A stretch of DNA of 64,000 nucleotides from Candidatus Iainarchaeum sp. (GCA_017610205.1 JAFCCL010000007.1:57728-121727); one strand, 5' to 3'. Shown: positions 1 through 64,000, numbered from the stretch's first letter. The notes: generated by a model from the letters alone, not told the origin. Numbers and translations are program-made.

Positions 1-1369
1 AGAATCAGAAGTTGGAAAGGCAATGATTTCCTGTGACAAAGACGGGCCTATTTCAATGATGGTTACAGATGTTACAGTTGACCCGCATGCAGGAGATATT
101 GCAACAGGAAGGATTTATTCAGGAACGTTAAAAGCAGGCACAAAAGTCAGGGCAATTGGAATGCAAAAGGAGGTTGCCATACAACAGGTTGTTCTTTTTA
201 TGGGACAGGAAAGAATAAAGGTTGACGAGGTTCCCGCAGGAAACATTGCAGGCATTACAGGATTAAAAGAGGTTTTTGCAGGAGAAACAATTGGAAGTGA
301 GGAAATAAAGCCGTTTGAAAGCTTTAAGAGTTCAGCAGAACCAGTTATGACAATAAGCGTTGAACCAAAGCAAACAAAGGATTTGCCAAAGCTAATAGAA
401 GTAATAAGGCAGATTTCAAAAGAGGATCCAAACATTGTTTCAAGCTTAAACCAGGAAACAGGAGAACATTTGCTTTCAGGAATGGGAGAACTGCATTTGG
501 AAGTAACACAATACAGAATTGAATCAGACCACAAAATTCCAATTGAAGTAAGCCCGCCAATTGTTGTTTACAGGGAAACTATTTTGAAGGAAAGCCCTAC
601 TTTGGAGGGAAAAAGCCCTAACAGGCACAACAAATTCAAAATGAAAGCAACTCCAATTCCAAAGGAACAGCTTGAAAAACTTATTGAGTCAAAAATTTTG
701 GGAAAAATAAAACCAAAGGACAAGGAAATGATTGCAAAGTTTGAAGAAATGGGATTTGGGAGGGACACAAGCAGGAGAATTTGGGCAGTTCACAATAATT
801 GCATTCTTGCAGATATGACAAGAGGAATTGTTGCATTGCACGAAATCAGAGAACTTGTTATACAGGCATTTAATGACGCAATGGACCAGGGTCCTTTGGC
901 AAAAGAAAAATGCTTTGGAGTAATGATAGAACTTGAAGATGCAACCCTGCACGAGGATGCAATCCACAGAGGGCCTGCACAGGTCTTGCCAGCAGTTACA
1001 AGAACATGCTATGCCGGCATGCTAAGCGCAGACGCTGTTTTGTTTGAACCAAAACAGACTTTGTTTATTTCATGCCCACAGGATTACATGGGGTCTGTTT
1101 CAAAGGAATTGGGTCAGAGAAGAACTCAGATTACTGAAATGAAACAGGAAGGAGACGCAAGCATTTTCATAGCAAAGGCTCCTGTAAAAGAACTTATTGG
1201 CTTCTCAGCAGCCATCAGAGGCGCTACACAGGGAAGAGCAATCTGGACAGCAGAATACGCAGGATATGAACAGCTCCCACGTGAGATGCAGAAAACTGTT
1301 ATAGAAGAAGTAAGGAAAAGAAAGGGCATGGACCTAACAGTTAAAAGCGCGCAATTCTTTTTGGAATAA
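1..1369 (+). CDS. fusA: Translation elongation factor EF-2, 5'-truncated by the window
   Basis: The frame is open from base 2. It contains GMGELHLE and the diphthamide-loop motif HEDAIHRG, and lies upstream of EF-1a/uS10. Confidence 0.98.
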   Translation, partial: ESEVGKAMISCDKDGPISMMVTDVTVDPHAGDIATGRIYSGTLKAGTKVRAIGMQKEVAIQQVVLFMGQERIKVDEVPAGNIAGITGLKEVFAGETIGSEEIKPFESFKSSAEPVMTISVEPKQTKDLPKLIEVIRQISKEDPNIVSSLNQETGEHLLSGMGELHLEVTQYRIESDHKIPIEVSPPIVVYRETILKESPTLEGKSPNRHNKFKMKATPIPKEQLEKLIESKILGKIKPKDKEMIAKFEEMGFGRDTSRRIWAVHNNCILADMTRGIVALHEIRELVIQAFNDAMDQGPLAKEKCFGVMIELEDATLHEDAIHRGPAQVLPAVTRTCYAGMLSADAVLFEPKQTLFISCPQDYMGSVSKELGQRRTQITEMKQEGDASIFIAKAPVKELIGFSAAIRGATQGRAIWTAEYAGYEQLPREMQKTVIEEVRKRKGMDLTVKSAQFFLE

Positions 1370-1402
1370 AGGATTGTTTTTTAAAGACCTTTTTGAAGCA
1401 AG

Positions 1403-2515
1403 CTATTTTTCAACGCAATACATTTTTAGCGGAGTGCATTTTTCCAAATCCTTTGAGGCCTTTTTGCCAAGCACTTCTTTAAAGTGTTTTGGAGTAAGGC
1501 CGTTGTTTGGCCGCCTGATGATAATGTTTTCTTTGGATAAGATTTCGCCTGCTTTAACGTCTTCCTTTACCCAGATTGAGGGCCTGAAAATTATATTTTT
1601 TGCTTCTTCTTCACCAGGACCATAAGAAGGAGTTCCAAGCATTGTTTTTGTAGTTGGATTTGTTTTGTCAATGGAAATGTTTTCCTTTTCTACCAGCCTT
1701 ACCTTTTCAACTAAAGCGCTGAATTCTTGTGGTTCTAAAGAAAAAGCAGCGTCAGGTCCGCCTTCATCTCTTAAAATAATTAAGTGCTTTTCAATTACAC
1801 AGGCACCAAGCTGTGTTGCGATGACTGCATCTTCTGTACCAGGAACATGGCTTGAAAGACCTGAGAGAACAGAGAAATTTTTCTCAAGTTCTGGAATTGT
1901 TGCAAGGTTCATTTCTTCTGGTTTGGCAGGGTAAGAGCTGATGCAGTGAAGAAGGATAATATTTGGACAGCCTGCTTGCTTAAGGGTTTGAATTGCAAGC
2001 GCTATCTCTTCCTTGCTGCAAAGACCGGTTGACATTATTACCGGTTTCTTTGTTTGCCCAATTTTTTTAAGCAAGGGAATGTGAACAACTTCAAAGGAAG
2101 AAACCTTGTACAAGGAAACATTCATTTTTTCAAGAAAGTCAACTGCTGTAGCGTCAAAAGGCGCAGAGAAAAGGAAAAGTCCTTTTTCTTCAGCGTATTC
2201 TTTGAGCTTTGGTTGCCATTCCCAGGGAGTGTGAGCTTCTTTGTAAAGGCTGTATAATGTTCTGCCTTTCCAGAGATTGTCTTCGGTTATTACAAAAAAT
2301 TCGTTTTCACAATTTAAGGTAATTGTGTCAGCAGTGTAGGTTTGAAGCTTTACTGCGTCTGCTCCTGCTGCAGCTGCAGCGTCAATTATTTCAAGCGCCT
2401 TGTCATAGCTTTGGTGATGATTTGCAGACATTTCTGCAATTATGAAAGCAGACTGGTTTTGGCCAATTTTTCGCTTTAGCTTGCCTTGCCTTAATTCAAA
2501 TTCTTGCACTGGCAT
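1403..2515 (-). CDS. pseI: NeuB/PseI-family (pseudaminic/sialic acid) synthase with C-terminal SAF domain
   Basis: Motifs IIAEMSANH, GADAVKLQTY, KPVIMSTG, LLHCISSYP, IEKH and a SAF-like tail. Start moved to ATG 2515. Confidence 0.85.
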   Translation of the reverse strand: MPVQEFELRQGKLKRKIGQNQSAFIIAEMSANHHQSYDKALEIIDAAAAAGADAVKLQTYTADTITLNCENEFFVITEDNLWKGRTLYSLYKEAHTPWEWQPKLKEYAEEKGLFLFSAPFDATAVDFLEKMNVSLYKVSSFEVVHIPLLKKIGQTKKPVIMSTGLCSKEEIALAIQTLKQAGCPNIILLHCISSYPAKPEEMNLATIPELEKNFSVLSGLSSHVPGTEDAVIATQLGACVIEKHLIILRDEGGPDAAFSLEPQEFSALVEKVRLVEKENISIDKTNPTTKTMLGTPSYGPGEEEAKNIIFRPSIWVKEDVKAGEILSKENIIIRRPNNGLTPKHFKEVLGKKASKDLEKCTPLKMYCVEK

Positions 2516-2607
2516 AGAAAGAAAATGGCGTGAAATGTTATTTAAATGAATTCTTGCAGGGCTTGTACCCAAAAATGTTTAAATAGCTTGAAGGCAAGGA
2601 TATTATT

Positions 2608-3057
2608 ATGAGTAGAGCCAGTTTGTATGGGAGAAGACCAAATCCTGGGAGGAAAACTAGAACTGGGCAGGACAGGGTTGAACTCGCACAAAAACTTGCA
2701 GGACCCGGAGGAAGAGTTTCAAAGGGTTTGGCTAAAAGTCTTGATGAAAGCCTTGGAAGAAGGCGGGTTAGGAAATTGCTTAAGGCAAACTTTTCTTTTC
2801 CGGCAATTGAACGCTGGTTGAATGTTTATGGCAGCAATAGAACTACTTTAAAGCATTTGATGGATGTGGTTAGTCCAAAGTTTCCAATGACGTTTTACAA
2901 TATTTTGGGATGGGAAAGGTTCAAAATGGTTGTAAAGCATGTTGGAGGCCTTTCAAAGGAGAAATTAAAAATAATTTTAAATGAGGCAAAAGCTGGAAAA
3001 AGCGGGAAAGAACTTGTTGAAATGATTAAAAGCAATTTTAAAGGAAAAAGGTTTTGA
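2608..3057 (+). CDS. Hypothetical basic protein with Arg-rich N-terminus
   Basis: 149-aa ORF with a TTTAAATA TATA-like box about 30 nt upstream, so probably leaderless. Confidence 0.7.
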   Translation: MSRASLYGRRPNPGRKTRTGQDRVELAQKLAGPGGRVSKGLAKSLDESLGRRRVRKLLKANFSFPAIERWLNVYGSNRTTLKHLMDVVSPKFPMTFYNILGWERFKMVVKHVGGLSKEKLKIILNEAKAGKSGKELVEMIKSNFKGKRF

Positions 3058-3231
3058 TGGAATAAAAATGCCTTGTGGTAAGAACCATCAGAAAAAAATC
3101 TAAAACCCAAAATTCAGCCTTTAATAAAGTGTTTTTAAAGCTTTTGGAATAAGAGATTGTAATTGAGAGTTAGTGGTTTCCAATTTCTCCATAAAAGAAT
3201 TGGTGGCGAATTCAGTTTGGAGGTATAGAAA

Positions 3232-4509
3232 ATGGCTGATAAACCACACGTTAACCTTGTCTTTATTGGACACGTTGACCATGGAAAAAGTACACTGGTT
3301 GGAAGACTTTTGTATGACTCAGGCGCATTGCCTGAACAAGAATATAGAAAACTTGAGGCTGAGGCAAAATCTGTTGGAAAGGGAACCTTTGCATTTGCTT
3401 TTGCAATGGACAACCTTAAAGAAGAAAGGGAGCGAGGGGTAACAATTGACGTTTCCTACAAGAAATTTGAAGGAAAAAAGAACAATTTTACCATAATTGA
3501 TGCACCAGGCCACAAGGACTTTATTAAAAATATGATTACCGGAACAAGTCAGGCTGACGCCGCTGTTTTGGTTATTGCTGCAAAAGAAGGCGTAATGGCA
3601 CAGACAAAAGAACACGCTTTCCTTGCACAGGTAATGGGCTTAAAGCAGCTTATTATTGCAGTAAACAAAATGGACGAAGTCAACTATGATGAGGCAAAAT
3701 TCAAAGAAGTTCATGAACAAGCAGAAAAGCTTCTAAAAGGTGTTGGATATAAAGGAGAGCAAATGAAATTTATCCCGGTTTCTGCATGGGTTGGAGACAA
3801 CGTTGCAAAGAAATCTGACAAAATGACATGGTATAAGGGACCAGCACTAATAGATGCTTTGGATGAAATTATTCCGCCAAAACCACCGACAAATAAGCCT
3901 CTAAGACTACCTGTTCAAGATGTATACAACATCAAGGGCGTAGGAATTGTGCCAGTCGGAAGGGTTGAAACAGGAATTGTAAAGCCAGGTGATAAAATAA
4001 TTGTTGAGCCAAGCGGAGCAACAGGTGAAATAAAAACACTTGAAATGCACCATGAGCAATTGAAACAGGCAATTCCAGGCGACAACATTGGCTTTAATGT
4101 AAGAGGACTTGAAAAGGGAGACATTGCAAGAGGCGATGTAATCGGACCAGTAAGTGACCCACCAACTGTAGCAAAAGAATTCGAAGCACAGATTGTGGTT
4201 TTGTCACACCCTACAGCAATACCTGTTGGATACACTCCAGTATTCCACCTTCACACAGCCCAGCTTTCATGTAAAATAACAGAAATTTTGAAAAAGCTGG
4301 ACCCTAAAACAGGCCAAACAAAGGAAGAAAATCCAAAATTCCTGAAAACAGGAGACGCAGCAATTGTAAAGATTGTGCCAACCAAGCCGGTTGTAGTGGA
4401 AGAATATAAGAAATTCCCACAGCTTGGCAGATTTGCAATCAGGGACATGGGCCAGACTGTTGCGGCAGGAATGGTCACAAAGGTTGTGCCAAGGGAGAAA
4501 AAGAAGTAA
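3232..4509 (+). CDS. tuf: Elongation factor EF-1 alpha
   Basis: Motifs [34 protein letters not shown]; SD GGAGGT upstream. Confidence 0.99.
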
Positions 4510-4539
4510 TTTTGGAATACATAAAAAGTAAATAAAACA

Positions 4540-4571
4540 GGGAAACAGTGCTTTTACTGTTTTCCTTTTTT
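4540..4571 (+). terminator. Hairpin plus U-tract between tuf and uS10
   Basis: GGGAAACAGTG-cttt-TACTGTTTTCC forms 11 bp (including G-U pairs), followed by T6. Confidence 0.5.
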
Positions 4572-4600
4572 CCATTTTTTTTAAGCAAAGGTGAACATGG

Positions 4601-4909
4601 ATGCAAAAAGCAAGAATTAAACTGACATCTCCTGAATTTGGGCAGATAACAGAAATCTCTCAAAGAATGGTTGAAATTGCAGAAAGAACAGGTGTTAAGC
4701 ATTCAGGAATTATCCCCTTGCCAACCAAAAAACTAATTGTGCCAACAAGGAAATCTCCCTGCGGCGGCGGAACAGAAAGCTATGAAAGATGGCAATTAAG
4801 AATTCATAAAAGACTAATTGACGTTGAAGCAGACGAGCGAACCCTTAGAAGAATTATGAGGGTTGAAATCCCAGAATCAGTTCACGTTGAAATAGAATTA
4901 AAAGAATAG
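4601..4909 (+). CDS. rps10: 30S ribosomal protein S10 (uS10)
   Basis: GIIPLPTK, RKSPCG, RIHKRLID. Confidence 0.98.
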   Translation: MQKARIKLTSPEFGQITEISQRMVEIAERTGVKHSGIIPLPTKKLIVPTRKSPCGGGTESYERWQLRIHKRLIDVEADERTLRRIMRVEIPESVHVEIELKE

Positions 4910-4968
4910 GACTTTAAGACGAAACTGTTTTAAATAACACAACCCTATTTCTTTTGAGGGATTCAAAA

Positions 4969-5490
4969 ATGCAGTATTATATCGGCTCAGACCACGCAGG
5001 ATTTAACCTTAAGGAAATTATTAAGGAAAAGCTTAAGGGCAAGTACAAGTTTGAGGATATGGGAACCTTTTCTGCTACAAGAATCGATTATGCAATAGTT
5101 GGCTTTGAGGTTGCAAAAAAGGTTGCATCTGAAAAAAATGCAATTGGAGTATTAATTTGCGGGACAGGAATTGGAATGAGCATGGTTGCAAACAAGGTTC
5201 CAGGAATAAGGGCAGCACTGATTTATGACGGATTTACAGCAAAAATGGCAAGGCAACACAATAATGCAAACATTGCATGCATTGGAGCAAGAAAGATTTC
5301 ACCGCAGGCAACAATTTCAATTATTGACACCTTTTTGTCAGCAGGCTTTGACGGAAATAAGAAAGGCGGAGAAAGGCATAAGAAAAGGGTAGAGCAGATA
5401 GTGGCAATTGAAAAAGAGCATTTTAAGGAAGATGCAATTAAAAAAGGATTTTCTCTGGAAAACCTGTTTGGCAGCAAAAAAAAGGTTTAA
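4969..5490 (+). CDS. rpiB: Ribose-5-phosphate isomerase B
   Basis: GSDHAG, CGTGIG, ANKVPGIRA, ARQHNNAN, RHxxRV. Confidence 0.95.
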   Translation: MQYYIGSDHAGFNLKEIIKEKLKGKYKFEDMGTFSATRIDYAIVGFEVAKKVASEKNAIGVLICGTGIGMSMVANKVPGIRAALIYDGFTAKMARQHNNANIACIGARKISPQATISIIDTFLSAGFDGNKKGGERHKKRVEQIVAIEKEHFKEDAIKKGFSLENLFGSKKKV

Positions 5491-5519
5491 ATAAAACTCT
5501 TTTCCTATTAGATTATTTT

Positions 5520-5954
5520 ATGGGCAAACAGATTTATCCAGAACCAACTGTGGGGGCACTTATATTGAATGAAAAGAAAGAAGTACTGCTTTGCAAAAGC
5601 CCTAAATTTAACGGAAAATTCATTGTGCCAGGTGGGCATGTGGAGGTAGGAGAAACGCTTGAGCAGGCGATGAAGCGAGAAATAAAGGAAGAAACAGGGC
5701 TTGAAATAGAGCCTGTGAAATTTATTGCTTTTTACAATGCGATTTATCCAAAGGATTTTTTTGAAAAACGGCACTTCATTTTCTTTGATTTCCTTTGCAG
5801 GGCAAAAGAAGGTGCAAGGGAATGCCTGGACAATGAGGAGTTAATTAAGGCTGTTTGGATTAAACCAAAAAAGGCATTGAAAGAATTGAATCTTGAACTT
5901 TACACTCAAAAAACTATTGAAACCTACCTTGAAGGTGAAAAAGGCAATGTTTGA
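5520..5954 (+). CDS. NUDIX hydrolase
   Basis: Nudix box GGHVEVGETLEQAMKREIKEETGL. Confidence 0.93.
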   Translation: MGKQIYPEPTVGALILNEKKEVLLCKSPKFNGKFIVPGGHVEVGETLEQAMKREIKEETGLEIEPVKFIAFYNAIYPKDFFEKRHFIFFDFLCRAKEGARECLDNEELIKAVWIKPKKALKELNLELYTQKTIETYLEGEKGNV

Positions 5955-6366
5955 ATTGTTTGAGCACAAGGCCGATGCAGGCGTAAGAGGAGTTGGCAAA
6001 AGCAAAGAGGAAGCATTTGCAGAATGCGCAAAGGCAATGTTTTCTGTAATGGCTGATTTGAAAAAAATTGGTTCCGAAGAAAAGTTCGATGTAGAGATTG
6101 AAACAAATGACCTTGAAAGCCTTTTGGTTGATTTCCTAAACCATTTGCTTTACCTAAGAGATGTGAATGAAATGCTGTTCAGTAGGTTTGACTTATACAT
6201 AACAAATGATGGCGGTGGATGGAAGCTTAGGGGAAGGGCATTCGGAGAAAAAATTAATAAGGAAAAGCACGGCATTAAATCAGATGTCAAGGCCGCAAGC
6301 TATCACCAGCTCAAAGTTGTGGAAAAGAACGGGAAATGGCTTGCGCAATGTGTTGTGGATGTGTAG
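5947..6366 (+). CDS. Archease (RtcB cofactor)
   Basis: FEHxAD at the N-terminus, VKAASYH, C-terminal VVDV; directly upstream of rtcB. Confidence 0.95.
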   Translation: MFELFEHKADAGVRGVGKSKEEAFAECAKAMFSVMADLKKIGSEEKFDVEIETNDLESLLVDFLNHLLYLRDVNEMLFSRFDLYITNDGGGWKLRGRAFGEKINKEKHGIKSDVKAASYHQLKVVEKNGKWLAQCVVDV

Positions 6367-6369
6367 GGC

Positions 6370-7803
6370 ATGATGTTTAAAAAAATTAAGGAAGGCATTT
6401 GGGAAATGCCAAAGCAGGGGCAAATGAAGGTCCCCGCGAGAATTTTTGCCACTGAAAAGCTTTTTGGAGATATTGAACAGGGTGCAATGCAGCAGGCGGT
6501 TAATACCGCGCAGTTGCCGGGAATTCAGAAAGCTGCTTTGGGAATGCCTGATTTGCATTTTGGCTATGGTTTCCCAATCGGGGGAGTTGCCGCTTTTGAT
6601 GAAAAAGAAAAAGGGGTTGTAAGCCCTGGCGGAATCGGATTTGATATAAATTGCGGAATAAGGCTTATCAGAACAAATTTGGCTGCCGAAGACATTAAGC
6701 CAAAGCTTCCAGAGCTCATGGATTTGCTGTTTAAGCTTATTCCGGCAGGGGTTGGCCAAAAGGGCAAAATCAGGGTGGAAAAAAACGAGCTTGCCGAGAT
6801 TTATAGCAGGGGAGCAAGGCATATGGTTGAAAAGGGCTTTGGATGGAAACAGGATTTGGAGAGAATTGAGGAAAAGGGTCGCATGAAAGAGGCAAACCCT
6901 GAAAAGGTCAGTGAAAAGGCTTTCAAAAGGGGAATGCCGCAGATCGGAACTTTGGGGGCTGGGAACCATTTTGTGGAGGTCCAGGCAGTTGAAAAGATTT
7001 TTGATAAAGATATTGCAAAAAGCTTTGGCTTGTTTGAAGGACAGGCTGTTGTAATGCTGCATTCCGGAAGCAGGGGAACAGGGCACCAGATTGCAACAGA
7101 TTACATAAGCGTTATGCAAAAGGCAATGGAAAAATACGGCATTAAAGTCAATGACAGGCAGCTTGCCTGCACCCCTATTGAAAGCCAAGAAGGAAAGGAT
7201 TACCTAGAGGCAATGTGGTGCGGCGTAAACTATGCCTTTGCAAACAGGCAGGCAATGTCCCATTGGATTAGGGAGGGGTTTGAACAGGTTTTTGGGCAGG
7301 ATGCTGAAAGCCTTGAAATGGAAGTTGTTTACGATGTTTGCCACAATGTGGCAAAGTTTGAAAAGCACAAAATAAACGGAAAGGAAAAAGAACTGCTTGT
7401 GCACAGGAAAGGGGCAACAAGGGCGATGCCAAAGGGCAGGCCTGAAAATCCGAAAATTTATGCAAAAACAGGGCATCCTGCAATAATTCCCGGAAGCATG
7501 GGCACAGCATCCTATGTTCTTGTTGGCACAGAAACAGGGCTGAAAGAAAGCTTTGCATCAGTATGCCATGGGGCAGGAAGGGCAATGTCAAGGCATGAAG
7601 CAATGAGGAAAAAAAGCGGAGAGCAGGTCAAAAAAGAGCTTGAAGCAAAAGGCGAAGTTATCAAAGGCAAAAGCCTGGCTGGCTTGGCTGAAGAAATGCC
7701 GGAAGCCTACAAAGACATTGATGAAGTAATTGAAAGTGTTGTCTTGTCAGGAATTGGAAAAAAGGTTGCAAGGCATTTGCCGCTCGCGGTAATGAAAGGA
7801 TAA
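6370..7803 (+). CDS. rtcB: RtcB tRNA-splicing/RNA ligase
   Basis: MPDLHxGYGFPIG, DINCG, GNHFVE, HSGSRG, HRKGAT, HGAGR, AYKD. Confidence 0.98.
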   Translation: MMFKKIKEGIWEMPKQGQMKVPARIFATEKLFGDIEQGAMQQAVNTAQLPGIQKAALGMPDLHFGYGFPIGGVAAFDEKEKGVVSPGGIGFDINCGIRLIRTNLAAEDIKPKLPELMDLLFKLIPAGVGQKGKIRVEKNELAEIYSRGARHMVEKGFGWKQDLERIEEKGRMKEANPEKVSEKAFKRGMPQIGTLGAGNHFVEVQAVEKIFDKDIAKSFGLFEGQAVVMLHSGSRGTGHQIATDYISVMQKAMEKYGIKVNDRQLACTPIESQEGKDYLEAMWCGVNYAFANRQAMSHWIREGFEQVFGQDAESLEMEVVYDVCHNVAKFEKHKINGKEKELLVHRKGATRAMPKGRPENPKIYAKTGHPAIIPGSMGTASYVLVGTETGLKESFASVCHGAGRAMSRHEAMRKKSGEQVKKELEAKGEVIKGKSLAGLAEEMPEAYKDIDEVIESVVLSGIGKKVARHLPLAVMKG

Positions 7804-7840
7804 CTCAAAACCAGGGAAAAAACGAGAAAGGAATGAGGGA

Positions 7841-8008
7841 ATGAAAATGCGACATTTAGTAATGCCAAGAAGGACACTGGACTATCTTTTGATGGGAATT
7901 GTTGCAGGGATAATTGCAGGATTAATTTTGGTTTACATAGGCGGAATCACGTATTATGGCATAATTCAGGCCTCTGAAAGCATTAAAATGGGCTTTAAAA
8001 CCCCCTAA
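7841..8008 (+). CDS. Small single-pass membrane protein (55 aa, not in the ORF track)
   Basis: MKMRHLVMPRRTLDYLLMGIVAGIIAGLILVYIGGITYYGIIQASESIKMGFKTP. GAGGGA lies immediately upstream; one hydrophobic helix with GxxxG repeats. Confidence 0.6.
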   Translation: MKMRHLVMPRRTLDYLLMGIVAGIIAGLILVYIGGITYYGIIQASESIKMGFKTP

Positions 8009-8079
8009 AAACAGCAAATAAGTAACTTTATTCAGTTAATCAGTAACATTTAAATACTTGGAGTACTGCAGTTTTTATA

Positions 8080-9735
8080 ATGAGACTAAAGATTGCATTA
8101 CTTGGACTTGCACTCATTGTTAGTGCAGAAGCTGCAATCTGTGACAATATTTGGATTGGCGCAGAAGATATTGTAATGAAAAGGGCAGATACTGAATATT
8201 TTTATTTTCCAATTTACAACGATTATGACAAAGATTTTGACACTTATGCAATTGAGGTCTGGAGAGACACAGGCGAATTTGACGTAAGCCTTGTTGATTA
8301 CACTGAAGTAATAGATGCTGAGGGAGAAGGTGAAATAACAATCAGGGTTGAAACAGGAAATTTGGACGAAGAAAGTTTTGGTCAGGCTTATATCAAAATA
8401 AGAGGAGAATTTGATGATGAAAGATACTGCGGTTTTACGCAGATTGATGAAACCTATTTTGATGTAATTGTTGAAATGGATGAAAGCAAGCCAGGATGTA
8501 ATGACATCAGAATTGATGCATTTAATGTTTACATAAATGAAAATTCAACAGAAACAGTTTCGTTTGAAATTGAAAACAGATCCGGGGAAGATTTTGGCCT
8601 TTACGACATTGACTTAGAGGAAAACAGCAGCTATTTTGATGCGTGGATTTATAGCATGCCATCTATTGTAAGAGATGATGACAATGAAACTTTTAGAGTA
8701 AAAATAGAGTCAAACAGTGTAAGTGAAGAAAGACAGGGAACAGTCAGCATTGAAGCAAAAGGAATGTTTGACAATGGAGATTATTGTTCTTTCAGCAATA
8801 TTGACGAAGAAGAATTCACAGTATTTGTTGAAAACAGCTCAGGAAGCCAAAACACTTCAAATACCCAGGAAGATTCAGAAATAGAACTTGTTGCAAGCAC
8901 TGTGCAGGCCGAAAGAGGAAGAACAGGATATGCAACACTTTTCCTTGAAAACAATGCCGAAGAAAATTTTCTTGTAGATTATATTGGAATTTTTGACTTA
9001 AGTTCAAATTTTAAAGCAGAAGAATCAGGATATGAAAAAACAGTCCCTGCATTTGGAAGCTCTTACATAAATGTAAAAGTTAACGCATATGATTACGCAA
9101 GCATTGGAAACTACGAAGCATATTTAGAAATTGCAGGACATTATCAAAATGGAAAACAAGTGCATATTTTTGGCGACAGCCTTGGCACATTCCCTGTAGA
9201 AATTGTGGAAAAACGTGTTTTTGAATATGCAAATTCTGAACCGGTTGGTCAGGAAACCTGCTCTTACTTTTCACTCATTGTTCCAAGCAAAGCAAACATT
9301 GAAGAAAGCGGAACAGTTCCAATAACAGTTGACAACAGAAGCTATGACAGAGCAACAATAAGGCTTTACGGAGCAGGACTTACAGCAGAGCCAATGCTTA
9401 TTTCTGTTCCAAAAAACACACTTATTTCAGAAAATGTATTTGTTTCCAGTGTTTTGAATGAAACAAATCTTGTTTACAAAATTGAAGCCCCTGGCTGCAA
9501 CATTGAGAAAAGAACCGCAATAATTTCAACGGTTGCAGAACAAGATAAAGGAGAAGAAGGCGAAAATGAAACAGGAAAAGATGAAACAGACGAAAATGAG
9601 ACAATCTTTCCCTTTGGCACAACAGGCTTTGTTGCTTTGGGGCAGGCAGGCGCAGTTCTTGGCATTCTTGTGCTTGCAGTAATAGTAATTTTTCTTATTT
9701 TTAGGCGACCTAAAAAACCACAAACACTTTTTTAA
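8080..9735 (+). CDS. Acidic secreted surface protein with repeated beta-rich domains and a C-terminal membrane anchor
   Basis: Signal peptide, about three related ~120-aa units, a TTGFVALG motif, then a TM helix and RRPKK. TATA TTTAAATA at 8049. Confidence 0.8.
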   Translation: MRLKIALLGLALIVSAEAAICDNIWIGAEDIVMKRADTEYFYFPIYNDYDKDFDTYAIEVWRDTGEFDVSLVDYTEVIDAEGEGEITIRVETGNLDEESFGQAYIKIRGEFDDERYCGFTQIDETYFDVIVEMDESKPGCNDIRIDAFNVYINENSTETVSFEIENRSGEDFGLYDIDLEENSSYFDAWIYSMPSIVRDDDNETFRVKIESNSVSEERQGTVSIEAKGMFDNGDYCSFSNIDEEEFTVFVENSSGSQNTSNTQEDSEIELVASTVQAERGRTGYATLFLENNAEENFLVDYIGIFDLSSNFKAEESGYEKTVPAFGSSYINVKVNAYDYASIGNYEAYLEIAGHYQNGKQVHIFGDSLGTFPVEIVEKRVFEYANSEPVGQETCSYFSLIVPSKANIEESGTVPITVDNRSYDRATIRLYGAGLTAEPMLISVPKNTLISENVFVSSVLNETNLVYKIEAPGCNIEKRTAIISTVAEQDKGEEGENETGKDETDENETIFPFGTTGFVALGQAGAVLGILVLAVIVIFLIFRRPKKPQTLF

Positions 9736-9783
9736 ATAAAATTTAAGAAAAAACAAAATTTAGTCAAAAAAAGAGGTGACGAT

Positions 9784-10047
9784 ATGACAAAAGCAAAAAG
9801 AAAAGAAACAGTAAAAAAGACTGTAAAAGCAAGAAAGACTGTAAGGGCTAGAAAGCCAGTAAAGGCAGGAAAAACTGTAAAAGCAAGAAAGCCAGTAAAA
9901 ACAAGAAAGACCGTGAAAGTAATAAAGGTTGCAACAGTAAAAAAGGTTTCAAGGACAAGAAATGTCAGAGCAACCAAGGCAACAGCTTTCCAGCCTTTAA
10001 CAACATTGCAGAATAGCTTTAACTCAGTCATGAACTACTTCAAATAA
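9784..10047 (+). CDS. Highly basic K/R/V/A-repeat protein (histone H1/Hc2-like)
   Basis: Tandem KARK(T/P)V-type hexapeptides, SD GAGGTGA, and a downstream terminator. Confidence 0.7.
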   Translation: MTKAKRKETVKKTVKARKTVRARKPVKAGKTVKARKPVKTRKTVKVIKVATVKKVSRTRNVRATKATAFQPLTTLQNSFNSVMNYFK

Positions 10048-10082
10048 AGTTACTGAATTAATGCTTACCAACCCCAAAAAAT

Positions 10083-10122
10083 ATTTGCTGTGGCAAAGTT
10101 GTCACAGTAAATTCTTTTTTTT
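10083..10122 (+). terminator. 13-bp hairpin plus T-tract
   Basis: ATTTGCTGTGGCA-aagt-TGTCACAGTAAAT followed by TCTTTTTTT. Confidence 0.6.
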
Positions 10123-10186
10123 AAAATTTAAACAGTTTTGCAGACATCACAACTTTTTTATTCTCTGAAGCGCTTATTTAAAGAAT

Positions 10187-11647
10187 ATGAAAAAGGAATT
10201 TTTGCTGCTTGGAATTATTTTTCTGATTGCTTTTTCCGGTTGTTTGCAACAGGACATAACACCAACTGCAAAAAAGCTTCCTGAAATTGAAGCGGTTTTT
10301 CAAGAATACCCTAATGCAATCATATCTGCTTTTTTTATTAGAAAGGATGTTACAAACCTTATGCTGGAAGAAATTAGAAAAGATTGCGACGCAAACTTTG
10401 AACCAGCATCATATTGGAATGTAATTGTTGTTGCAGAAGGCAGAAAATGGGAATTTTATGTTGATGAAAGTGTTACAAAAGTTGTTTGCACAATTGAGCC
10501 TGATGCGCCAAAACCTAAAAATGAATGTGTTAATGCATCGGAATGTGACGACCTTGATGTAACCACAAAAGATGAATGCAAAGGAAGCCCAAAAAAGTGT
10601 GTATATACATCAATAACTGAATGTATAAACAATGATGGTTATTGCCCCAATGGTTGCGTTTTTGACCAGGATAATGATTGCCCTGCAATTAACCTGTGCC
10701 AGTCAGATTTGGAGTGCATTGACTCAAATAGACTTACAACAGATGTCTGCGAAGGCCAGCCCAAAAGATGCGTTTATTCATTGAAAACATGTGAAGATCT
10801 TGGAGAGGATTTGTGCGAAATATTTGAAGAATGCCTTGGAACTTCTCTTCCAACAACTGACAGTGGCATATGTTGTGACACTACCTGCAGAAAAACAACG
10901 TCTTGTGAAGGAGTAGTATGCGAAGATGAGGAAAAATGTGTAAACGGCATTTGTGTGGAAAAAACATGCAGTGAAAGGGAGTTGCCATTATGCAACACTG
11001 AAGAAAGATGTACTGAAAACTATTATATTGACGGACTTGGAATAAAATGTTGTACAGGAGAGTGCAGAAAACCGTGTTTTTCAAATACCGACTGTGGCAG
11101 TGGCGAAATATGTGATGAGGCAGAGAATTATTGCATTGCCGAGTCATGTAGTGATATTGGCGGGAAAACATGCAACGCGATAACTGAAAGATGCACTGGA
11201 GAAATTGAACGAACAGTTGATAATGATAATTGTTGCCTTGAATGCGGACCAAAGAAATGCTATGATATGGGCGGAATTTTCTGCGATGGGGAAACTGGTG
11301 AAAGTTGTACAAATGCCACTACGACAGCGTTTGATGGAGAATGTTGCCTTGACCAATGCGAAGTTGACCCCTGTTTTAACATAGCTTGTGGTGGAATAAA
11401 CAAAAAATGCAGTGAAGGAGAATGTGTTCTGAAAACCTGTGAGGAAATTGGCGGAATTAACTGGGAACTTTCAGAAACCTGTCAGGGTTATTTTTATGCC
11501 AGTGACGGAATTCTTGATTGCTGTGTTGAGAGAAGCTGTGAGGATATGGGCGGTCAGAAATGCTTAGATGAAACTGTTTGCAGTAATAATACAAGGCTTT
11601 CAACAGATGTTGTTGAATGCTGTACAAATACCTGTATTGCTGAATAA
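10187..11647 (+). CDS. Cysteine-rich repeat lipoprotein
   Basis: Lipobox-like FSGC after a hydrophobic stretch; six C-x-x-x-GG-x-x-C...CC...C-type modules plus CDD/TTD-type repeats. Confidence 0.85.
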   Translation: MKKEFLLLGIIFLIAFSGCLQQDITPTAKKLPEIEAVFQEYPNAIISAFFIRKDVTNLMLEEIRKDCDANFEPASYWNVIVVAEGRKWEFYVDESVTKVVCTIEPDAPKPKNECVNASECDDLDVTTKDECKGSPKKCVYTSITECINNDGYCPNGCVFDQDNDCPAINLCQSDLECIDSNRLTTDVCEGQPKRCVYSLKTCEDLGEDLCEIFEECLGTSLPTTDSGICCDTTCRKTTSCEGVVCEDEEKCVNGICVEKTCSERELPLCNTEERCTENYYIDGLGIKCCTGECRKPCFSNTDCGSGEICDEAENYCIAESCSDIGGKTCNAITERCTGEIERTVDNDNCCLECGPKKCYDMGGIFCDGETGESCTNATTTAFDGECCLDQCEVDPCFNIACGGINKKCSEGECVLKTCEEIGGINWELSETCQGYFYASDGILDCCVERSCEDMGGQKCLDETVCSNNTRLSTDVVECCTNTCIAE

Positions 11648-11711
11648 AAGCCATTAAACACTTGTTTTTAAAGCTTTCCAAGCGATAATTACTAATACAT
11701 TGAGTACACTG

Positions 11712-11869
11712 CATCTGCCCTCAGAGAGTGGATGTAAATGCCAATTTAAAGTTTTTTTGTGGTGTTTTTTCACTGCAGTTCTGATTGGCTCAAAGGAATT
11801 TTTAGCGGACTTGAGCCTTCGCTATAAATTCCAAAGGTTGTGCTTGCAAGACAGTAGTGTGAAAATGTA
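11712..11869 (+). promoter_or_regulatory. Structured 5' leader of the uL3 operon (candidate r-protein leader)
   Basis: Pairings GGCTCAA/TTGAGCC, GGAATTT-TAGCG/CGCTA-AAATTCC, TTTTCAC/GTGAAAA and CATCTGC/GTGGATG. Confidence 0.55.
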
Positions 11870-13096
11870 ATGAGTACAATGTCAAGACCACATGCAGGAT
11901 CGCTTGCCTTTTATCCTAGAAAGCGAGCTTCTAAGGAAACACCTAGCTTTAGCTCTTTTCCAAAAATTGAGGTTAAAGACGGAGACAAATCAAGACCTTT
12001 GAATTTTTTGGTTTACAAGGCAGGAATGACTCACGCTCTTGGAAAAGATACACATGAAAAAAGTGTTACTTCAGGCCATGAGGTTGCTGTTGCAACAACT
12101 GTTTTGGAAGCGCCTGCAATGAAAGTTTTTGGCATTAGAACCTATGGCAAGGCACCAAAAGGATTTTATGGAACTGTTCCAAGCATGGATGTTTTTGCAG
12201 GCAGTATTGACAAAAATTTGCTTAAAAGAATTCATTCGTTTAAGAAAAAAGGCAGTGGAAAAGGAAGGGCTTCAAAAAAGGGCGAAAAGGAAACTGCAAA
12301 AAAAGAGGATAAAAAGGAAACTCCAAACACTTTTGAGGATTTAGAAAAGGCAGGCGAAAAGATTTTTAATGTAAGACTTTTATGCCACACTCAGCCTGCA
12401 AAGACAGGAATTGGCAAGAAAAAACCAGATGTGTGCGAAGTTGGTTTGTCAGGAAATGTTGAACAACAACTCGCTTTTGCAAAAGAAAAACTTGGACACG
12501 AGATTTCTATTTCAGACGTCTTCACAGGAAAACATTTTGTTGATATAAGAGCTGTTTCAAAGGGAAAAGGAATGCAGGGGCCAGTAAAAAGAGCAGGTGT
12601 CAAAATGCAGAGACCAAAAGCAAAGAAAAGGAGAATTGTCGGAAGCATTAGCCCATGGAATCCAAGCACAGTAATGTGGCAGGTTCCAAGACCGGGGCAA
12701 ATGGGATACCATTCAAGAACAGAGTATAACAAAAAAGTTTTGAAGATTGGCCCAGCAGTTAATGTCAAAGAAGTGAATCAGGCAACAGGATTTAAAAATT
12801 ATGGACTTTTAAAAAGTGATTTTGTTATTTTGGCAGGAAGTGTTGTCGGACCATGCAAGAGAGCAATTGGATTGAGAGTACCTATAAGGAAAAGTCCTAT
12901 GGAAAGGCACAAGATAGAGTCTTTGGATTATATTGCAGGTACTGCTGTTGGAACAGAAGATTTTGTTGAAGAAGAAGTTAAAACAGAGAACATTGTTGTA
13001 AAGAAAGAGGAAAAAGTTGAAAAGAAAAGTGTTGCAGAAGAGATTGCAGCAGCAGCCAAAGGCGAGCAAAAAAGGGAGAAGTCAAAGCAAAAGTAA
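11870..13096 (+). CDS. rpl3: 50S ribosomal protein L3 (uL3)
   Basis: GSLAFYPRKR, YKAGMTH, KGKGMQGPVKR, GQMGYHSRTE. Confidence 0.98.
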   Translation: MSTMSRPHAGSLAFYPRKRASKETPSFSSFPKIEVKDGDKSRPLNFLVYKAGMTHALGKDTHEKSVTSGHEVAVATTVLEAPAMKVFGIRTYGKAPKGFYGTVPSMDVFAGSIDKNLLKRIHSFKKKGSGKGRASKKGEKETAKKEDKKETPNTFEDLEKAGEKIFNVRLLCHTQPAKTGIGKKKPDVCEVGLSGNVEQQLAFAKEKLGHEISISDVFTGKHFVDIRAVSKGKGMQGPVKRAGVKMQRPKAKKRRIVGSISPWNPSTVMWQVPRPGQMGYHSRTEYNKKVLKIGPAVNVKEVNQATGFKNYGLLKSDFVILAGSVVGPCKRAIGLRVPIRKSPMERHKIESLDYIAGTAVGTEDFVEEEVKTENIVVKKEEKVEKKSVAEEIAAAAKGEQKREKSKQK

Positions 13097-13124
13097 AACC
13101 TGTTGGAAAAGGTGTTGAATTTTT

Positions 13125-13946
13125 ATGAAAACAAATGTTTTGTCATTGGATGGAAAAAAAGTAAGAGAAATTTCCATTTCAAAGGCGTTTGATTCAGATG
13201 TCGATACAGGTCTCATTAAGAGAGCTGTTTTGAGCATTAGAAGTATGGCGTTGCAGCCAAAGGGTCCAAGTGCAATTGCAGGACGAACAAATACTGCAAA
13301 GTACAGAGGCAGAAGAAGTTTGCCTGCGTCAGAAAGAGGAATAAACGTCGGACATGCAAGGCTTCCCAGGCTTAACAACAGAAGAGGCAGACTTTATGGA
13401 AGGGTTGCAGGGATACCAAGAGCAGTTGGAGGCCCAATGGCTCACCCTCCAAAGCCAGAAAAGGATTTGAAGGAAAGGATTAATAAAAAGGAAAAAAGAG
13501 CTGCGTTGAATTCTGCAATTGCTGCAAGTGTAAGACTTGACCTTGTTGGAACAAGGCATGTTGTTGCAAAAGAAATTGCACTTCCAGTTGTTGTAGATGA
13601 TAAGTTTGAGGAAATAGGCAGGACAAAAGAACTAAAGACAATTTTAAAGACTTTGAATCTTTTGGCTGATGTTGATAACGCAAAGGAAAAGGTCAGGCGA
13701 AGGGCAGGAAAAGGAAAGATGAGGGACAGGAAGAAAAAGGTTAAGAAAAGCATTTTGATTGTTACAGGAAAAACTGCAAATGTATTTAAGGCTGCAAGGA
13801 ATCTGCCAGGTGTTGATATTTGCGTTTCACGCAATCTTAATGCAGAGCTTTTGGCACCAGGATGTGTTCCAGGAAGACTTGTGATTTGGTCAGAGTCTGG
13901 AATAAAGGCTTTGGATGAAAAAGGAGGCGGCAAGAATGCAAGCTGA
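13125..13946 (+). CDS. rpl4: 50S ribosomal protein L4 (uL4)
   Basis: ARLPR, AHPPK, RAGKGKMR, LAPG; operon position. Confidence 0.97.
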   Translation: MKTNVLSLDGKKVREISISKAFDSDVDTGLIKRAVLSIRSMALQPKGPSAIAGRTNTAKYRGRRSLPASERGINVGHARLPRLNNRRGRLYGRVAGIPRAVGGPMAHPPKPEKDLKERINKKEKRAALNSAIAASVRLDLVGTRHVVAKEIALPVVVDDKFEEIGRTKELKTILKTLNLLADVDNAKEKVRRRAGKGKMRDRKKKVKKSILIVTGKTANVFKAARNLPGVDICVSRNLNAELLAPGCVPGRLVIWSESGIKALDEKGGGKNAS

Positions 13947-14211
13947 AAATGATGGGCACCATAATGTTATTTTATTCCCTTTGATTACTGAAAAGGCAGT
14001 TAATATGATTGAGGCAGAAAACAAGCTTTGTTTTATTGTAAACAAGAAGTCAACTAAAGCAGATGTAAAAATGGCAGTTGAAAAAGAATACGCTATAAAA
14101 GTTGATTCTGTCAAAGTTTTGAATGACAGAAAGGGAAGAAAAAAAGCAATTGTTAAAATAAACAAGGCCTTTAAGGCAGATGATGTTGCCACAAAACTTG
14201 GAGTTATATAA
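13936..14211 (+). CDS. rpl23: 50S ribosomal protein L23 (uL23)
   Basis: PLITEKA, KKAIVK; operon position. Confidence 0.97.
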   Translation: MQAENDGHHNVILFPLITEKAVNMIEAENKLCFIVNKKSTKADVKMAVEKEYAIKVDSVKVLNDRKGRKKAIVKINKAFKADDVATKLGVI

Positions 14212-14223
14212 TTAGGTGTTATT

Positions 14224-14946
14224 ATGGGAAGTCGTTTAAGGCAGCAAAGAAGAGGAAAGGGAGGTTCGACCTATGAGGCAAAACACAAAGGCATAAAGGC
14301 AAGTTATAATAATGTTGATGAAAAACAGGCAAAAGAAAAGATTAATGGTCAGGTTATTGACCTGGTAAAGGAATCTGGAAGAAATGCAATTTTAGCACTT
14401 GTAAAGTTTGAGGACAACAGCACAAATTATGTTATTGCCGCTGAAGGACTTGCTGTTGGACAAAGACTTGAGTTTGGTAAAAAGGCAGAAATTGGAATTG
14501 GAAATGTTTTGCCACTTACAGATATTCCTGAAGGATGTCCAGTATTTAATCTTGAACTTGTACCAGGAGACGGTGGAAAAATGGCAAAGGGAACAGGTGT
14601 TTATGCTTTGCTGGTAAACAAGGACAGGAAAGTTGCACATGTTAAAATGCCAAGCGGAAAAACAAAGTTGTTTAATCCTGCCAGCAGGGCCACAATAGGC
14701 TGCAGTGCAGGTGGTGGAAGACCAGATAAACCAAGAGTTAAAGCAGGAAATATGTTTCATTTTATGGCTGCAAAAAGCAGGCATTATCCAAGACTTAGAG
14801 GTGTTGCAATGAATGCTTCAGACCATCCATTTGGAGGAAGTCAGCATCATGCAGGAAAAAGTAAGAGCACAAGCAGGAATGCCCCGCCTGGAAGAAAGGT
14901 TGGAAGTATTGCAAGCAAGAGAACTGGAAGGAAGAAAAAGAACTAA
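14224..14946 (+). CDS. rpl2: 50S ribosomal protein L2 (uL2)
   Basis: QRRGKG, RGVAMNASDHPFGG, PPGRKVG. Confidence 0.98.
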   Translation: MGSRLRQQRRGKGGSTYEAKHKGIKASYNNVDEKQAKEKINGQVIDLVKESGRNAILALVKFEDNSTNYVIAAEGLAVGQRLEFGKKAEIGIGNVLPLTDIPEGCPVFNLELVPGDGGKMAKGTGVYALLVNKDRKVAHVKMPSGKTKLFNPASRATIGCSAGGGRPDKPRVKAGNMFHFMAAKSRHYPRLRGVAMNASDHPFGGSQHHAGKSKSTSRNAPPGRKVGSIASKRTGRKKKN

Positions 14947-14958
14947 AGGTGAATTGTT

Positions 14959-15345
14959 ATGGCGTTGAAAAAAGAATTTAGTTTTAAGGGAAAAAACATT
15001 GAAGAGCTCAAAGGATTAACAATTGAAGAGTTTGCAAAGCTTTGTCCAAGCAGGGCAAGAAGAAGTCTTTTGCGTGGTTTTGATAAGCATTTGCTTAAAA
15101 AAATTGAAAAATCAGACGGAAAAAAGCATATAAGAACCCATAAAAGGGATACTATAGTAATTCCACTAATGGTTGGATTAACCTTTGCTATACATAAAGG
15201 AAATTCTTTTGAAATTGTTGAAATAAAGCCAGGAATGCTTGGGCACTACCTTGGAGAATTTGCATTGACAAGAAAAAGGCTTTTGCATGGAAAAGCAGGA
15301 ATTGGAGCAACCAGAAGCAGTACTGCAATAAGTGCAAGAAAGTGA
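14959..15345 (+). CDS. rps19: 30S ribosomal protein S19 (uS19)
   Basis: RTHKRD, GHYLGEF, GIGATRSS. Confidence 0.98.
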   Translation: MALKKEFSFKGKNIEELKGLTIEEFAKLCPSRARRSLLRGFDKHLLKKIEKSDGKKHIRTHKRDTIVIPLMVGLTFAIHKGNSFEIVEIKPGMLGHYLGEFALTRKRLLHGKAGIGATRSSTAISARK

Positions 15346-15351
15346 TGAAAA

Positions 15352-15822
15352 ATGGTTAAAAAAAATTATCAAATAAAAATAAGGGACGAAAAAAGGACTG
15401 CTAAGGCAATTGCCAAAAACCAGCCTGTTAGCACCAAGTATGCCACAGAGCTTTGCAGGGAAATCAGGGGAAAAAAATTAGGTAAAACTGAAAAAAGGAT
15501 TGAAAGAATTAAAGAGGGAAAAGAATTTTTGCCTTTGAGAACATATAACAAAAAGGTTGCGCACAGAAAAGGAGAAAGTGTTTCAGGAGTAAAAAGCGGA
15601 AGGTTTCCAAAAAAATTGTGTGAAACAATGATTAATGTTTTGGGAAGTGTTAAGGCAAATGCAGACTTTAAAGGGCTTGATTCAGAAAATTTACTTATAA
15701 CACATTGTTTTGCAAGCAGAGGATTTGCAAGGAGAGGAATGCAGCCAAAAGGGCATATTTCAGGAAAAAGAAGGAGAAAAAAGTCGACCCATATTGAAGT
15801 AGTTGTGGAAGAGGCAAAGTGA
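15352..15822 (+). CDS. rpl22: 50S ribosomal protein L22 (uL22)
   Basis: GRFPKK, NADFKGLD, THIEVV. Confidence 0.97.
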   Translation: MVKKNYQIKIRDEKRTAKAIAKNQPVSTKYATELCREIRGKKLGKTEKRIERIKEGKEFLPLRTYNKKVAHRKGESVSGVKSGRFPKKLCETMINVLGSVKANADFKGLDSENLLITHCFASRGFARRGMQPKGHISGKRRRKKSTHIEVVVEEAK

Positions 15823-15832
15823 GGTTGTTGGA

Positions 15833-16813
15833 ATGATAGAAAGAATATTTATTGAGCAGGGAATGAAAAAAATTCAGCTTGAAGAGTATATGAAAAAAAA
15901 TCTTAACAGAGCCGGCTTTACAGGCTTGCAGATGGTTAAGACCCCTCTTGTTACAAGAATTGTGCTTAGAGTAGCAAGACCTGGACTGGCAATAGGAAAA
16001 GGCGGACAAAACATTCGAACACTTACTGAAGAAATTGGAAAAAGGTTTGGCATTGACAATCCTCAAATTGAAATACAGGATATTAAGACACCGGCACTTG
16101 ACTCAAGGGCAACAGTTGATAAAATGGTTGAATTAATTGAAAGAGGCTATAGTTGGAAAAGTGTTGTTTTTAAAACAACAAGAGACATCAAAGAAGCTGG
16201 AGCCCAAGGGGTTGAAATGCTTCTCAAAGGAAAGCTTTCAGGAAAAGGCGGAAGAAAAAGAAAACACAGGGTTATTGATGGTTACATGAAAAAAGCAGGA
16301 GACCAAGTTAAACTTGTTGACACAGCAAAAGCATCAGCATATCCAAAAGCAGGTGCAATAGGAATTACTCTTAGCATAATCCGACCAGAAATTGTCTTTC
16401 CAGACAAAGTAAACATTGCAGCAATTATTAAAGAAAGGAAAAATGCTGAAAAAGCAGCAATTGAAAAGGCAACTGCTGAAGCGGAAAAAGCAGAAGCCAA
16501 AAAAGAAACATCTGAAGAAAAAGAAACAAAAGAAAAAGCAGTTGAAGTAAAAGAAAAAACAAAAAAGGAAGACAAAGAAAAAAAAGATGAAAAAGCAGCC
16601 GCTGGGAAAAAAGAAAAAGCCAGTGAAAAAAAGTCAGAAAAAAAAGAAAAGACAAAGTCTGGAAAAGAACATGAAAAAAAGAAAAAAGAAGAAAAGGCAG
16701 TAAAAAAGCCAGGTGAAAAACACGGCAAAGGAGAAAAAAAAGCTGCTAAAAAACCCGAAAAAGAAAAAAAGGAAAAAGTAGAAAAGAAATCTGAAAAGAA
16801 AGGCAAGAAGTGA
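15833..16813 (+). CDS. rps3: 30S ribosomal protein S3 (uS3) with a long Lys/Glu tail
   Basis: KH motif RPGLAIGKGG, GAQGVE; about 120-aa K/E-rich C-terminal extension. Confidence 0.97.
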   Translation: MIERIFIEQGMKKIQLEEYMKKNLNRAGFTGLQMVKTPLVTRIVLRVARPGLAIGKGGQNIRTLTEEIGKRFGIDNPQIEIQDIKTPALDSRATVDKMVELIERGYSWKSVVFKTTRDIKEAGAQGVEMLLKGKLSGKGGRKRKHRVIDGYMKKAGDQVKLVDTAKASAYPKAGAIGITLSIIRPEIVFPDKVNIAAIIKERKNAEKAAIEKATAEAEKAEAKKETSEEKETKEKAVEVKEKTKKEDKEKKDEKAAAGKKEKASEKKSEKKEKTKSGKEHEKKKKEEKAVKKPGEKHGKGEKKAAKKPEKEKKEKVEKKSEKKGKK

Positions 16814-16820
16814 ATCGTTT

Positions 16821-17207
16821 ATGAAAATTAGTGAAATAAGAACAATGTCAATTTCTGACGCAAGAAAGCAAATTTCAGAACTTAGAACAGAGCTTGCCAA
16901 AGGAAGAGCTATTGCCGCAGGCGGAACAAGACCTGAAAATCCTGGAAAAATAAGAGGCATAAAAAAGAATGTTGCAAGACTTTTGACAGTTATTAATGAA
17001 AAGGTTAAAGCAGGCGAAAAAGAGGAAGTAAAGGAAGAAAAAGGCAGGGAAAAAATTCCTGCAAAAAAAGAAAAGCCGACAAACAAGGCGTCAAAAAAGA
17101 AAAAAAGGGCGATTGGAAAAAAGAAAGTGATTAAATCAAAGAAAGAAAAACAAATCAAAAAGGCAAAAGGAAAGAAAAAAGGTAAAAAAGAGGTGAAAAA
17201 GGCTTAA
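16821..17207 (+). CDS. rpl29: 50S ribosomal protein L29 (uL29) with a Lys-rich tail
   Basis: ENPGKIRGIKKNVARLLTV. Confidence 0.95.
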   Translation: MKISEIRTMSISDARKQISELRTELAKGRAIAAGGTRPENPGKIRGIKKNVARLLTVINEKVKAGEKEEVKEEKGREKIPAKKEKPTNKASKKKKRAIGKKKVIKSKKEKQIKKAKGKKKGKKEVKKA

Positions 17208-17509
17208 TGGATGACATCTGCCCAAAATGCGGGCTGCCGAAAAACTTATGCATCTGTGAACAGATTGCAAAAGAACAACAGAAAATAAAGATAAGGGTTG
17301 ACCACAGGCGATTCAGAAAAACAGTTACACTTGTGAGCGGACTTGGAAAAGATGTAGACATTGAAGGCCTTACAAAACAGCTGAAAAAAAATCTTGCATG
17401 CGGAGGAACCGCAAAAAACGGAGTAATTGTCCTGCAAGGAGATCACAGAAAAAAGGTCAAAGCATTGTTATTGGAGCAAGGTTTCAAAGAGGAGTTGATT
17501 GAAGATTAA
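17207..17509 (+). CDS. Translation initiation factor aIF1/SUI1
   Basis: CPKCGLP, LACGGT, LQGDHR. Confidence 0.96.
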   Translation: MDDICPKCGLPKNLCICEQIAKEQQKIKIRVDHRRFRKTVTLVSGLGKDVDIEGLTKQLKKNLACGGTAKNGVIVLQGDHRKKVKALLLEQGFKEELIED

Positions 17510-17795
17510 GAAAAAAAATTATTGCATTACCGTGAAAAACTTGGCATGCCATGAATGGATTGGATTAAATGCAATGGTTGTAAAAAGCACTGACAAAAGC
17601 AGAATTGGAATAAAAGGAAAAATTATTGATGAAACAAAAAATTTGGTTGTGATTGAAACAAAAAAAGGAGAAAAAAAATTGCCTAAAAAGGAAGTGGAGC
17701 TGATGGTTGAACTTGGAAAAGAAAAAGTTTTGCTTGACTGCAGTAAGCTGTCCCAAAGACCTGAAGACAGAATAAAATATTTTGGAGGAAATTAA
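17499..17795 (+). CDS. rnp1: RNase P protein component 1 (Rpp29)
   Basis: HEWIGL, GKIIDETKN, RPEDRIK; conserved position. Confidence 0.93.
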   Translation: MKIKKKNYCITVKNLACHEWIGLNAMVVKSTDKSRIGIKGKIIDETKNLVVIETKKGEKKLPKKEVELMVELGKEKVLLDCSKLSQRPEDRIKYFGGN

Positions 17796-17796
17796 A

Positions 17797-18327
17797 ATGG
17801 CTGAATGTACTGACAAAAGATGTCCTATACACGGAAAGATAAGTGTAAGAGGAAATATTTTCACCTGCACAGTAATAAGCGCAAAGCCTGATAAGACTGT
17901 GGTAGTTGAAAGGCCAATTGTTAAATTCGTGCCAAAATATGAAAGATATGCCAAATCAAAAAGCAGAATTTATGCACACAACCCAGAATGCATCAATGCA
18001 AAAGAGAATGATGTTGTCAGTGTTGGCGAGACAAGAAGGCTAAGCAAAACAAAATGCTTTGTTGTAACTAAAGTTATTGGAAAGAAAAAAATTGTAAAAG
18101 CCGAAGAGGATACATTTAGAGAGCACAAAAGAGTGAAAAAGGAAGAAAAAAAACCTGAAAAGAAAAAAGAAGAAAAGGAAGAAGAAGCGGAAAAGGAAAA
18201 AGCAATGGAAGAAAAAGAAACAGAAGAAGAAAAGAGCGAGGAAGTTAAAGAAAAACCTACAGAAGATTCAAAAGAAGAGGAAAAAGAACAAAATAAAGAT
18301 GACAAGGAAGAGAAAAAAAGCGAATAA
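17797..18327 (+). CDS. rps17: 30S ribosomal protein S17 (uS17) with an acidic/Lys tail
   Basis: CPIHG, PKYERY, ETRRLSKTK. Confidence 0.97.
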   Translation: MAECTDKRCPIHGKISVRGNIFTCTVISAKPDKTVVVERPIVKFVPKYERYAKSKSRIYAHNPECINAKENDVVSVGETRRLSKTKCFVVTKVIGKKKIVKAEEDTFREHKRVKKEEKKPEKKKEEKEEEAEKEKAMEEKETEEEKSEEVKEKPTEDSKEEEKEQNKDDKEEKKSE

Positions 18328-18346
18328 TTGAATTTTGGTGAAGATT

Positions 18347-18745
18347 ATGAAGGCAATTAGCAGCAATGTTTCAAAAAGTCTGACGCAAAAAAGCAGATGT
18401 ACCTGTGCTGACAATAGTGGCGCAAAGATTGTTGAAATAATCAGCGTGTTTGGATTTAAAGGAAACAAAAGAATGAATCCAAGAGGCGGAATTGCAAGCA
18501 TGGTTAATGTTGTTGTAAAAAAAGGAAAGCCGGAAATCAGGTCAAAAGTTGAACGGGCGGTTATTGTTCGGGTTAAAAAAGAGTACAGGAGACCGAACGG
18601 ATTAAGAATTAGGTTTGAAGACAATGCAGTAGTGCTTGTTGATGAAAAAGGCGTGCCAAAGGCAAGCGAAATAAAAGGAGTTATAGCAAAAGAGGTTGGT
18701 GAAAGATTTCCAAAGATTGCGGGAATTTCATCAGCAGTTATTTAG
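18347..18745 (+). CDS. rpl14: 50S ribosomal protein L14 (uL14)
   Basis: ADNSGAK, RFEDNAVV. Confidence 0.98.
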   Translation: MKAISSNVSKSLTQKSRCTCADNSGAKIVEIISVFGFKGNKRMNPRGGIASMVNVVVKKGKPEIRSKVERAVIVRVKKEYRRPNGLRIRFEDNAVVLVDEKGVPKASEIKGVIAKEVGERFPKIAGISSAVI

Positions 18746-18755
18746 GTGATTGAAA

Positions 18756-19226
18756 ATGAAGGTTGAATCAAGCAAGGCAAAAAAGCAAAGAAAATTCCAT
18801 TATGATAAGCCACTGCATATGAAACAGCAGGATCTTGCAAGTCACCTTGATAAAAAACTGGCAAAACAGCTTGAAAAAAGAAGCGTTGCAGTTAGAAAAA
18901 GTGACACAGTAAAGGTTATGAGAGGCAAAATGAAGGGAAAAAGCGGAAAAATAACCGGTGTAAATTATGGAAAAGGAACAGTTTTTGTTGAAAATATTAT
19001 GAGAAAAAAGGCTAACGGAGAAGAAGTACAGGTTCCACTAAAGGCCTCAAACCTTCTTGTTACCGGTTTGGACAAAAGTGACTCAAAGCGCTTTAAAGGA
19101 AAAGTTTTGAAAGAAGAAAAGAAAAAGGACAAAAAGCCTGCAAAAAAAGAGGAAAAAGCAACACAGGAAAAAAAAGAAAAACCTGTAAAAGATGCAGGAA
19201 ATAAAAATGAAAAGAAGGTGCAGTAA
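18756..19226 (+). CDS. rpl24: 50S ribosomal protein L24 (uL24)
   Basis: KQRK...PLH, KOW motif DTVKVMRG. Confidence 0.96.
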   Translation: MKVESSKAKKQRKFHYDKPLHMKQQDLASHLDKKLAKQLEKRSVAVRKSDTVKVMRGKMKGKSGKITGVNYGKGTVFVENIMRKKANGEEVQVPLKASNLLVTGLDKSDSKRFKGKVLKEEKKKDKKPAKKEEKATQEKKEKPVKDAGNKNEKKVQ

Positions 19227-19228
19227 AA

Positions 19229-19948
19229 ATGGCTAACAAAGGAGAAGGAAAAAGTGAAAAAAGGCTTGCGGCAGGAAAGGTCGTGCCATTGCTTAGAAAA
19301 GAGCACACCTGGCACATTAAGGCAAAGCCAGGTCCACACAAGAAAAGGAACAGTGTTGCTCTTGGATTTGTTTTAAGAGACATGATTGGCATTGCAAAAA
19401 ATGCCAAGGAATCCAAAAAAATACTAAACCAGGGATTTGTTTTGGTTGATGGAAAAATTTCTAAAGAACCAAAAAGACCAGTTGGACTTTTTGACCTTAT
19501 CACAATAAACCCTGATAAAAAAACTTACAGAATTTTATTTAACAAAAAAGGAAAGCTTTGCCTTTCAGAAGAAAAGTTTGAGGAGAGGGAAAAAATTTGC
19601 AAGATTATTAAAAAACAAAGTATTGCAAACGGCAAAATCCAATTTACAACAAATGACGGACGAACATTCAAAGAAGAAAAGAAAACAGAAGCTTGCGTTG
19701 GAGACAGCCTTTTGATAAAGACACCAGAACAAAAAATTGTCAAAGTTTTAAAACAAGAAGCCAAAAAAATGGCGCTTGTTATTGACGGAAAGCACATAGG
19801 AGATGTTGCAAAAGTAAAGAAATTTGTTGCCGGAACAATGAGACGACCAAAGCTTGTAACACTTGAAACAGAAGAAGGAGAATTTGGCACAGTAGAATCA
19901 AACATTGTGATTGTTGGAGATGACAAACCAGTAATAAAAGTTGAGTGA
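19229..19948 (+). CDS. rps4e: 30S ribosomal protein S4e (eS4)
   Basis: KRLAA, PGPH, VDGK, PVGLFD, NDGRT. Confidence 0.96.
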   Translation: MANKGEGKSEKRLAAGKVVPLLRKEHTWHIKAKPGPHKKRNSVALGFVLRDMIGIAKNAKESKKILNQGFVLVDGKISKEPKRPVGLFDLITINPDKKTYRILFNKKGKLCLSEEKFEEREKICKIIKKQSIANGKIQFTTNDGRTFKEEKKTEACVGDSLLIKTPEQKIVKVLKQEAKKMALVIDGKHIGDVAKVKKFVAGTMRRPKLVTLETEEGEFGTVESNIVIVGDDKPVIKVE

Positions 19949-19953
19949 ATAAG

Positions 19954-20469
19954 ATGGATTCGGAAAATAAGATGCGTGATATAAAAATTGCCAAAGTTAC
20001 GGTAAACATGGGTGTAGGCCCCGAACCAAACGAAATGAAAAACGCACAGAAGATTATTGAAAAGCTTACCGAAAGAAAAGCCATTAAGACAAAATGCAAA
20101 GTAAGGCAGCCAAAATGGGGCATAAGACCTGGTTTGCCAATAGGACTTAAGGTTACACTTAGAAATTCAAATGCAGAAGAATTTTTAAAAAGAGGAATTG
20201 CAGCCAAAGGAAATGAGTTAAAATCAACATGCTTTGACAACCAAGGAAATTTTGGATTTGGAATACAGGAATATATTGACATGCCAGGCATAAAATATGA
20301 TCCAACACTTGGAGTGAGAGGCTTTGATGTTCTTGTAACTCTTGAAAGGCCTGGTTTTAGGGTTAAAAGAAGAAAAATAAGAAACCGAAAGGTTGGTGGA
20401 TCTCACACTATTTCAAAAGAAGAGGCAATGGAATTTGTGCAAAAAAAGTTTGAGGTTGTTTTTGAATGA
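19954..20469 (+). CDS. rpl5: 50S ribosomal protein L5 (uL5)
   Basis: KVTVNMGVG, KVTLR, FDNQGNFGFGIQEYID. Confidence 0.98.
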   Translation: MDSENKMRDIKIAKVTVNMGVGPEPNEMKNAQKIIEKLTERKAIKTKCKVRQPKWGIRPGLPIGLKVTLRNSNAEEFLKRGIAAKGNELKSTCFDNQGNFGFGIQEYIDMPGIKYDPTLGVRGFDVLVTLERPGFRVKRRKIRNRKVGGSHTISKEEAMEFVQKKFEVVFE

Positions 20470-20624
20470 GTAAAGAGAAAAGAGATTTGAAAGAGGAAAA
20501 AAAGAAAAGAAAATGCAGAATGTGCGGCACAAGACAAGCCGTTATAAGAAAGTATAAGCTGATGGTATGCAGAAGATGCTTTAAGGAAATTGCCGAAAAA
20601 ATCGGCTTTAAGAAATTTGACTAA
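20466..20624 (+). CDS. rps14: 30S ribosomal protein S14 (uS14), 52 aa, missing from the ORF track
   Basis: CRMCG...IRKYKLMVCRRCFKEIAEKIGFKKFD; lies between uL5 and uS8 with an ATGA overlap. Confidence 0.96.
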   Translation: MSKEKRDLKEEKKKRKCRMCGTRQAVIRKYKLMVCRRCFKEIAEKIGFKKFD

Positions 20625-20636
20625 GGTGGATGAAAA

Positions 20637-21029
20637 ATGAGTTTAGTTGACCCAATAGCAGATGGATTAATTGCAATAAAAAACAGCGACAGCGCTGCAA
20701 AAAAAGAATGCCTTTACAGGCCTGCGTCAAAGCTTTTTGGAGAAATCCTTAAAGTTATGCAGGCAAACGGCTATATTTCGTCTTTTGAGTTTGTTAAAGA
20801 CGGAAGAGATGGAGTATACAAGATTGGATTGCTTGGAAAAATAAATGACTGCAAGGCAATAAAGCCAAGATATGCTGTGAAAAAAAGCAAATTTGAAAGC
20901 TTTGAAAAAAGATATTTACCAGCAAGAGATGTTGGAATTATTGTTGTAAGCACACCAAACGGAGTTTTGGCTCATAAGGAAGCCAAAGAAAAAGGACTTG
21001 GAGGCCGGCTTATAGCATATGTTTACTAG
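20637..21029 (+). CDS. rps8: 30S ribosomal protein S8 (uS8)
   Basis: [24 protein letters not shown]. Confidence 0.98.
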
Positions 21030-21038
21030 GTGAAATTC

Positions 21039-21596
21039 ATGGTAAAAGAAACAGTTGAGAAAAAAATTGACCTGCCAAACGGCATTACTGCAGAAGTAAG
21101 CGGCAGCACTGTTTTAATAAAAGGAGCAGGCAAAGAGACAACAAAGCAATTGAAAGCAAACGGAATTTCATTTAAACAGGAAAACAATAGCATTGTTGTA
21201 ATTGGAAAGCCGGATTCAAGAAAAATTAATGTATTGATTAACACAATTGTTTCCCACATAAATAATATGATAAGCGGACTTGACAAAGAATATGTTTACA
21301 AATTAGTTATTGTTTACAGTCATTTTCCAATGAATGTTGCAGTCAAAGGCAAAATTGTTGAAATAAAGAATTTTGTCGGAGAGAAAAAGCCAAGGAATTC
21401 AAAAATTGTTGAAGGATCAACAGTAACAATAAAGGAAAAGAATGTTACTGTCAAAAGCCACAACAAGGAAGCTGCAGGGCAGACTGCTGCAAACCTTGAG
21501 AGTGCAACAAAAGTCAGAGGAAAAGACAAAAGAGTTTACCAAGACGGAATTTTTATTGTTGAAAAAGGATTGCAGGAAGAAAAGGAGAGTAAGTAA
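21039..21596 (+). CDS. rpl6: 50S ribosomal protein L6 (uL6)
   Basis: YSHFP, NFVGEK, GQTAANLE, KDKRVYQDGI. Confidence 0.98.
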   Translation: MVKETVEKKIDLPNGITAEVSGSTVLIKGAGKETTKQLKANGISFKQENNSIVVIGKPDSRKINVLINTIVSHINNMISGLDKEYVYKLVIVYSHFPMNVAVKGKIVEIKNFVGEKKPRNSKIVEGSTVTIKEKNVTVKSHNKEAAGQTAANLESATKVRGKDKRVYQDGIFIVEKGLQEEKESK

Positions 21597-21597
21597 A

Positions 21598-22314
21598 ATG
21601 ACTGAAGAGAAAAAAGCTGCACACGCAAAAAAACACGAAAAGGATGCAAAAGTTAAGAAAAAGGCAGTTGCTGAAACAAAACACGCTGCAAAAAAACATC
21701 CTGCAAAAAAACACGCTGCAGAAAAAACAACACCTGCAAAGGAAACTGTAAAAGGAAAAGCAGCAGGTAAAGAAAAAGAAAAACATTCTGGAAAAGGAAA
21801 AGAAAAACATGTTCACGAGAAAAAAGAAGTAAAAGAAAAGCATGTTGAAAAAGAAGAAGAAAAACATATTGAAAAGGAAAAAAAAGGTGTAAAGAAGCCA
21901 TATGTTAAGAAAAAACCGGTGAAGATCACAAAAAGCAAAGAAGTTAAGAAATTGTCAGCACTTGTGAGGGCAAAGAAAAGGCACATGTTTAGGGGAAGAT
22001 TTGGAAAAAGAAGCATTAGAAAGGTTAGCAAAGAAAAATGGCAGAAGTGGAGAAAGCCAAGAGGTATTGACATAGTGTTTAAGAAAGAAGACGGACTTAT
22101 ACCAGGCACGGGTTACAGGACTCCAAAAAAAATAAGATTTATCCACCCTTCAGGCTATGAAGAAAGGCTTGTTAGGAATATGAATGAACTAATAGCAATG
22201 GAAAAGGAAAAAGGAAAAGCAGCTGCAAAGATTTCCAGAACTATCGGCAAGAAAAAAAAGGAAATGATTCTGAAAAAAGCAGACGAACTTAAGATTGTGG
22301 TTTTGAACAGGTGA
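21598..22314 (+). CDS. rpl32e: 50S ribosomal protein L32e with a long K/E/H-rich N-terminal extension
   Basis: KWRKPRG, GYRTP, HPSGY at the C-terminus. Confidence 0.93.
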   Translation: MTEEKKAAHAKKHEKDAKVKKKAVAETKHAAKKHPAKKHAAEKTTPAKETVKGKAAGKEKEKHSGKGKEKHVHEKKEVKEKHVEKEEEKHIEKEKKGVKKPYVKKKPVKITKSKEVKKLSALVRAKKRHMFRGRFGKRSIRKVSKEKWQKWRKPRGIDIVFKKEDGLIPGTGYRTPKKIRFIHPSGYEERLVRNMNELIAMEKEKGKAAAKISRTIGKKKKEMILKKADELKIVVLNR

Positions 22315-22319
22315 ATTGA

Positions 22320-22766
22320 ATGAGACAAGAAAAAGTTAGGGAAATGGCAGCCAGCATTTTGAAATGCGGTAAGAATATAGTATGGCTTAACCCAAAAGAG
22401 GATGAAAAAATCAAGTCAGTTATGACAAAGGACGATATAAGGGGACTTATAAAAGAAGGCGTAATAAAGAAAAGTGGAAAGAACAGCCAAAGCAGGGCAA
22501 GAGCCAGAAAACTTCACGAAAAAAAGAAAAAAGGAAGAAAATCAGGAAAGGGAAAAAGAAAGGGTACAAAAAAGGCAAGAATTGAAAAAAAACCAACCTG
22601 GATGAAAAATGTAAGAAGTCAGAGGAAAATGCTTAAACAGTTACAAAAAGAAAAACCTGAAGCAGTTGCAAAAATTGGATACAGAATCCTGTACAAAAGA
22701 GTTAAAGGCGGCTACTTTAAGGGAAAAAAATATTTGAAAGCAGCAGTTGAAGGAAAAAAAAGGTAA
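22320..22766 (+). CDS. rpl19e: 50S ribosomal protein L19e
   Basis: AASILKCG, GKRKG, WMKNVRSQR, KGGYFK. Confidence 0.97.
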   Translation: MRQEKVREMAASILKCGKNIVWLNPKEDEKIKSVMTKDDIRGLIKEGVIKKSGKNSQSRARARKLHEKKKKGRKSGKGKRKGTKKARIEKKPTWMKNVRSQRKMLKQLQKEKPEAVAKIGYRILYKRVKGGYFKGKKYLKAAVEGKKR

Positions 22767-22772
22767 TTGAAA

Positions 22773-23333
22773 ATGGCTAACAAAACTACGTATAAGGTTC
22801 CGTTTCGGAGAAGAAAAGAAGGCAAAACCAACTATAAGAAAAGACTGAGCATGCTTAAAGGCAGAGTGCCAAGGCTTGTTGTTAGAAAAACAAACAAGTA
22901 TGTGATTGTACAGGTTATAGAATATCTTGACAAAGGAGACAAAACAATTGCCCATGCAAACAGCAGGGAACTTGAAAAGTTCGGCTGGAAGGCAGGAAAG
23001 AAAAACCTTCCTGCAGCATACCTTACAGGCTTGCTTGCAGGCAGCAGGGCAAAAAAAGCAAATGTTAAAAATGCAATCCTTGACATTGGCTTTGCCAGCC
23101 CTCAAAGAAAAGGATGGTGGTCAAGTGCACTCAAAGGTGCAATGGATACAGGGCTTAAAATTCCGGCAGGAGAAGAAGCAATGCCTGATGAAAACAGGAT
23201 TAAAGGAAAGCACATTGAGGATTTTGCAAAAATTGCCAAGGGAAAGTCTTTTGGAAAAATTAATGAAACAGATTTGAAAAATACTACAAAGATTTTTGAA
23301 GAGGTTAAACAAAAAATTTTAGGTTCGAAATAA
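22773..23333 (+). CDS. rpl18: 50S ribosomal protein L18 (uL18)
   Basis: RRRKEGKTNY, RLVVRKTN, AYLTG. Confidence 0.97.
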   Translation: MANKTTYKVPFRRRKEGKTNYKKRLSMLKGRVPRLVVRKTNKYVIVQVIEYLDKGDKTIAHANSRELEKFGWKAGKKNLPAAYLTGLLAGSRAKKANVKNAILDIGFASPQRKGWWSSALKGAMDTGLKIPAGEEAMPDENRIKGKHIEDFAKIAKGKSFGKINETDLKNTTKIFEEVKQKILGSK

Positions 23334-23346
23334 AACGGTGATTTGA

Positions 23347-24045
23347 ATGGTTATGAAGAGAAGAAAATTGAGCGCTGAAGAAAGGGCACAGAAAGCCGCA
23401 GAGAAAAGGGAAGCCGAACTTGCAAAATGGGTTCCAAAAACCGAACTTGGAAAAAAGGTTCTTGCAGGCGAAATAACAAGCATGGATGAAATTGTAAAAG
23501 GAAACAAGCCAGTTCTTGAAGCCGAAATTATTGATTATCTAATGCCAATGGAAGAAAAAATGATTGAGTTTAAGAAAACAACAAGAGTTGTAAGAGCAGG
23601 CAGAAAATTCAGTTTTAGGGTTTCTGTTTTAGTCGGAAACAAAAACGGATTTGTAGGAATAGGAACTGCCAAAGACCTTGAAAAATGGCCAGCTTTAAGA
23701 AAAGCAACAAGAAAGGCAAAGCTCAACCTTGTAAAAGTAAAAAGAGGATGTGGAAGCTGGGAATGCACCTGCGGAACGGGGCATAGTGTTCCGTTTAAAG
23801 TAAGCGGAAAGAATGCCAGCGTAAGGATTTCATTCCTTCCAGCACCAAAAGGAACAGGCAGAGTTGCAGGAGAAGCTGTTAAAGATGTCTTAATGTTTGC
23901 AGGAGTAAATGATGTGTGGACAAAGGTATCAGGAGCAACTGATACAAGACTCAATTTCGTAAAAGCAGCAATTAGCGCACTGGCACAAACAAACAAGATG
24001 AAAGTTTCTGAAGAAATTGGCAAAAAAAGCAATAGGGAGGCATGA
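23347..24045 (+). CDS. rps5: 30S ribosomal protein S5 (uS5)
   Basis: WVPKTELG, RGCGSWEC, PAPKGTG. Confidence 0.98.
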   Translation: MVMKRRKLSAEERAQKAAEKREAELAKWVPKTELGKKVLAGEITSMDEIVKGNKPVLEAEIIDYLMPMEEKMIEFKKTTRVVRAGRKFSFRVSVLVGNKNGFVGIGTAKDLEKWPALRKATRKAKLNLVKVKRGCGSWECTCGTGHSVPFKVSGKNASVRISFLPAPKGTGRVAGEAVKDVLMFAGVNDVWTKVSGATDTRLNFVKAAISALAQTNKMKVSEEIGKKSNREA

Positions 24046-24050
24046 TTTGA

Positions 24051-24506
24051 ATGTATGCTGCAATAAGGGTTAGAGGAAAAGTCAACGTTTCTCCAAACAT
24101 TAAAAAAACTCTTGAATTACTCAGGCTTGACAGGGTAAATCATCTTGTACTTGTAAAAAAAGAACAAAAAGGAATGCTTGAAAAGGTCCAGTCATTTATT
24201 ACATTTGGTGAAATAAACAACGAAACACTTGCAGCAGCAGTTGAAAAAAGAGGAAGGCTTGTTGGAAACAAAAAAATTAGCAAAGATTTTTTGAAAGAGA
24301 AAAAAATCGCTTCATTTGAAGAACTTGCAAAGTCAGTTATTGAAGAAAAGATAAAACTAACTGACCTTGGCATAAAGCCAATTTTAAGACTAGCTCCTCC
24401 AAAAAAAGGGTATGAGAGAGCAGGCATAAAAAAGAACTACAGTGTCGGAGGAGCTTTGGGTTACAGGGCCAGCGACATAAACAAGCTTGTTAAGAGAATG
24501 ATTTAA
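24051..24506 (+). CDS. rpl30: 50S ribosomal protein L30 (uL30)
   Basis: IRVRG, RLAPPKKG, GGALGYR. Confidence 0.97.
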   Translation: MYAAIRVRGKVNVSPNIKKTLELLRLDRVNHLVLVKKEQKGMLEKVQSFITFGEINNETLAAAVEKRGRLVGNKKISKDFLKEKKIASFEELAKSVIEEKIKLTDLGIKPILRLAPPKKGYERAGIKKNYSVGGALGYRASDINKLVKRMI

Positions 24507-25025
24507 ATGGTTGTAAGAAAAAGAAAAAAGCGTGTAACGAAAATGCTTGGACAGCGTACAAGAGGAAATGGAGACACAAAAAGGAGAAGAGGAGCCGGAG
24601 GCAGAGGCGGCCGTGGTTTAGCAGGCTCTCACAAACACAAGTATAGCAAGTACGCAGGCAAATTTGGACAGGAAAAGAAACAGGTAAGGTCAAGAAAGGT
24701 TGTTAGGGAATTAAACATTGACTTGCTTGTTCAAAAAATGCCAAAACTTGAAGCAGCAGGAAAAATTTTAAAAGAAGCAAATACAATTGTTATTGATGGC
24801 TCAAAAATTGGCTTTGACAAACTTCTTTCAAAAGGAGAATTGAAACAAAAGATTATTGTAAGAAATATGAAAGCAAGCAAAAAGGCAATTGAAAAAGTTA
24901 AAAAGGCCGGCGGAGAAGTTGAGCTGGAAGAAAATGAGATAATTGAAAAAGAAACGGAAGAATTTGAAGATGTTCCAGCTACAAAAGAACCAGCCGTAGA
25001 AAAAGAGGAAATTAAAAAAGAGTAA
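24507..25025 (+). CDS. rpl15: 50S ribosomal protein L15 (uL15)
   Basis: RGAGGRGGRGLAG, KLL, AGG. Confidence 0.96.
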   Translation: MVVRKRKKRVTKMLGQRTRGNGDTKRRRGAGGRGGRGLAGSHKHKYSKYAGKFGQEKKQVRSRKVVRELNIDLLVQKMPKLEAAGKILKEANTIVIDGSKIGFDKLLSKGELKQKIIVRNMKASKKAIEKVKKAGGEVELEENEIIEKETEEFEDVPATKEPAVEKEEIKKE

Positions 25026-25040
25026 TTTTAGTGATTTTAA

Positions 25041-26405
25041 ATGGGATTGCTTGATATACTGCAACCGATTTTCAGGATGCTTCCTGAAGTCAAGCCACCG
25101 GCAGGTGAAGTTCCGCTGAAGAAAAAATTAATATGGACATCGCTTGTGCTTGTGATTTTCTTTATAATGGGAAACATTACACTTATAGGTCTTGACAGTG
25201 CAAGAGCAGATTATCTCTTAGGAATTCAGACAATTCTTGCAAGCAATATGGGTACATTGATAAGTGCAGGAATAGGGCCAATTGTACTGTCATCCATTGT
25301 GCTACAGCTTCTTGTAGGGGCAAAATTCCTAAACATTGACATGAGTAATCCTGCAGACAAAGCAAAATTTCAGAGCCTGCAAAAGTTTTTTGCAATAGTA
25401 TTGTGCTTTTTTGAAGCCATGGCATATACTATTACAGGAACTCCTTTGCTTGCAAAGCCAGGTTTTCTGCTGCTTGTTATTGCACAGGTTGCACTTGGTT
25501 CAATTATTTTACTTTACCTTGATGAGGTTGTGTCCAAATATGGTATTGGATCAGGCATCGGATTGTTTATTGCAGGAGGAGTAAGCGGAGCATTTTTCTG
25601 GCAGATTTTTAGGCCACCTACACCAATAGAACCGACAGGTGGGGTAATAATGCAGTTTATTGCATCTCTTGGAACAGGGGCAAACTTTTTGCTGTTCCTT
25701 CCAATAGTTGTTGCAATTATAATTTTTGCAATTGTGGTATTTGCTGAAGGAGTCCATGTAAATATTCCGATTACAATGGGAAGAAAAGGAATGGGTGGAC
25801 GCTTTCCTGTAAAATTATTGTATGTTTCAAATCTTCCGGTAATTCTTGCAATTGCCTTGTTTGCAAATCTTCAACTTTGGGCAACTGTTGTTGAAGGCGT
25901 TCCAATTTTGGGATCAATAATGGGATTCCTTGCATGGGCTACAACAAGTCCGTTCAACCTTTTTTATGATATTATTGTAAGGATTGGAAGCGAAGGACCA
26001 ATTCAGGCATTGGGATTTATGGCACCGGATATTTTGCAGGCAATGATTTATTTGATTATTTTACTTGTATGCTGTATTGTATTCGGAATATTTTGGGTTA
26101 ATATGGGAAACCAGGGTCCTGCTGCTGTTGCAGAACAATTGCAGCGTTCAGGAATGTATATTCCTGGATTTAGGCGTGACAAAAGAATTATTGAAGGAAT
26201 TTTGAATCGGTATATTCCGACAATTACAATTCTTGGATCAATCTTTGTAGGTCTTTTGGCAGGACTTGGAAACATGGCTTTAGGCGGTCTGTCAAGCGGT
26301 ACAGGAATTTTGCTTACAGTTGGAATTGTTTACAGGCTGTATGAACAGCTTGCAAAAGAGCAGATGATGGCAATGCATCCAATGCTCGGGAAATTGTTTG
26401 GGTGA
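25041..26405 (+). CDS. secY: Preprotein translocase SecY
   Basis: GIGPIV, GIGSGIGLFI, IPGFRRD, GTGILLTV; multiple TM helices. Confidence 0.98.
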   Translation: MGLLDILQPIFRMLPEVKPPAGEVPLKKKLIWTSLVLVIFFIMGNITLIGLDSARADYLLGIQTILASNMGTLISAGIGPIVLSSIVLQLLVGAKFLNIDMSNPADKAKFQSLQKFFAIVLCFFEAMAYTITGTPLLAKPGFLLLVIAQVALGSIILLYLDEVVSKYGIGSGIGLFIAGGVSGAFFWQIFRPPTPIEPTGGVIMQFIASLGTGANFLLFLPIVVAIIIFAIVVFAEGVHVNIPITMGRKGMGGRFPVKLLYVSNLPVILAIALFANLQLWATVVEGVPILGSIMGFLAWATTSPFNLFYDIIVRIGSEGPIQALGFMAPDILQAMIYLIILLVCCIVFGIFWVNMGNQGPAAVAEQLQRSGMYIPGFRRDKRIIEGILNRYIPTITILGSIFVGLLAGLGNMALGGLSSGTGILLTVGIVYRLYEQLAKEQMMAMHPMLGKLFG

Positions 26406-26552
26406 AGGAAAATGGAAAAAAGAAAATGCGAACGGAGTGAGCATATGGCATCAAGCAACGAAGTTGCAAAGATGGAATCCACACTAGCCGAGCGCGACGG
26501 CTTGGCTGAAAAAACGGATAATTTATATTCTATTCCCTTTCCAATTAATTTA
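26406..26552. repeat. Cluster of stable small hairpins (REP/MITE-like element) after secY
   Basis: ATGCGAAC-GGA-GTGAGCAT, GCAAC-GAA-GTTGC, AGCCGAGC..GCTTGGCT. Confidence 0.45.
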
Positions 26553-26593
26553 GAGAATGTTTGTTTCCAACCGAATTTTTTTGGTGACTTTTA

Positions 26594-27145
26594 ATGGTAT
26601 TTTTAGATATAGTGATAGAAATAAGCCTGATTGCTTTGGCTGTTGTAGTCATAAGCAAGATTTTGCAATCAAAAATGATTGATAAGAAAAAGCAAAAGGC
26701 AGCACAGGCACAAATGAAAGAAAAGCAGAAAAAGATAAAAGAATTGATGAAAAACGGAGATGAGAAAAGCAAGAATGAAGTAGACAGGCTGCAAAAAGAA
26801 ATGCTTGAAGATATGAACGCAACAATGCAGGGAACAATGAAATATATGCTTTTTAGCATGCCGCTTTTCTTCGGAGCATTTTTTATACTTGGAAGCCTTT
26901 ATGGGGGAATATTATTTAATGCGCCAATTATGCTGCCAAAATTTCAGGGGTTTTTTTTCCTCAATCCATTTACCTGGATTCCGGTTGGATGGGGTTATGA
27001 AACAGGCTGGCTAAAATGGTATTTTATAATTTATTTGATTGCGTCAATTATTATTGCAGTTACATTAAAGATTAGGGAAAAAGTAGTGAAAAGAGGCAGT
27101 AAAAATGTCGAAGAAGGAAAAAAAGGTGTTGAAAATGCCGAATAG
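26594..27145 (+). CDS. DUF106/EMC3-TMCO1 (Oxa1 superfamily) membrane protein
   Basis: TM + coiled coil + TMs, GWLKWY motif; conserved location after secY. Confidence 0.85.
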   Translation: MVFLDIVIEISLIALAVVVISKILQSKMIDKKKQKAAQAQMKEKQKKIKELMKNGDEKSKNEVDRLQKEMLEDMNATMQGTMKYMLFSMPLFFGAFFILGSLYGGILFNAPIMLPKFQGFFFLNPFTWIPVGWGYETGWLKWYFIIYLIASIIIAVTLKIREKVVKRGSKNVEEGKKGVENAE

Positions 27146-27470
27146 AAGTGAAAGATCAAAGAAGACAAAATTTAGGCGGGTTGCCGGAAGCAAATCCAAA
27201 AGAATTTTTGTCAAGGAAAAAACAAGCAAGCACAAATGTGCATTGTGCAAAGGACTTTTACACGGGGTGCCACACGGAAAAACAAGTGCAGAGGTTGGAA
27301 AGCTTTCAAAAACAAAAAGGCGGCCAACAGCAGTATTTGCAGGAATTTTGTGCAGTAAGTGCAGGCATTTGGTTGTAGGGGAAGCAGCACAGGTTGAAGC
27401 AAAAGCAAAAAAGTTTGATGATGTTGAATTACGTTTGCAATATTATGTAAAAAATGTAAAGGTGAATTAA
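27135..27470 (+). CDS. rpl34e: 50S ribosomal protein L34e
   Basis: CALC..LHGVP, KTKRRP, LCSKC. Confidence 0.93.
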   Translation: MPNRSERSKKTKFRRVAGSKSKRIFVKEKTSKHKCALCKGLLHGVPHGKTSAEVGKLSKTKRRPTAVFAGILCSKCRHLVVGEAAQVEAKAKKFDDVELRLQYYVKNVKVN

Positions 27471-27471
27471 A

Positions 27472-27696
27472 ATGACTGGACTTGAAAAGGGAATGGTTTG
27501 CATTAAAACAAGAGGCAAGGAAGCCGGAAGAAAGGTTGTTATAGTTGATTTTGACAGCAAAAAGTATGAAGCGGTTGTTGACGGGCCTTTGGTTAAGAAA
27601 AGAAAATGCAATGCAAAGCATTTGCTTCCAACAGGTCAAAAAATTCCTGCTGAAAAAATAAAAACAAATATGGATTTTAAGGAGCTTTTGGAGTAG
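27472..27696 (+). CDS. rpl14e: 50S ribosomal protein L14e
   Basis: CIKTRGKEAG, VKKRKCNAKHL. Confidence 0.93.
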   Translation: MTGLEKGMVCIKTRGKEAGRKVVIVDFDSKKYEAVVDGPLVKKRKCNAKHLLPTGQKIPAEKIKTNMDFKELLE

Positions 27697-27704
27697 TGAA
27701 TTAA

Positions 27705-28181
27705 ATGGCGGAAAACGAAGAGTTTAGACATATTGTAAGGGTTGCATCAAAGGACCTTAACGGAAATTTGGCTATTTACAGGGCACTTACAAAGATAAAG
27801 GGCGTTGGAATAAGAATGGGAAAAAATCTTGCACTTGTATTTGAAAAAGAAACAGGAGTAAAATATGACAGCAAACTTGGTTCATTGGCTGAAAATTTTG
27901 ACAAAAAGTTGGAAGAAATTGTTCTAAATCCAAAAAAGTACGGAATTCCAGTATATTATTTAAACAAGCGAAAAGAATATGCAAGCGGCGAAGACAAGCA
28001 TTTGGTAATGTCCGATCTTGACTTCAATGCAAGGACAGAATTCCAAAGACTTAATGAAATAAAATCATACAGGGGGCTTAGAAGAAGCTGGGGACTTACT
28101 GTAAGGGGACAGAGAACTAAATCAACCCATAGGGGCAAAGGCGGAACAATAGGCGTAATGAAAAAGGATAATAAAAAGTAA
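27705..28181 (+). CDS. rps13: 30S ribosomal protein S13 (uS13)
   Basis: IKGVG, YRGLR, GLTVRGQRTKS. Confidence 0.97.
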   Translation: MAENEEFRHIVRVASKDLNGNLAIYRALTKIKGVGIRMGKNLALVFEKETGVKYDSKLGSLAENFDKKLEEIVLNPKKYGIPVYYLNKRKEYASGEDKHLVMSDLDFNARTEFQRLNEIKSYRGLRRSWGLTVRGQRTKSTHRGKGGTIGVMKKDNKK

Positions 28182-28196
28182 AAGAGTTGATGAAAA

Positions 28197-28961
28197 ATGG
28201 GCGACCCAAGAAAAACAAGAAAGCAATTCAAAAGACCTTTGAAAATTTGGAATACTGCAAGCCTTGCAAGGGAAAAAGTTTTGAAAGAAACTTTTGGTCT
28301 TAAGAACAAGCGAGAAATTTGGAAAACTGAAACAATTTTAAGGAAAAAAAGGCACAGTGCAAGAAGCCTTTTGGCACTTCCTCTTGAAGAAAGGCTGAAA
28401 AGAGAAAAAGAGCTTATTGGAAGCCTTTCAAGAATAGGAATTTTGAGCGAAAACGCAGGGCTTGATGATGTTTTAACATTAACAGTTGAAAGCTTTTTTG
28501 AACGAAGATTGCAGACAATTGTGTTGAGAAAAGGACTTGCAAATACAGCAACACAGGCAAGACAGTTTATAACACATGGACACATTGCAATTGACGGAAA
28601 AAGAGTTACAGCTCCAAGTTATATTGTTACAGCTAAAGACGAAGGAAAAATTGGTTATTATGCAGGCAAAAAAATGATACTAAAGCCTGTTGTAAAAGAT
28701 GTTAAAAAAGATGAAAAGAAAAAAACAATTAAGAAAAAGTTTGAAGAAGCAAAGCCTGCAGAAGCTCCAACCGAAAATGCTGTTGATGTAATGAAGGCAG
28801 TAAAAGAAGCTAGGGAAAAATCATTGGAAGAAGCCAAAGGTGAGAAAAAAGAAGAAAAGGCAACAAAAGAGCCTGCAAAAGAAAAAGCCACTGAAGAGCC
28901 TGCAAAAAAAGAAAAAAAGGACAATAAGGCAGCTGAAGGCAAGAAAGAGGTGAAGAAATGA
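28197..28961 (+). CDS. rps4: 30S ribosomal protein S4 (uS4) with a K/E tail
   Basis: [29 protein letters not shown]. Confidence 0.97.
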
Positions 28962-29341
28962 ACAAAAAAGGCATTATACATATTTATGCTTCCCACAATA
29001 ATACAATGATTCTGCTGACTGATATAACCGGTGCAGAAACAATTGCAAAGTGTTCAGGCGGAGAAGTTATAAAAGCACAGCACAAGGAAGGCAGCCCATA
29101 TGCTGCAATGAAAATTGCAGAAACAGTTGCAGAAAAATCAAGAGAACGTGGAATTACAGAGGTCATTGTAAAAGTCAGAGGAACAGGCGGAAACAGGTCA
29201 AATTCACCAGGATCAGGAAGTGAAGCAGCAATAAAGAGCTTAACAAGAGCAGGACTAAGGATTATAACAATTGAAAATGTTACACCAATACCACACGATG
29301 GATGCAGGAAAAAGAAAAAGTTTAGAGGTAAGAAAAAGTAA
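28958..29341 (+). CDS. rps11: 30S ribosomal protein S11 (uS11)
   Basis: [24 protein letters not shown]. Confidence 0.98.
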
Positions 29342-29377
29342 ATGGTTAAAAAACCAAAATAGGAGTTGAATTGCCCA

Positions 29378-30133
29378 ATGACAATTAGCATAAAAAAAAT
29401 TGATGAAAAAGGAAATGTTTCACGCTATCTTGTGAAAGGCACAAGCCCTGCGTTAATTAATGCAATCAGGAGAAGCGTAATGCTACATACACCCTGTCTT
29501 GCAATTGAAGACGTTTCAATATATCAAAATGGCTCTGTGCTGTTTGACGAAATGCTTGCACACCGACTAGGTATGCTTCCAATAAAAACAGACAAGACAT
29601 ACAAACTAGGCGACAAAGTAAAGCTTGTTGTGGAAAAGGAAGGACCTTGCACTGTTTACGGCAAAGACATTAAGAGCACTGACCCAAAAATAGACATAAC
29701 TGACAAAAATATTCCAATTACAAAGCTTTCAAAGAATCAAAAACTTAAAGTTGAAATGCAGGCAGTTATGATGCCTGGCAAAGAACATGCAAAATGGCAG
29801 CCTGCAATTGTAAGCTATAATGAAATTCCGGCGCTTGCTGTTTCAAAGGAATGCAATGGATGCGCAGACTGCGAAAAAGCATGCCCTATAAATATTATTG
29901 AAATGAAGGGCAAAAAGCCTGTTTTAAAGGATCAATATAATTGCACATTGTGTGGAGCTTGTGTTGACTCATGTGGAAAAGAAGCTCTAAAACTAAGTTT
30001 TAACAAAGAGGAATACATTCTTGCAATAGAGCCTGTTGCAGGACTTTCACAAAAAGAAGTAATTGAAGGATCAATAAAGGCAATGGTAGAAAAAAGCAAG
30101 GGGTTTGCAAAAAGTTTGCAAAAGTTAAAATGA
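29378..30133 (+). CDS. rpoD: RNA polymerase subunit D (Rpo3) with a 4Fe-4S ferredoxin-like insert
   Basis: NAIRR, DEMLAHRLG, HAKWQP, CNGCADCEKACP and CTLCGAC. Confidence 0.96.
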   Translation: MTISIKKIDEKGNVSRYLVKGTSPALINAIRRSVMLHTPCLAIEDVSIYQNGSVLFDEMLAHRLGMLPIKTDKTYKLGDKVKLVVEKEGPCTVYGKDIKSTDPKIDITDKNIPITKLSKNQKLKVEMQAVMMPGKEHAKWQPAIVSYNEIPALAVSKECNGCADCEKACPINIIEMKGKKPVLKDQYNCTLCGACVDSCGKEALKLSFNKEEYILAIEPVAGLSQKEVIEGSIKAMVEKSKGFAKSLQKLK

Positions 30134-30155
30134 GGTGTTATGGGGAAGATATTAC

Positions 30156-30272
30156 GCAGGGGTTCCCGAGCGGTCAAAGGGGCGGGACTTAAGTTGTATT
30201 TCATTTATTTAAGAGGTGCATGAGAAATCCCGTGACTTAGTGTCTTCGGGGGTTCGAATCCTCCTCCCTGCA
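30156..30272 (+). tRNA. tRNA-Leu(UAA) with a 33-nt intron at 37/38 (30194-30226); CCA not encoded
   Basis: Acceptor stem GCAGGGG/TCCCTGC, anticodon stem CGGGA/TCCCG, long variable arm, GTTCGAAT T-loop. Canonical BHB: CUUA/UGAG helix, 3-nt bulges, 8-bp intron stem. Usual rpoD-tRNA-Leu-L18e position. Confidence 0.95.
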
Positions 30273-30295
30273 ATTAAGAAAAAGGGTGAAAAATT

Positions 30296-30655
30296 ATGAA
30301 AACAGGACCAACAAAGGAAAGAGCAAAAAAAACAATGGCATTGCTTGAAAAAACAAGCAGAAAAAGCAAGAGCGCACTCTGGCTTGACGTTGCCACAAGG
30401 CTTGCAAAGCCAAGAAGACAAAGGGCAAGTGTAAACCTTTGGAAACTTGACAACCTTGCAAGAATTTTTAAGGGAAAAACATTGGTTGTGCCAGGAAAGG
30501 TCCTTGGAAACGGAGTAATTTTGGAAAAAGCAAAGATTGTAGCATTTGAATTTAGTGAATCTGCTGAAGAAAAAATAAAAAAAGCAGGTGGAAAAGCAAT
30601 TCTAATAGAAAACGCTGTTTCCGAACCTGTAAAAACAATGGTAATTGTAAAATAG
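30296..30655 (+). CDS. rpl18e: 50S ribosomal protein L18e
   Basis: VNLWKL, VVPGKVLGNG, AGG. Confidence 0.96.
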   Translation: MKTGPTKERAKKTMALLEKTSRKSKSALWLDVATRLAKPRRQRASVNLWKLDNLARIFKGKTLVVPGKVLGNGVILEKAKIVAFEFSESAEEKIKKAGGKAILIENAVSEPVKTMVIVK

Positions 30656-30664
30656 GTGTTGTGA

Positions 30665-31081
30665 ATGATATTGATTAATGCAGAAAATGTTATTATGGGA
30701 AGACTTGCTTCATTTGCTGCCAAAAAGGCACTAGAAGGAGAAGAAGTTACAATAGTAAACGCCGAAAAGGTAGTTATAACAGGCACGAAAGAAATTGTAA
30801 TGAAAAAATTAAAAGTAAGACTTGGTCTTGTAGGAAAAGGAAATCCGGAAAAGGGACCAAAGTTTAGCAGAATGCCTGACAGAATACTAAGAAGGTCAGT
30901 TAGAGGAATGCTTCCGCACAAAAAAAGCAAGGGAAGAGAAGCATATACACAGGTTCATGCATATATAGGAATTCCAGCAGAATTCGAAGGAAAAAAATTT
31001 GAGAAAATACCAGGCAAGGAAGAATCAAGAAAAAATGTTGAATTAGGAACAATATGCAAATTGCTTGGAGCAAAGTGGTGA
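30665..31081 (+). CDS. rpl13: 50S ribosomal protein L13 (uL13)
   Basis: GRLAS, NAEKVVITG, RGMLP. Confidence 0.97.
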   Translation: MILINAENVIMGRLASFAAKKALEGEEVTIVNAEKVVITGTKEIVMKKLKVRLGLVGKGNPEKGPKFSRMPDRILRRSVRGMLPHKKSKGREAYTQVHAYIGIPAEFEGKKFEKIPGKEESRKNVELGTICKLLGAKW

Positions 31082-31086
31082 AAAAA

Positions 31087-31512
31087 ATGGCGACTGCAAA
31101 AAAAAGAAAAAGAAAAACAAGAATTAACAGCAAGGCCAAGAAAAAGGAAGCTGTTGCAAGGGCTGTTATAAGAAAAGGCAGCGGAAAAATAAAGGTAAAC
31201 AAGCGCAACCTAAGCCTTTTTGAGCCAAAGCAGATTAAGTCATTTATTGAAGAGCCGTTAAATATTTTGCCAGATGTTGCAAAAGAAGTAGACATTGATA
31301 TAAATGTCAAAGGCGGCGGAGTTATGGGACAGGCAAGTTCAATAAGAAGCGCAATTGCAAAAAGTCTTGTGGTATACAGTAAAGACGCCAAGGCAAAACA
31401 GGCACTGGTTGCTTATGACAGACTTTTGCTTGTTGATGACGTAAGACGTGTTGAAAGCAAAAAGCCATTGGGAACAAAGGCCAGAAAGAAAAAGCAAATG
31501 AGCAAAAGGTGA
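31087..31512 (+). CDS. rps9: 30S ribosomal protein S9 (uS9)
   Basis: VKGGGVMGQA, YDRLLLVDD, ESKK. Confidence 0.97.
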   Translation: MATAKKRKRKTRINSKAKKKEAVARAVIRKGSGKIKVNKRNLSLFEPKQIKSFIEEPLNILPDVAKEVDIDINVKGGGVMGQASSIRSAIAKSLVVYSKDAKAKQALVAYDRLLLVDDVRRVESKKPLGTKARKKKQMSKR

Positions 31513-31519
31513 TTAGGAT

Positions 31520-31714
31520 ATGATGGTTCCAATAAGATGTTTCAGCTGTGGAAAACAACTCGCAGGAGTATATGAAGAGTTCAAAAAAAAGGTCGAAAAA
31601 GGCGAAAAACCCGAAAAGGCAATGGACGACCTTGGAATAAAAAGATACTGCTGCAGGCGAATAATTTTTTCACACGTTGATTTAATAGACGAAATTTCAA
31701 AATACCCGAGATGA
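31520..31714 (+). CDS. rpoN: RNA polymerase subunit N (Rpo10)
   Basis: [14 protein letters not shown]. Confidence 0.97.
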
Positions 31715-31719
31715 TTCAA

Positions 31720-32424
31720 ATGGACGAGAAAAAAGATTCAAAACATTTAGTTGAGCTTGACGAATATCTTAAAACCGGCTCGCACATTGGCACAAAATTC
31801 AAGACAGGCGACATGAAACGCTACATTTTCAAGCAAAGAAGAGACGGTTTGAAAGTTCTTGATGTTGAAACAATTGACAGCAGAATTAAGATAGCTGCAA
31901 AATTTCTTTCAAAATTTGATTCAAACGGAATAATTGTTGTTGCAAGAAAAACATACGGGCAAGAGCCTGCAAAACAATTTGCCAAAGCAGTAGGCGGAAA
32001 GGCAATTCTTGGCAGGTTTGTTCCAGGAACATTTACAAATCCAAACGCAAAAAAATTCATGGAACCAAAAGTAGTTGTTGTAACAGACCCAGAGGCAGAC
32101 AGGCAGATATTAAAAGAAGTTGAAAAAACCAAGGTGCCTGTTATTGCAATGTGTTCAACAAACAACAATCTTACAACAATTGACCTTGTTATACCAATAA
32201 ACAATAAGGGAAGAAAAAGCATGGCACTCGCATATTTCCTTCTTGCAAGAGAAGTATTAAAAGAAAAAGGCGAAATTAAAAAGGACGAAGACTTCAAGAA
32301 AAAGATTGAAGACTTTGAATACAAAATGAAGGAAGGGCAAAGAGAACAGCCAAGACGCGAACAAAGCGGTTTTGGAAGAGGCAGGCGTCCAGATGACAGA
32401 AACAGGGGATTTAGACGAAGGTAA
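31720..32424 (+). CDS. rps2: 30S ribosomal protein S2 (uS2)
   Basis: HIGT, GRFVPGTFTN, IPINNKG. Confidence 0.97.
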   Translation: MDEKKDSKHLVELDEYLKTGSHIGTKFKTGDMKRYIFKQRRDGLKVLDVETIDSRIKIAAKFLSKFDSNGIIVVARKTYGQEPAKQFAKAVGGKAILGRFVPGTFTNPNAKKFMEPKVVVVTDPEADRQILKEVEKTKVPVIAMCSTNNNLTTIDLVIPINNKGRKSMALAYFLLAREVLKEKGEIKKDEDFKKKIEDFEYKMKEGQREQPRREQSGFGRGRRPDDRNRGFRRR

Positions 32425-32460
32425 GAAATTTAAATTAGTTCTTCCCAAAAAATTCTTTTT

Positions 32461-33252
32461 ATGGCAGAACGAGAACCAAGTGCAGCAGGTGCCTATTATC
32501 CTGCACAAAAAGAGCAAATTGAAAAACAACTTGAAAAGCTTTTTGGAGGAATTCCAAAACAGGAAAAAAGCAAATGCGTTGTTGCACCACACGCAGGATA
32601 TGACTACAGTGGCAAAACCGCAGCATATTCTTTCAAAGCATTGCAGGAAAGCAAAACATTTGTTATTTTGAGCCCAAACCACACAGGCCTTGGCTCACCA
32701 GTAAGCGTAAGCAATGCAACCCAATGGAAAACACCACTTGGAAGCGTACAAGTTGATGTTAAATTTAGGGAAAAACTTCTTGCAAAGCTTGAAATTGAAG
32801 CAGATGATTTAGCACACATAGGCGAGCACAGCATTGAACTGCAAATTCCATTCCTGCAAAAAATGTTTAAAGGATTTAAAATTTTGCCAATAACAATAAT
32901 GGAACAACGGTTTGAAGAGCTTGAAAAAATTGGAAACGCACTTGCAGAACTTGAAGGTAGTTTTTCAATAATTGCCTCAGGCGATTTTACACACCAGGAA
33001 CCGATTGAAATTGCAAGAAAAAAAGACCACGAGGCAATAAAAAAAATAGAATTGTTGGAAGCCAAAGGCTTTCATCAAAAAGTAATCTCAGAAAATCTGA
33101 GCATTTGCGGAGTTTCACCAATTACTGCATTGATTCAGTACTGCAAAAAAACAGGGTTTAAAAAAGGAAAGCTTTTGCATTATGATACAAGCGCAACAGA
33201 AACAGGAGACAAGGAAAGTGTTGTTGGATATGCTGCAATAGGCTTTTATTGA
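32461..33252 (+). CDS. MEMO1-family protein (AmmeMemoRadiSam protein B)
   Basis: PHAGYDYSG, PNHTG, EHSIE, DFTH, SICG, VVGYA. Confidence 0.93.
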   Translation: MAEREPSAAGAYYPAQKEQIEKQLEKLFGGIPKQEKSKCVVAPHAGYDYSGKTAAYSFKALQESKTFVILSPNHTGLGSPVSVSNATQWKTPLGSVQVDVKFREKLLAKLEIEADDLAHIGEHSIELQIPFLQKMFKGFKILPITIMEQRFEELEKIGNALAELEGSFSIIASGDFTHQEPIEIARKKDHEAIKKIELLEAKGFHQKVISENLSICGVSPITALIQYCKKTGFKKGKLLHYDTSATETGDKESVVGYAAIGFY

Positions 33253-33278
33253 TGTAATTCCTTAACTGTAGAGGGTAA

Positions 33279-33311
33279 ATTTAAATATAAAAAACAGCAT
33301 ATAATATATGC
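33279..33311 (+). promoter_or_regulatory. TATA box plus palindromic operator upstream of the TrmB-like gene
   Basis: TTTAAATATA, then GCATATA-A-TATATGC (33297-33311). Confidence 0.5.
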
Positions 33312-33335
33312 AATATATAGGAAAAGTGGAGTTAA

Positions 33336-34073
33336 ATGGATAACAAAGAATTAAACGCATTGCTTGAAAAAATCGGCTTGACCGAATATGAAAGCAAAAC
33401 ACTTGGAACCCTTTTCAAAATGGGTGAAGCAGAGGCTCCTGCCATAAGCAGGATTGCACAGGTTCCAAAAACAAGGGTTTACGACGTTCTTGACAAACTT
33501 GTTGAAAAAAACCTCGTAATAGAAATAAGAGGAAGACCAAAAAGATACAGGGGAATAGAAGCCAAAAAGGCATTTGACCTAATTTTGCAAAAAAGAAAAG
33601 ACGAACTACAGGACCTTGAAAAAAGGGTTGCCGGAGTAGAAAGTTTTATTGCAAACGCTGGTGGAAAAGAAGAACAAGGCGAAAGAGTAATGAAAGTAAA
33701 GGACAAATATGATTTTGAAAGAATTCTTGCACAGGAAATTGCAAAGGCAAAAACAAGCATTGTTGGATTTTCAGAACTTACAGACAAAGAGCCTGTAGTA
33801 AAAGAAGCAATTGAAGCCGCAGGCCAAAAAAAGGTCGGAATAAAACTCATTAACACATTTCAAAACCAGTGGCTGCAAAAGGCTGCTGACACAAAACAGT
33901 TAGAACACGGATTGAATGCATACATTGTTGACAACAAAAGGGTTGTTCTTGCATTAAGTGACTTCAAGCAAGACAAACCAGAATACTACTTTACAATATT
34001 CAACGAACACAAGCCAATGGTAAACGCATTGCAGCACTATTTTGATAAATGCTGGCAACAGGCAAAAAAATAA
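33336..34073 (+). CDS. TrmB-family transcriptional regulator
   Basis: GLTEYE, VPKTRVYDVL, GRPKRY wHTH plus a C-terminal PLD-like effector domain. Confidence 0.93.
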   Translation: MDNKELNALLEKIGLTEYESKTLGTLFKMGEAEAPAISRIAQVPKTRVYDVLDKLVEKNLVIEIRGRPKRYRGIEAKKAFDLILQKRKDELQDLEKRVAGVESFIANAGGKEEQGERVMKVKDKYDFERILAQEIAKAKTSIVGFSELTDKEPVVKEAIEAAGQKKVGIKLINTFQNQWLQKAADTKQLEHGLNAYIVDNKRVVLALSDFKQDKPEYYFTIFNEHKPMVNALQHYFDKCWQQAKK

Positions 34074-34075
34074 AG

Positions 34076-34633
34076 CTATAAATGATTAGTGCAGTTTAAG
34101 AGATGCACACAATGCTTTTTGTCTTCCCTAATTTCAAACACAGTAATTGAAGCATTTGGCGGGCAGGCAATCTTTTTCAAAGGCTGATTCAAAATAACTC
34201 TCTCCAACGCCTTGTTTATTCCAATATGCCCAACAAAAACAACAACGCCGTTTGGATGAGCTTTGTAGGACTTGTCAAGAACTTTCTTAACACGCTTCAT
34301 CATACTTGCCTTGCTTTCAATTTTCTTTGGCCTGTTCTTCCAGTCAACAGCAGGTGCCTTTTTACCGGCATACTTTCCAAGAAAAGTTTCCCTCAAATTC
34401 TTTGAAAGATGCAAAGGAGTTTTTGGATGAAATGCAAGAATTTCCTTTGCAGTATTTTTTGCCCTTGCCAAATCACTTGAATAAACTGCATCAATCTTTT
34501 TGTTCTTAAGCCTTAACGCAAGCTTTTTTGCCTGCATTACACCCTTCTTTGAAAGAGTTCCAAACTTTTGCCCCTGCAAAATCCCATTCCTGTTTTCCAC
34601 AGTTTCCCCATGCCTTGTAAGAATAAGCTTCAT
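34076..34633 (-). CDS. Histidine phosphatase (phosphoglycerate mutase-like)
   Basis: LTRHGET, SSDLARA, LRE, VGH. Confidence 0.92.
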   Translation of the reverse strand: MKLILTRHGETVENRNGILQGQKFGTLSKKGVMQAKKLALRLKNKKIDAVYSSDLARAKNTAKEILAFHPKTPLHLSKNLRETFLGKYAGKKAPAVDWKNRPKKIESKASMMKRVKKVLDKSYKAHPNGVVVFVGHIGINKALERVILNQPLKKIACPPNASITVFEIREDKKHCVHLLNCTNHL

Positions 34634-34692
34634 GTCAGTAAAATTGGGGTTTGAACAGGAATAAAAGATTAACTAACCATTATTGAATTGAT

Positions 34693-36315
34693 ATGGGTAT
34701 TGAAGGAGATGCATACAGGTACGCAGTAAAAAATGCTATTTTGCACAATGGCAAGGCAAGCTCTGGAGCAATTGTGGGAAAAATTAAGGCACTTTACCCA
34801 AAGCTTGACATAAAAAAAACAATGGAAATTGCACTTGAAGCCGTAAAAAAGGCAAACTCGCTTGACGAAAATGAACTTAAAAAAGAATTTGAAAAATTTG
34901 AAAAACAGGGATGGGAACTAAAGCCAAAAGAAAAAGAGGAAAAATTGCCATTGCTTGAATGGGCAAAAAAGGAAAAAGTAGTAACAAGATATGCTCCAAA
35001 TCCCAACGGCCCTTTTCATTTAGGAAATGCAAGAACAGCAGTGCTAAGCAAAGAGTATGCAAAAAGGCATGATGGCAAATTTATTTTGCGATTTGACGAC
35101 ACAGATCCAAAGGTAAAAAAGCCAATAGCAAACGCAGAACGAATTTTTAAAGAAGACCTGCACTGGCTTGACTGTGACCCTGACGAAACATTTTTTGCAT
35201 CAGACAGACTTGATATTTACTACAGCTACCTTAAAACTACACTGCAAAAAGGCTTTGCATACATTTGCCAGTGCAAATCAGAGGAATGGCGTGAAAAGAT
35301 TAAGAAAAAACAGGCATGCCCATGCAGGGAAATTAAGGCAAGGGAACAGGTTAAATTGTTTGACAAAATGCTGAAAGGAGAAGTAAAAGAGGGAACAGCA
35401 GTCATTCGCATCAAAACAAACCTTGAACACAAGGATCCAAGCACTAGGGATTGGTGGGCTGCAAAAATTGTTGACAAAGCAATTCATACAAATCCAAATG
35501 CAATAGGAAAACATGTTTGGCCAAGCTACAATTTTGCCTCAGCAATTGACGACCACTTGCTTAAAGTTACACTTGTTATAAGAGGACAGGAGCACGAGCA
35601 AAACAAAACCAAACAGGAATTCCTTTACAAATATCTTGGATGGAAATATCCGCACTGCTTTCACATTGGAAGAATTAGCCTGCCTGGATTAATGCTTAGC
35701 ACAAGCAAAATAAAAGAAGGAATAGAAAAGGGGCAGTACTCTGGATGGGATGACCCAAGGCTTGGCACAATAAGGGCTTTTAGAAGAAGGGGTTTTAAGC
35801 CAGAGGTTTTGAAAGAAGCATTGTTTGATTTGGGCGTTAACACAAACGATTCAGTTGTCCAGTGGGCAAAATTAATTGACTTAAATAAAAAGCTTATTGA
35901 ACCTGAAAGTGAAAGAATGGCTTTTTTTGAAGAGCCATTACAGCTTGACATTCATCTTGCCCCAGGCCAGATGGGAAAATTGCTTGTAAACAAAAAGGCT
36001 TTTGAAAAATTCAAAAAAGGAAATGTTGTAAGACTAAGGCAACTTTTTAATGTTAAAATTACAAAAAAAGACCCTTTGCAGGTTTTTGCAGATTTTGTCG
36101 GAACAGCAAAAGTAAACAAGCCAATTGTCGGATGGTTCAGGGAAGGAAAAGATGTTGAAATTGTAATGGACGACGACTCAAAAAAGCTTGGAATTGCCGA
36201 CAATAAAATTGCAGGAAAAGAAAAAGGCGACAGAGTATACTTTGACGGTCTTGGATTCTGCATAATTGACGCAATTGAAGAAGGAAAAATAATGCTAAGA
36301 TTTACGCACAAGTAA
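34693..36315 (+). CDS. gltX: Glutamyl-tRNA synthetase (archaeal type)
   Basis: RYAPNPNGPFHLGN, RFDDTDP, LSTS, GWDDPRL. Confidence 0.97.
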   Translation: MGIEGDAYRYAVKNAILHNGKASSGAIVGKIKALYPKLDIKKTMEIALEAVKKANSLDENELKKEFEKFEKQGWELKPKEKEEKLPLLEWAKKEKVVTRYAPNPNGPFHLGNARTAVLSKEYAKRHDGKFILRFDDTDPKVKKPIANAERIFKEDLHWLDCDPDETFFASDRLDIYYSYLKTTLQKGFAYICQCKSEEWREKIKKKQACPCREIKAREQVKLFDKMLKGEVKEGTAVIRIKTNLEHKDPSTRDWWAAKIVDKAIHTNPNAIGKHVWPSYNFASAIDDHLLKVTLVIRGQEHEQNKTKQEFLYKYLGWKYPHCFHIGRISLPGLMLSTSKIKEGIEKGQYSGWDDPRLGTIRAFRRRGFKPEVLKEALFDLGVNTNDSVVQWAKLIDLNKKLIEPESERMAFFEEPLQLDIHLAPGQMGKLLVNKKAFEKFKKGNVVRLRQLFNVKITKKDPLQVFADFVGTAKVNKPIVGWFREGKDVEIVMDDDSKKLGIADNKIAGKEKGDRVYFDGLGFCIIDAIEEGKIMLRFTHK

Positions 36316-36470
36316 AAAAAAGAGGTGTTTGATATCACAAAAATTGGAAAAAAGGAAAGCCCGAATACGAGAAAATGGAAGAGAATAAAACAGGAAAAAA
36401 TAGAGTAATTGCCTGGATTAACAAGCTTTTTAAACATTCTCAGGGACAATTATTTTAGGAAAAAATTCTT

Positions 36471-36530
36471 TTTTCTGCCGATGAAAAATGAAGCCGCTTT
36501 TTAAGGCGGCGGAGGAGGTGTAGCAGAAAA
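36471..36530 (+). promoter_or_regulatory. Structured 5'-UTR of L7Ae (candidate kink-turn autoregulatory leader)
   Basis: An outer stem TTTTCTGC/GCAGAAAA encloses CGATGA-AAAA-TGA, a GCCGC/GCGGC hairpin and the SD GGAGGTG. Confidence 0.5.
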
Positions 36531-36895
36531 TGGCTAACTTAGTGAAATTTGAGGTTCCTGAGAAACTTATGCAGGAACAGCTTTCCGTTGTTGAAAAAGC
36601 AAAAGGCAAGGGAAAAATAAAAATTGGAGTAAACGAAGTAACAAAAGCTATTGAAAGAGGCGTTGCAAAGCTTGTGCTGATTGCACAGGATGTTAGCCCT
36701 CCTGAAATAGTTATGCATTTGCCTTTGCTGTGCAAGGAAAAAAATGTACCTGTTAGTGTTGTCCAAACCAAAAAGGCATTGGGTGAAAAAACAGGCATTG
36801 CAGTTAGCACTGCAGCAATCGCAGTTATTGACGAAGGTGATGCAAAAAAGGAGCTGGCTGAAGTGGTAAAAAAAATCACTGAGCTTGCAAAGTAA
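36530..36895 (+). CDS. rpl7ae: 50S ribosomal protein L7Ae
   Basis: GVNEVTKAIERG, AQDVSPPEIVMHLP. Confidence 0.98.
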   Translation: MANLVKFEVPEKLMQEQLSVVEKAKGKGKIKIGVNEVTKAIERGVAKLVLIAQDVSPPEIVMHLPLLCKEKNVPVSVVQTKKALGEKTGIAVSTAAIAVIDEGDAKKELAEVVKKITELAK

Positions 36896-36907
36896 GGTGG
36901 TTTAATA

Positions 36908-37114
36908 ATGGATGCGGGAACACCGGCAGAAGTTGTTGAAATTGTAAAAAGGACAGGCGTTCACGGAGAGGTAACGCAGGTCCTGTGCAAAATTCTTGAA
37001 GGCATTGAAAAAGGCCGTGTAAAAAGAAGAAATTGCAAGGGCAATGTACAAAAAGGAGATGTCTTGATTCTCTTAAATACTGAAAGAGAAGCCAAGGAAA
37101 TAAAAACAAGGTAA
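36908..37114 (+). CDS. rps28e: 30S ribosomal protein S28e
   Basis: RTGVHGE, TEREA. Confidence 0.96.
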
Positions 37115-37132
37115 GGGAGAGTGTTGAAAAAA

Positions 37133-37417
37133 ATGGCGGAATGTTCTTTTTGCGGTAAAAAATTGAAGCTAGGAACAGGCTTTTTGTATGTAAAAAAAGA
37201 TGGCACAGCCTTGTTTTTCTGCAGCAGAAAATGTGAAAAAAATCTGCTAAAACTTAAAAGAAAGCCAATTGCTACAAAGTGGACAAAGGCATATATCAAA
37301 GCCAAGGAAGCAAGCAAAGCAGGCTCAAAGAAAGTTAAAAAAGAAAGGGTTGTAGAAAAAAAGGAAAAACCAAAGAAAACAAAGAAGAAGAAAGTTAGGA
37401 AAAAGAAAAAGAGGTGA
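37133..37417 (+). CDS. rpl24e: 50S ribosomal protein L24e
   Basis: CSFCG, GTG, FCSRKC, KWT. Confidence 0.96.
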   Translation: MAECSFCGKKLKLGTGFLYVKKDGTALFFCSRKCEKNLLKLKRKPIATKWTKAYIKAKEASKAGSKKVKKERVVEKKEKPKKTKKKKVRKKKKR

Positions 37418-37425
37418 AAGTAAGT

Positions 37426-37899
37426 ATGCGGCAGACTCTGGTAATCATAAAACCTGATGCAGTAAACAGATGCATTGCAGGCAAAGTAATTCAAAGATTT
37501 GAAGAAAAAGGCCTGCAGATAAAGGCAATGAAAATGGAGCTGCTGCAGCCATATGTCCTCAAAGAACACTATGCCCACCTCAAAGATAAAAAGTTCTTTG
37601 AGGGTCTTATAAGCTATATGGCAAGCATTCCAAGCATGCTAATGATTTTGGAAGGAAAGGATGCTGTAAAGGTTGTAAGGAAAATGGTTGGTTCAACCCA
37701 GGGAAGGGATGCAGAGCCGGGAACAATAAGAGGCGACTACAGTGTAAGCAACCAGTCAAACATAGTGCACGCTTCTGAAAACGAGGAAGCAGCAAAAGAA
37801 GAAATTAAAAGATTTTTCAAAAAAGAGGAAATCTATGAATACAAAAAAATGGACTTTGATTGGATTTACAGCAGAGACGAAACATATATGAAAAAGTAA
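37426..37899 (+). CDS. ndk: Nucleoside diphosphate kinase
   Basis: IIKPDAV, PGTIRGD, NIVHAS. Confidence 0.97.
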   Translation: MRQTLVIIKPDAVNRCIAGKVIQRFEEKGLQIKAMKMELLQPYVLKEHYAHLKDKKFFEGLISYMASIPSMLMILEGKDAVKVVRKMVGSTQGRDAEPGTIRGDYSVSNQSNIVHASENEEAAKEEIKRFFKKEEIYEYKKMDFDWIYSRDETYMKK

Positions 37900-37916
37900 T
37901 TTGGAAAAGTGTTTGA

Positions 37917-38351
37917 ATGGAAGTAAAGGTAAAAAAAATTCACGAAGATGCAAAAATTCCAGCATATGCCCACGAGGGAGACAGCGGAATGGACCTTTAC
38001 TCTGTAGAGGACGCGGTGCTGCAACCGGGCGAAATAAAGGTTGTGGGAACAGGACTGCAGTTTTCAATGCCAAAGGGCTTTGAAATACAGGTAAGGCCAA
38101 AAACAGGTCTTACATCCAAATTCGGGCTCACAGTACTGAACACGCCAGGAACAATTGATTCAGGCTACAGGGGAGAAGCAAAAGTAATACTAATCAACCT
38201 TGGAAAGGAAGCCTACAAGGTTGAAAAAGGAAAAAAAATTGCACAAATGGTAATAGCAAAAGTTGAAGAAGCCAAAGTGGAAGAAGTGAAAGAGTTGGAT
38301 GCTGACACAACAAGAAAAGACGGTGGCTTTGGCAGCACAGGACTTGATTAA
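37917..38351 (+). CDS. dut: dUTP diphosphatase (trimeric)
   Basis: GMDL, PGTIDSGYRGE, IAQ, GGFGSTG. Confidence 0.96.
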   Translation: MEVKVKKIHEDAKIPAYAHEGDSGMDLYSVEDAVLQPGEIKVVGTGLQFSMPKGFEIQVRPKTGLTSKFGLTVLNTPGTIDSGYRGEAKVILINLGKEAYKVEKGKKIAQMVIAKVEEAKVEEVKELDADTTRKDGGFGSTGLD

Positions 38352-38367
38352 GGCCAGAGGGATTAAG

Positions 38368-40146
<1,779 letters not shown>

Positions 40147-40148
40147 AA

Positions 40149-40637
40149 ATGAAGCTTGTTATATCAGATAAAAAAACAGGAAAGGCTTACAACAAAAAAA
40201 CAGAAGAAGATGTTTTTCTCAACAAAAGAGTTGGAGACGAAGTTGACTTAGGAGTTGTAGGTTTTGCCGGATTCAAAGCAAAGATTACTGGTGGAAGCGA
40301 CAAACAGGGCTTTCCAATGAAACTAAGCATTGAAGGGCAATCAAGGAGAAAAATCCTTGTAAAAAAAGGAATTGGAATCAACATGAAAGAAAAAGGCAAA
40401 ATTGTCAGAAAAAACATGAGGGGAAATACAGTCGGCAAAGATATTGTTCAGCTTAACCTTGCAATAACAAAACAGGGCAACAAGCCAATAAGCGATTTTA
40501 TAAAACCTGTTGAAGCAAAGAAAAAAGAAACAAAAGAAAGTGCAAAAGAAAGAATGATAAAACAAAGCCTTGAAAACGTAGGCAAGGTAGAACTTGCTGA
40601 AGAGGCTAAAAACATAAAAGGAAAAGTAAGAGGTTAA
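40149..40637 (+). CDS. rps6e: 30S ribosomal protein S6e
   Basis: ITGGSDKQGFPM, RGN, QLNL. Confidence 0.96.
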   Translation: MKLVISDKKTGKAYNKKTEEDVFLNKRVGDEVDLGVVGFAGFKAKITGGSDKQGFPMKLSIEGQSRRKILVKKGIGINMKEKGKIVRKNMRGNTVGKDIVQLNLAITKQGNKPISDFIKPVEAKKKETKESAKERMIKQSLENVGKVELAEEAKNIKGKVRG

Positions 40638-40643
40638 AAAAAA

Positions 40644-42068
40644 GTGAGTGAAAAAAAGGTCAAAAGCAAGCCAAAGACGGCTTCCAAAGCAAAAGCTGCC
40701 AAGCCTGAAGCAGGAAAGTCTTCAAAAGCCAAAACAGACAAAGCTTCAAAGAAAGAAGCAGGCAAGGAAGTAAAAGCCAAAGAAAGCAAAGCAGCAAAAG
40801 TTTTAGAAGGCAAGGCAGTAAAAGCTGAGGAAAAAACAGCAAAGGCAGACCAGGATTTAAAGCCAACTGCAAAAGAAAAAACAGGACAGGCTGAAATAAA
40901 CATTGGAATGGTTGGCCACGTTGACCACGGAAAAACCAGCCTTACCCAGGCTCTTACAGGCAAATGGACTGACACACACAGTGAAGAACTAAAAAGAGGC
41001 ATAAGCATAAGGCTTGGATACGCAGATGTTATATTTTACAAATGCGACCACTGCAAAGGAACTGAAGCTTATTCAACAAAACCTGTTTGTCCAACATGCG
41101 GCAAAAAGTCAAAAAAGTTGAGAAAGGTTTCGTTTGTTGATGCCCCAGGCCACGAAACTTTAATGACTACAATGCTTTCAGGAGCAGCATTAATGAACGG
41201 AGCAGTTCTTGTAATTGCCGCCAATGAAAAATGCCCACAGCCACAAACAGAAGAACATCTTACTGCATTGAAAATGGCAGGAATTGAAAAAATAGTAGTA
41301 GCACAAAATAAGATTGACCTTGTTGAAATGCCAAAAGCAAAAGAAAACATGAAGAAAATTAAAGGATTTCTTGAAAAAAAAGGATATGATAAGGTTCAGA
41401 TTATTCCAATCGCAGCAAACTTTGCAGGCAACATTGACCTGCTTATAGAATCAATGGAAAAAGAAATTCCAACCCCAAAATTTGACCTCAAAAAACCGCT
41501 TATAATGTACTGTGCAAGGTCATTTGACATAAACAAGCCTGGTTCAAAGCTAAAAGAAATGAAAGGCGGGGTTGTAGGCGGAACAATTATTCAAGGCAAA
41601 GCAATTATTGGAGAAAAAATTCTGATAAGACCAGGAATTGAAGAAAAAGAAATTTCAACAGACATAAGAAGCCTTAGTTGCAGTTCTGGAAAACTCAAAG
41701 AAGCAATTCCAGGCGGTCTTGTTGCAATAGGAACAGGACTTGATCCAAGCATTACACAAAACGACAGGTTAAGAGGCCAGGTTGTTGGCACAGAAAAAAG
41801 CCTGCCTAAGGCAACAACAGAACTTGACACAGAAATTAGTTATATTAAAAGGGTTGTTGAAAAAGTTGAAGAAAAAATAAAATCAAACGAACCTGTTGTG
41901 CTTACAATTGGCACAATGGCAGTAGTTGGAATTGTTACAAGCATAAGTGGAAGCAAAGCAAAAATTTCACTGAAAAACAAAGTAGTGGTATTGCCAGGGC
42001 AAAAAATTGCAGTAAGCAAAAAAGCAGAGGGAAGGTGGAAGTTGATTGCATACGCCGTTGCAAAATAA
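40644..42068 (+). CDS. eif2g: Translation initiation factor aIF2 gamma with a ~80-aa Lys/Ala N-terminal extension
   Basis: NIGMVGHVDHGKT, EELKRGISIRLGY, DAPGHE, QNKID; GTG start. Confidence 0.97.
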   Translation: MSEKKVKSKPKTASKAKAAKPEAGKSSKAKTDKASKKEAGKEVKAKESKAAKVLEGKAVKAEEKTAKADQDLKPTAKEKTGQAEINIGMVGHVDHGKTSLTQALTGKWTDTHSEELKRGISIRLGYADVIFYKCDHCKGTEAYSTKPVCPTCGKKSKKLRKVSFVDAPGHETLMTTMLSGAALMNGAVLVIAANEKCPQPQTEEHLTALKMAGIEKIVVAQNKIDLVEMPKAKENMKKIKGFLEKKGYDKVQIIPIAANFAGNIDLLIESMEKEIPTPKFDLKKPLIMYCARSFDINKPGSKLKEMKGGVVGGTIIQGKAIIGEKILIRPGIEEKEISTDIRSLSCSSGKLKEAIPGGLVAIGTGLDPSITQNDRLRGQVVGTEKSLPKATTELDTEISYIKRVVEKVEEKIKSNEPVVLTIGTMAVVGIVTSISGSKAKISLKNKVVVLPGQKIAVSKKAEGRWKLIAYAVAK

Positions 42069-42444
42069 GCCAAGGATTGCATTTGACACAAATATGCTGC
42101 TTGCAATAGGGCAGTTAAAAGTCGATGTGTTTTCAGATATTGAAAAAAAATTTGGAAAAGAAACAGAACTTGCAATTCCAAAACAGGTTTTGCAGGAACT
42201 TGAAGGATTTAAAACAGGCAATGAAAAAATGAAAAAGGACACAGGAATAGCATTGGAGGAAATTGAACAGCACAAAGTTGAAAAAAAGCAGGTTGAAGCA
42301 GAAAACGCAGACAATGCATTAGTAAAAATGGCAAAACATGGTTTTTTCGTTGCTTCAAACGATGCAGTGCTTAGAAAAAGAATAAAAGACTTTGGCGGAA
42401 AAGTTATTTACTTAAGACAAAGTCGTTTTCTTGAAATGGAATAG
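42058..42444 (+). CDS. PIN-domain protein (Fcf1/Utp24-like)
   Basis: FDTN, ELE, AD, ASND; conserved position between aIF2g and rpoE. Confidence 0.88.
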   Translation: MQNKPRIAFDTNMLLAIGQLKVDVFSDIEKKFGKETELAIPKQVLQELEGFKTGNEKMKKDTGIALEEIEQHKVEKKQVEAENADNALVKMAKHGFFVASNDAVLRKRIKDFGGKVIYLRQSRFLEME

Positions 42445-42457
42445 GAGGAAGGCAAAA

Positions 42458-43057
42458 ATGTATAGCGTGGTAAAAATTAGGGAAAAGGTAAGGATTCCGG
42501 CAAAGCTTTTGGGCGGAAAACTTGAAAATTCAGTACTTGAAATAGTTCAAGAGGGATATGAAGGGCTTGTTGACGACGACGTCGGGCTTGTGATTGCAAT
42601 TACAAAAGCAGAAAACATTGGAGAAGGAAAAGTTGTTTTAGGCGACGAAGCAGCCTATTATGAAGCAGACATTGAAATGCTTTCATACAAACCGCTCATG
42701 CACGAGGTTGTTGAAGGAAATATTTCTGAAATAACAGAATTTGGTGCATTTATTAGAATAAGCCCAATTGAAGGACTAATCCACGTAAGTCAAATAATGG
42801 ACGATTTCATAAATTATGATGCAAAAATGCCTGGCTTTGTTGGTAAAAAAACCGGAAAAAAGATTACAGTAGATGACCAAGTTATGGCAAGAATTGTAAC
42901 AATTTCGCTTAGGGGAAATATCCAAAACAGCAAAATTGGCCTTACGATGAGACAGCCTTTCCTTGGAAAAGAAGGATGGGAGAAAAAAGAAGAAAAGGCA
43001 GCAAAAGGAAAAGCTGGTGGAAAAAAACCAGTCAAAAAAAGAAAGGAGAAAAAATAA
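42458..43057 (+). CDS. rpoE: RNA polymerase subunit E' (Rpo7)
   Basis: FGAFI, GLIHVSQI, KIGLTMRQPFLGK. Confidence 0.96.
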   Translation: MYSVVKIREKVRIPAKLLGGKLENSVLEIVQEGYEGLVDDDVGLVIAITKAENIGEGKVVLGDEAAYYEADIEMLSYKPLMHEVVEGNISEITEFGAFIRISPIEGLIHVSQIMDDFINYDAKMPGFVGKKTGKKITVDDQVMARIVTISLRGNIQNSKIGLTMRQPFLGKEGWEKKEEKAAKGKAGGKKPVKKRKEKK

Positions 43058-43069
43058 AAGTGAGTGCTT

Positions 43070-43264
43070 ATGGTAAAAGAAAAAGCCTGCAGAAACTGTA
43101 GGATGGTTGTAGAAGAAGAAGAAAAATGCCCAAATTGCAAAGGAACCAATTTCACTACATTTTGGAGAGGGTATGTAATAATACTGGATCCTGAAAATAG
43201 TGAAATTGCAAAAAAATTGGGAACAACCAGACCTGGAAAGTTTGCATTAAGGCTAAGCCGGTAA
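43070..43264 (+). CDS. spt4: Transcription elongation factor Spt4 (RpoE'')
   Basis: KACRNC..CPNC, W.G...I.DPENSEIA, PGKFAL. Confidence 0.95.
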   Translation: MVKEKACRNCRMVVEEEEKCPNCKGTNFTTFWRGYVIILDPENSEIAKKLGTTRPGKFALRLSR

Positions 43265-43296
43265 AAAAAAATAAAAAAAAATGGCAGGTGAATTGA

Positions 43297-43752
43297 ATGG
43301 AACTAGAGATAACTGGAAAAAAAGAAAACAAGGCACTGCAAAGGCAGGAAGTGGAAATTGGCATAAAGAATGCAAAAATTACGCCAAGCAGAAAGGAACT
43401 ACGTCCAAAAATTGCAGCATTGGCTGGAGCAAAAGAAGAACTTGTAGTAATTGAACACATTGACCACTCTTTTGGCACAAGAGAAGGAAAAATAAAAGCA
43501 TGCATTTACGAAAACGAAGAGGTTCTGAAAAAAATAGAACCTGTACACTTTATTGAAAGGGACTTGGGCAAAAAAAAGAAAAAAGCCGAAGAAAAAAAAC
43601 CTGCTAAAGCCGAAGAAAAGAAAGCTGAAGGAGAAAAAAAGAAACCAGTAGAAAAATCTGCTGAAGGAAAACAGGAAGGAAAAGAAAAACCTGTTGAGGA
43701 AAAAAAAGCTGAAGGAAAACCTGCTGAAGGAAAAAAAGAAGGTGACAACTGA
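43297..43752 (+). CDS. rps24e: 30S ribosomal protein S24e with a KxAEG-repeat tail
   Basis: N..L.R, TPSR, FG; conserved position. Confidence 0.93.
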
Positions 43753-44096
43753 TGCCAAAAAGACAAAAAGAAAGAAAAGGAAAAAAGGTTAGAAAAAAGC
43801 ACCCAAAGCACCTTAAGTCAACATTATACGAAGCCAAAGGCTACACTGTTGAAAGAAAAAGAAGAAGCTGCCCAAAATGCGGAGCAGGAATTCTACTAGC
43901 AGAACACAAAAACAGGCTCAACTGCGGAAAATGTGGCTACACAGAATTCAAAAACAAAACTGAAGAAAAGACTGCTGAAACCAAAGAAAAAAAAGAAAAG
44001 GCAGATGAAAAGAAAGCCACTGAAGCCAAAGAAGAAAAAGCCACAGAAGAAAAGCATCAGGAAACCAAGGAAGAAAAAACAGGCGAAGTCAAATAA
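43752..44096 (+). CDS. rps27ae: 30S ribosomal protein S27ae (eS31) with a K/E tail
   Basis: CPKCGAG..LAEH..R..CGKCGYT. Confidence 0.96.
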
Positions 44097-44114
44097 AAAA
44101 AAAAAGGTTAGTAA

Positions 44115-44657
44115 ATGAGTATTGGACTTATTTTCAATATTTTTTTTGACGTTGCACTAATTGCACTTCCAATAGCATTTCTTTTTTCAAGAAAAAAAAA
44201 CCTGAAAAAGGCATTGCAGGAACTTGGCTTTGCAAAAATTAATGGACTAAGCCTTTTGAAAAAAACCCTGCTGCTTTTTGTTGCATTAATTATTGTATCA
44301 ATAGTGTTTACTGCAGCACTTGATTTTTTTGGGTTAAATGATCTAAACCTTGTATCAGAATCTGTTGAAAAAGTAAGTTCAATTATTCCCCTATTTTTCC
44401 TGATTGTAATTCTTCGGGTAATAAGCGAAGAGGTTTTCTTCAGAGGATTTCTTGTTGAAAAAATAGGAATTGTTGCAAGCAGCGGAATATTTGCATTGTT
44501 CCATATAGGATATGGAAGCGTTGCGGAAATAATAGGCGCGTTTGTTTTAGGAGTTATTTTAGCAAAAGCGTTCCAATTAAATAAAAACTTGTACCCAAAT
44601 ATACTGGCACACGCAGCATACAATGCAATTGCATTAAGCGCAATATTTTTGGTGTAA
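44115..44657 (+). CDS. CPBP (CAAX/Abi) intramembrane metalloprotease
   Basis: EEVFFRG, FALFH, HAAYN. Confidence 0.92.
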   Translation: MSIGLIFNIFFDVALIALPIAFLFSRKKNLKKALQELGFAKINGLSLLKKTLLLFVALIIVSIVFTAALDFFGLNDLNLVSESVEKVSSIIPLFFLIVILRVISEEVFFRGFLVEKIGIVASSGIFALFHIGYGSVAEIIGAFVLGVILAKAFQLNKNLYPNILAHAAYNAIALSAIFLV

Positions 44658-44662
44658 AAAAA

Positions 44663-45277
44663 ATGGCAATAATAAAAAAAGTGTTTCCAGGGAAAGAAAA
44701 GGAAATAACTGCAAAAGCTGCAAGAATAATGAAGGAGGGCGGCGTGGTAATTTTTCCAACAGAATCAAGCTATGGCATTGGAGTTGATGCCACAAATGAA
44801 ACAGCAATAAAAAAGATTGCGCCAATAAAAGGCCAGCCTGAAGAAAAAAACATTTCAATCATAGTTTCAAGTCAGGCACAGGCAGAACAATTTGGATTTG
44901 TAAAAGAGGAAGCAAAAAAGCTTGTTGAAAGATTTATGCCGGGACCACTAACCCTTATAGTGAAAAAAAAACCAGGCATTTCAAACTTGCTTGGAACCGA
45001 AACAATTGCATTCAGAATTTCAAGCAACCCAATAGCAAGATCTATTTGCACAGAGCTTGGCAACGGAATTACCGCAACAAGCGCAAACTTGCACGAAATG
45101 CCAAACATTTACTCAGGAAGAGAAGTAATAAAGCAGTTCAACAACAGAGTCCACATGATTATTGACGACGAAGAACTTGCACACAACACACCAAGCACAA
45201 TCTACAATGTACAAGAAAAAAGAATACTGAGAACAGGGCCAGTAACAGAATTGAGAATAAAACAGGCGCTTGGGTGA
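44663..45277 (+). CDS. tsaC: Threonylcarbamoyl-AMP synthase (short TsaC/YrdC type)
   Basis: PTESSYG, PGPLT, TSAN, PST; no C-terminal SUA5 domain. Confidence 0.93.
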   Translation: MAIIKKVFPGKEKEITAKAARIMKEGGVVIFPTESSYGIGVDATNETAIKKIAPIKGQPEEKNISIIVSSQAQAEQFGFVKEEAKKLVERFMPGPLTLIVKKKPGISNLLGTETIAFRISSNPIARSICTELGNGITATSANLHEMPNIYSGREVIKQFNNRVHMIIDDEELAHNTPSTIYNVQEKRILRTGPVTELRIKQALG

Positions 45278-45283
45278 TTAAAA

Positions 45284-46270
45284 ATGATATGTTGCGGTAT
45301 CGAGTCGACAGCACATAGCTTTGGAGTTGCAATTGTCTCCGACAAAAGAGGCAAATGCAACATTCTTGCAAACGAAAAGCATTCAGTTATAACAAAGCAA
45401 GGCGGTTTGATTCCAAGAGAACTTGCAGTTCACCACCAAAAATATGCAGTGCGAGTTCTTAAAGAGGCTTTGAAAAAAGCAAACCTGGAATTAAAGGACA
45501 TTGATTTAATTTCATTCTCTATTGGCCCCGGCATTGGCCCAGCATTACAGGCAGGAGCAGTTACAGCACGAGCTCTTGCGCTTGCAAACAACAAGCCATT
45601 GCTTGGAGTAAACCACTGCGTTGGACATGTTGAAATTGGAAAGGCATTAACTGGTTGTAAGGACCCAATTGTTGTTTACGTAAGCGGGGCAAATACTCAA
45701 ATAATTGGTTATGAAAAAGGAAAGTACAGGGTTTACGGCGAAACACTGGATATAGGGATTGGCAATCTTCTGGATACATTTGGAAGAAAGCTTGGATTGG
45801 GTTTTCCTGCAGGGCCAATTTTGGACGGGATGTATTTTAAGGGAAAAAAATATGTTGAACTTCCATACACAGTAAAAGGAATGGATCTAGCATTTTCCGG
45901 ATTGCAGACGGCGGCAGTGCAGAAGATAGGAAAGGAGAGGAAAGAGGACTTGGCTTACTCTCTGCTCCACAATGCTTTTGCAATGGTTGCAGAGGTTTCT
46001 GAAAGGGCTTTGGCGCACACTGAAAAAAAGGAATTGTTAATTACTGGAGGGGTAGCTGCAAGCAAGGCTTTAAGGCAAATGCTTCAAAAAATGTGTGATG
46101 AAAGGAAATGCAGGCTGTTTGTACCGCCTTTTGCAGCATGCCTTGACAACGGATTACTGCCTGCATGGCTTGGCATTGTAGAATACAAAGCAGGAAACAG
46201 AATGAAGGTTGAAGAATCTGCCGTTGACCAAAGGCAGAGAACTGATTCAATTGAAGTAAACTGGCTCTGA
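45284..46270 (+). CDS. kae1: KEOPS t6A threonylcarbamoyltransferase Kae1 (stand-alone)
   Basis: GIESTAH, GPG, NHCVGHVE, VSGANT, GETLDI, GGVAA, DNG. Confidence 0.96.
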   Translation: MICCGIESTAHSFGVAIVSDKRGKCNILANEKHSVITKQGGLIPRELAVHHQKYAVRVLKEALKKANLELKDIDLISFSIGPGIGPALQAGAVTARALALANNKPLLGVNHCVGHVEIGKALTGCKDPIVVYVSGANTQIIGYEKGKYRVYGETLDIGIGNLLDTFGRKLGLGFPAGPILDGMYFKGKKYVELPYTVKGMDLAFSGLQTAAVQKIGKERKEDLAYSLLHNAFAMVAEVSERALAHTEKKELLITGGVAASKALRQMLQKMCDERKCRLFVPPFAACLDNGLLPAWLGIVEYKAGNRMKVEESAVDQRQRTDSIEVNWL

Positions 46271-46455
46271 CTTCTACATAATGCAAGAGCTTATTTGCAA
46301 AATTTTTGGAGTATGAGGCAATTAGATATATATATGTGTATATCTTGAGCATATAAAATCCTGAAATTAAGGGCAATACGAAGAAAAAGCCTTATTATGG
46401 GCATTTTTAAGGGATTTGAGCCATATTTTGGCTTTTTTTCAGGTCCAACAAGGCG

Positions 46456-47775
46456 TTATTTGATTCTTTTAAGCACGTAATAGGCTGGTAAGCCCAAAAG
46501 AATAGCAATAGAACCAAATACAGCTGCTCCAAAGTCTATTCTGCTAATCATGAAAATTGACGCAATAACACCAATAAGGGGAATAATTGGAACTTTTCCA
46601 ATACTGCCTGGAATGCGAAAGATGCGTTCCTGCTTTGGCTTTGACAAGCGCATTACTATGACAGCAAGATTTACCATAAAAAACATTGCAAAAATTGCAA
46701 AAGTTGTCACAAAAGCAACATGCCTCAATCCACCTGAAAACACAAGAAGCATTGCAATTATTGATGTTACTGCAATTGAAACAAAAGGGGTTTTTGTTTT
46801 GCTATGGACTTTTGAAATTATTCCAGGAAGGCTGTTGTCCGAAGCCATTCCATACAAAAGCCTTGACACAGCAACAAGGATTATCAGGACAGTGCTTGCA
46901 GTGGCAAACAATGCAATAAATGAAAAAATTACAGCGCCCATTGGACCAAGCACTGTTCCTGCAACAAGTGAAATTGGCGCAGGAGTTAAAGCAAGCTCTT
47001 GCCAGGGAACAATGCTTATTGCACTAATTGAAACAAGAACGTAAAGAATTGTTGAAATTACAAGGGAAATTAAAATTGCCTTTGGAACAGCATGTCTTGC
47101 ATTAACTGTTTCCTCACTAATGTTTGCAATGTCTTCAAAACCAATATATGCAAAGAAAATTAATGCAGCAGCAATTGTAACATTGTTCAGCATTCCAGGC
47201 AGGGAAATGTTTGGTGCAGTTGAAGAAAAATAATCAACCGTTCCAAAGAAAGGAACTGCCATAAAAATTATCAGAATAAGCCCTGCAATTGCAACCAAAG
47301 TAAAGCCCATATTAAGCCTTGCACTTTCTTTTACCCCCAAAAAGTTTACAATTGAAAGAATTGCAATTACACCAATTGCAGTAAGCACAAGTTCTGTTCC
47401 AAACAAAGCATTGAAATATCCTGCAAAGCCAATTGCAACAGCTGAAACAGAAATCATTGCAACAAACAACGAAATCCAACCCATAAGAAAGCCAAAAAGG
47501 TTTGAACTAAAAGCATGCTTTACATAAGTATATTCTGCGGCAGACCTTGGAAACATGCTGCTTAATTCACAATAGCTCAAAGCAGTGAAAGAGGCAATTG
47601 CCGCAGCCAAAATAAAGGAAAGCCAGACACTGTTTCCGGCAATTCCAGCAGCCTCCCCAATTAAAGCATAGATTCCTGCACCCAAAATAATTCCAAGGCC
47701 GTAAATAACTGCTTCAGTAAGGGAAAGAGTTCTTTCAAGATGAGAAGGACTTGGCTGATATAGTGGATGACGCAA
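46456..47775 (-). CDS. APC-family amino acid permease
   Basis: GIILGAGIY, FFAYIGFE, SRLLYGMA, TP; about 12 TM helices. Start uncertain (TTG after GGTG). Confidence 0.92.
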   Translation of the reverse strand: MRHPLYQPSPSHLERTLSLTEAVIYGLGIILGAGIYALIGEAAGIAGNSVWLSFILAAAIASFTALSYCELSSMFPRSAAEYTYVKHAFSSNLFGFLMGWISLFVAMISVSAVAIGFAGYFNALFGTELVLTAIGVIAILSIVNFLGVKESARLNMGFTLVAIAGLILIIFMAVPFFGTVDYFSSTAPNISLPGMLNNVTIAAALIFFAYIGFEDIANISEETVNARHAVPKAILISLVISTILYVLVSISAISIVPWQELALTPAPISLVAGTVLGPMGAVIFSFIALFATASTVLIILVAVSRLLYGMASDNSLPGIISKVHSKTKTPFVSIAVTSIIAMLLVFSGGLRHVAFVTTFAIFAMFFMVNLAVIVMRLSKPKQERIFRIPGSIGKVPIIPLIGVIASIFMISRIDFGAAVFGSIAILLGLPAYYVLKRIK

Positions 47776-47785
47776 ACGCAAACAC

Positions 47786-48337
47786 CTAACCTTTTCTGTA
47801 GTCTGCAGTAAACCTGTACATGTAATAAAAAGCGCAGAGAATTGCAATGGCAATAATTGCATTGATTATTGTTGTAGCAGGCGAAGTAAGACCTATTCTG
47901 CTCCAGGGAATTAATTCAAGCTCCGGGTCAAAATAGGCATAAATTGCAACAACCACTGCTGCAACAAACATGAAATCAATTAAAAGCAAGGCAGGAGCTC
48001 TTGGATCATGCCTTGCATTGCGCAGTTTTTCCTTTGCAGCCTGCTTTATAATTCCTGGCGCAGATTTTTCTGCCTTAAAAAGCAAGGGCTGCCTTTTCAT
48101 AATTGCATAGGAAAGAACTGCCAAAACAATTATTGACATTGCAAGAACCATAATATCAGCAGGGTCAAAAACAGGCTTTAGCTCAATAAGCCTCAAAGAA
48201 AAATTAAGGCGCAATCCCAAAATCTGCAAAGCCTGCACAACAATCAAAATAAGAAGCAGAAGCTGGGCAAACACCATGCAAATAATCCGCCAGTCACGCC
48301 TTATAATTCCACGATCAACACGTTTTACTAAAGCCAT
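47786..48337 (-). CDS. Hypothetical 4-TM membrane protein
   Basis: Four hydrophobic segments; start placed at MALVKR. Confidence 0.75.
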   Translation of the reverse strand: MALVKRVDRGIIRRDWRIICMVFAQLLLLILIVVQALQILGLRLNFSLRLIELKPVFDPADIMVLAMSIIVLAVLSYAIMKRQPLLFKAEKSAPGIIKQAAKEKLRNARHDPRAPALLLIDFMFVAAVVVAIYAYFDPELELIPWSRIGLTSPATTIINAIIAIAILCAFYYMYRFTADYRKG

Positions 48338-48426
48338 TTCAGGAAAAAATAAGTGCTTTAAAGTATAAAAAGATTGCTCGAGGGCAATTGCAAACATTTT
48401 TTTAGTAAAAAGGAGAAGGTTTTACT

Positions 48427-49750
48427 ATGAATCCAAATAGAAAGGTAAGCAGGACAAAGAGAAAGCTTGTAAAGTTTACTGGAACAAAACAGCCAAAAGA
48501 GGACTTAAGAAAGCTTGTTGCTTTCCACAGCCTCAAAGACCCAGAGCATGTTCTAAGGGTTGCCTCGCCAAAAAAGCTTGCCGTGGAAACAAGCGCATTG
48601 CAGAAAAATTTCCCACAAATTGGAAAAAGGATTGCAAAAAAAAACCGGCAGCCGAAAGGATAGCAATAATGAAAAAGCTCGATTCCCTTGGAAAGCCGAG
48701 GGTTGAAGAAGGGCTGGAAAAGGGTTTTGCCTTGCAAGAGTTACTGAGATATCCTGACGCAAAAAGCCTTGCTTCATTTTTTGGGATGGCAACGCCTGAA
48801 AGGGTTAGGAAGTTAAAACAACTTGGATTAAGCCAAATCATGGCAAGGAGACTGAGCCCTTTGATTGAAAGGCACGGTTTTGAAAAAACTGCCGCATTTA
48901 TTGACGGAATAAAGAGAGGGGGTCATGACCCAAACAAAGTGAGCATTATAACCTACTTGGATTTTTACCAGACAGGCACACTAGGCATATCATGGCCTAA
49001 AAAAAAAGCTAGAAAAACTAAGGATTCTGGCAGAAACCGCGAACGCAATGATTTTTCAGAGGTCTGGAAGCAGAACCCGCTTTGTTGACTTCAGAAGATA
49101 TGGCAAATCATTATTTTCAAAAAAAATTCAGGTTTTCAAGGGAAAAGAGGACTGGGCTTGTTAAAAAAGGCATCAGCCCATTCAGCTTTGTTGGAAATGT
49201 AAAAAGAATCGTTAGCTCAAATATAATAATGAGCCATGGTGAGAGGCACGCGTTTTACATGGAAGTTCCCGAAATTGTAGCCCTGATAAGGGAAACAAAA
49301 CCAAAAAGGCAGCATTTGAAAAACGCTCTTGCCTACGCAGACATACATCTGTTCCAACCCAAAGAAGGATTGCCAGACAGGATTCATATCTATGAGCTGC
49401 AGTCAGACATCGTTGCAAAGCTGGGTTCCAAAAACAGAGAACGTTATGAAAGCTGGCCAGAACTTGCAATCCTTGGAATGGCGGAATTTGCGGCAAAAAA
49501 CGGCTTTGAGGAAATCACGATGTCAAGCCCGCATCTAATAAAGCAGGTTTGGCCGCACCTTGGAAAAAGACTAATGCAACAGCTTTATTACGAACTTCCG
49601 GAAAAGATGGGCTTTCAATTGTGGCAAAGCAAAGTAAAGCTGTCTTACATTGATAGCGCATTTGGTGAGCAGCAAACAGGCAAAAGCCCTGTCTTCTGGT
49701 TCATAAAAGTGGCAAACCTGAAAAAAGCGTATCTGGAATTCTTCAAGTGA
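48427..49750 (+). pseudogene. Single ~440-aa gene broken by three poly-A frameshifts (ORF-track pieces 48427, 48669 and 49082)
   Basis: Changing A9 (48636-44), A9 (48999-49007) and A8 (49119-26) by one base each gives one continuous 1323-nt frame. Confidence 0.65.
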
Positions 49751-49753
49751 GGC

Positions 49754-50182
49754 TTATCCCTCAACCTTTAGCCCGAATTCCTCGTCAATTTCCCTTGCAG
49801 TCTTTTTCATTTTTGCAAAAATCCGGTCAATGTCTTCCTCAATTTCTTCAATGATTCTGACCATGGACCTGCTTCTTGAAAGGTAATGACGACCATGCCT
49901 TACAACAAGACCAGAGAGCTGCAGGTTGTTGAGGTGATTAACAACACTGCCCCTGCTCATTCCAACCTTTTCAGCAAGCTCTGTGCTTGTCAAAGGCATT
50001 GCCTTTTCCGTAGCTGCAACAACCTGCCTAAAGATATGTGCAGCTGTTTTCTCTCTGTCAATTGCCTCAAAAAAGCCCAAGCTGCGGCAAATCCACTCAA
50101 ATTCGCTTTCAGGCGAAGGAGTAAACGGCCTTTCAATCCTCCTAATAACAATCTTAAAAGAAGCAGGCCTTTTCAGTTCCAT
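49754..50182 (-). CDS. Winged-HTH transcriptional regulator divergent from grpE-dnaK-dnaJ
   Basis: LTSTELAEKVGMSRGSVVNHLNNLQLSGLV followed by a coiled coil. Confidence 0.88.
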   Translation of the reverse strand: MELKRPASFKIVIRRIERPFTPSPESEFEWICRSLGFFEAIDREKTAAHIFRQVVAATEKAMPLTSTELAEKVGMSRGSVVNHLNNLQLSGLVVRHGRHYLSRSRSMVRIIEEIEEDIDRIFAKMKKTAREIDEEFGLKVEG

Positions 50183-50218
50183 ACAAAACAACCAGCAAAG
50201 AAAAGAATAAAAAGGTTT

Positions 50219-50294
50219 TGTTTAAAGAATTCTGTAAATGTTTAAACAATTTAGTCATTTTTCTTATTTTGAACAATGGTTAGCTGTTTAAACT
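50219..50294. promoter_or_regulatory. Repeated TGTTTAAAC(A) palindromes in the divergent promoter
   Basis: TGTTTAAACA at 50239-48, TGTTTAAACT at 50285-94, TGTTTAAAG at 50219. Confidence 0.45.
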
Positions 50295-50315
50295 TTTCGA
50301 AGATTTGGTGTTTTA

Positions 50316-50810
50316 ATGGAAAAAGGAAAGAACAAGGGAAAACATAAAAGCGGAGAAACAGCAAAGCTTAAGGAAGCAGAAATTGCCGAACTTAAGGATT
50401 CCCTGCAAAGGCTTCAGGCAGAATTTGAAAACAGCAGGAAAAGAATGGAAAAGGAAAAGCAGGATTTTGTTAAACTTGCAAATGCAGGAATTGTAAAAGA
50501 GCTTTTGCCATTGCTTGACAGTGTCAAAGCAGCAGAAAAGCATTTGGATGAACAGGAAAGGGTTTCAAAAGAAGATGCTTTGAAGGGAATGGAAACATTG
50601 AAACAGCAATTGGGGAAAGTTCTTAAAGACCACGGCATTGAAAAAATAGATTGTGTTGGAAAAGAATTTGACCCAATGAGGGATGAATGTGTAATGCAGG
50701 GAAAAGACGAAAGCAAGAAAGACGAAGTTGTTTTGGAGGAACTGCAAAAAGGATATATGCTAAACGGAAAAATTTTAAGGCACGCAAAAGTGAAGGTGAA
50801 CAAATTATGA
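50316..50810 (+). CDS. grpE: Nucleotide exchange factor GrpE
   Basis: RLQAEFEN.RKR, FDP, QKGY.L..KILRHAKV. Confidence 0.96.
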   Translation: MEKGKNKGKHKSGETAKLKEAEIAELKDSLQRLQAEFENSRKRMEKEKQDFVKLANAGIVKELLPLLDSVKAAEKHLDEQERVSKEDALKGMETLKQQLGKVLKDHGIEKIDCVGKEFDPMRDECVMQGKDESKKDEVVLEELQKGYMLNGKILRHAKVKVNKL

Positions 50811-50876
50811 CATTTAAACCAAATCCGGCGGAATTTCCGGAAGAATTTATGCCAGAGCACCCGCCAATAGGAAGCT

Positions 50877-51016
50877 AAAAAAAGAAAACAAAAAAAATAA
50901 AAAATAAAATTGGAAAAAATAAAAAAATAATTTTTAAAAAAAGAAAAAAAAATAATTGGAAAAATTCAAAAAAAAAAAGATTAATTGGAAAAAAATTAAA
51001 AAGAATTTTTAAAAAC
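50877..51016. repeat. Low-complexity A-rich spacer with three AATTGGAAAAA units
   Basis: Core motif at 50908, 50954 and 50983 within a mostly-A tract. Confidence 0.55.
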
Positions 51017-51032
51017 GGAGGAATGATAAAAA

Positions 51033-52943
51033 ATGAGTAAGACTATAGGAATTGACCTTGGGACCAGCAATTCAGCAGCGGCTTTTTTGGAGGCAGGAAA
51101 GCCAAGAATTATTGCAAGCGCAGAAGGAGCAAGCGTTTACGGAAAAGCATTTCCTTCATATGTTGCTTTTACAAAAGACGGCCAGGTTTTAATAGGAGAA
51201 CCTGCAAAAAGACAGGCGGTAAGTAACCCAGAGAATACTTTTACAGCATTCAAAAGAAAAATGGGAACAAATTTTAAGTACAAAGCTTTTGAAAAAGAAT
51301 ATACTCCACAACAGCTTAGTGCATTCATCTTGCAAAAAGTAAAAAAAGATGCCGAAGAATTTTTAGGAAACAAAGTTGAAAAGGCAGTTGTTACAGTCCC
51401 GGCATACTTTGACGACAACCAAAGGCAGGCAACAAAGGACGCAGGAAAAATTGCAGGACTTGATGTAATAAGAATTGTTAATGAACCAACAGCGGCTTCG
51501 CTTGCATACGGAGTTGACAAAAAAGGCAAGGAACAAAAAGTCCTTGTATTTGATTTGGGCGGAGGAACACTTGATGTCACAGTAATGGAATTTGGTGATG
51601 GAGTATTTGAAGTTCAGTCAACAAGCGGAGACACCCAGCTTGGCGGAACAGATATGGATGAAGAGCTTGTGAAATATATTGTGAGAGAATTCAAAAAAGA
51701 CCATGGTGTTGACTTAACAAAAGACAATATGGCAATGCAAAGGCTAAAAGAAGCAGCAGAAAAGGCAAAGATTGAGCTTTCAACAGTAATTGAAACCGAC
51801 ATTAATTTGCCATATGTAACTGGTGACAAAAGCGGGCCAAAGCATTTGACAATGAAAATTTCAAGAGCAAAACTTGAACAGCTTGTTGACCCAATAATTA
51901 AAAGATGCGAAAAACCATTGCAGCAGGCGCTTGCAGATGCAAAACTACAGCCTTCAGACATAAGCAGAATAATCATGGTTGGAGGGCCAACAAGAATGCC
52001 ATCAGTTCAGAAATTTGTTGAAAAGGTTATTGGAAGCAAGGTTGAAAGAGGAGTTGACCCAATGGAATGTGTTGCAATGGGTGCAGCAGTACAAGCAGGC
52101 GTTCTAAGCGGAGACGTAAAAGACGTTCTCTTGCTTGATGTAACACCCTTAACTCTTGGAATTGAAACACTTGGAGGGGTAAGAACACCTCTCATTGTTA
52201 GAAACACAACAATTCCAACCAAAAAAAGCCAGGTTTTTTCAACCGCAGCAGACAACCAGCCGGCTGTTGACATTCACGTACTGCAGGGAGAAAGGGAAAT
52301 GGCTGAAGGAAACAAAAGTTTGGGCAGATTTCAGCTGGTGGGAATTGTACCTGCACCAAGAGGCGTTCCACAAATTGAAGTAACATTTGACATTGATGCA
52401 AACGGAATTGTTCACGTAAAAGCAAAAGACCTTGGAACAGGAAAGGAACAAAGCATTAAAATTGTTGCATCACAAAAATTAAACGATGAAGAGATTGAAA
52501 AAATGAGAAAAGACGCAGAATCCCATGCAGAAGATGATAAGAAAAGAAAGGAAGAAGTTGATGTTGTAAACCAGGCAGACGCCATGACATTCAGCACGGA
52601 AAAAATGATTGAAGAAATGAAGGAAAAAGTTGACAAGGCAAAACTTGACAACGTAAAGAAAATGAACGATGAGTTAAAAGAGCTTTTGGGAAAAGAACCA
52701 AAAGACATTGCTGCAATAAAAGCAAAAACAGATGAAATGAACAAGGAACTGCAGCAAATTGGAACGGAAATTTACCAAAAGGCACAACAACAGCAGAATG
52801 CACAAGGCGCAGGTCAGCAAGGAGCAGGGTCTGAACAGCAAGCTGGAGCAAAAGAAGAAAAGAAAGGCGATGACAAAGTAGTTGACGCAGACTACGAAGT
52901 CAAAGACAACAAAAAGGAAGACGACAAAAAGGAAGGCAAGTAA
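51033..52943 (+). CDS. dnaK: Chaperone DnaK (Hsp70)
   Basis: [35 protein letters not shown]. Confidence 0.99.
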
Positions 52944-52990
52944 AAGCTTGCCTTTTTTAATCTCTTTTTCCAATAATTTAACTGGTTTAA

Positions 52991-54151
52991 ATGGCTGCAA
53001 AAAAAGACTACTATGACGTACTTGGCCTGAAAAAGGGCGCAAGCATTGGAGAAGTAAAGGCAGCCTACAAAAAGCTTGCCAAAAAATACCACCCTGACCT
53101 AAACAATAACAAGGAAGCAGAAGAAAAATTCAAAGAAGGCCTGGAAGCATACCAAACACTGTCTGATTCAAAGAAAAAAGCAAACTACGACCAGTTTGGA
53201 CACGCTGCCGAAGGCTTTCAGGGATTTCAGGGATTCAGGGGAGCTGGAGGAACACGCGGGTTTGACTTTGATTTTGGAGACATCTTTGGAGCAGGAGGAA
53301 ACTTCGGAGGCTTTAGTGGAATGGAAGACCTGTTTAGGGCATTTGGAGGAGGCGGACAAGGAAGAGAAGCAGACGACCCTGCAAGAGGAGCAAATCTTAG
53401 AATTGACCTTTCAATAAGTTTTGAAGAAGCTGTTTTTGGAACAGAAAAAACTGTTGAGCTTACAAGAATTGAAAATTGCAGGGAATGCAAAGGAAAAGGC
53501 GGTTCTGGCGAAGAAACCTGCAGCCAATGCCAAGGCTTAGGAGTACTAAGGCAGCAAAGAAGAACAATGTTTGGAACATTTGTGACACAAAGCACCTGCC
53601 CAAAATGCAGAGGCAAAGGAAAGACCATTAAAAATACCTGCAAGGAATGCCAGGGCAAAGGAAGAGTAAAGAAAAGACGTGAAATAAAAATAAAAATTCC
53701 GGCAGGCATTGACACAGGAAACCATTTGAACCTAAGAGGCGAAGGAAACGCAGGCATTAATGGCGGTCCAAACGGAGACCTTTTTGCAGTAATCTTTGTT
53801 GAAGCAGGCAAAGTATTCAAAAGAGACGGCGTAGACATTTATGCTGAAATGCCAATTTCCTTTTCCGAAGCAGCTCTTGGAACAGGTCTTGATGTTCCAA
53901 CACTTAAAGAAAAGGAAACAATAAAGATTCCGAGTGGAACAGAAACAGGCACAATCTTCAGGTTAAAAGGCAAGGGCGTTAAAAAACTTGGCGAAGCAGG
54001 ACACGGAGACGAGTACATCAAAGTAATTGTTCAAACGCCTGGCAAGATGAGCAAAAAGCAAAAAGAACTATTTGAACAACTTGCAAAAGAAGACGATGTT
54101 AAAAAGCAACGGAAAAGCTTTTTTGAAAGAGTCAAAAAGAAGTTTAAGTAA
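52991..54151 (+). CDS. dnaJ: Chaperone DnaJ
   Basis: HPD motif, G/F region, four CxxCxGxG repeats. Confidence 0.98.
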
Positions 54152-54158
54152 ATAGGCA

Positions 54159-54597
54159 ATGGTTATGGACTCTGCAGAAACTAAAAAAAAATTGCTTAAA
54201 GTGCGGTAGCAAATGCTGTCTTTTGGCTGGCGTAGCAGTTACAAAGAAGGAAAGGGATAAAATACTAAAAGCCGGGTTTGATGACGCTTTTATTCAAAGA
54301 GGGAACTATTACGAAATCAAATCAAAAAATGGCAGGTGTCATTTTTTGAAAAATGAATTGTGCTTAATTCAGGAGATTAAACCCCTGCTTTGCAAAATAT
54401 GGCCTGTTTACACAATTTTTAAGAGAGACAAGAAAGAAATTCTTGTCGTTGACTGCCCATTAGCAAGGAAGTTGTCTAAAAAAGAAATTCAAAAATTAAA
54501 GACAATGACTAAAAAAGTTACAAAAGGACTGGCTATGCTTGATTATACTAATGTACCAGCGTCAATCAAAAAAAAGTTTAAGAAATTGATGGCATAA
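54159..54597 (+). pseudogene. YkgJ/CxxCxxCC cysteine-cluster protein with a frameshift in an A9 tract
   Basis: Removing one A from 54183-91 joins MVMDSAETKKN-CLKCGSKCC to the downstream C.FL..C.I...KP..C..WP motifs. Confidence 0.75.
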
Positions 54598-54634
54598 ATC
54601 TTTGATAAAATTCCAAAAGGCTTTTCTATTTAAT

Positions 54635-55279
54635 TCACAACTTGTTCTTCCCAATCTTTTTAAACAAGTAAAGAGAGTAAAGCATTGAACAAACTCCGGC
54701 AATTAATACACTAATAACAATAACCCAAATTATCACCTCAGGAAAAGGAATGCTTACAAGCGAAGCAAAGCCTGCAAGAATAAAAAGCTTGCCACTCAAT
54801 TTGTGCGTCTTTTTCCAAACTTTGTCATCAGCCAAAGTCCAGGGAGTTCTAATTCCAACAAAAAAGTTTCTCTTAAACGAAGGCAGTAGAATTCCAATGC
54901 TTATGAAAAGCATTGCCATAGGCAGAGCCAAAATCTGCGAAAAATTGAAATCATAGCCAAAATTTGGCAAAAGAGTCATTATGTAAAAAAGGAAAAAAAA
55001 CATTTGAATTACAAATGCAAGAATCCAGTATTGTTTTTCAAAAGACTTAAAGTTTTTGTCAAAAACAGTTATTTTTGGAATAATCACAAAAATAAGCAAA
55101 ACTCCAATCATCATAAGTGGAAAAAGAAATGCACCCTCCCAGCTAGAACCCCAGCCGTCAGCAACTCCTGCAGCATTCCAGTGAGTTGGAACACTATCTG
55201 GCAAAATAGAGTAAATAGAAAAGGCAATAATTACTGCCAAAACCACGACTGCAAAACAGCCTATCTTAAATGGCTTCAT
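54635..55279 (-). CDS. SdpI-family/DUF1648 membrane protein
   Basis: LPDSVPTHWNAAG.ADG, NFFVGIRTPWTL...VWKKTH. Confidence 0.92.
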   Translation of the reverse strand: MKPFKIGCFAVVVLAVIIAFSIYSILPDSVPTHWNAAGVADGWGSSWEGAFLFPLMMIGVLLIFVIIPKITVFDKNFKSFEKQYWILAFVIQMFFFLFYIMTLLPNFGYDFNFSQILALPMAMLFISIGILLPSFKRNFFVGIRTPWTLADDKVWKKTHKLSGKLFILAGFASLVSIPFPEVIIWVIVISVLIAGVCSMLYSLYLFKKIGKNKL

Positions 55280-55351
55280 TTAAGATAAATAAGGTTTGCC
55301 TGCTTTTTATTCTTTTCTCTTTTATAAATATTAAAAGAAGCGTGTTTGAAA

Positions 55352-57742
55352 ATGGCTTTAGATTTGCAGGCAATGGAAGAAAAGTGGCAAAAATTCTGGG
55401 AAAAAGAACAAATATACAAGTTTGACCAAAAAAGCAAAAAGCCAGTTTACAGCATTGACACTCCACCACCAACTGTTTCAGGCACAATGCACATGGGACA
55501 TGCCTTTGCTTATTCACAGCAGGACTTTATTGCACGCTATAAAAAAATGCGTGGCTTTAATGTTTTTCATCCAATAGGATTTGACAACAATGGGCTGGCA
55601 ACAGCTTTAATGGTTGAAAAGAAAAAAGGGATTAAATCAAAGAATTTTTCAAGAGATGAGTTTATCAAAATTGTTTTGGAAGGAACTGCGGAAGAAGAAA
55701 AAAAAATGAAAGACGGATTCAAAAGCATTGGCATAAGCTTTGACTGGAGCCTTTTATACAGAACAATTGGAAATTTGGCAAGAAAAACCTCACAATACAG
55801 TTTTTTGGATTTGCACAAACAAAAAAGGCTTTACAGAAAAGACGCTCCAACAATGTGGTGCCCAAGCTGTGCAACAGCCATTGCACAAGCTGAATTGCAG
55901 GATAAGGAAGAAGAAAGTAGTTTTGTTTACATCTGGTTTGAAACAACCGACGGAGAAAAAATTGAAATTGCTACAACAAGACCTGAACTAATGCCAGCGT
56001 GTGTTGCAATACACGTTCACCCAGAGGACAAAAGGTACAAAAAGTTTGTTGGAAAAGAAGTAAAAATTCCGTTTACTGGTGGCAGAACAGTTAAAGTTTT
56101 TGAAAACAAGGATGTTGACCCTGAATTTGGAACAGGAGCAGTATACCACTGCACTTTTGGAGATTTGGATGACGTTGAATGGATTCTTGAAACAAATCTT
56201 CCAATAATTGAAATAATAAACAAGGACGGAACATTTAATGAAAAAGCAGGAATCCTAAAAGGGCTTAGAACAAAAGAGGCAAGGGAGAAAATAATAGAAG
56301 AACTTGAAAAGGCAGGACACATAACAAAACAGGAACCAATAAAGCACGTTGTAAACGTCCACGAAAGATGCAAAACCCCAATAGAAATACTTACAGCCAA
56401 ACAATGGTTTGTACGCTATCTTGACCTGCGAGACGAATACATTGCCAAAGCAGATGCCCTTCAATGGGTTCCTGAATACATGAAGAAAAGGCTTTACAAC
56501 TGGGTTAATGGACTGAAATGGGACTGGAATATTTCAAGGCAAAGGCACTACGGTATTCCTTTCCCTGTATGGTACTGCAAAAAATGCGGAGAGCCTTTGC
56601 TTGCGGAAGAAAAAGATCTGCCAGTAGACCCATTGAAAAGCAAGCCAAAAAAGAAATGCAAATGCGGAAGCGCTGAATTTGTTCCGGAAAAAGACACTTT
56701 TGACACCTGGTTTACTTCCTCACTAACCCCCCAAATTAACTGCAAATGGGTTGAGGACAAAAAATTCTTTGAAAAAATGTTCCCAATGGACTTAAGGCCG
56801 CAGGGACACGACATAATTGCGCTTTGGGCATTTAACACAATTGTAAAGGCATTATTTCACCAGCATGAATTGCCCTGGAAAACAATTACAATAAACGGCT
56901 GGGCGCTGGACTCAAAAGGCAAAAAGATGTCAAAAAGTTTGGGAAATGTAATAAGACCAGAGGAAATGATTCAAAAATATTCCTCAGATGCACTAAGATA
57001 CTGGGCAGGACTTCCAGTTCTGGGCGAAGACATTCCATTCCAGGAAAAAGAAATGGTTGCAGGAAGAAAATTCATTACAAAAATCCTGAACGCAAACAGA
57101 TTTGTTGAAATGGCAACAAAAGATATTAATGTTGAAAAACTTGACAAAAAAAATTTACAGCCAGAGGACAAGGCAATCTTAAGCAGGCTTAACACAGTGA
57201 TAAAAGAGGCAACAGAGGCTTTTGACAGGTTTGAATTCAGCAAATGCCTCAATCCTGCAAGAAACTTTTTCTGGCTTGAATTTGCAGACTTTTACATTGA
57301 AGAAGTAAAAGCAAGGGTTTACAATGACAAAGGAGCCTCTGGCAAAATTGCAGCAGCAGTATTGCAGGAAGTTGCCTGGAAAACACTTCTTTTGTTTACT
57401 CCATTTATTCCACACACAACCGAAGAAATTGCCCAACAGCATTTTAAGAAAATGCTTTCAGGAAAAAGCATTCACCTAGAGCAATGGCCTAAAGCAGACG
57501 AAAGTTTAATTGATAAAAAGGCAGAAAAAGTTGGCGCAGCCATAAATTCGGTTATAGCAGAAATGAGAAAACAAAAAAGCGAAGCCAGAAAGCCACTGAA
57601 CACTCCAGTAAAAAAAGCAATTGTTACAATTGAAGAACCCAAAAATCTTGAAGAGGGAACCGAAGTAATTAAGAGAACAATGGCAATTGAATCAATTGAA
57701 ATAAAAAAAGGAAAAGAATTGATTGTTGAATTGCAGTTCTGA
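55352..57742 (+). CDS. valS: Valyl-tRNA synthetase
   Basis: DTPPPTVSG, HMGH, WNISRQR, DTWFTS, KMSKS. Confidence 0.97.
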   Translation: MALDLQAMEEKWQKFWEKEQIYKFDQKSKKPVYSIDTPPPTVSGTMHMGHAFAYSQQDFIARYKKMRGFNVFHPIGFDNNGLATALMVEKKKGIKSKNFSRDEFIKIVLEGTAEEEKKMKDGFKSIGISFDWSLLYRTIGNLARKTSQYSFLDLHKQKRLYRKDAPTMWCPSCATAIAQAELQDKEEESSFVYIWFETTDGEKIEIATTRPELMPACVAIHVHPEDKRYKKFVGKEVKIPFTGGRTVKVFENKDVDPEFGTGAVYHCTFGDLDDVEWILETNLPIIEIINKDGTFNEKAGILKGLRTKEAREKIIEELEKAGHITKQEPIKHVVNVHERCKTPIEILTAKQWFVRYLDLRDEYIAKADALQWVPEYMKKRLYNWVNGLKWDWNISRQRHYGIPFPVWYCKKCGEPLLAEEKDLPVDPLKSKPKKKCKCGSAEFVPEKDTFDTWFTSSLTPQINCKWVEDKKFFEKMFPMDLRPQGHDIIALWAFNTIVKALFHQHELPWKTITINGWALDSKGKKMSKSLGNVIRPEEMIQKYSSDALRYWAGLPVLGEDIPFQEKEMVAGRKFITKILNANRFVEMATKDINVEKLDKKNLQPEDKAILSRLNTVIKEATEAFDRFEFSKCLNPARNFFWLEFADFYIEEVKARVYNDKGASGKIAAAVLQEVAWKTLLLFTPFIPHTTEEIAQQHFKKMLSGKSIHLEQWPKADESLIDKKAEKVGAAINSVIAEMRKQKSEARKPLNTPVKKAIVTIEEPKNLEEGTEVIKRTMAIESIEIKKGKELIVELQF

Positions 57743-57773
57743 AAAGGAAAATTGTTCTTTTTAATAGAAAAGT

Positions 57774-57805
57774 TTAAATAAACATACTATATCAATTGAT
57801 ATAGT
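57774..57805 (+). promoter_or_regulatory. TATA box plus perfect 20-bp palindromic operator
   Basis: TTTAAATA at 57774; ACTATATCAATTGATATAGT at 57786-57805. Confidence 0.7.
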
Positions 57806-57813
57806 GATGAAAT

Positions 57814-58113
57814 ATGTCTAAAACTATTGCTGTTTTTAAACGAGGGAATATTCTTCGCTATCCAAGATTGGATACTGTTTTGATGGTTGAAGAAACAATA
57901 CAGAAAGCAAAAGAATATCCAACTAAAGCAGAACTTTTGCGTAGCCTGCCCAAGAAAATGATGTACCAGACATTTAACACTATAATCGATTATCTTGAAT
58001 ATTCTGGAAAAATTTATATAGATAAAGATGGCGCAATTGTTTGGATTTGGAATCCAAAACTTGTGGAAAAGTATATGAAAAGACCAGATCTTAGCTGGAG
58101 GAAAGAAAAATGA
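57814..58113 (+). CDS. Small wHTH-like protein, putative antitoxin/repressor
   Basis: 99 aa, YPRLDTVLMVE...IIDYLEYSGKI; ATGA overlap with the next gene. Confidence 0.7.
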   Translation: MSKTIAVFKRGNILRYPRLDTVLMVEETIQKAKEYPTKAELLRSLPKKMMYQTFNTIIDYLEYSGKIYIDKDGAIVWIWNPKLVEKYMKRPDLSWRKEK

Positions 58114-58455
58114 AACTTCCTTCAAAAATCAAATTTGCAGACGATAAAGTAAAAAAGGCATTTGAAAAACTTGAAGAAGGAAAAACAGAAGACACACAAC
58201 TTCATGAATTTCTTGTAAGAGCATTCGAGGACATTGAAAAAAACGCTTTTTGGGGAACAAGAATCTCAAAAAAACTCATTCCAAAAGAATACAAAAAAAA
58301 ATATGAAATAGACAATCTTTGGAAATATAATCTTCCAAACGCCTGAAGACTTATTTACTCTGTTGAAAAAAAAAGAATTAATTGTAATCGGAATTGTTCT
58401 TGAATGGCTTGACCACAAAAATTATGACAAAAAATTCGGTTACAAAACAAGCTGA
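58110..58455 (+). pseudogene. RelE/ParE-like toxin disrupted by a TGA and an A9 frameshift
   Basis: LWKYNLPNA*RLIYSV, then a one-base shift at 58366-74 gives ELIVIGIVLEWLDHKNYDKKFGY. Confidence 0.7.
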
Positions 58456-58489
58456 AAAAAAGATTTTGAAAAAAAAGAGGCATCAATAA

Positions 58490-59092
58490 ATGAAACTAAT
58501 AGCACAGGGAGCAGAAGCAAAATTATTCAAAACAAAGTTTGATGGCAAAGATGCTTTGCTAAAGCAGCGTGTTCCAAAAGGATACAGATGCAGGGAACTT
58601 GACGAAATGCTTCGAAGTACCAGAACAAACGCTGAAGCAAACATGTTTAGAAAAGCAAGAGCTCTTGGAATAAACACTCCCACAATTTTTGAAGTTGACA
58701 AAAAGAAAAAAGAAATTGTAATGGAATTCATTAATGGACCTCGCTTAAAAGATACATTGAAAAAGAAAAACCTTGCAGTATGCAAACAGGTTGGGCAAAT
58801 GATTGCATTAATGCATGCAGGAAACCTTGTCCACGGGGACCTTACAACAAGCAACATAATGCTAAAAAACAAAGACCTTTTCTTCATTGACTTTGGATTG
58901 GGAAAAACCAGTGCAAAAGCAGAAGACAAAGCAGTTGACCTCCTTGTCTTCAAGAAAACCTTTGAGGCAACACACGTTGAACTAATGCCAAAGGGCTGGA
59001 ACCAAGTCCTCGAAGGATACCTTTCAAAAGGCGGAAAAAAAGAGGTCTTGAAGCAAATGGAAAAGGTTGAAGGAAGGGTAAGGTACCATTAG
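58490..59092 (+). CDS. bud32: KEOPS kinase/ATPase Bud32
   Basis: QGAEA, K.R.PK.YR..LD, HGDLTTSN, IDFGL, EDKAVDL, GRVRY. Confidence 0.96.
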   Translation: MKLIAQGAEAKLFKTKFDGKDALLKQRVPKGYRCRELDEMLRSTRTNAEANMFRKARALGINTPTIFEVDKKKKEIVMEFINGPRLKDTLKKKNLAVCKQVGQMIALMHAGNLVHGDLTTSNIMLKNKDLFFIDFGLGKTSAKAEDKAVDLLVFKKTFEATHVELMPKGWNQVLEGYLSKGGKKEVLKQMEKVEGRVRYH

Positions 59093-59180
59093 GCAATGAT
59101 GAGGTTAACACCTGCTGACCGAAAGGAATGAGGACAAACTCAACTTTGAGTCTAACAGGTCATTGGATCTACTGAGACAC
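59091..59180 (+). ncRNA. Box C/D guide sRNA with an extended D-guide region
   Basis: C box ATGATGA 59096-102, 12-nt spacer, D' CTGA 59115-18, CC-GAAA-GG hairpin, C' ATGAGGA 59128-34, D CTGA 59172-75, then a T5 tract. Confidence 0.8.
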
Positions 59181-59200
59181 CCTTTTTAGCAAGCCGATAA

Positions 59201-59245
59201 ATTTATATTATAATTATACCATTATAGTTAAATTGTGATATAAAT
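59201..59245 (+). promoter_or_regulatory. Inverted repeat over the AbiE promoter/start
   Basis: ATTTATATTATAATT-N15-AATTGTGATATAAAT. Confidence 0.5.
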
Positions 59246-59876
59246 GAAATACAGGATTTTGGTACGGCGCTTGCTGCTCAGGAAAGAAAGGTATGTTTCA
59301 GACAAGGAATTAAAAGAGCTATGCAAAAGGCTTAAGCTTGAGTATGAAAACGCATTAACTTATCTCTACAACAAAAAATATTTGGACAGGATAGTCAGGG
59401 GTTTTTTTTATATTCCTTCAGCAGAAGCGCACAGGCTTAAAACTGGCGGGCCAAGCTTCCCAAAGGCAATGGCAAAAGCAATGGAATACAAAAAAGTAAA
59501 AAATTGGTACTTTGGATTGGAAACCGCAATAAAGCTGAATAACATTACTCATGAGTTTTTCACAATCGACTATGTTGTTTCAGACAAAATATTCAGGGCA
59601 AAACCGTTTAAAATTCTTGGAAGAAAAGTCAAGTTTGTGAAACTAAGCAAAAAACTTTTTGGCTTTGGAATAAAAAAATCCAAAAACACGCTTTACTCGG
59701 ATTTGGAAAAAACCATTCTGGACATAATCCACCTACGCAAATACTCCGGAGAAAGCAATAAGGCAATAAGGGATTATGTAATTGAATGGGCAGATGAAGC
59801 AGACAAAAACAAAATGAAAAAATACTCAAAACACTACAGCAAATCAGTAAGAAACGCTTTAGAGGAGTTAAAATGA
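59244..59876 (+). CDS. AbiEi-like type IV antitoxin
   Basis: wHTH with RIVRGFFY, WYFGLETA, FGFGI and YSDLEKTILD; lies upstream of AbiEii. Confidence 0.8.
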   Translation: MKYRILVRRLLLRKERYVSDKELKELCKRLKLEYENALTYLYNKKYLDRIVRGFFYIPSAEAHRLKTGGPSFPKAMAKAMEYKKVKNWYFGLETAIKLNNITHEFFTIDYVVSDKIFRAKPFKILGRKVKFVKLSKKLFGFGIKKSKNTLYSDLEKTILDIIHLRKYSGESNKAIRDYVIEWADEADKNKMKKYSKHYSKSVRNALEELK

Positions 59877-59901
59877 GTTTCAAATTCAGGAGGAATTTGA
59901 A

Positions 59902-60834
59902 ATGATTCCAACAGACTTAATTGAAAAGATTTCAAGAGACCTAAAAATAAGAGAAACACAGCTGATTGAAAAAGACCTATACTTGCAGGCCCTGCTTACG
60001 AAACTCTCAAAATCAAAATACTTCTCAGAAAACTTTGTATTTAAAGGGGGAACCTGCCTGACCAAAGCATACTTTGGATACTATCGTTTCTCCGAAGACC
60101 TGGATTTTACCTGGATAAACCAAAAAGGATTTGAAGGCAAATCAGAAAACCAGATAAGAAAAATGCTCTCAAAAGAAATCAACAAGATAATGGAAATAAT
60201 TGAAAAAATCGCAAAAGAACTCGACCTAGAATTTAAACCAGTGAAATCAGACAAACATTATGTCCAGCTTGGTGGAAGCAACAGGTTTGTAACGTTCAAG
60301 CTATGGTACACACCAGCCACAGAAGAAAGAAAAACATTCATAAAAATACAGTTAAACTTTGTTGACAAAATATTCCACAAGCCAAAAAAGCACAAGCTAA
60401 AAGCAATAGGAAGTGCTCAAAAAGAAGAACTGGAAATGGAATACCCAGAATATTCTGTTTACACAATATCAAACCCAACATTTTACTGCTATGACCTCAA
60501 AGAAATTGCAGCAGAAAAAATCAGGGCCCTGTTGACAAGAAGAGGATTCAAAGCAAGAGACATCATTGATTTGTATTACCTGGCCAGAGAAGGAGCAACA
60601 ATACCAGCAGTAAAGAAAATGGCAATTGAAAAAACCAAATTCATGTTCAAGTATTTGAAGTATGCAGACAACCTGAAAAACAAGAAATTTGAAGAAAAAT
60701 TCAAGTTAGGGGAAGAAGAACGGCTTATGATAGAAGAAACAAGCAAAGGCTTTGAAAAATTTGCAAACAAAACACTCAAAGAACTGAACGAATTAGCCGA
60801 AGAAGCAAGGCTTAAGGCCAGCAAAAAGGGATGA
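59902..60834 (+). CDS. AbiEii/AbiGii nucleotidyltransferase toxin
   Basis: IEKD, FKGGTCL, YRFSEDLDF, EKIRAL, RDIID. Confidence 0.93.
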   Translation: MIPTDLIEKISRDLKIRETQLIEKDLYLQALLTKLSKSKYFSENFVFKGGTCLTKAYFGYYRFSEDLDFTWINQKGFEGKSENQIRKMLSKEINKIMEIIEKIAKELDLEFKPVKSDKHYVQLGGSNRFVTFKLWYTPATEERKTFIKIQLNFVDKIFHKPKKHKLKAIGSAQKEELEMEYPEYSVYTISNPTFYCYDLKEIAAEKIRALLTRRGFKARDIIDLYYLAREGATIPAVKKMAIEKTKFMFKYLKYADNLKNKKFEEKFKLGEEERLMIEETSKGFEKFANKTLKELNELAEEARLKASKKG

Positions 60835-60838
60835 TTGC

Positions 60839-61459
60839 ATGAATCCTGAAAAATTGTCTTTTGACAACATTTCTGATTTAAAAAAAGTTATGCGTATTCC
60901 ACTTGAAAAAATTGACTTTGTCTCAGCGGAAGAAATAATAAAAACAATGCAGTCAGCGGATGAAAAAATTACAGTCCACCTTTACCCAATGCCAACATTA
61001 AAAAGAGCAGAAAAATGCCTCTTGGATTACGCCAAATGGAGTTACCACCAAATATACCTTGCAATTAAAGAGGGAAACATATACTGTTGCACTGGGCATG
61101 GAAACTCAAGCGGTGCAAGAGCAACTCACAACCATCTAATTGAATTAATCCTTAAAAACAAAAAACTGCAGGAAGAAATCCCAACTGCTGTAGTGGTAAC
61201 ATTCAAAGGAAATACCATAGCATATTATTTCAACAAGAAATACGCATATTTGAACCACGATATTGGAAGCAACTGGGATAGAAAAATATGCAGTAAACTG
61301 ACAAAAAGCAAGATGCCTTTTTCGGAAAAGAACTGCCTGAAAAACAGGGGGATGGAAATTGTATTCAAAACAAAAACAATGAAAACCACGATATTCAAAG
61401 CAGTCCAAAATGACGGGTTTTTGGAAAAGTTTATGAGAGGCCTGAAAAATGAAGCTTAA
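60839..61459 (+). CDS. Hypothetical protein
   Basis: 206-aa ORF tightly packed between the toxin and SWIM genes; no motif recognised. Confidence 0.7.
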   Translation: MNPEKLSFDNISDLKKVMRIPLEKIDFVSAEEIIKTMQSADEKITVHLYPMPTLKRAEKCLLDYAKWSYHQIYLAIKEGNIYCCTGHGNSSGARATHNHLIELILKNKKLQEEIPTAVVVTFKGNTIAYYFNKKYAYLNHDIGSNWDRKICSKLTKSKMPFSEKNCLKNRGMEIVFKTKTMKTTIFKAVQNDGFLEKFMRGLKNEA

Positions 61460-63092
61460 GGGCATCACTGAAGATGACATCCTCGACTTTGCTGACTCAA
61501 CAATTATTGCAGCAAGGGGGCTTGATTATTACGAAACTGGGATGGTAAAATCTTTCAGGGTGGAAGGAGAAAGGATTATGGCAAAAGTGGCTGGAAGCCG
61601 GGGGAAATATGATACTGAAGTAGGGGTTGAAAATGGAGAACTTGATGCGAGCTGCAATTGCCCATATGAAGGTTATTGTTGTAAGCATATAGCAGCAGTG
61701 CTTTACAAATGGATTAATGAAAAAGGCAAAACACAAAACAAATCGACAAAGAATCAAAAAATAGTTGATCTGAAAAAAGAACTTTCAAAAGTGGAAAAAA
61801 CAAAACTCGAAGAAATATTACAGCAAATTGCCCAAAAAGACGAAGGAATAAAGGCAGACATACTCACAGCAATAGCAAAATCCGGCTCCAATGAAAATCC
61901 AGCAGTGAAACGCATAATAGAAAGGCAGATAAAAGAAACACTGTCTGAGGAGAGTTATAGTTATTATGAAGTCCACGGACTTGTAAGGGAGCTTGATGAG
62001 TTAAAAGAACGCATACTCAACTGCCCACCAAAAACAAGGACAGAACTCCTAAAGGAAATTATAGAAAAAACAATTAAAGCTGGCCAAAATTCTGATGATT
62101 CTAATGCCGATATCAGCACTTTTGTACAGATGAGCCTTGAAGAACTTGGAAAGGCACTTGGAGAGCAAAACCTGCCCTTTGAAGAAAAAAAGAAAATAAT
62201 AACTGAAAATCTTGAACTATATGAAAAAGACGATTATGGCTTTGAAGAAAGCCGGCTTGAACTTGTAATTGGTGTTCCAAAGTCCAAGGCCGAATATGAC
62301 TTTCTGATTGAGAAACTAAGGCGAAAAATTTCAAGAAAAAAAGACAAGTATGAAAGAAGCGACTATGAAGAAGCCCTTACTGAAACTTACAGAAGAAGCG
62401 GAATGGAAAAAGAGTACCTTGAAATTCTGGAAAAGAACATGCGTAAAGACGGCGAATTCCTGCCACTTGCAAAATTCTGGAAAGAAAAGGGCCAAATTAA
62501 CAAGGCTGCACAAATAGCGAAGAAAGGTATAAAGAAAGGCTGCAAGAGCTGGCACGACAATGGGCTTTATGATTTACTTGAGGAAATTTACAGGTCTCAG
62601 AAAAAAAAGGAGGATTTGCTTAGAATAATGATTTTACACTTTGAACAGAGTCCATCGCTTACAAAATACAAAGAAATACTCTCACTTTCAAAGAAACACA
62701 AAAATTTGGAAAAACTCAAGAAGAACCTGATTTCTAAGGCAGAAGACAATGAGCTTATTGATATTTTACTTTTTGAAAACATGCTTGAAAAAGCCTTTGA
62801 AGAAGCTATGAAACTAGATGGTGCTTATTCTGACAGAACAAAGGACAAGGTTGCAAAAGCACTGATGAAAAAGCACCCGAAAAAATCCCTCAAAATATAC
62901 AAATCACTTGTAAGCGAATTCATTAACATGGCAAAAAGAGACTCGTATATAACAGCATCATTGTACTCCAAAAAAGTAAAAGAATTATTACATAGAATGG
63001 ATAAAGTTGAAGAATGGAAAAATTATGTGGCAGGAATAAGGGAATCAAACAAAAGAAGACCTGCACTAATTGAAGAATTCAGGAGATTATAA
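61449..63092 (+). CDS. SWIM zinc-finger protein with a helical-repeat C-terminus
   Basis: RG..YY..G.V, A.V.GS, CNCPY..CCKH, C-terminal RRPALIEE. Confidence 0.88.
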   Translation: MKLKGITEDDILDFADSTIIAARGLDYYETGMVKSFRVEGERIMAKVAGSRGKYDTEVGVENGELDASCNCPYEGYCCKHIAAVLYKWINEKGKTQNKSTKNQKIVDLKKELSKVEKTKLEEILQQIAQKDEGIKADILTAIAKSGSNENPAVKRIIERQIKETLSEESYSYYEVHGLVRELDELKERILNCPPKTRTELLKEIIEKTIKAGQNSDDSNADISTFVQMSLEELGKALGEQNLPFEEKKKIITENLELYEKDDYGFEESRLELVIGVPKSKAEYDFLIEKLRRKISRKKDKYERSDYEEALTETYRRSGMEKEYLEILEKNMRKDGEFLPLAKFWKEKGQINKAAQIAKKGIKKGCKSWHDNGLYDLLEEIYRSQKKKEDLLRIMILHFEQSPSLTKYKEILSLSKKHKNLEKLKKNLISKAEDNELIDILLFENMLEKAFEEAMKLDGAYSDRTKDKVAKALMKKHPKKSLKIYKSLVSEFINMAKRDSYITASLYSKKVKELLHRMDKVEEWKNYVAGIRESNKRRPALIEEFRRL

Positions 63093-63113
63093 AGAAACAA
63101 CTGGTGAAAAACA

Positions 63114-63680
63114 ATGAAAAAACTATTCCCATCATTTGCTAATCCAGACACCTGGAGAAACAACATCCAAAAAAGGATAACAAGAAAGCAATGGAGAAAA
63201 ATAAGGCAGAGAATTCTTGAAAGAGATGACTTCACCTGCCAATACTGCGGCTTCAAAGCAGAAAAATGGCAGATAGTACATCACACAGACGGCAACCCAA
63301 ATAATAATAGCGAGAGTAACCTAATGACAATCTGCCAGATGTGTAATCTAATCGAACACGCAGGAATGGGCTGCATAATACAAGGGATAGTTGACATGTA
63401 CAAAAAATCAAAATACCGCCAAAACGAAATAATTGCAAAAACCAGGGAAATGCGAGCTAAAGGAAAAAGTGATGCAGAAATACTCAGAGATCTTGGCTTA
63501 GAAGAGAAAGTTGAATTCAAGCAGGATTGGAATTACTTAAGACCATTATTTGGTTTTATAACCTCAAGAAAGGCTTCAGACTACAAAAGCAACATTGCAC
63601 TTGAATACGAATACGAAGTAGAAAGAAAGCAAACTGATGAAGAAAAAGGCAAAATCATGCCATTAAGCGATTTTGAATAA
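63114..63680 (+). CDS. HNH endonuclease-family protein
   Basis: W..IR..ILERD..TCQYCG, VHH.DGN..NN...NL...CQMC...EH. Confidence 0.88.
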   Translation: MKKLFPSFANPDTWRNNIQKRITRKQWRKIRQRILERDDFTCQYCGFKAEKWQIVHHTDGNPNNNSESNLMTICQMCNLIEHAGMGCIIQGIVDMYKKSKYRQNEIIAKTREMRAKGKSDAEILRDLGLEEKVEFKQDWNYLRPLFGFITSRKASDYKSNIALEYEYEVERKQTDEEKGKIMPLSDFE

Positions 63681-63757
63681 AACAACTCCCAGAAAACTGT
63701 TAATTTTAAGCAATCATTACCATACGATGTATAAGGCAATTATGAGGTTAACGCTTG

Positions 63758-63786
63758 AAAAGTGGTAGGTGTTACCACCACTTTTT
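63758..63786. terminator. Bidirectional hairpin between convergent genes
   Basis: AAAAGTGGT...ACCACTTTT (9 bp) with inner GGT/ACC. Confidence 0.5.
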
Positions 63787-63867
63787 GGCTCATTTTAGAG
63801 CCCAAAATGTAAAGAGAATGCCAATAGTTTGTATCTTAAAAATTGGTTGATTAATAGCTTAAGGGCT

Positions 63868-64000
63868 TCAACAGTTCGATTCTTCACAACCGCAGCCGTA
63901 GTAGCTATAGAATATTTTCTGATCTTTATCATCTACTATGCCGTCACCATTGGGATCATACCTAACATCCCAACCAAGACTAGAAGGAGTCTCACCAACA
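63868..64000 (-). CDS. C-terminal fragment of a dockerin/EF-hand-like protein (runs off the window)
   Basis: The minus frame reads ...WDVRYDPNGDGIVDDKDQKIFYSYYGCGCEESNC*, containing a DxNGDGxVD Ca-binding loop. Confidence 0.65.
   Translation of the reverse strand, partial: VGETPSSLGWDVRYDPNGDGIVDDKDQKIFYSYYGCGCEESNC

Follow-up and report, generated by a model that had tools for sequence, protein, structure and literature searches.

A box C/D sRNA gene whose 5′ end is a putative attachment site for integrase islands and gene cassettes in Candidatus Iainarchaeum and its relatives

In a window of 64,000 nucleotides from the genome of Candidatus Iainarchaeum sp., five accessory genes lie between two copies of a short sequence, one of which is the beginning of a box C/D sRNA gene. 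A first-pass annotation had read this arrangement as a defence cassette integrated at the sRNA gene. Can a methylation-guide RNA gene serve as an attachment (att) site, and did these five genes reach their place through it? Archaeal integrases target tRNA genes, a few protein-coding genes and intergenic sites, according to the available part of a review in which the terms 'sRNA', 'snoRNA' and 'non-coding RNA' do not occur (PMC8371274). In the literature searched, part of which was represented by titles and the first lines of abstracts, we found no description of a box C/D sRNA gene serving in this way.

The repeated sRNA end and its guide

The proximal copy (59091-59114, AGGCAATGATGAGGTTAACACCTG) and the distal copy (63734-63757, AGGCAATTATGAGGTTAACGCTTG) are identical at 21 of 24 positions, and at 23 of 27 in a longer alignment (59088-59114 / 63731-63757); 100 shuffles of the window that preserved its dinucleotides gave an expectation of 0.00 chance matches. 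The first description of the pair was accurate on several points. One of the three mismatches, G to T, breaks the distal box C (ATGATGA to ATTATGA), exactly five ORFs separate the copies, and a near reverse complement of the guide, TAGGTGTTACC, follows the distal copy after 8 nt (63758-65) within a terminator hairpin. What is duplicated is the sRNA's 5′ end, not the usual 3′ end, as in the att cores of the whole lineage. The perfect stretches common to the two copies measure only 7 and 11 nt, against 14-19 nt in the islands of relatives, and the inter-core segment spans 4,643 bp (4.64 kb). Genomes and contigs are designated below by G and C numbers. The features of the locus are the following:

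58490..59092, + strand: bud32-type kinase gene (ORF; Pfam RIO1/Kdo/Pkinase matches)
59092..59152, + strand: full-length box C/D sRNA, without its own promoter (aligned with 13 full-length copies from 8 genomes)
59092..59104, + strand: proximal att-type core GGCAATGATGAGG, the same as at the ends of relatives' integrase islands
59092-94 and 59150-52, + strand: sRNA terminal stem, GGC and GTC (sequence)
59096-59102, + strand: sRNA box C, ATGATGA (sequence)
59103-14, + strand: sRNA D′ guide GGTTAACACCTG, complementary to the LSU A loop of relatives
59115-18, + strand: sRNA D′ box, CTGA, 12 nt after box C
59128-34, + strand: sRNA C′ box, ATGAGGA (sequence)
59135-45, + strand: sRNA D guide, 11 nt (sequence)
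59146-49, + strand: sRNA D-like box, TTGA (sequence)
59191..63682, + strand: conserved five-gene defence module, collinear with G092:C2
59244-59876, + strand: AbiEi (PADLOC E 8.7e-49)
59902-60834, + strand: AbiEii (PADLOC E 2.2e-61; Pfam AbiEii E 7.1e-29)
60839-61459, + strand: 206-aa protein (ORF; no family)
61449-63092, + strand: SWIM/DUF6880 protein, PADLOC PDC-S62 (family profile matches)
63114-63680, + strand: HNH protein (family profile matches)
63700..63734, + strand: promoter-like region, TTTTAAG about 25-31 nt upstream, resembling the region upstream of relatives' chromosomal sRNA copies
63735..63757, + strand: distal partial copy, core GGCAATTATGAGG, box C broken and D′ guide mutated (sequence alignment)
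63758..63786, + strand: hairpin and T-run holding TAGGTGTTACC (63766-76; MFE -16.6 kcal/mol, z -2.1)
63868..64000, - strand: 3′ end of a gene for a Cys-rich secreted protein, running off the contig

Judged from sequence, the repeat of 24 bases represents the beginning of a conserved C/D sRNA gene whose D′ guide is predicted to target the A loop of the LSU rRNA. Conservation of boxes and guide extends over 14 full-length copies, several genomes hold two to four full-length paralogues, and the proximal sRNA has the internal D′/C′ boxes with guides of about 12 nt that characterize archaeal C/D sRNAs. It contains AAUGAUGA but is slightly off the consensus of this class (RUGAUGA as box C close to the 5′ end, CUGA as box D close to the 3′ end, and a short closing stem), because its box D reads UUGA and its GGC/GUC terminal stem includes one G.U pair; the paralogue at C10:112859 is canonical, and CUGA with a GGC/GCC stem is found in 11 of the 14 copies. 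Since this genome and its congeners lack assembled rRNA, the guide target was sought in three more distant relatives (G023, G037 and G038). There 11-12 positions of the D′ guide pair with the LSU sequence G(C/G)AGGTGTTAACT. In guides of this class the target nucleotide lies opposite the fifth position upstream of D or D′; here that nucleotide is the U in AGG[U]GUUAAC of the A loop, which we take to be the equivalent of E. coli U2552. The D guide found no convincing rRNA target in these relatives; its sole match, with one mismatch, adjoins an AT-rich insertion in G023. That no Rfam family reaches its gathering score at the sRNA site is weak evidence, because archaeal C/D sRNAs are mostly lineage-specific. 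Upstream, the last base of the bud32 stop codon (TAG, 59090-59092) is the first base of the sRNA, and orthologues of bud32 are present in 20 of 22 family relatives.

In the distal copy the sRNA homology stops before the D′ box, leaving it without a box D. The sequence in front of it, which may function as a promoter, resembles the upstream regions of G006:C10:15989 and G001:C98:10984. On the other side, TAGGTGTTACC is complementary to the guide, and wobble-compatible differences from the homologous unit at G005:C125:1146 had suggested a conserved guide/anti-guide hairpin; this reading was dropped because that unit does not keep the fold (z 0.6). Distal core and hairpin together, as an exact 38-mer, had no locus in a metagenome scan, nor had a degenerate version in a second one.

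Core copies, integrases and islands

The search for further repeat copies, proposed in the first-pass annotation, was fruitful. The core, GGCAATGATGAGG(TTAAC), occurs 14 times in the genome (1.37 Mb). Each copy lies between ORFs, and those on any one contig all point the same way; ten copies of its 13-nt form are exact, with homologous flanks, one has one mismatch and three have two. At up to two mismatches the 13-mer matches 48 places, 34 of which, mostly inside ORFs, were discarded as chance matches because they have no flanks in common with the family. With up to five mismatches the 24-mer lies at 12 places, so that the two copies first described stand but their confinement to two places does not. 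Wide occurrence of the 24-mer as an unrelated motif was to count against an integration site: it is indeed widespread, but its copies are related, att-type copies of the sRNA. The 18-mer is present in 28 of 41 related genomes, compared with none for a reversed control pattern. Both copies of the window would belong to a family of attachment-site cores derived from the first 14-24 nt of the sRNA, which comprise the 5′ stem, box C and the start of the D′ guide.

In relatives, the core accompanies a clade of tyrosine integrases of about 430 aa, delimited by at least 39% identity to G004:C18. It lies 81-94 nt upstream, on the same strand, of eight of the nine evaluable members, as against none of 19 evaluable integrases that are more distant. 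ARAGORN found whole tRNAs in 3 of 28 distant-integrase loci, an adjacency that is uninformative because att fragments are partial. Starting from the pattern instead, a scan of 185,579 species genomes returned 11 matches, nine followed by the integrase, one by its 64-aa remnant and one unrelated. Against the XerA model the integrase scores 85-94 bits (cut-off 220).

Four islands of 6-12.6 kb with an integrase and defence genes are flanked by perfect direct core repeats of 14-19 nt. Those of G020 (12,578 bp) and G047 (6,109 bp) end in a promoter and a full sRNA, those of G124 (12,222 bp) and G044 (10,488 bp) in a partial copy; all four have a partial copy on the integrase side and an sRNA-like copy at the far end. 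Their cargo includes MazF, a type III restriction-modification system, a nuclease and an AAA_14 ATPase. When the attP sites were reconstructed, inverted repeats of 10-11 bp were found to flank the core in three of them (G020, G047 and G124) and to overlap it in G044. Where G044 has a core and an integrase, the congener G077:C9 has an intact sRNA, which allows an occupied and an empty site to be compared.

Proposed cassette arrays and a putative bud32-S15 hotspot

The present genome appears to hold arrays of integrase-less cassettes on at least four contigs. All genomes compared are draft assemblies, in which repeats often lie at contig ends. Segments between cores vary in order among genomes and are 93-99% identical, versus 66-84% for their flanks. 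The segment C10:111590-112880, for instance, is 98.7% identical to G003:C65 between flanks of 66-84%; the block ends at cores and the cassette order is swapped. A second swap of order distinguishes C20 from G004, and a GT-GH15 cassette is 93-98% identical to its counterpart in G003. Integrase adjacency, core-flanked islands, the occupied/intact site pair and this reordering of segments indicate, on comparative sequence evidence, that the lineage uses the C/D sRNA gene as an att site. The hairpins had brought IS200/IS605-type Y1 transposases into consideration; they were rejected as the agent, since none of their seven matches in the genome is near a core.

The locus between bud32 and the rpS15 gene is probably a hotspot. 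Downstream of bud32 all six congeners differ, and in 5 of 11 relatives the S15 leader directly follows bud32 with no sRNA. The 5′ end of the Cys-rich gene probably lies at the start of contig C19, before another core (C19:368, near the S15 ORF) and the rpS15 gene; from this and the bud32-S15 synteny of relatives we infer a join of contigs C13 and C19.

By gene content, the adjacent AbiEi and AbiEii genes are predicted to form an AbiE pair (type IV toxin-antitoxin, abortive infection). The 206-aa protein has no match in Pfam, PADLOC, NCBIfam or PHROGs, and among 196 genomes of the order only 3 have the SWIM gene. As no GC or skew step was seen at the block borders in a composition scan, composition does not mark the block as foreign. 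No integrase is encoded in the window, as first reported; on contig C13 there is none, and the PF00589 matches of the genome are all on other contigs (C14, C18, C3, C24 and C1). The search for a nearby integrase ended without a cognate integrase or remnant in the assembly, which is 92% complete. The claim of a guide-RNA gene used as an att site is upheld for the lineage but not for this five-gene block, which has no cognate integrase, a polarity opposite to that of the islands, another type of distal arm (no CTATAG-type arm follows the distal core as beside integrases) and a module homology that stops short of the copies. The case for an att origin of the 4.64-kb block itself is circumstantial, the divergence of its two cores being a further point against it.

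The following course of events would account for these data. The integrase clade would recombine at the sRNA-derived core, as the loci of relatives suggest. Integration would leave the resident promoter and core beside the integrase gene (attL) and would fuse an element-borne promoter and core to the sRNA body (attR), a junction by which the guide RNA gene is rebuilt. Loss of the integrase and further core-by-core recombination could then generate arrays of integrase-less cassettes. The sRNA 5′ end being the apparent docking site of defence islands, the five defence genes may occupy one slot of such a shuffled array in the bud32-S15 hotspot, in the order core, sRNA body, AbiEi/AbiEii, 206-aa protein, SWIM, HNH, promoter and next core, and core recombination may have brought or kept them there. 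If a cognate integrase acted in trans, the segment would be excised as a circle with a complete promoter-plus-sRNA gene; today the block is probably immobile because its two cores have diverged. Core family, integrase clade and array slot together make up the explanation that we consider best and, as a whole, reasonably probable.

Other routes to the observed arrangement have to be considered. The att system may be real and the five genes may still have arrived otherwise, by homologous recombination of flanks or mobility of the module; the proximal sRNA would then be an intact, unoccupied resident gene co-transcribed with bud32, and the distal copy a relic attL or the decayed tandem duplicate of a neighbouring event. 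The collinearity with G092:C2 (76% nucleotide identity over 4,536 nt) is confined to 59191-63682 and stops 37 nt from one copy and 52 nt from the other; that 8.5-kb contig has no core, which argues that the module can travel without adjacent cores. Its AbiE sub-module (59179-60914) also occurs separately from the rest in G005:C136 and G004:C73, and the left boundary of this part, at 59179-59191 in three genomes, is independent of cores. As in a tyrosine-integrase island at a small RNA gene, part of the target is directly repeated on either side of the block (21/24) and one copy, the left, is a full sRNA. The polarity, however, is opposite to that of all four integrase-bearing islands: the full sRNA without promoter stands on the left, the partial copy with promoter on the right. 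The promoter of the distal copy is of chromosomal type, as in attL. Against this, the block follows the plan core, body, promoter, next core, which is that of demonstrably mobile cassettes between cores; in G005 the AbiE pair likewise lies between two cores, 4,559 nt apart, and bud32 is fused to a core with an integrase-type hairpin and arm, so that the same junction has been used as an att site. We hold arrival by another route to be unlikely, though it carries appreciable weight.

An origin of the copies in sRNA duplication, MITE-like movement or retroposition, with arrays shuffled by homologous recombination and no integrase involved, appears very improbable. It can draw on the missing cognate integrase, on the multiple full-length paralogues and on Pyrobaculum, where the available part of the report describes sRNA duplications and a MITE-like, sRNA-resembling element in at least 15 copies (PMC6009581). 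Yet it would leave the integrase adjacency (8/9 versus 0/19), the outcome of the pattern-first scan, the repeat-bounded islands with element-specific inverted repeats in three of four attP sites, and the G077/G044 comparison without an explanation, and a stretch of 13-24 identical nt is little for homologous recombination. That the pair arose by chance in AT-rich intergenic DNA could be imagined from the many weak direct repeats of the region, but the probability of this is next to nil given the shuffles, the ten exact 13-mers with homologous flanks and the reversed control.

Comparison with known systems

The reading favoured here, recombination of an integrase clade at sRNA-derived cores, has parallels in several systems. 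In the available part of the review cited above, pTN3-like tyrosine integrases of Thermococcales are described as integrating into the 5′ half of tRNA genes (PMC8371274). They have in common with the present clade an att site within the 5′ portion of a gene for a small stable RNA and the restoration of an uninterrupted gene copy driven by an element-borne promoter. Here, however, the target is a box C/D methylation-guide sRNA gene instead of a tRNA gene, the crossover region is the 5′ stem and box C, and the sites form multi-copy arrays of integrase-less cassettes.

Islands in tRNA and tmRNA genes are, like those described here, bounded by direct repeats of part of a conserved RNA gene and rich in defence genes, and they can accrete in tandem. 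In both cases some segments are att-flanked but integrase-less (CIMEs in the known islands) and could be moved in cis or trans. The present sites differ by the class of target, by the duplication of a 5′ end with its promoter and by their high copy number (14 in 1.37 Mb).

Integrons, which have been reported in Archaea, offer a third comparison, with one family of recombination sites separating many short, recombinase-less cassettes whose order differs among genomes and which are exchanged between species. The integrase here is nevertheless not IntI (43-44 bits against the NCBIfam integron-integrase model TIGR02249, cut-off 265), the sites are sRNA-gene cores with promoters rather than attC hairpins, and this genome showed no single attI platform next to an integrase. 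An attC-like reading of GGTTAAC...GTTACC was rejected for its poor fit to the R''/R' consensus, the integrase not being IntI. Tentatively, one may still picture an integron-like platform on an essential RNA gene, in which one integrase clade recombines at the box-C end, each event copying promoter and core, and arrays take up cassettes of defence and metabolic genes, rearrange them and pass them from species to species, the AbiE-SWIM-HNH block of the window among them.

The elements of Pyrobaculum, as far as the available text of their description goes, resemble those studied here in being C/D sRNA-derived and in numbering about 15 in one archaeal genome, along with rearranged sRNA paralogues; they differ by terminal inverted repeats and by the lack of a link to an integrase, 'integrase' and 'integrat*' being absent from that text (PMC6009581). 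In the present genomes the copies consist of promoter and 5′ core and bound gene cassettes and integrase islands.

If true, the proposed mechanism would extend the known integration targets by a new class, a conserved guide-RNA gene, and account for the multi-copy sRNA fragments of these genomes. The core could also serve as a sequence tag for locating defence islands and hotspots where small archaeal genomes are poorly annotated, and the integrase with its 14-19-bp core would constitute a natural integrase/att pair for archaeal genetic tools. Finally, genes may flow by this route in lineages whose mobile elements are hardly known, as the swapped cassettes and the near-identical ones in different species suggest.

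The box C/D sRNA gene and its repeated 5' end

Judged from its sequence, the gene that follows bud32 appears to encode a true box C/D sRNA whose target is conserved, and it begins on the final base of the bud32 stop codon. Between its two stem strands the RNA carries, in order, box C, the D' guide (GGTTAACACCTG, 12 nt), the D' box, the C' box, the D guide (11 nt) and UUGA as a D-like box. These boxes align in 14 full-length copies from eight genomes, with a nearly invariant D' guide; Rfam gives no match at this position. The LSU rRNA of three relatives contains G(C/G)AGGTGTTAACT, to which the D' guide is complementary (the rRNA of the source genome, G000, is absent from its assembly). Under the D'+5 rule the nucleotide to be methylated lies opposite the fifth position upstream of the D' box, which predicts the U of AGG[U]GUUAAC; by comparison with the E. 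coli helix 92 sequence we take this to be U2552 of the A loop. According to the review PMC7994747, the A loop is invariably methylated at the equivalents of U2552/G2553.

Two side observations concern this RNA and its target. The related genome G005 carries half-size versions (G005:C145:974, locus L093, and G005:C47:6398, locus L088) made of stem, box C, A-loop guide, CTGA and closing stem; their stems (GGCGAT...ATCGCC, or GGC...GCC) close, and instead of dead fragments they may represent C/D RNAs with a single guide. The LSU rRNA of G023 and G038 (L099 ~4035-4115, L098 ~4020-4100) contains an AT-rich insertion of about 70-90 nt in a conserved domain V region, absent in G037. This is a possible small intron or expansion, at whose edge the D guide has its sole near-match.

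Features of the locus (window positions, forward-strand coordinates)
59091-59114: proximal copy of the 24-mer
59092-59152: proximal sRNA
59179-60914: AbiE pair
59191-63682: stretch collinear with contig C2 of the related genome G092 (76% nucleotide identity)
63734-63757: distal copy of the 24-mer

The first-pass annotation had described two 24-mer copies differing by 3 mismatches, five genes between them, the sequence TAGGTGTTACC 8 nt past the distal copy and overlapping a terminator hairpin, and a window devoid of integrase, and all of this was confirmed. The repeat pair extends to 23 identical positions out of 27, where 100 shuffles of the window predict no match to the 24-mer. The distal hairpin, which contains TAGGTGTTACC and precedes a T-run, has a folding energy of -16.6 kcal/mol (z -2.1), and base composition makes no step at the block borders. 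Wide occurrence of the 24-mer as an unrelated motif had been named as counting against the annotation; the repeat does occur widely, as a member of a family whose copies in G000 share flanks.

The 13-nt core of this family, GGCAATGATGAGG, has ten exact copies in G000, and four further copies with 1-2 mismatches share the family flanks, bringing the total to 14 (two on C2, three on C10, two on C13, one on C19 and six on C20). Another 34 places with at most 2 mismatches to the 13-mer were left out as chance. All 14 copies are intergenic, with the same orientation within each contig. Three belong to full sRNAs (C10:112859, which is canonical, C13 and C20:30960); the others combine a TATA-like upstream region with the core, followed by divergence graded from +14 to +27. 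Among the 41 related genomes, an 18-mer was found in 28 and the reversed control pattern in none, and congeners hold 2-17 core matches each (at most 1 mismatch).

Integrases and islands at the core

The use of the C/D sRNA gene as an integrase att site is well supported in this lineage. On G004:C18, a gene for a 431-aa tyrosine recombinase begins 81 nt past a core. Searching 151 genomes of the order with this protein gave 10 matches with identities of 39% or more. A contig start truncates one of these; a core lies 81-94 nt upstream on the same strand in eight of the nine evaluable integrases, against none within 250 nt upstream of the 19 evaluable distant ones (at most 37% identity). The reverse scan, for core + N6 + CTATAG in one genome per species (185,579 species), returned 11 loci. 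In nine, the integrase follows after about 80 nt (contig ends truncate three); one locus keeps a 64-aa C-terminal remnant, and one is unrelated; four loci were additional and several already known from the integrase search. The enzyme, a generic tyrosine recombinase, falls below the cut-offs of the XerA and integron-integrase models.

At locus L174 (1701-1933), the core and integrase-type arm are directly followed by the last 64 integrase residues (78% identity), an internal deletion that shows the origin of integrase-less att relics.

The three large integrases of G000 adjoin tRNA genes instead. These proteins of 390-435 aa, encoded at C18:40293, C3:179157 and C24:5356, start just downstream of tRNA 3' ends, the tRNA upstream of the C24 gene appearing intron-containing, and by position they are putative classical tRNA-targeting elements. 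Within the window, Rfam reports a tRNA over 117 nt at 30156-30272 (35.7 bits) and ARAGORN finds none; this is probably an intron-containing archaeal tRNA gene.

Integrase-bearing islands with both ends on one contig (n=4)
G020: 12,578 bp; right end with element promoter, core and canonical full sRNA
G047: 6,109 bp; right end with element promoter, core and canonical full sRNA
G124: 12,222 bp; right end with partial copy
G044: 10,488 bp; right end with partial copy

The left end of all four islands consists of promoter, core, CTATAG-type arm and integrase, and their perfect repeat block measures 14-19 nt (GGC[A/G]ATGATGAGGT...). Element-specific inverted repeats of 10-11 bp flank the core in three of the four reconstructed attP sites (CTATACATTAC/GTAATGTATAG in G020 and G047, TATCTTCTAT/ATAGAAGATA in G124); in that of G044, a 10-bp repeat overlaps the core. 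Strand exchange would take place inside GGCAATGATGAGGT. The cargo includes a MazF-like toxin with its HTH partner, a type III restriction-modification pair, an Hjc/Mrr-like nuclease, an AAA_14/DUF4143 ATPase and a 2'-5' ligase-like protein. An empty site, as the first-pass annotation had advised seeking after bud32, was found for one of these islands: at the orthologue of the G044 attL, the congener G077 has the shared left flank, then promoter, core and intact sRNA. This empty and occupied pair is not the window locus itself.

Among described cases the closest is that of the pTN3-like integrases (PMC8371274): their site is the 5' half of tRNA genes, and the rebuilt gene ends up under the element promoter; here a C/D sRNA gene is used instead. 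This archaeal integrase review never mentions sRNA targets. Excerpts of PMC6009581 describe MITE-like, sRNA-resembling repeats in Pyrobaculum, without link to an integrase. A literature search, with subscription journals and supplements outside its scope, found no paper tying box C/D sRNA genes to integrases or att sites; within the literature covered we found no report of this use, which is related to pTN3-type tRNA targeting.

Inter-core segments in the source genome

Alignments between draft genomes, on which all cassette comparisons were made, suggest that inter-core segments behave as cassettes in G000.

Order of segments
G000:C10: left flank, core, A (PCC + TBP), core, B (two small DNA-binding proteins), core (full sRNA), right flank
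G003:C65: core, B, core, A, left flank, core (full sRNA), right flank
G000:C20: YdjM, TreT, GT-GH15
G004 (two homology-overlapping contigs): YdjM, GT-GH15, TreT

Homology blocks between C10 and G003:C65 start or stop inside cores. Cassette B is 98.7% identical over 1,291 nt against 66-84% for the flanks, and ValRS and bud32 show 74-75% identity between the two genomes. The GT-GH15 cassette is 93-98% identical to its G003 counterpart. Assembler mis-joins are unlikely because the shared repeats are short (at most 60 nt). A 13-bp inverted repeat around the core at C20:38820 resembles an attP-type junction, and a 2.3-kb integrase-less element with matched arms seems to extend from C2:6827 to C2:4534.

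Also on C2 (2189-8967, locus L004), the LonB protease gene is seemingly interrupted by about 4.8 kb: its N part (~C2:2215-2811) adjoins the C part (from ~C2:7669) in at least 12 family relatives. The insertion holds two sRNA cores and a multi-copy 83-aa ORF, and part of it is common to G004. The 178-aa ORF of cassette B (G000:C10:111883-112273, L003) has internal repeats of about 139 nt and Pfam matches to SinI/NikA-like ribbon-helix-helix motifs.

The five-gene block after bud32

The block encodes AbiEi, AbiEii, a 206-aa protein to which profile searches including PADLOC assigned no family, a SWIM/DUF6880 protein (PADLOC candidate PDC-S62) and an HNH nuclease. In G092, from another family of the order, the five proteins are 70-75% identical, in the same order, on an 8.5-kb contig without a core. 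The SWIM and HNH pair recurs in G021, and the SWIM gene occurs in 3 of 196 genomes of the order. The AbiE pair alone is found at 86% identity in G005:C136, between two cores 4,559 nt apart and with other neighbours, and at 77% in G004:C73. From this sparse spread, we infer a sporadic, horizontally moving defence cluster.

The window covers G000:C13:57728-121727, and C13 itself ends 243 nt past the distal copy. A conserved S15 leader follows bud32 within about 60-230 nt in 5 of 11 relatives; in G000 the same leader stands at the start of C19, with a core at position 368 just before it. Since a minus-strand fragment at the C13 end and a fragment at the C19 start fit two ends of one secreted Cys-rich protein, the likely order across this inferred join is bud32, core 1 (full sRNA), five genes, promoter with core 2 and hairpin, surface-protein gene, core 3 and S15. 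In G005, bud32 is fused to a core followed by an integrase-type hairpin arm, and the S15 leader also has a core before it; the bud32-S15 interval therefore appears to be an insertion hotspot bounded by cores.

The proposal that an sRNA gene serves as att site thus stands for the lineage, through integrase adjacency and islands, while for the window block itself the case is circumstantial. Its simplest form, an island in its own att site, is argued against by a polarity reversed relative to the integrase-bearing islands, by the divergence of the two window cores, in which only runs of 7 and 11 nt match perfectly, by an arm past the distal core that is not of the integrase type, by an assembly without cognate integrase or remnant, and by the core-free module of G092. 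The module stops short of the two copies, by 37 nt and 52 nt; on the left the sRNA body lies between module and core, on the right an sRNA promoter of chromosomal type. Excision from core to core would consequently release a circle with the module and a complete promoter-sRNA gene, and bud32-core-hairpin would remain at the locus. We lean towards the block being an integrase-less cassette of the core system. The less likely alternative is that the module entered the hotspot by another route; the copies would then be a resident gene, still intact, and a relic next to it.

Upstream, the ValRS-bud32 stretch at 57763-58477 carries two short ORFs, 57814-58113 and 58110-58346, that match no Pfam family. 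Many partial copies of this stretch, at 65-77% identity, lie elsewhere in G000 and on contigs of its congeners; it therefore appears to be a separate multi-copy small-gene element.
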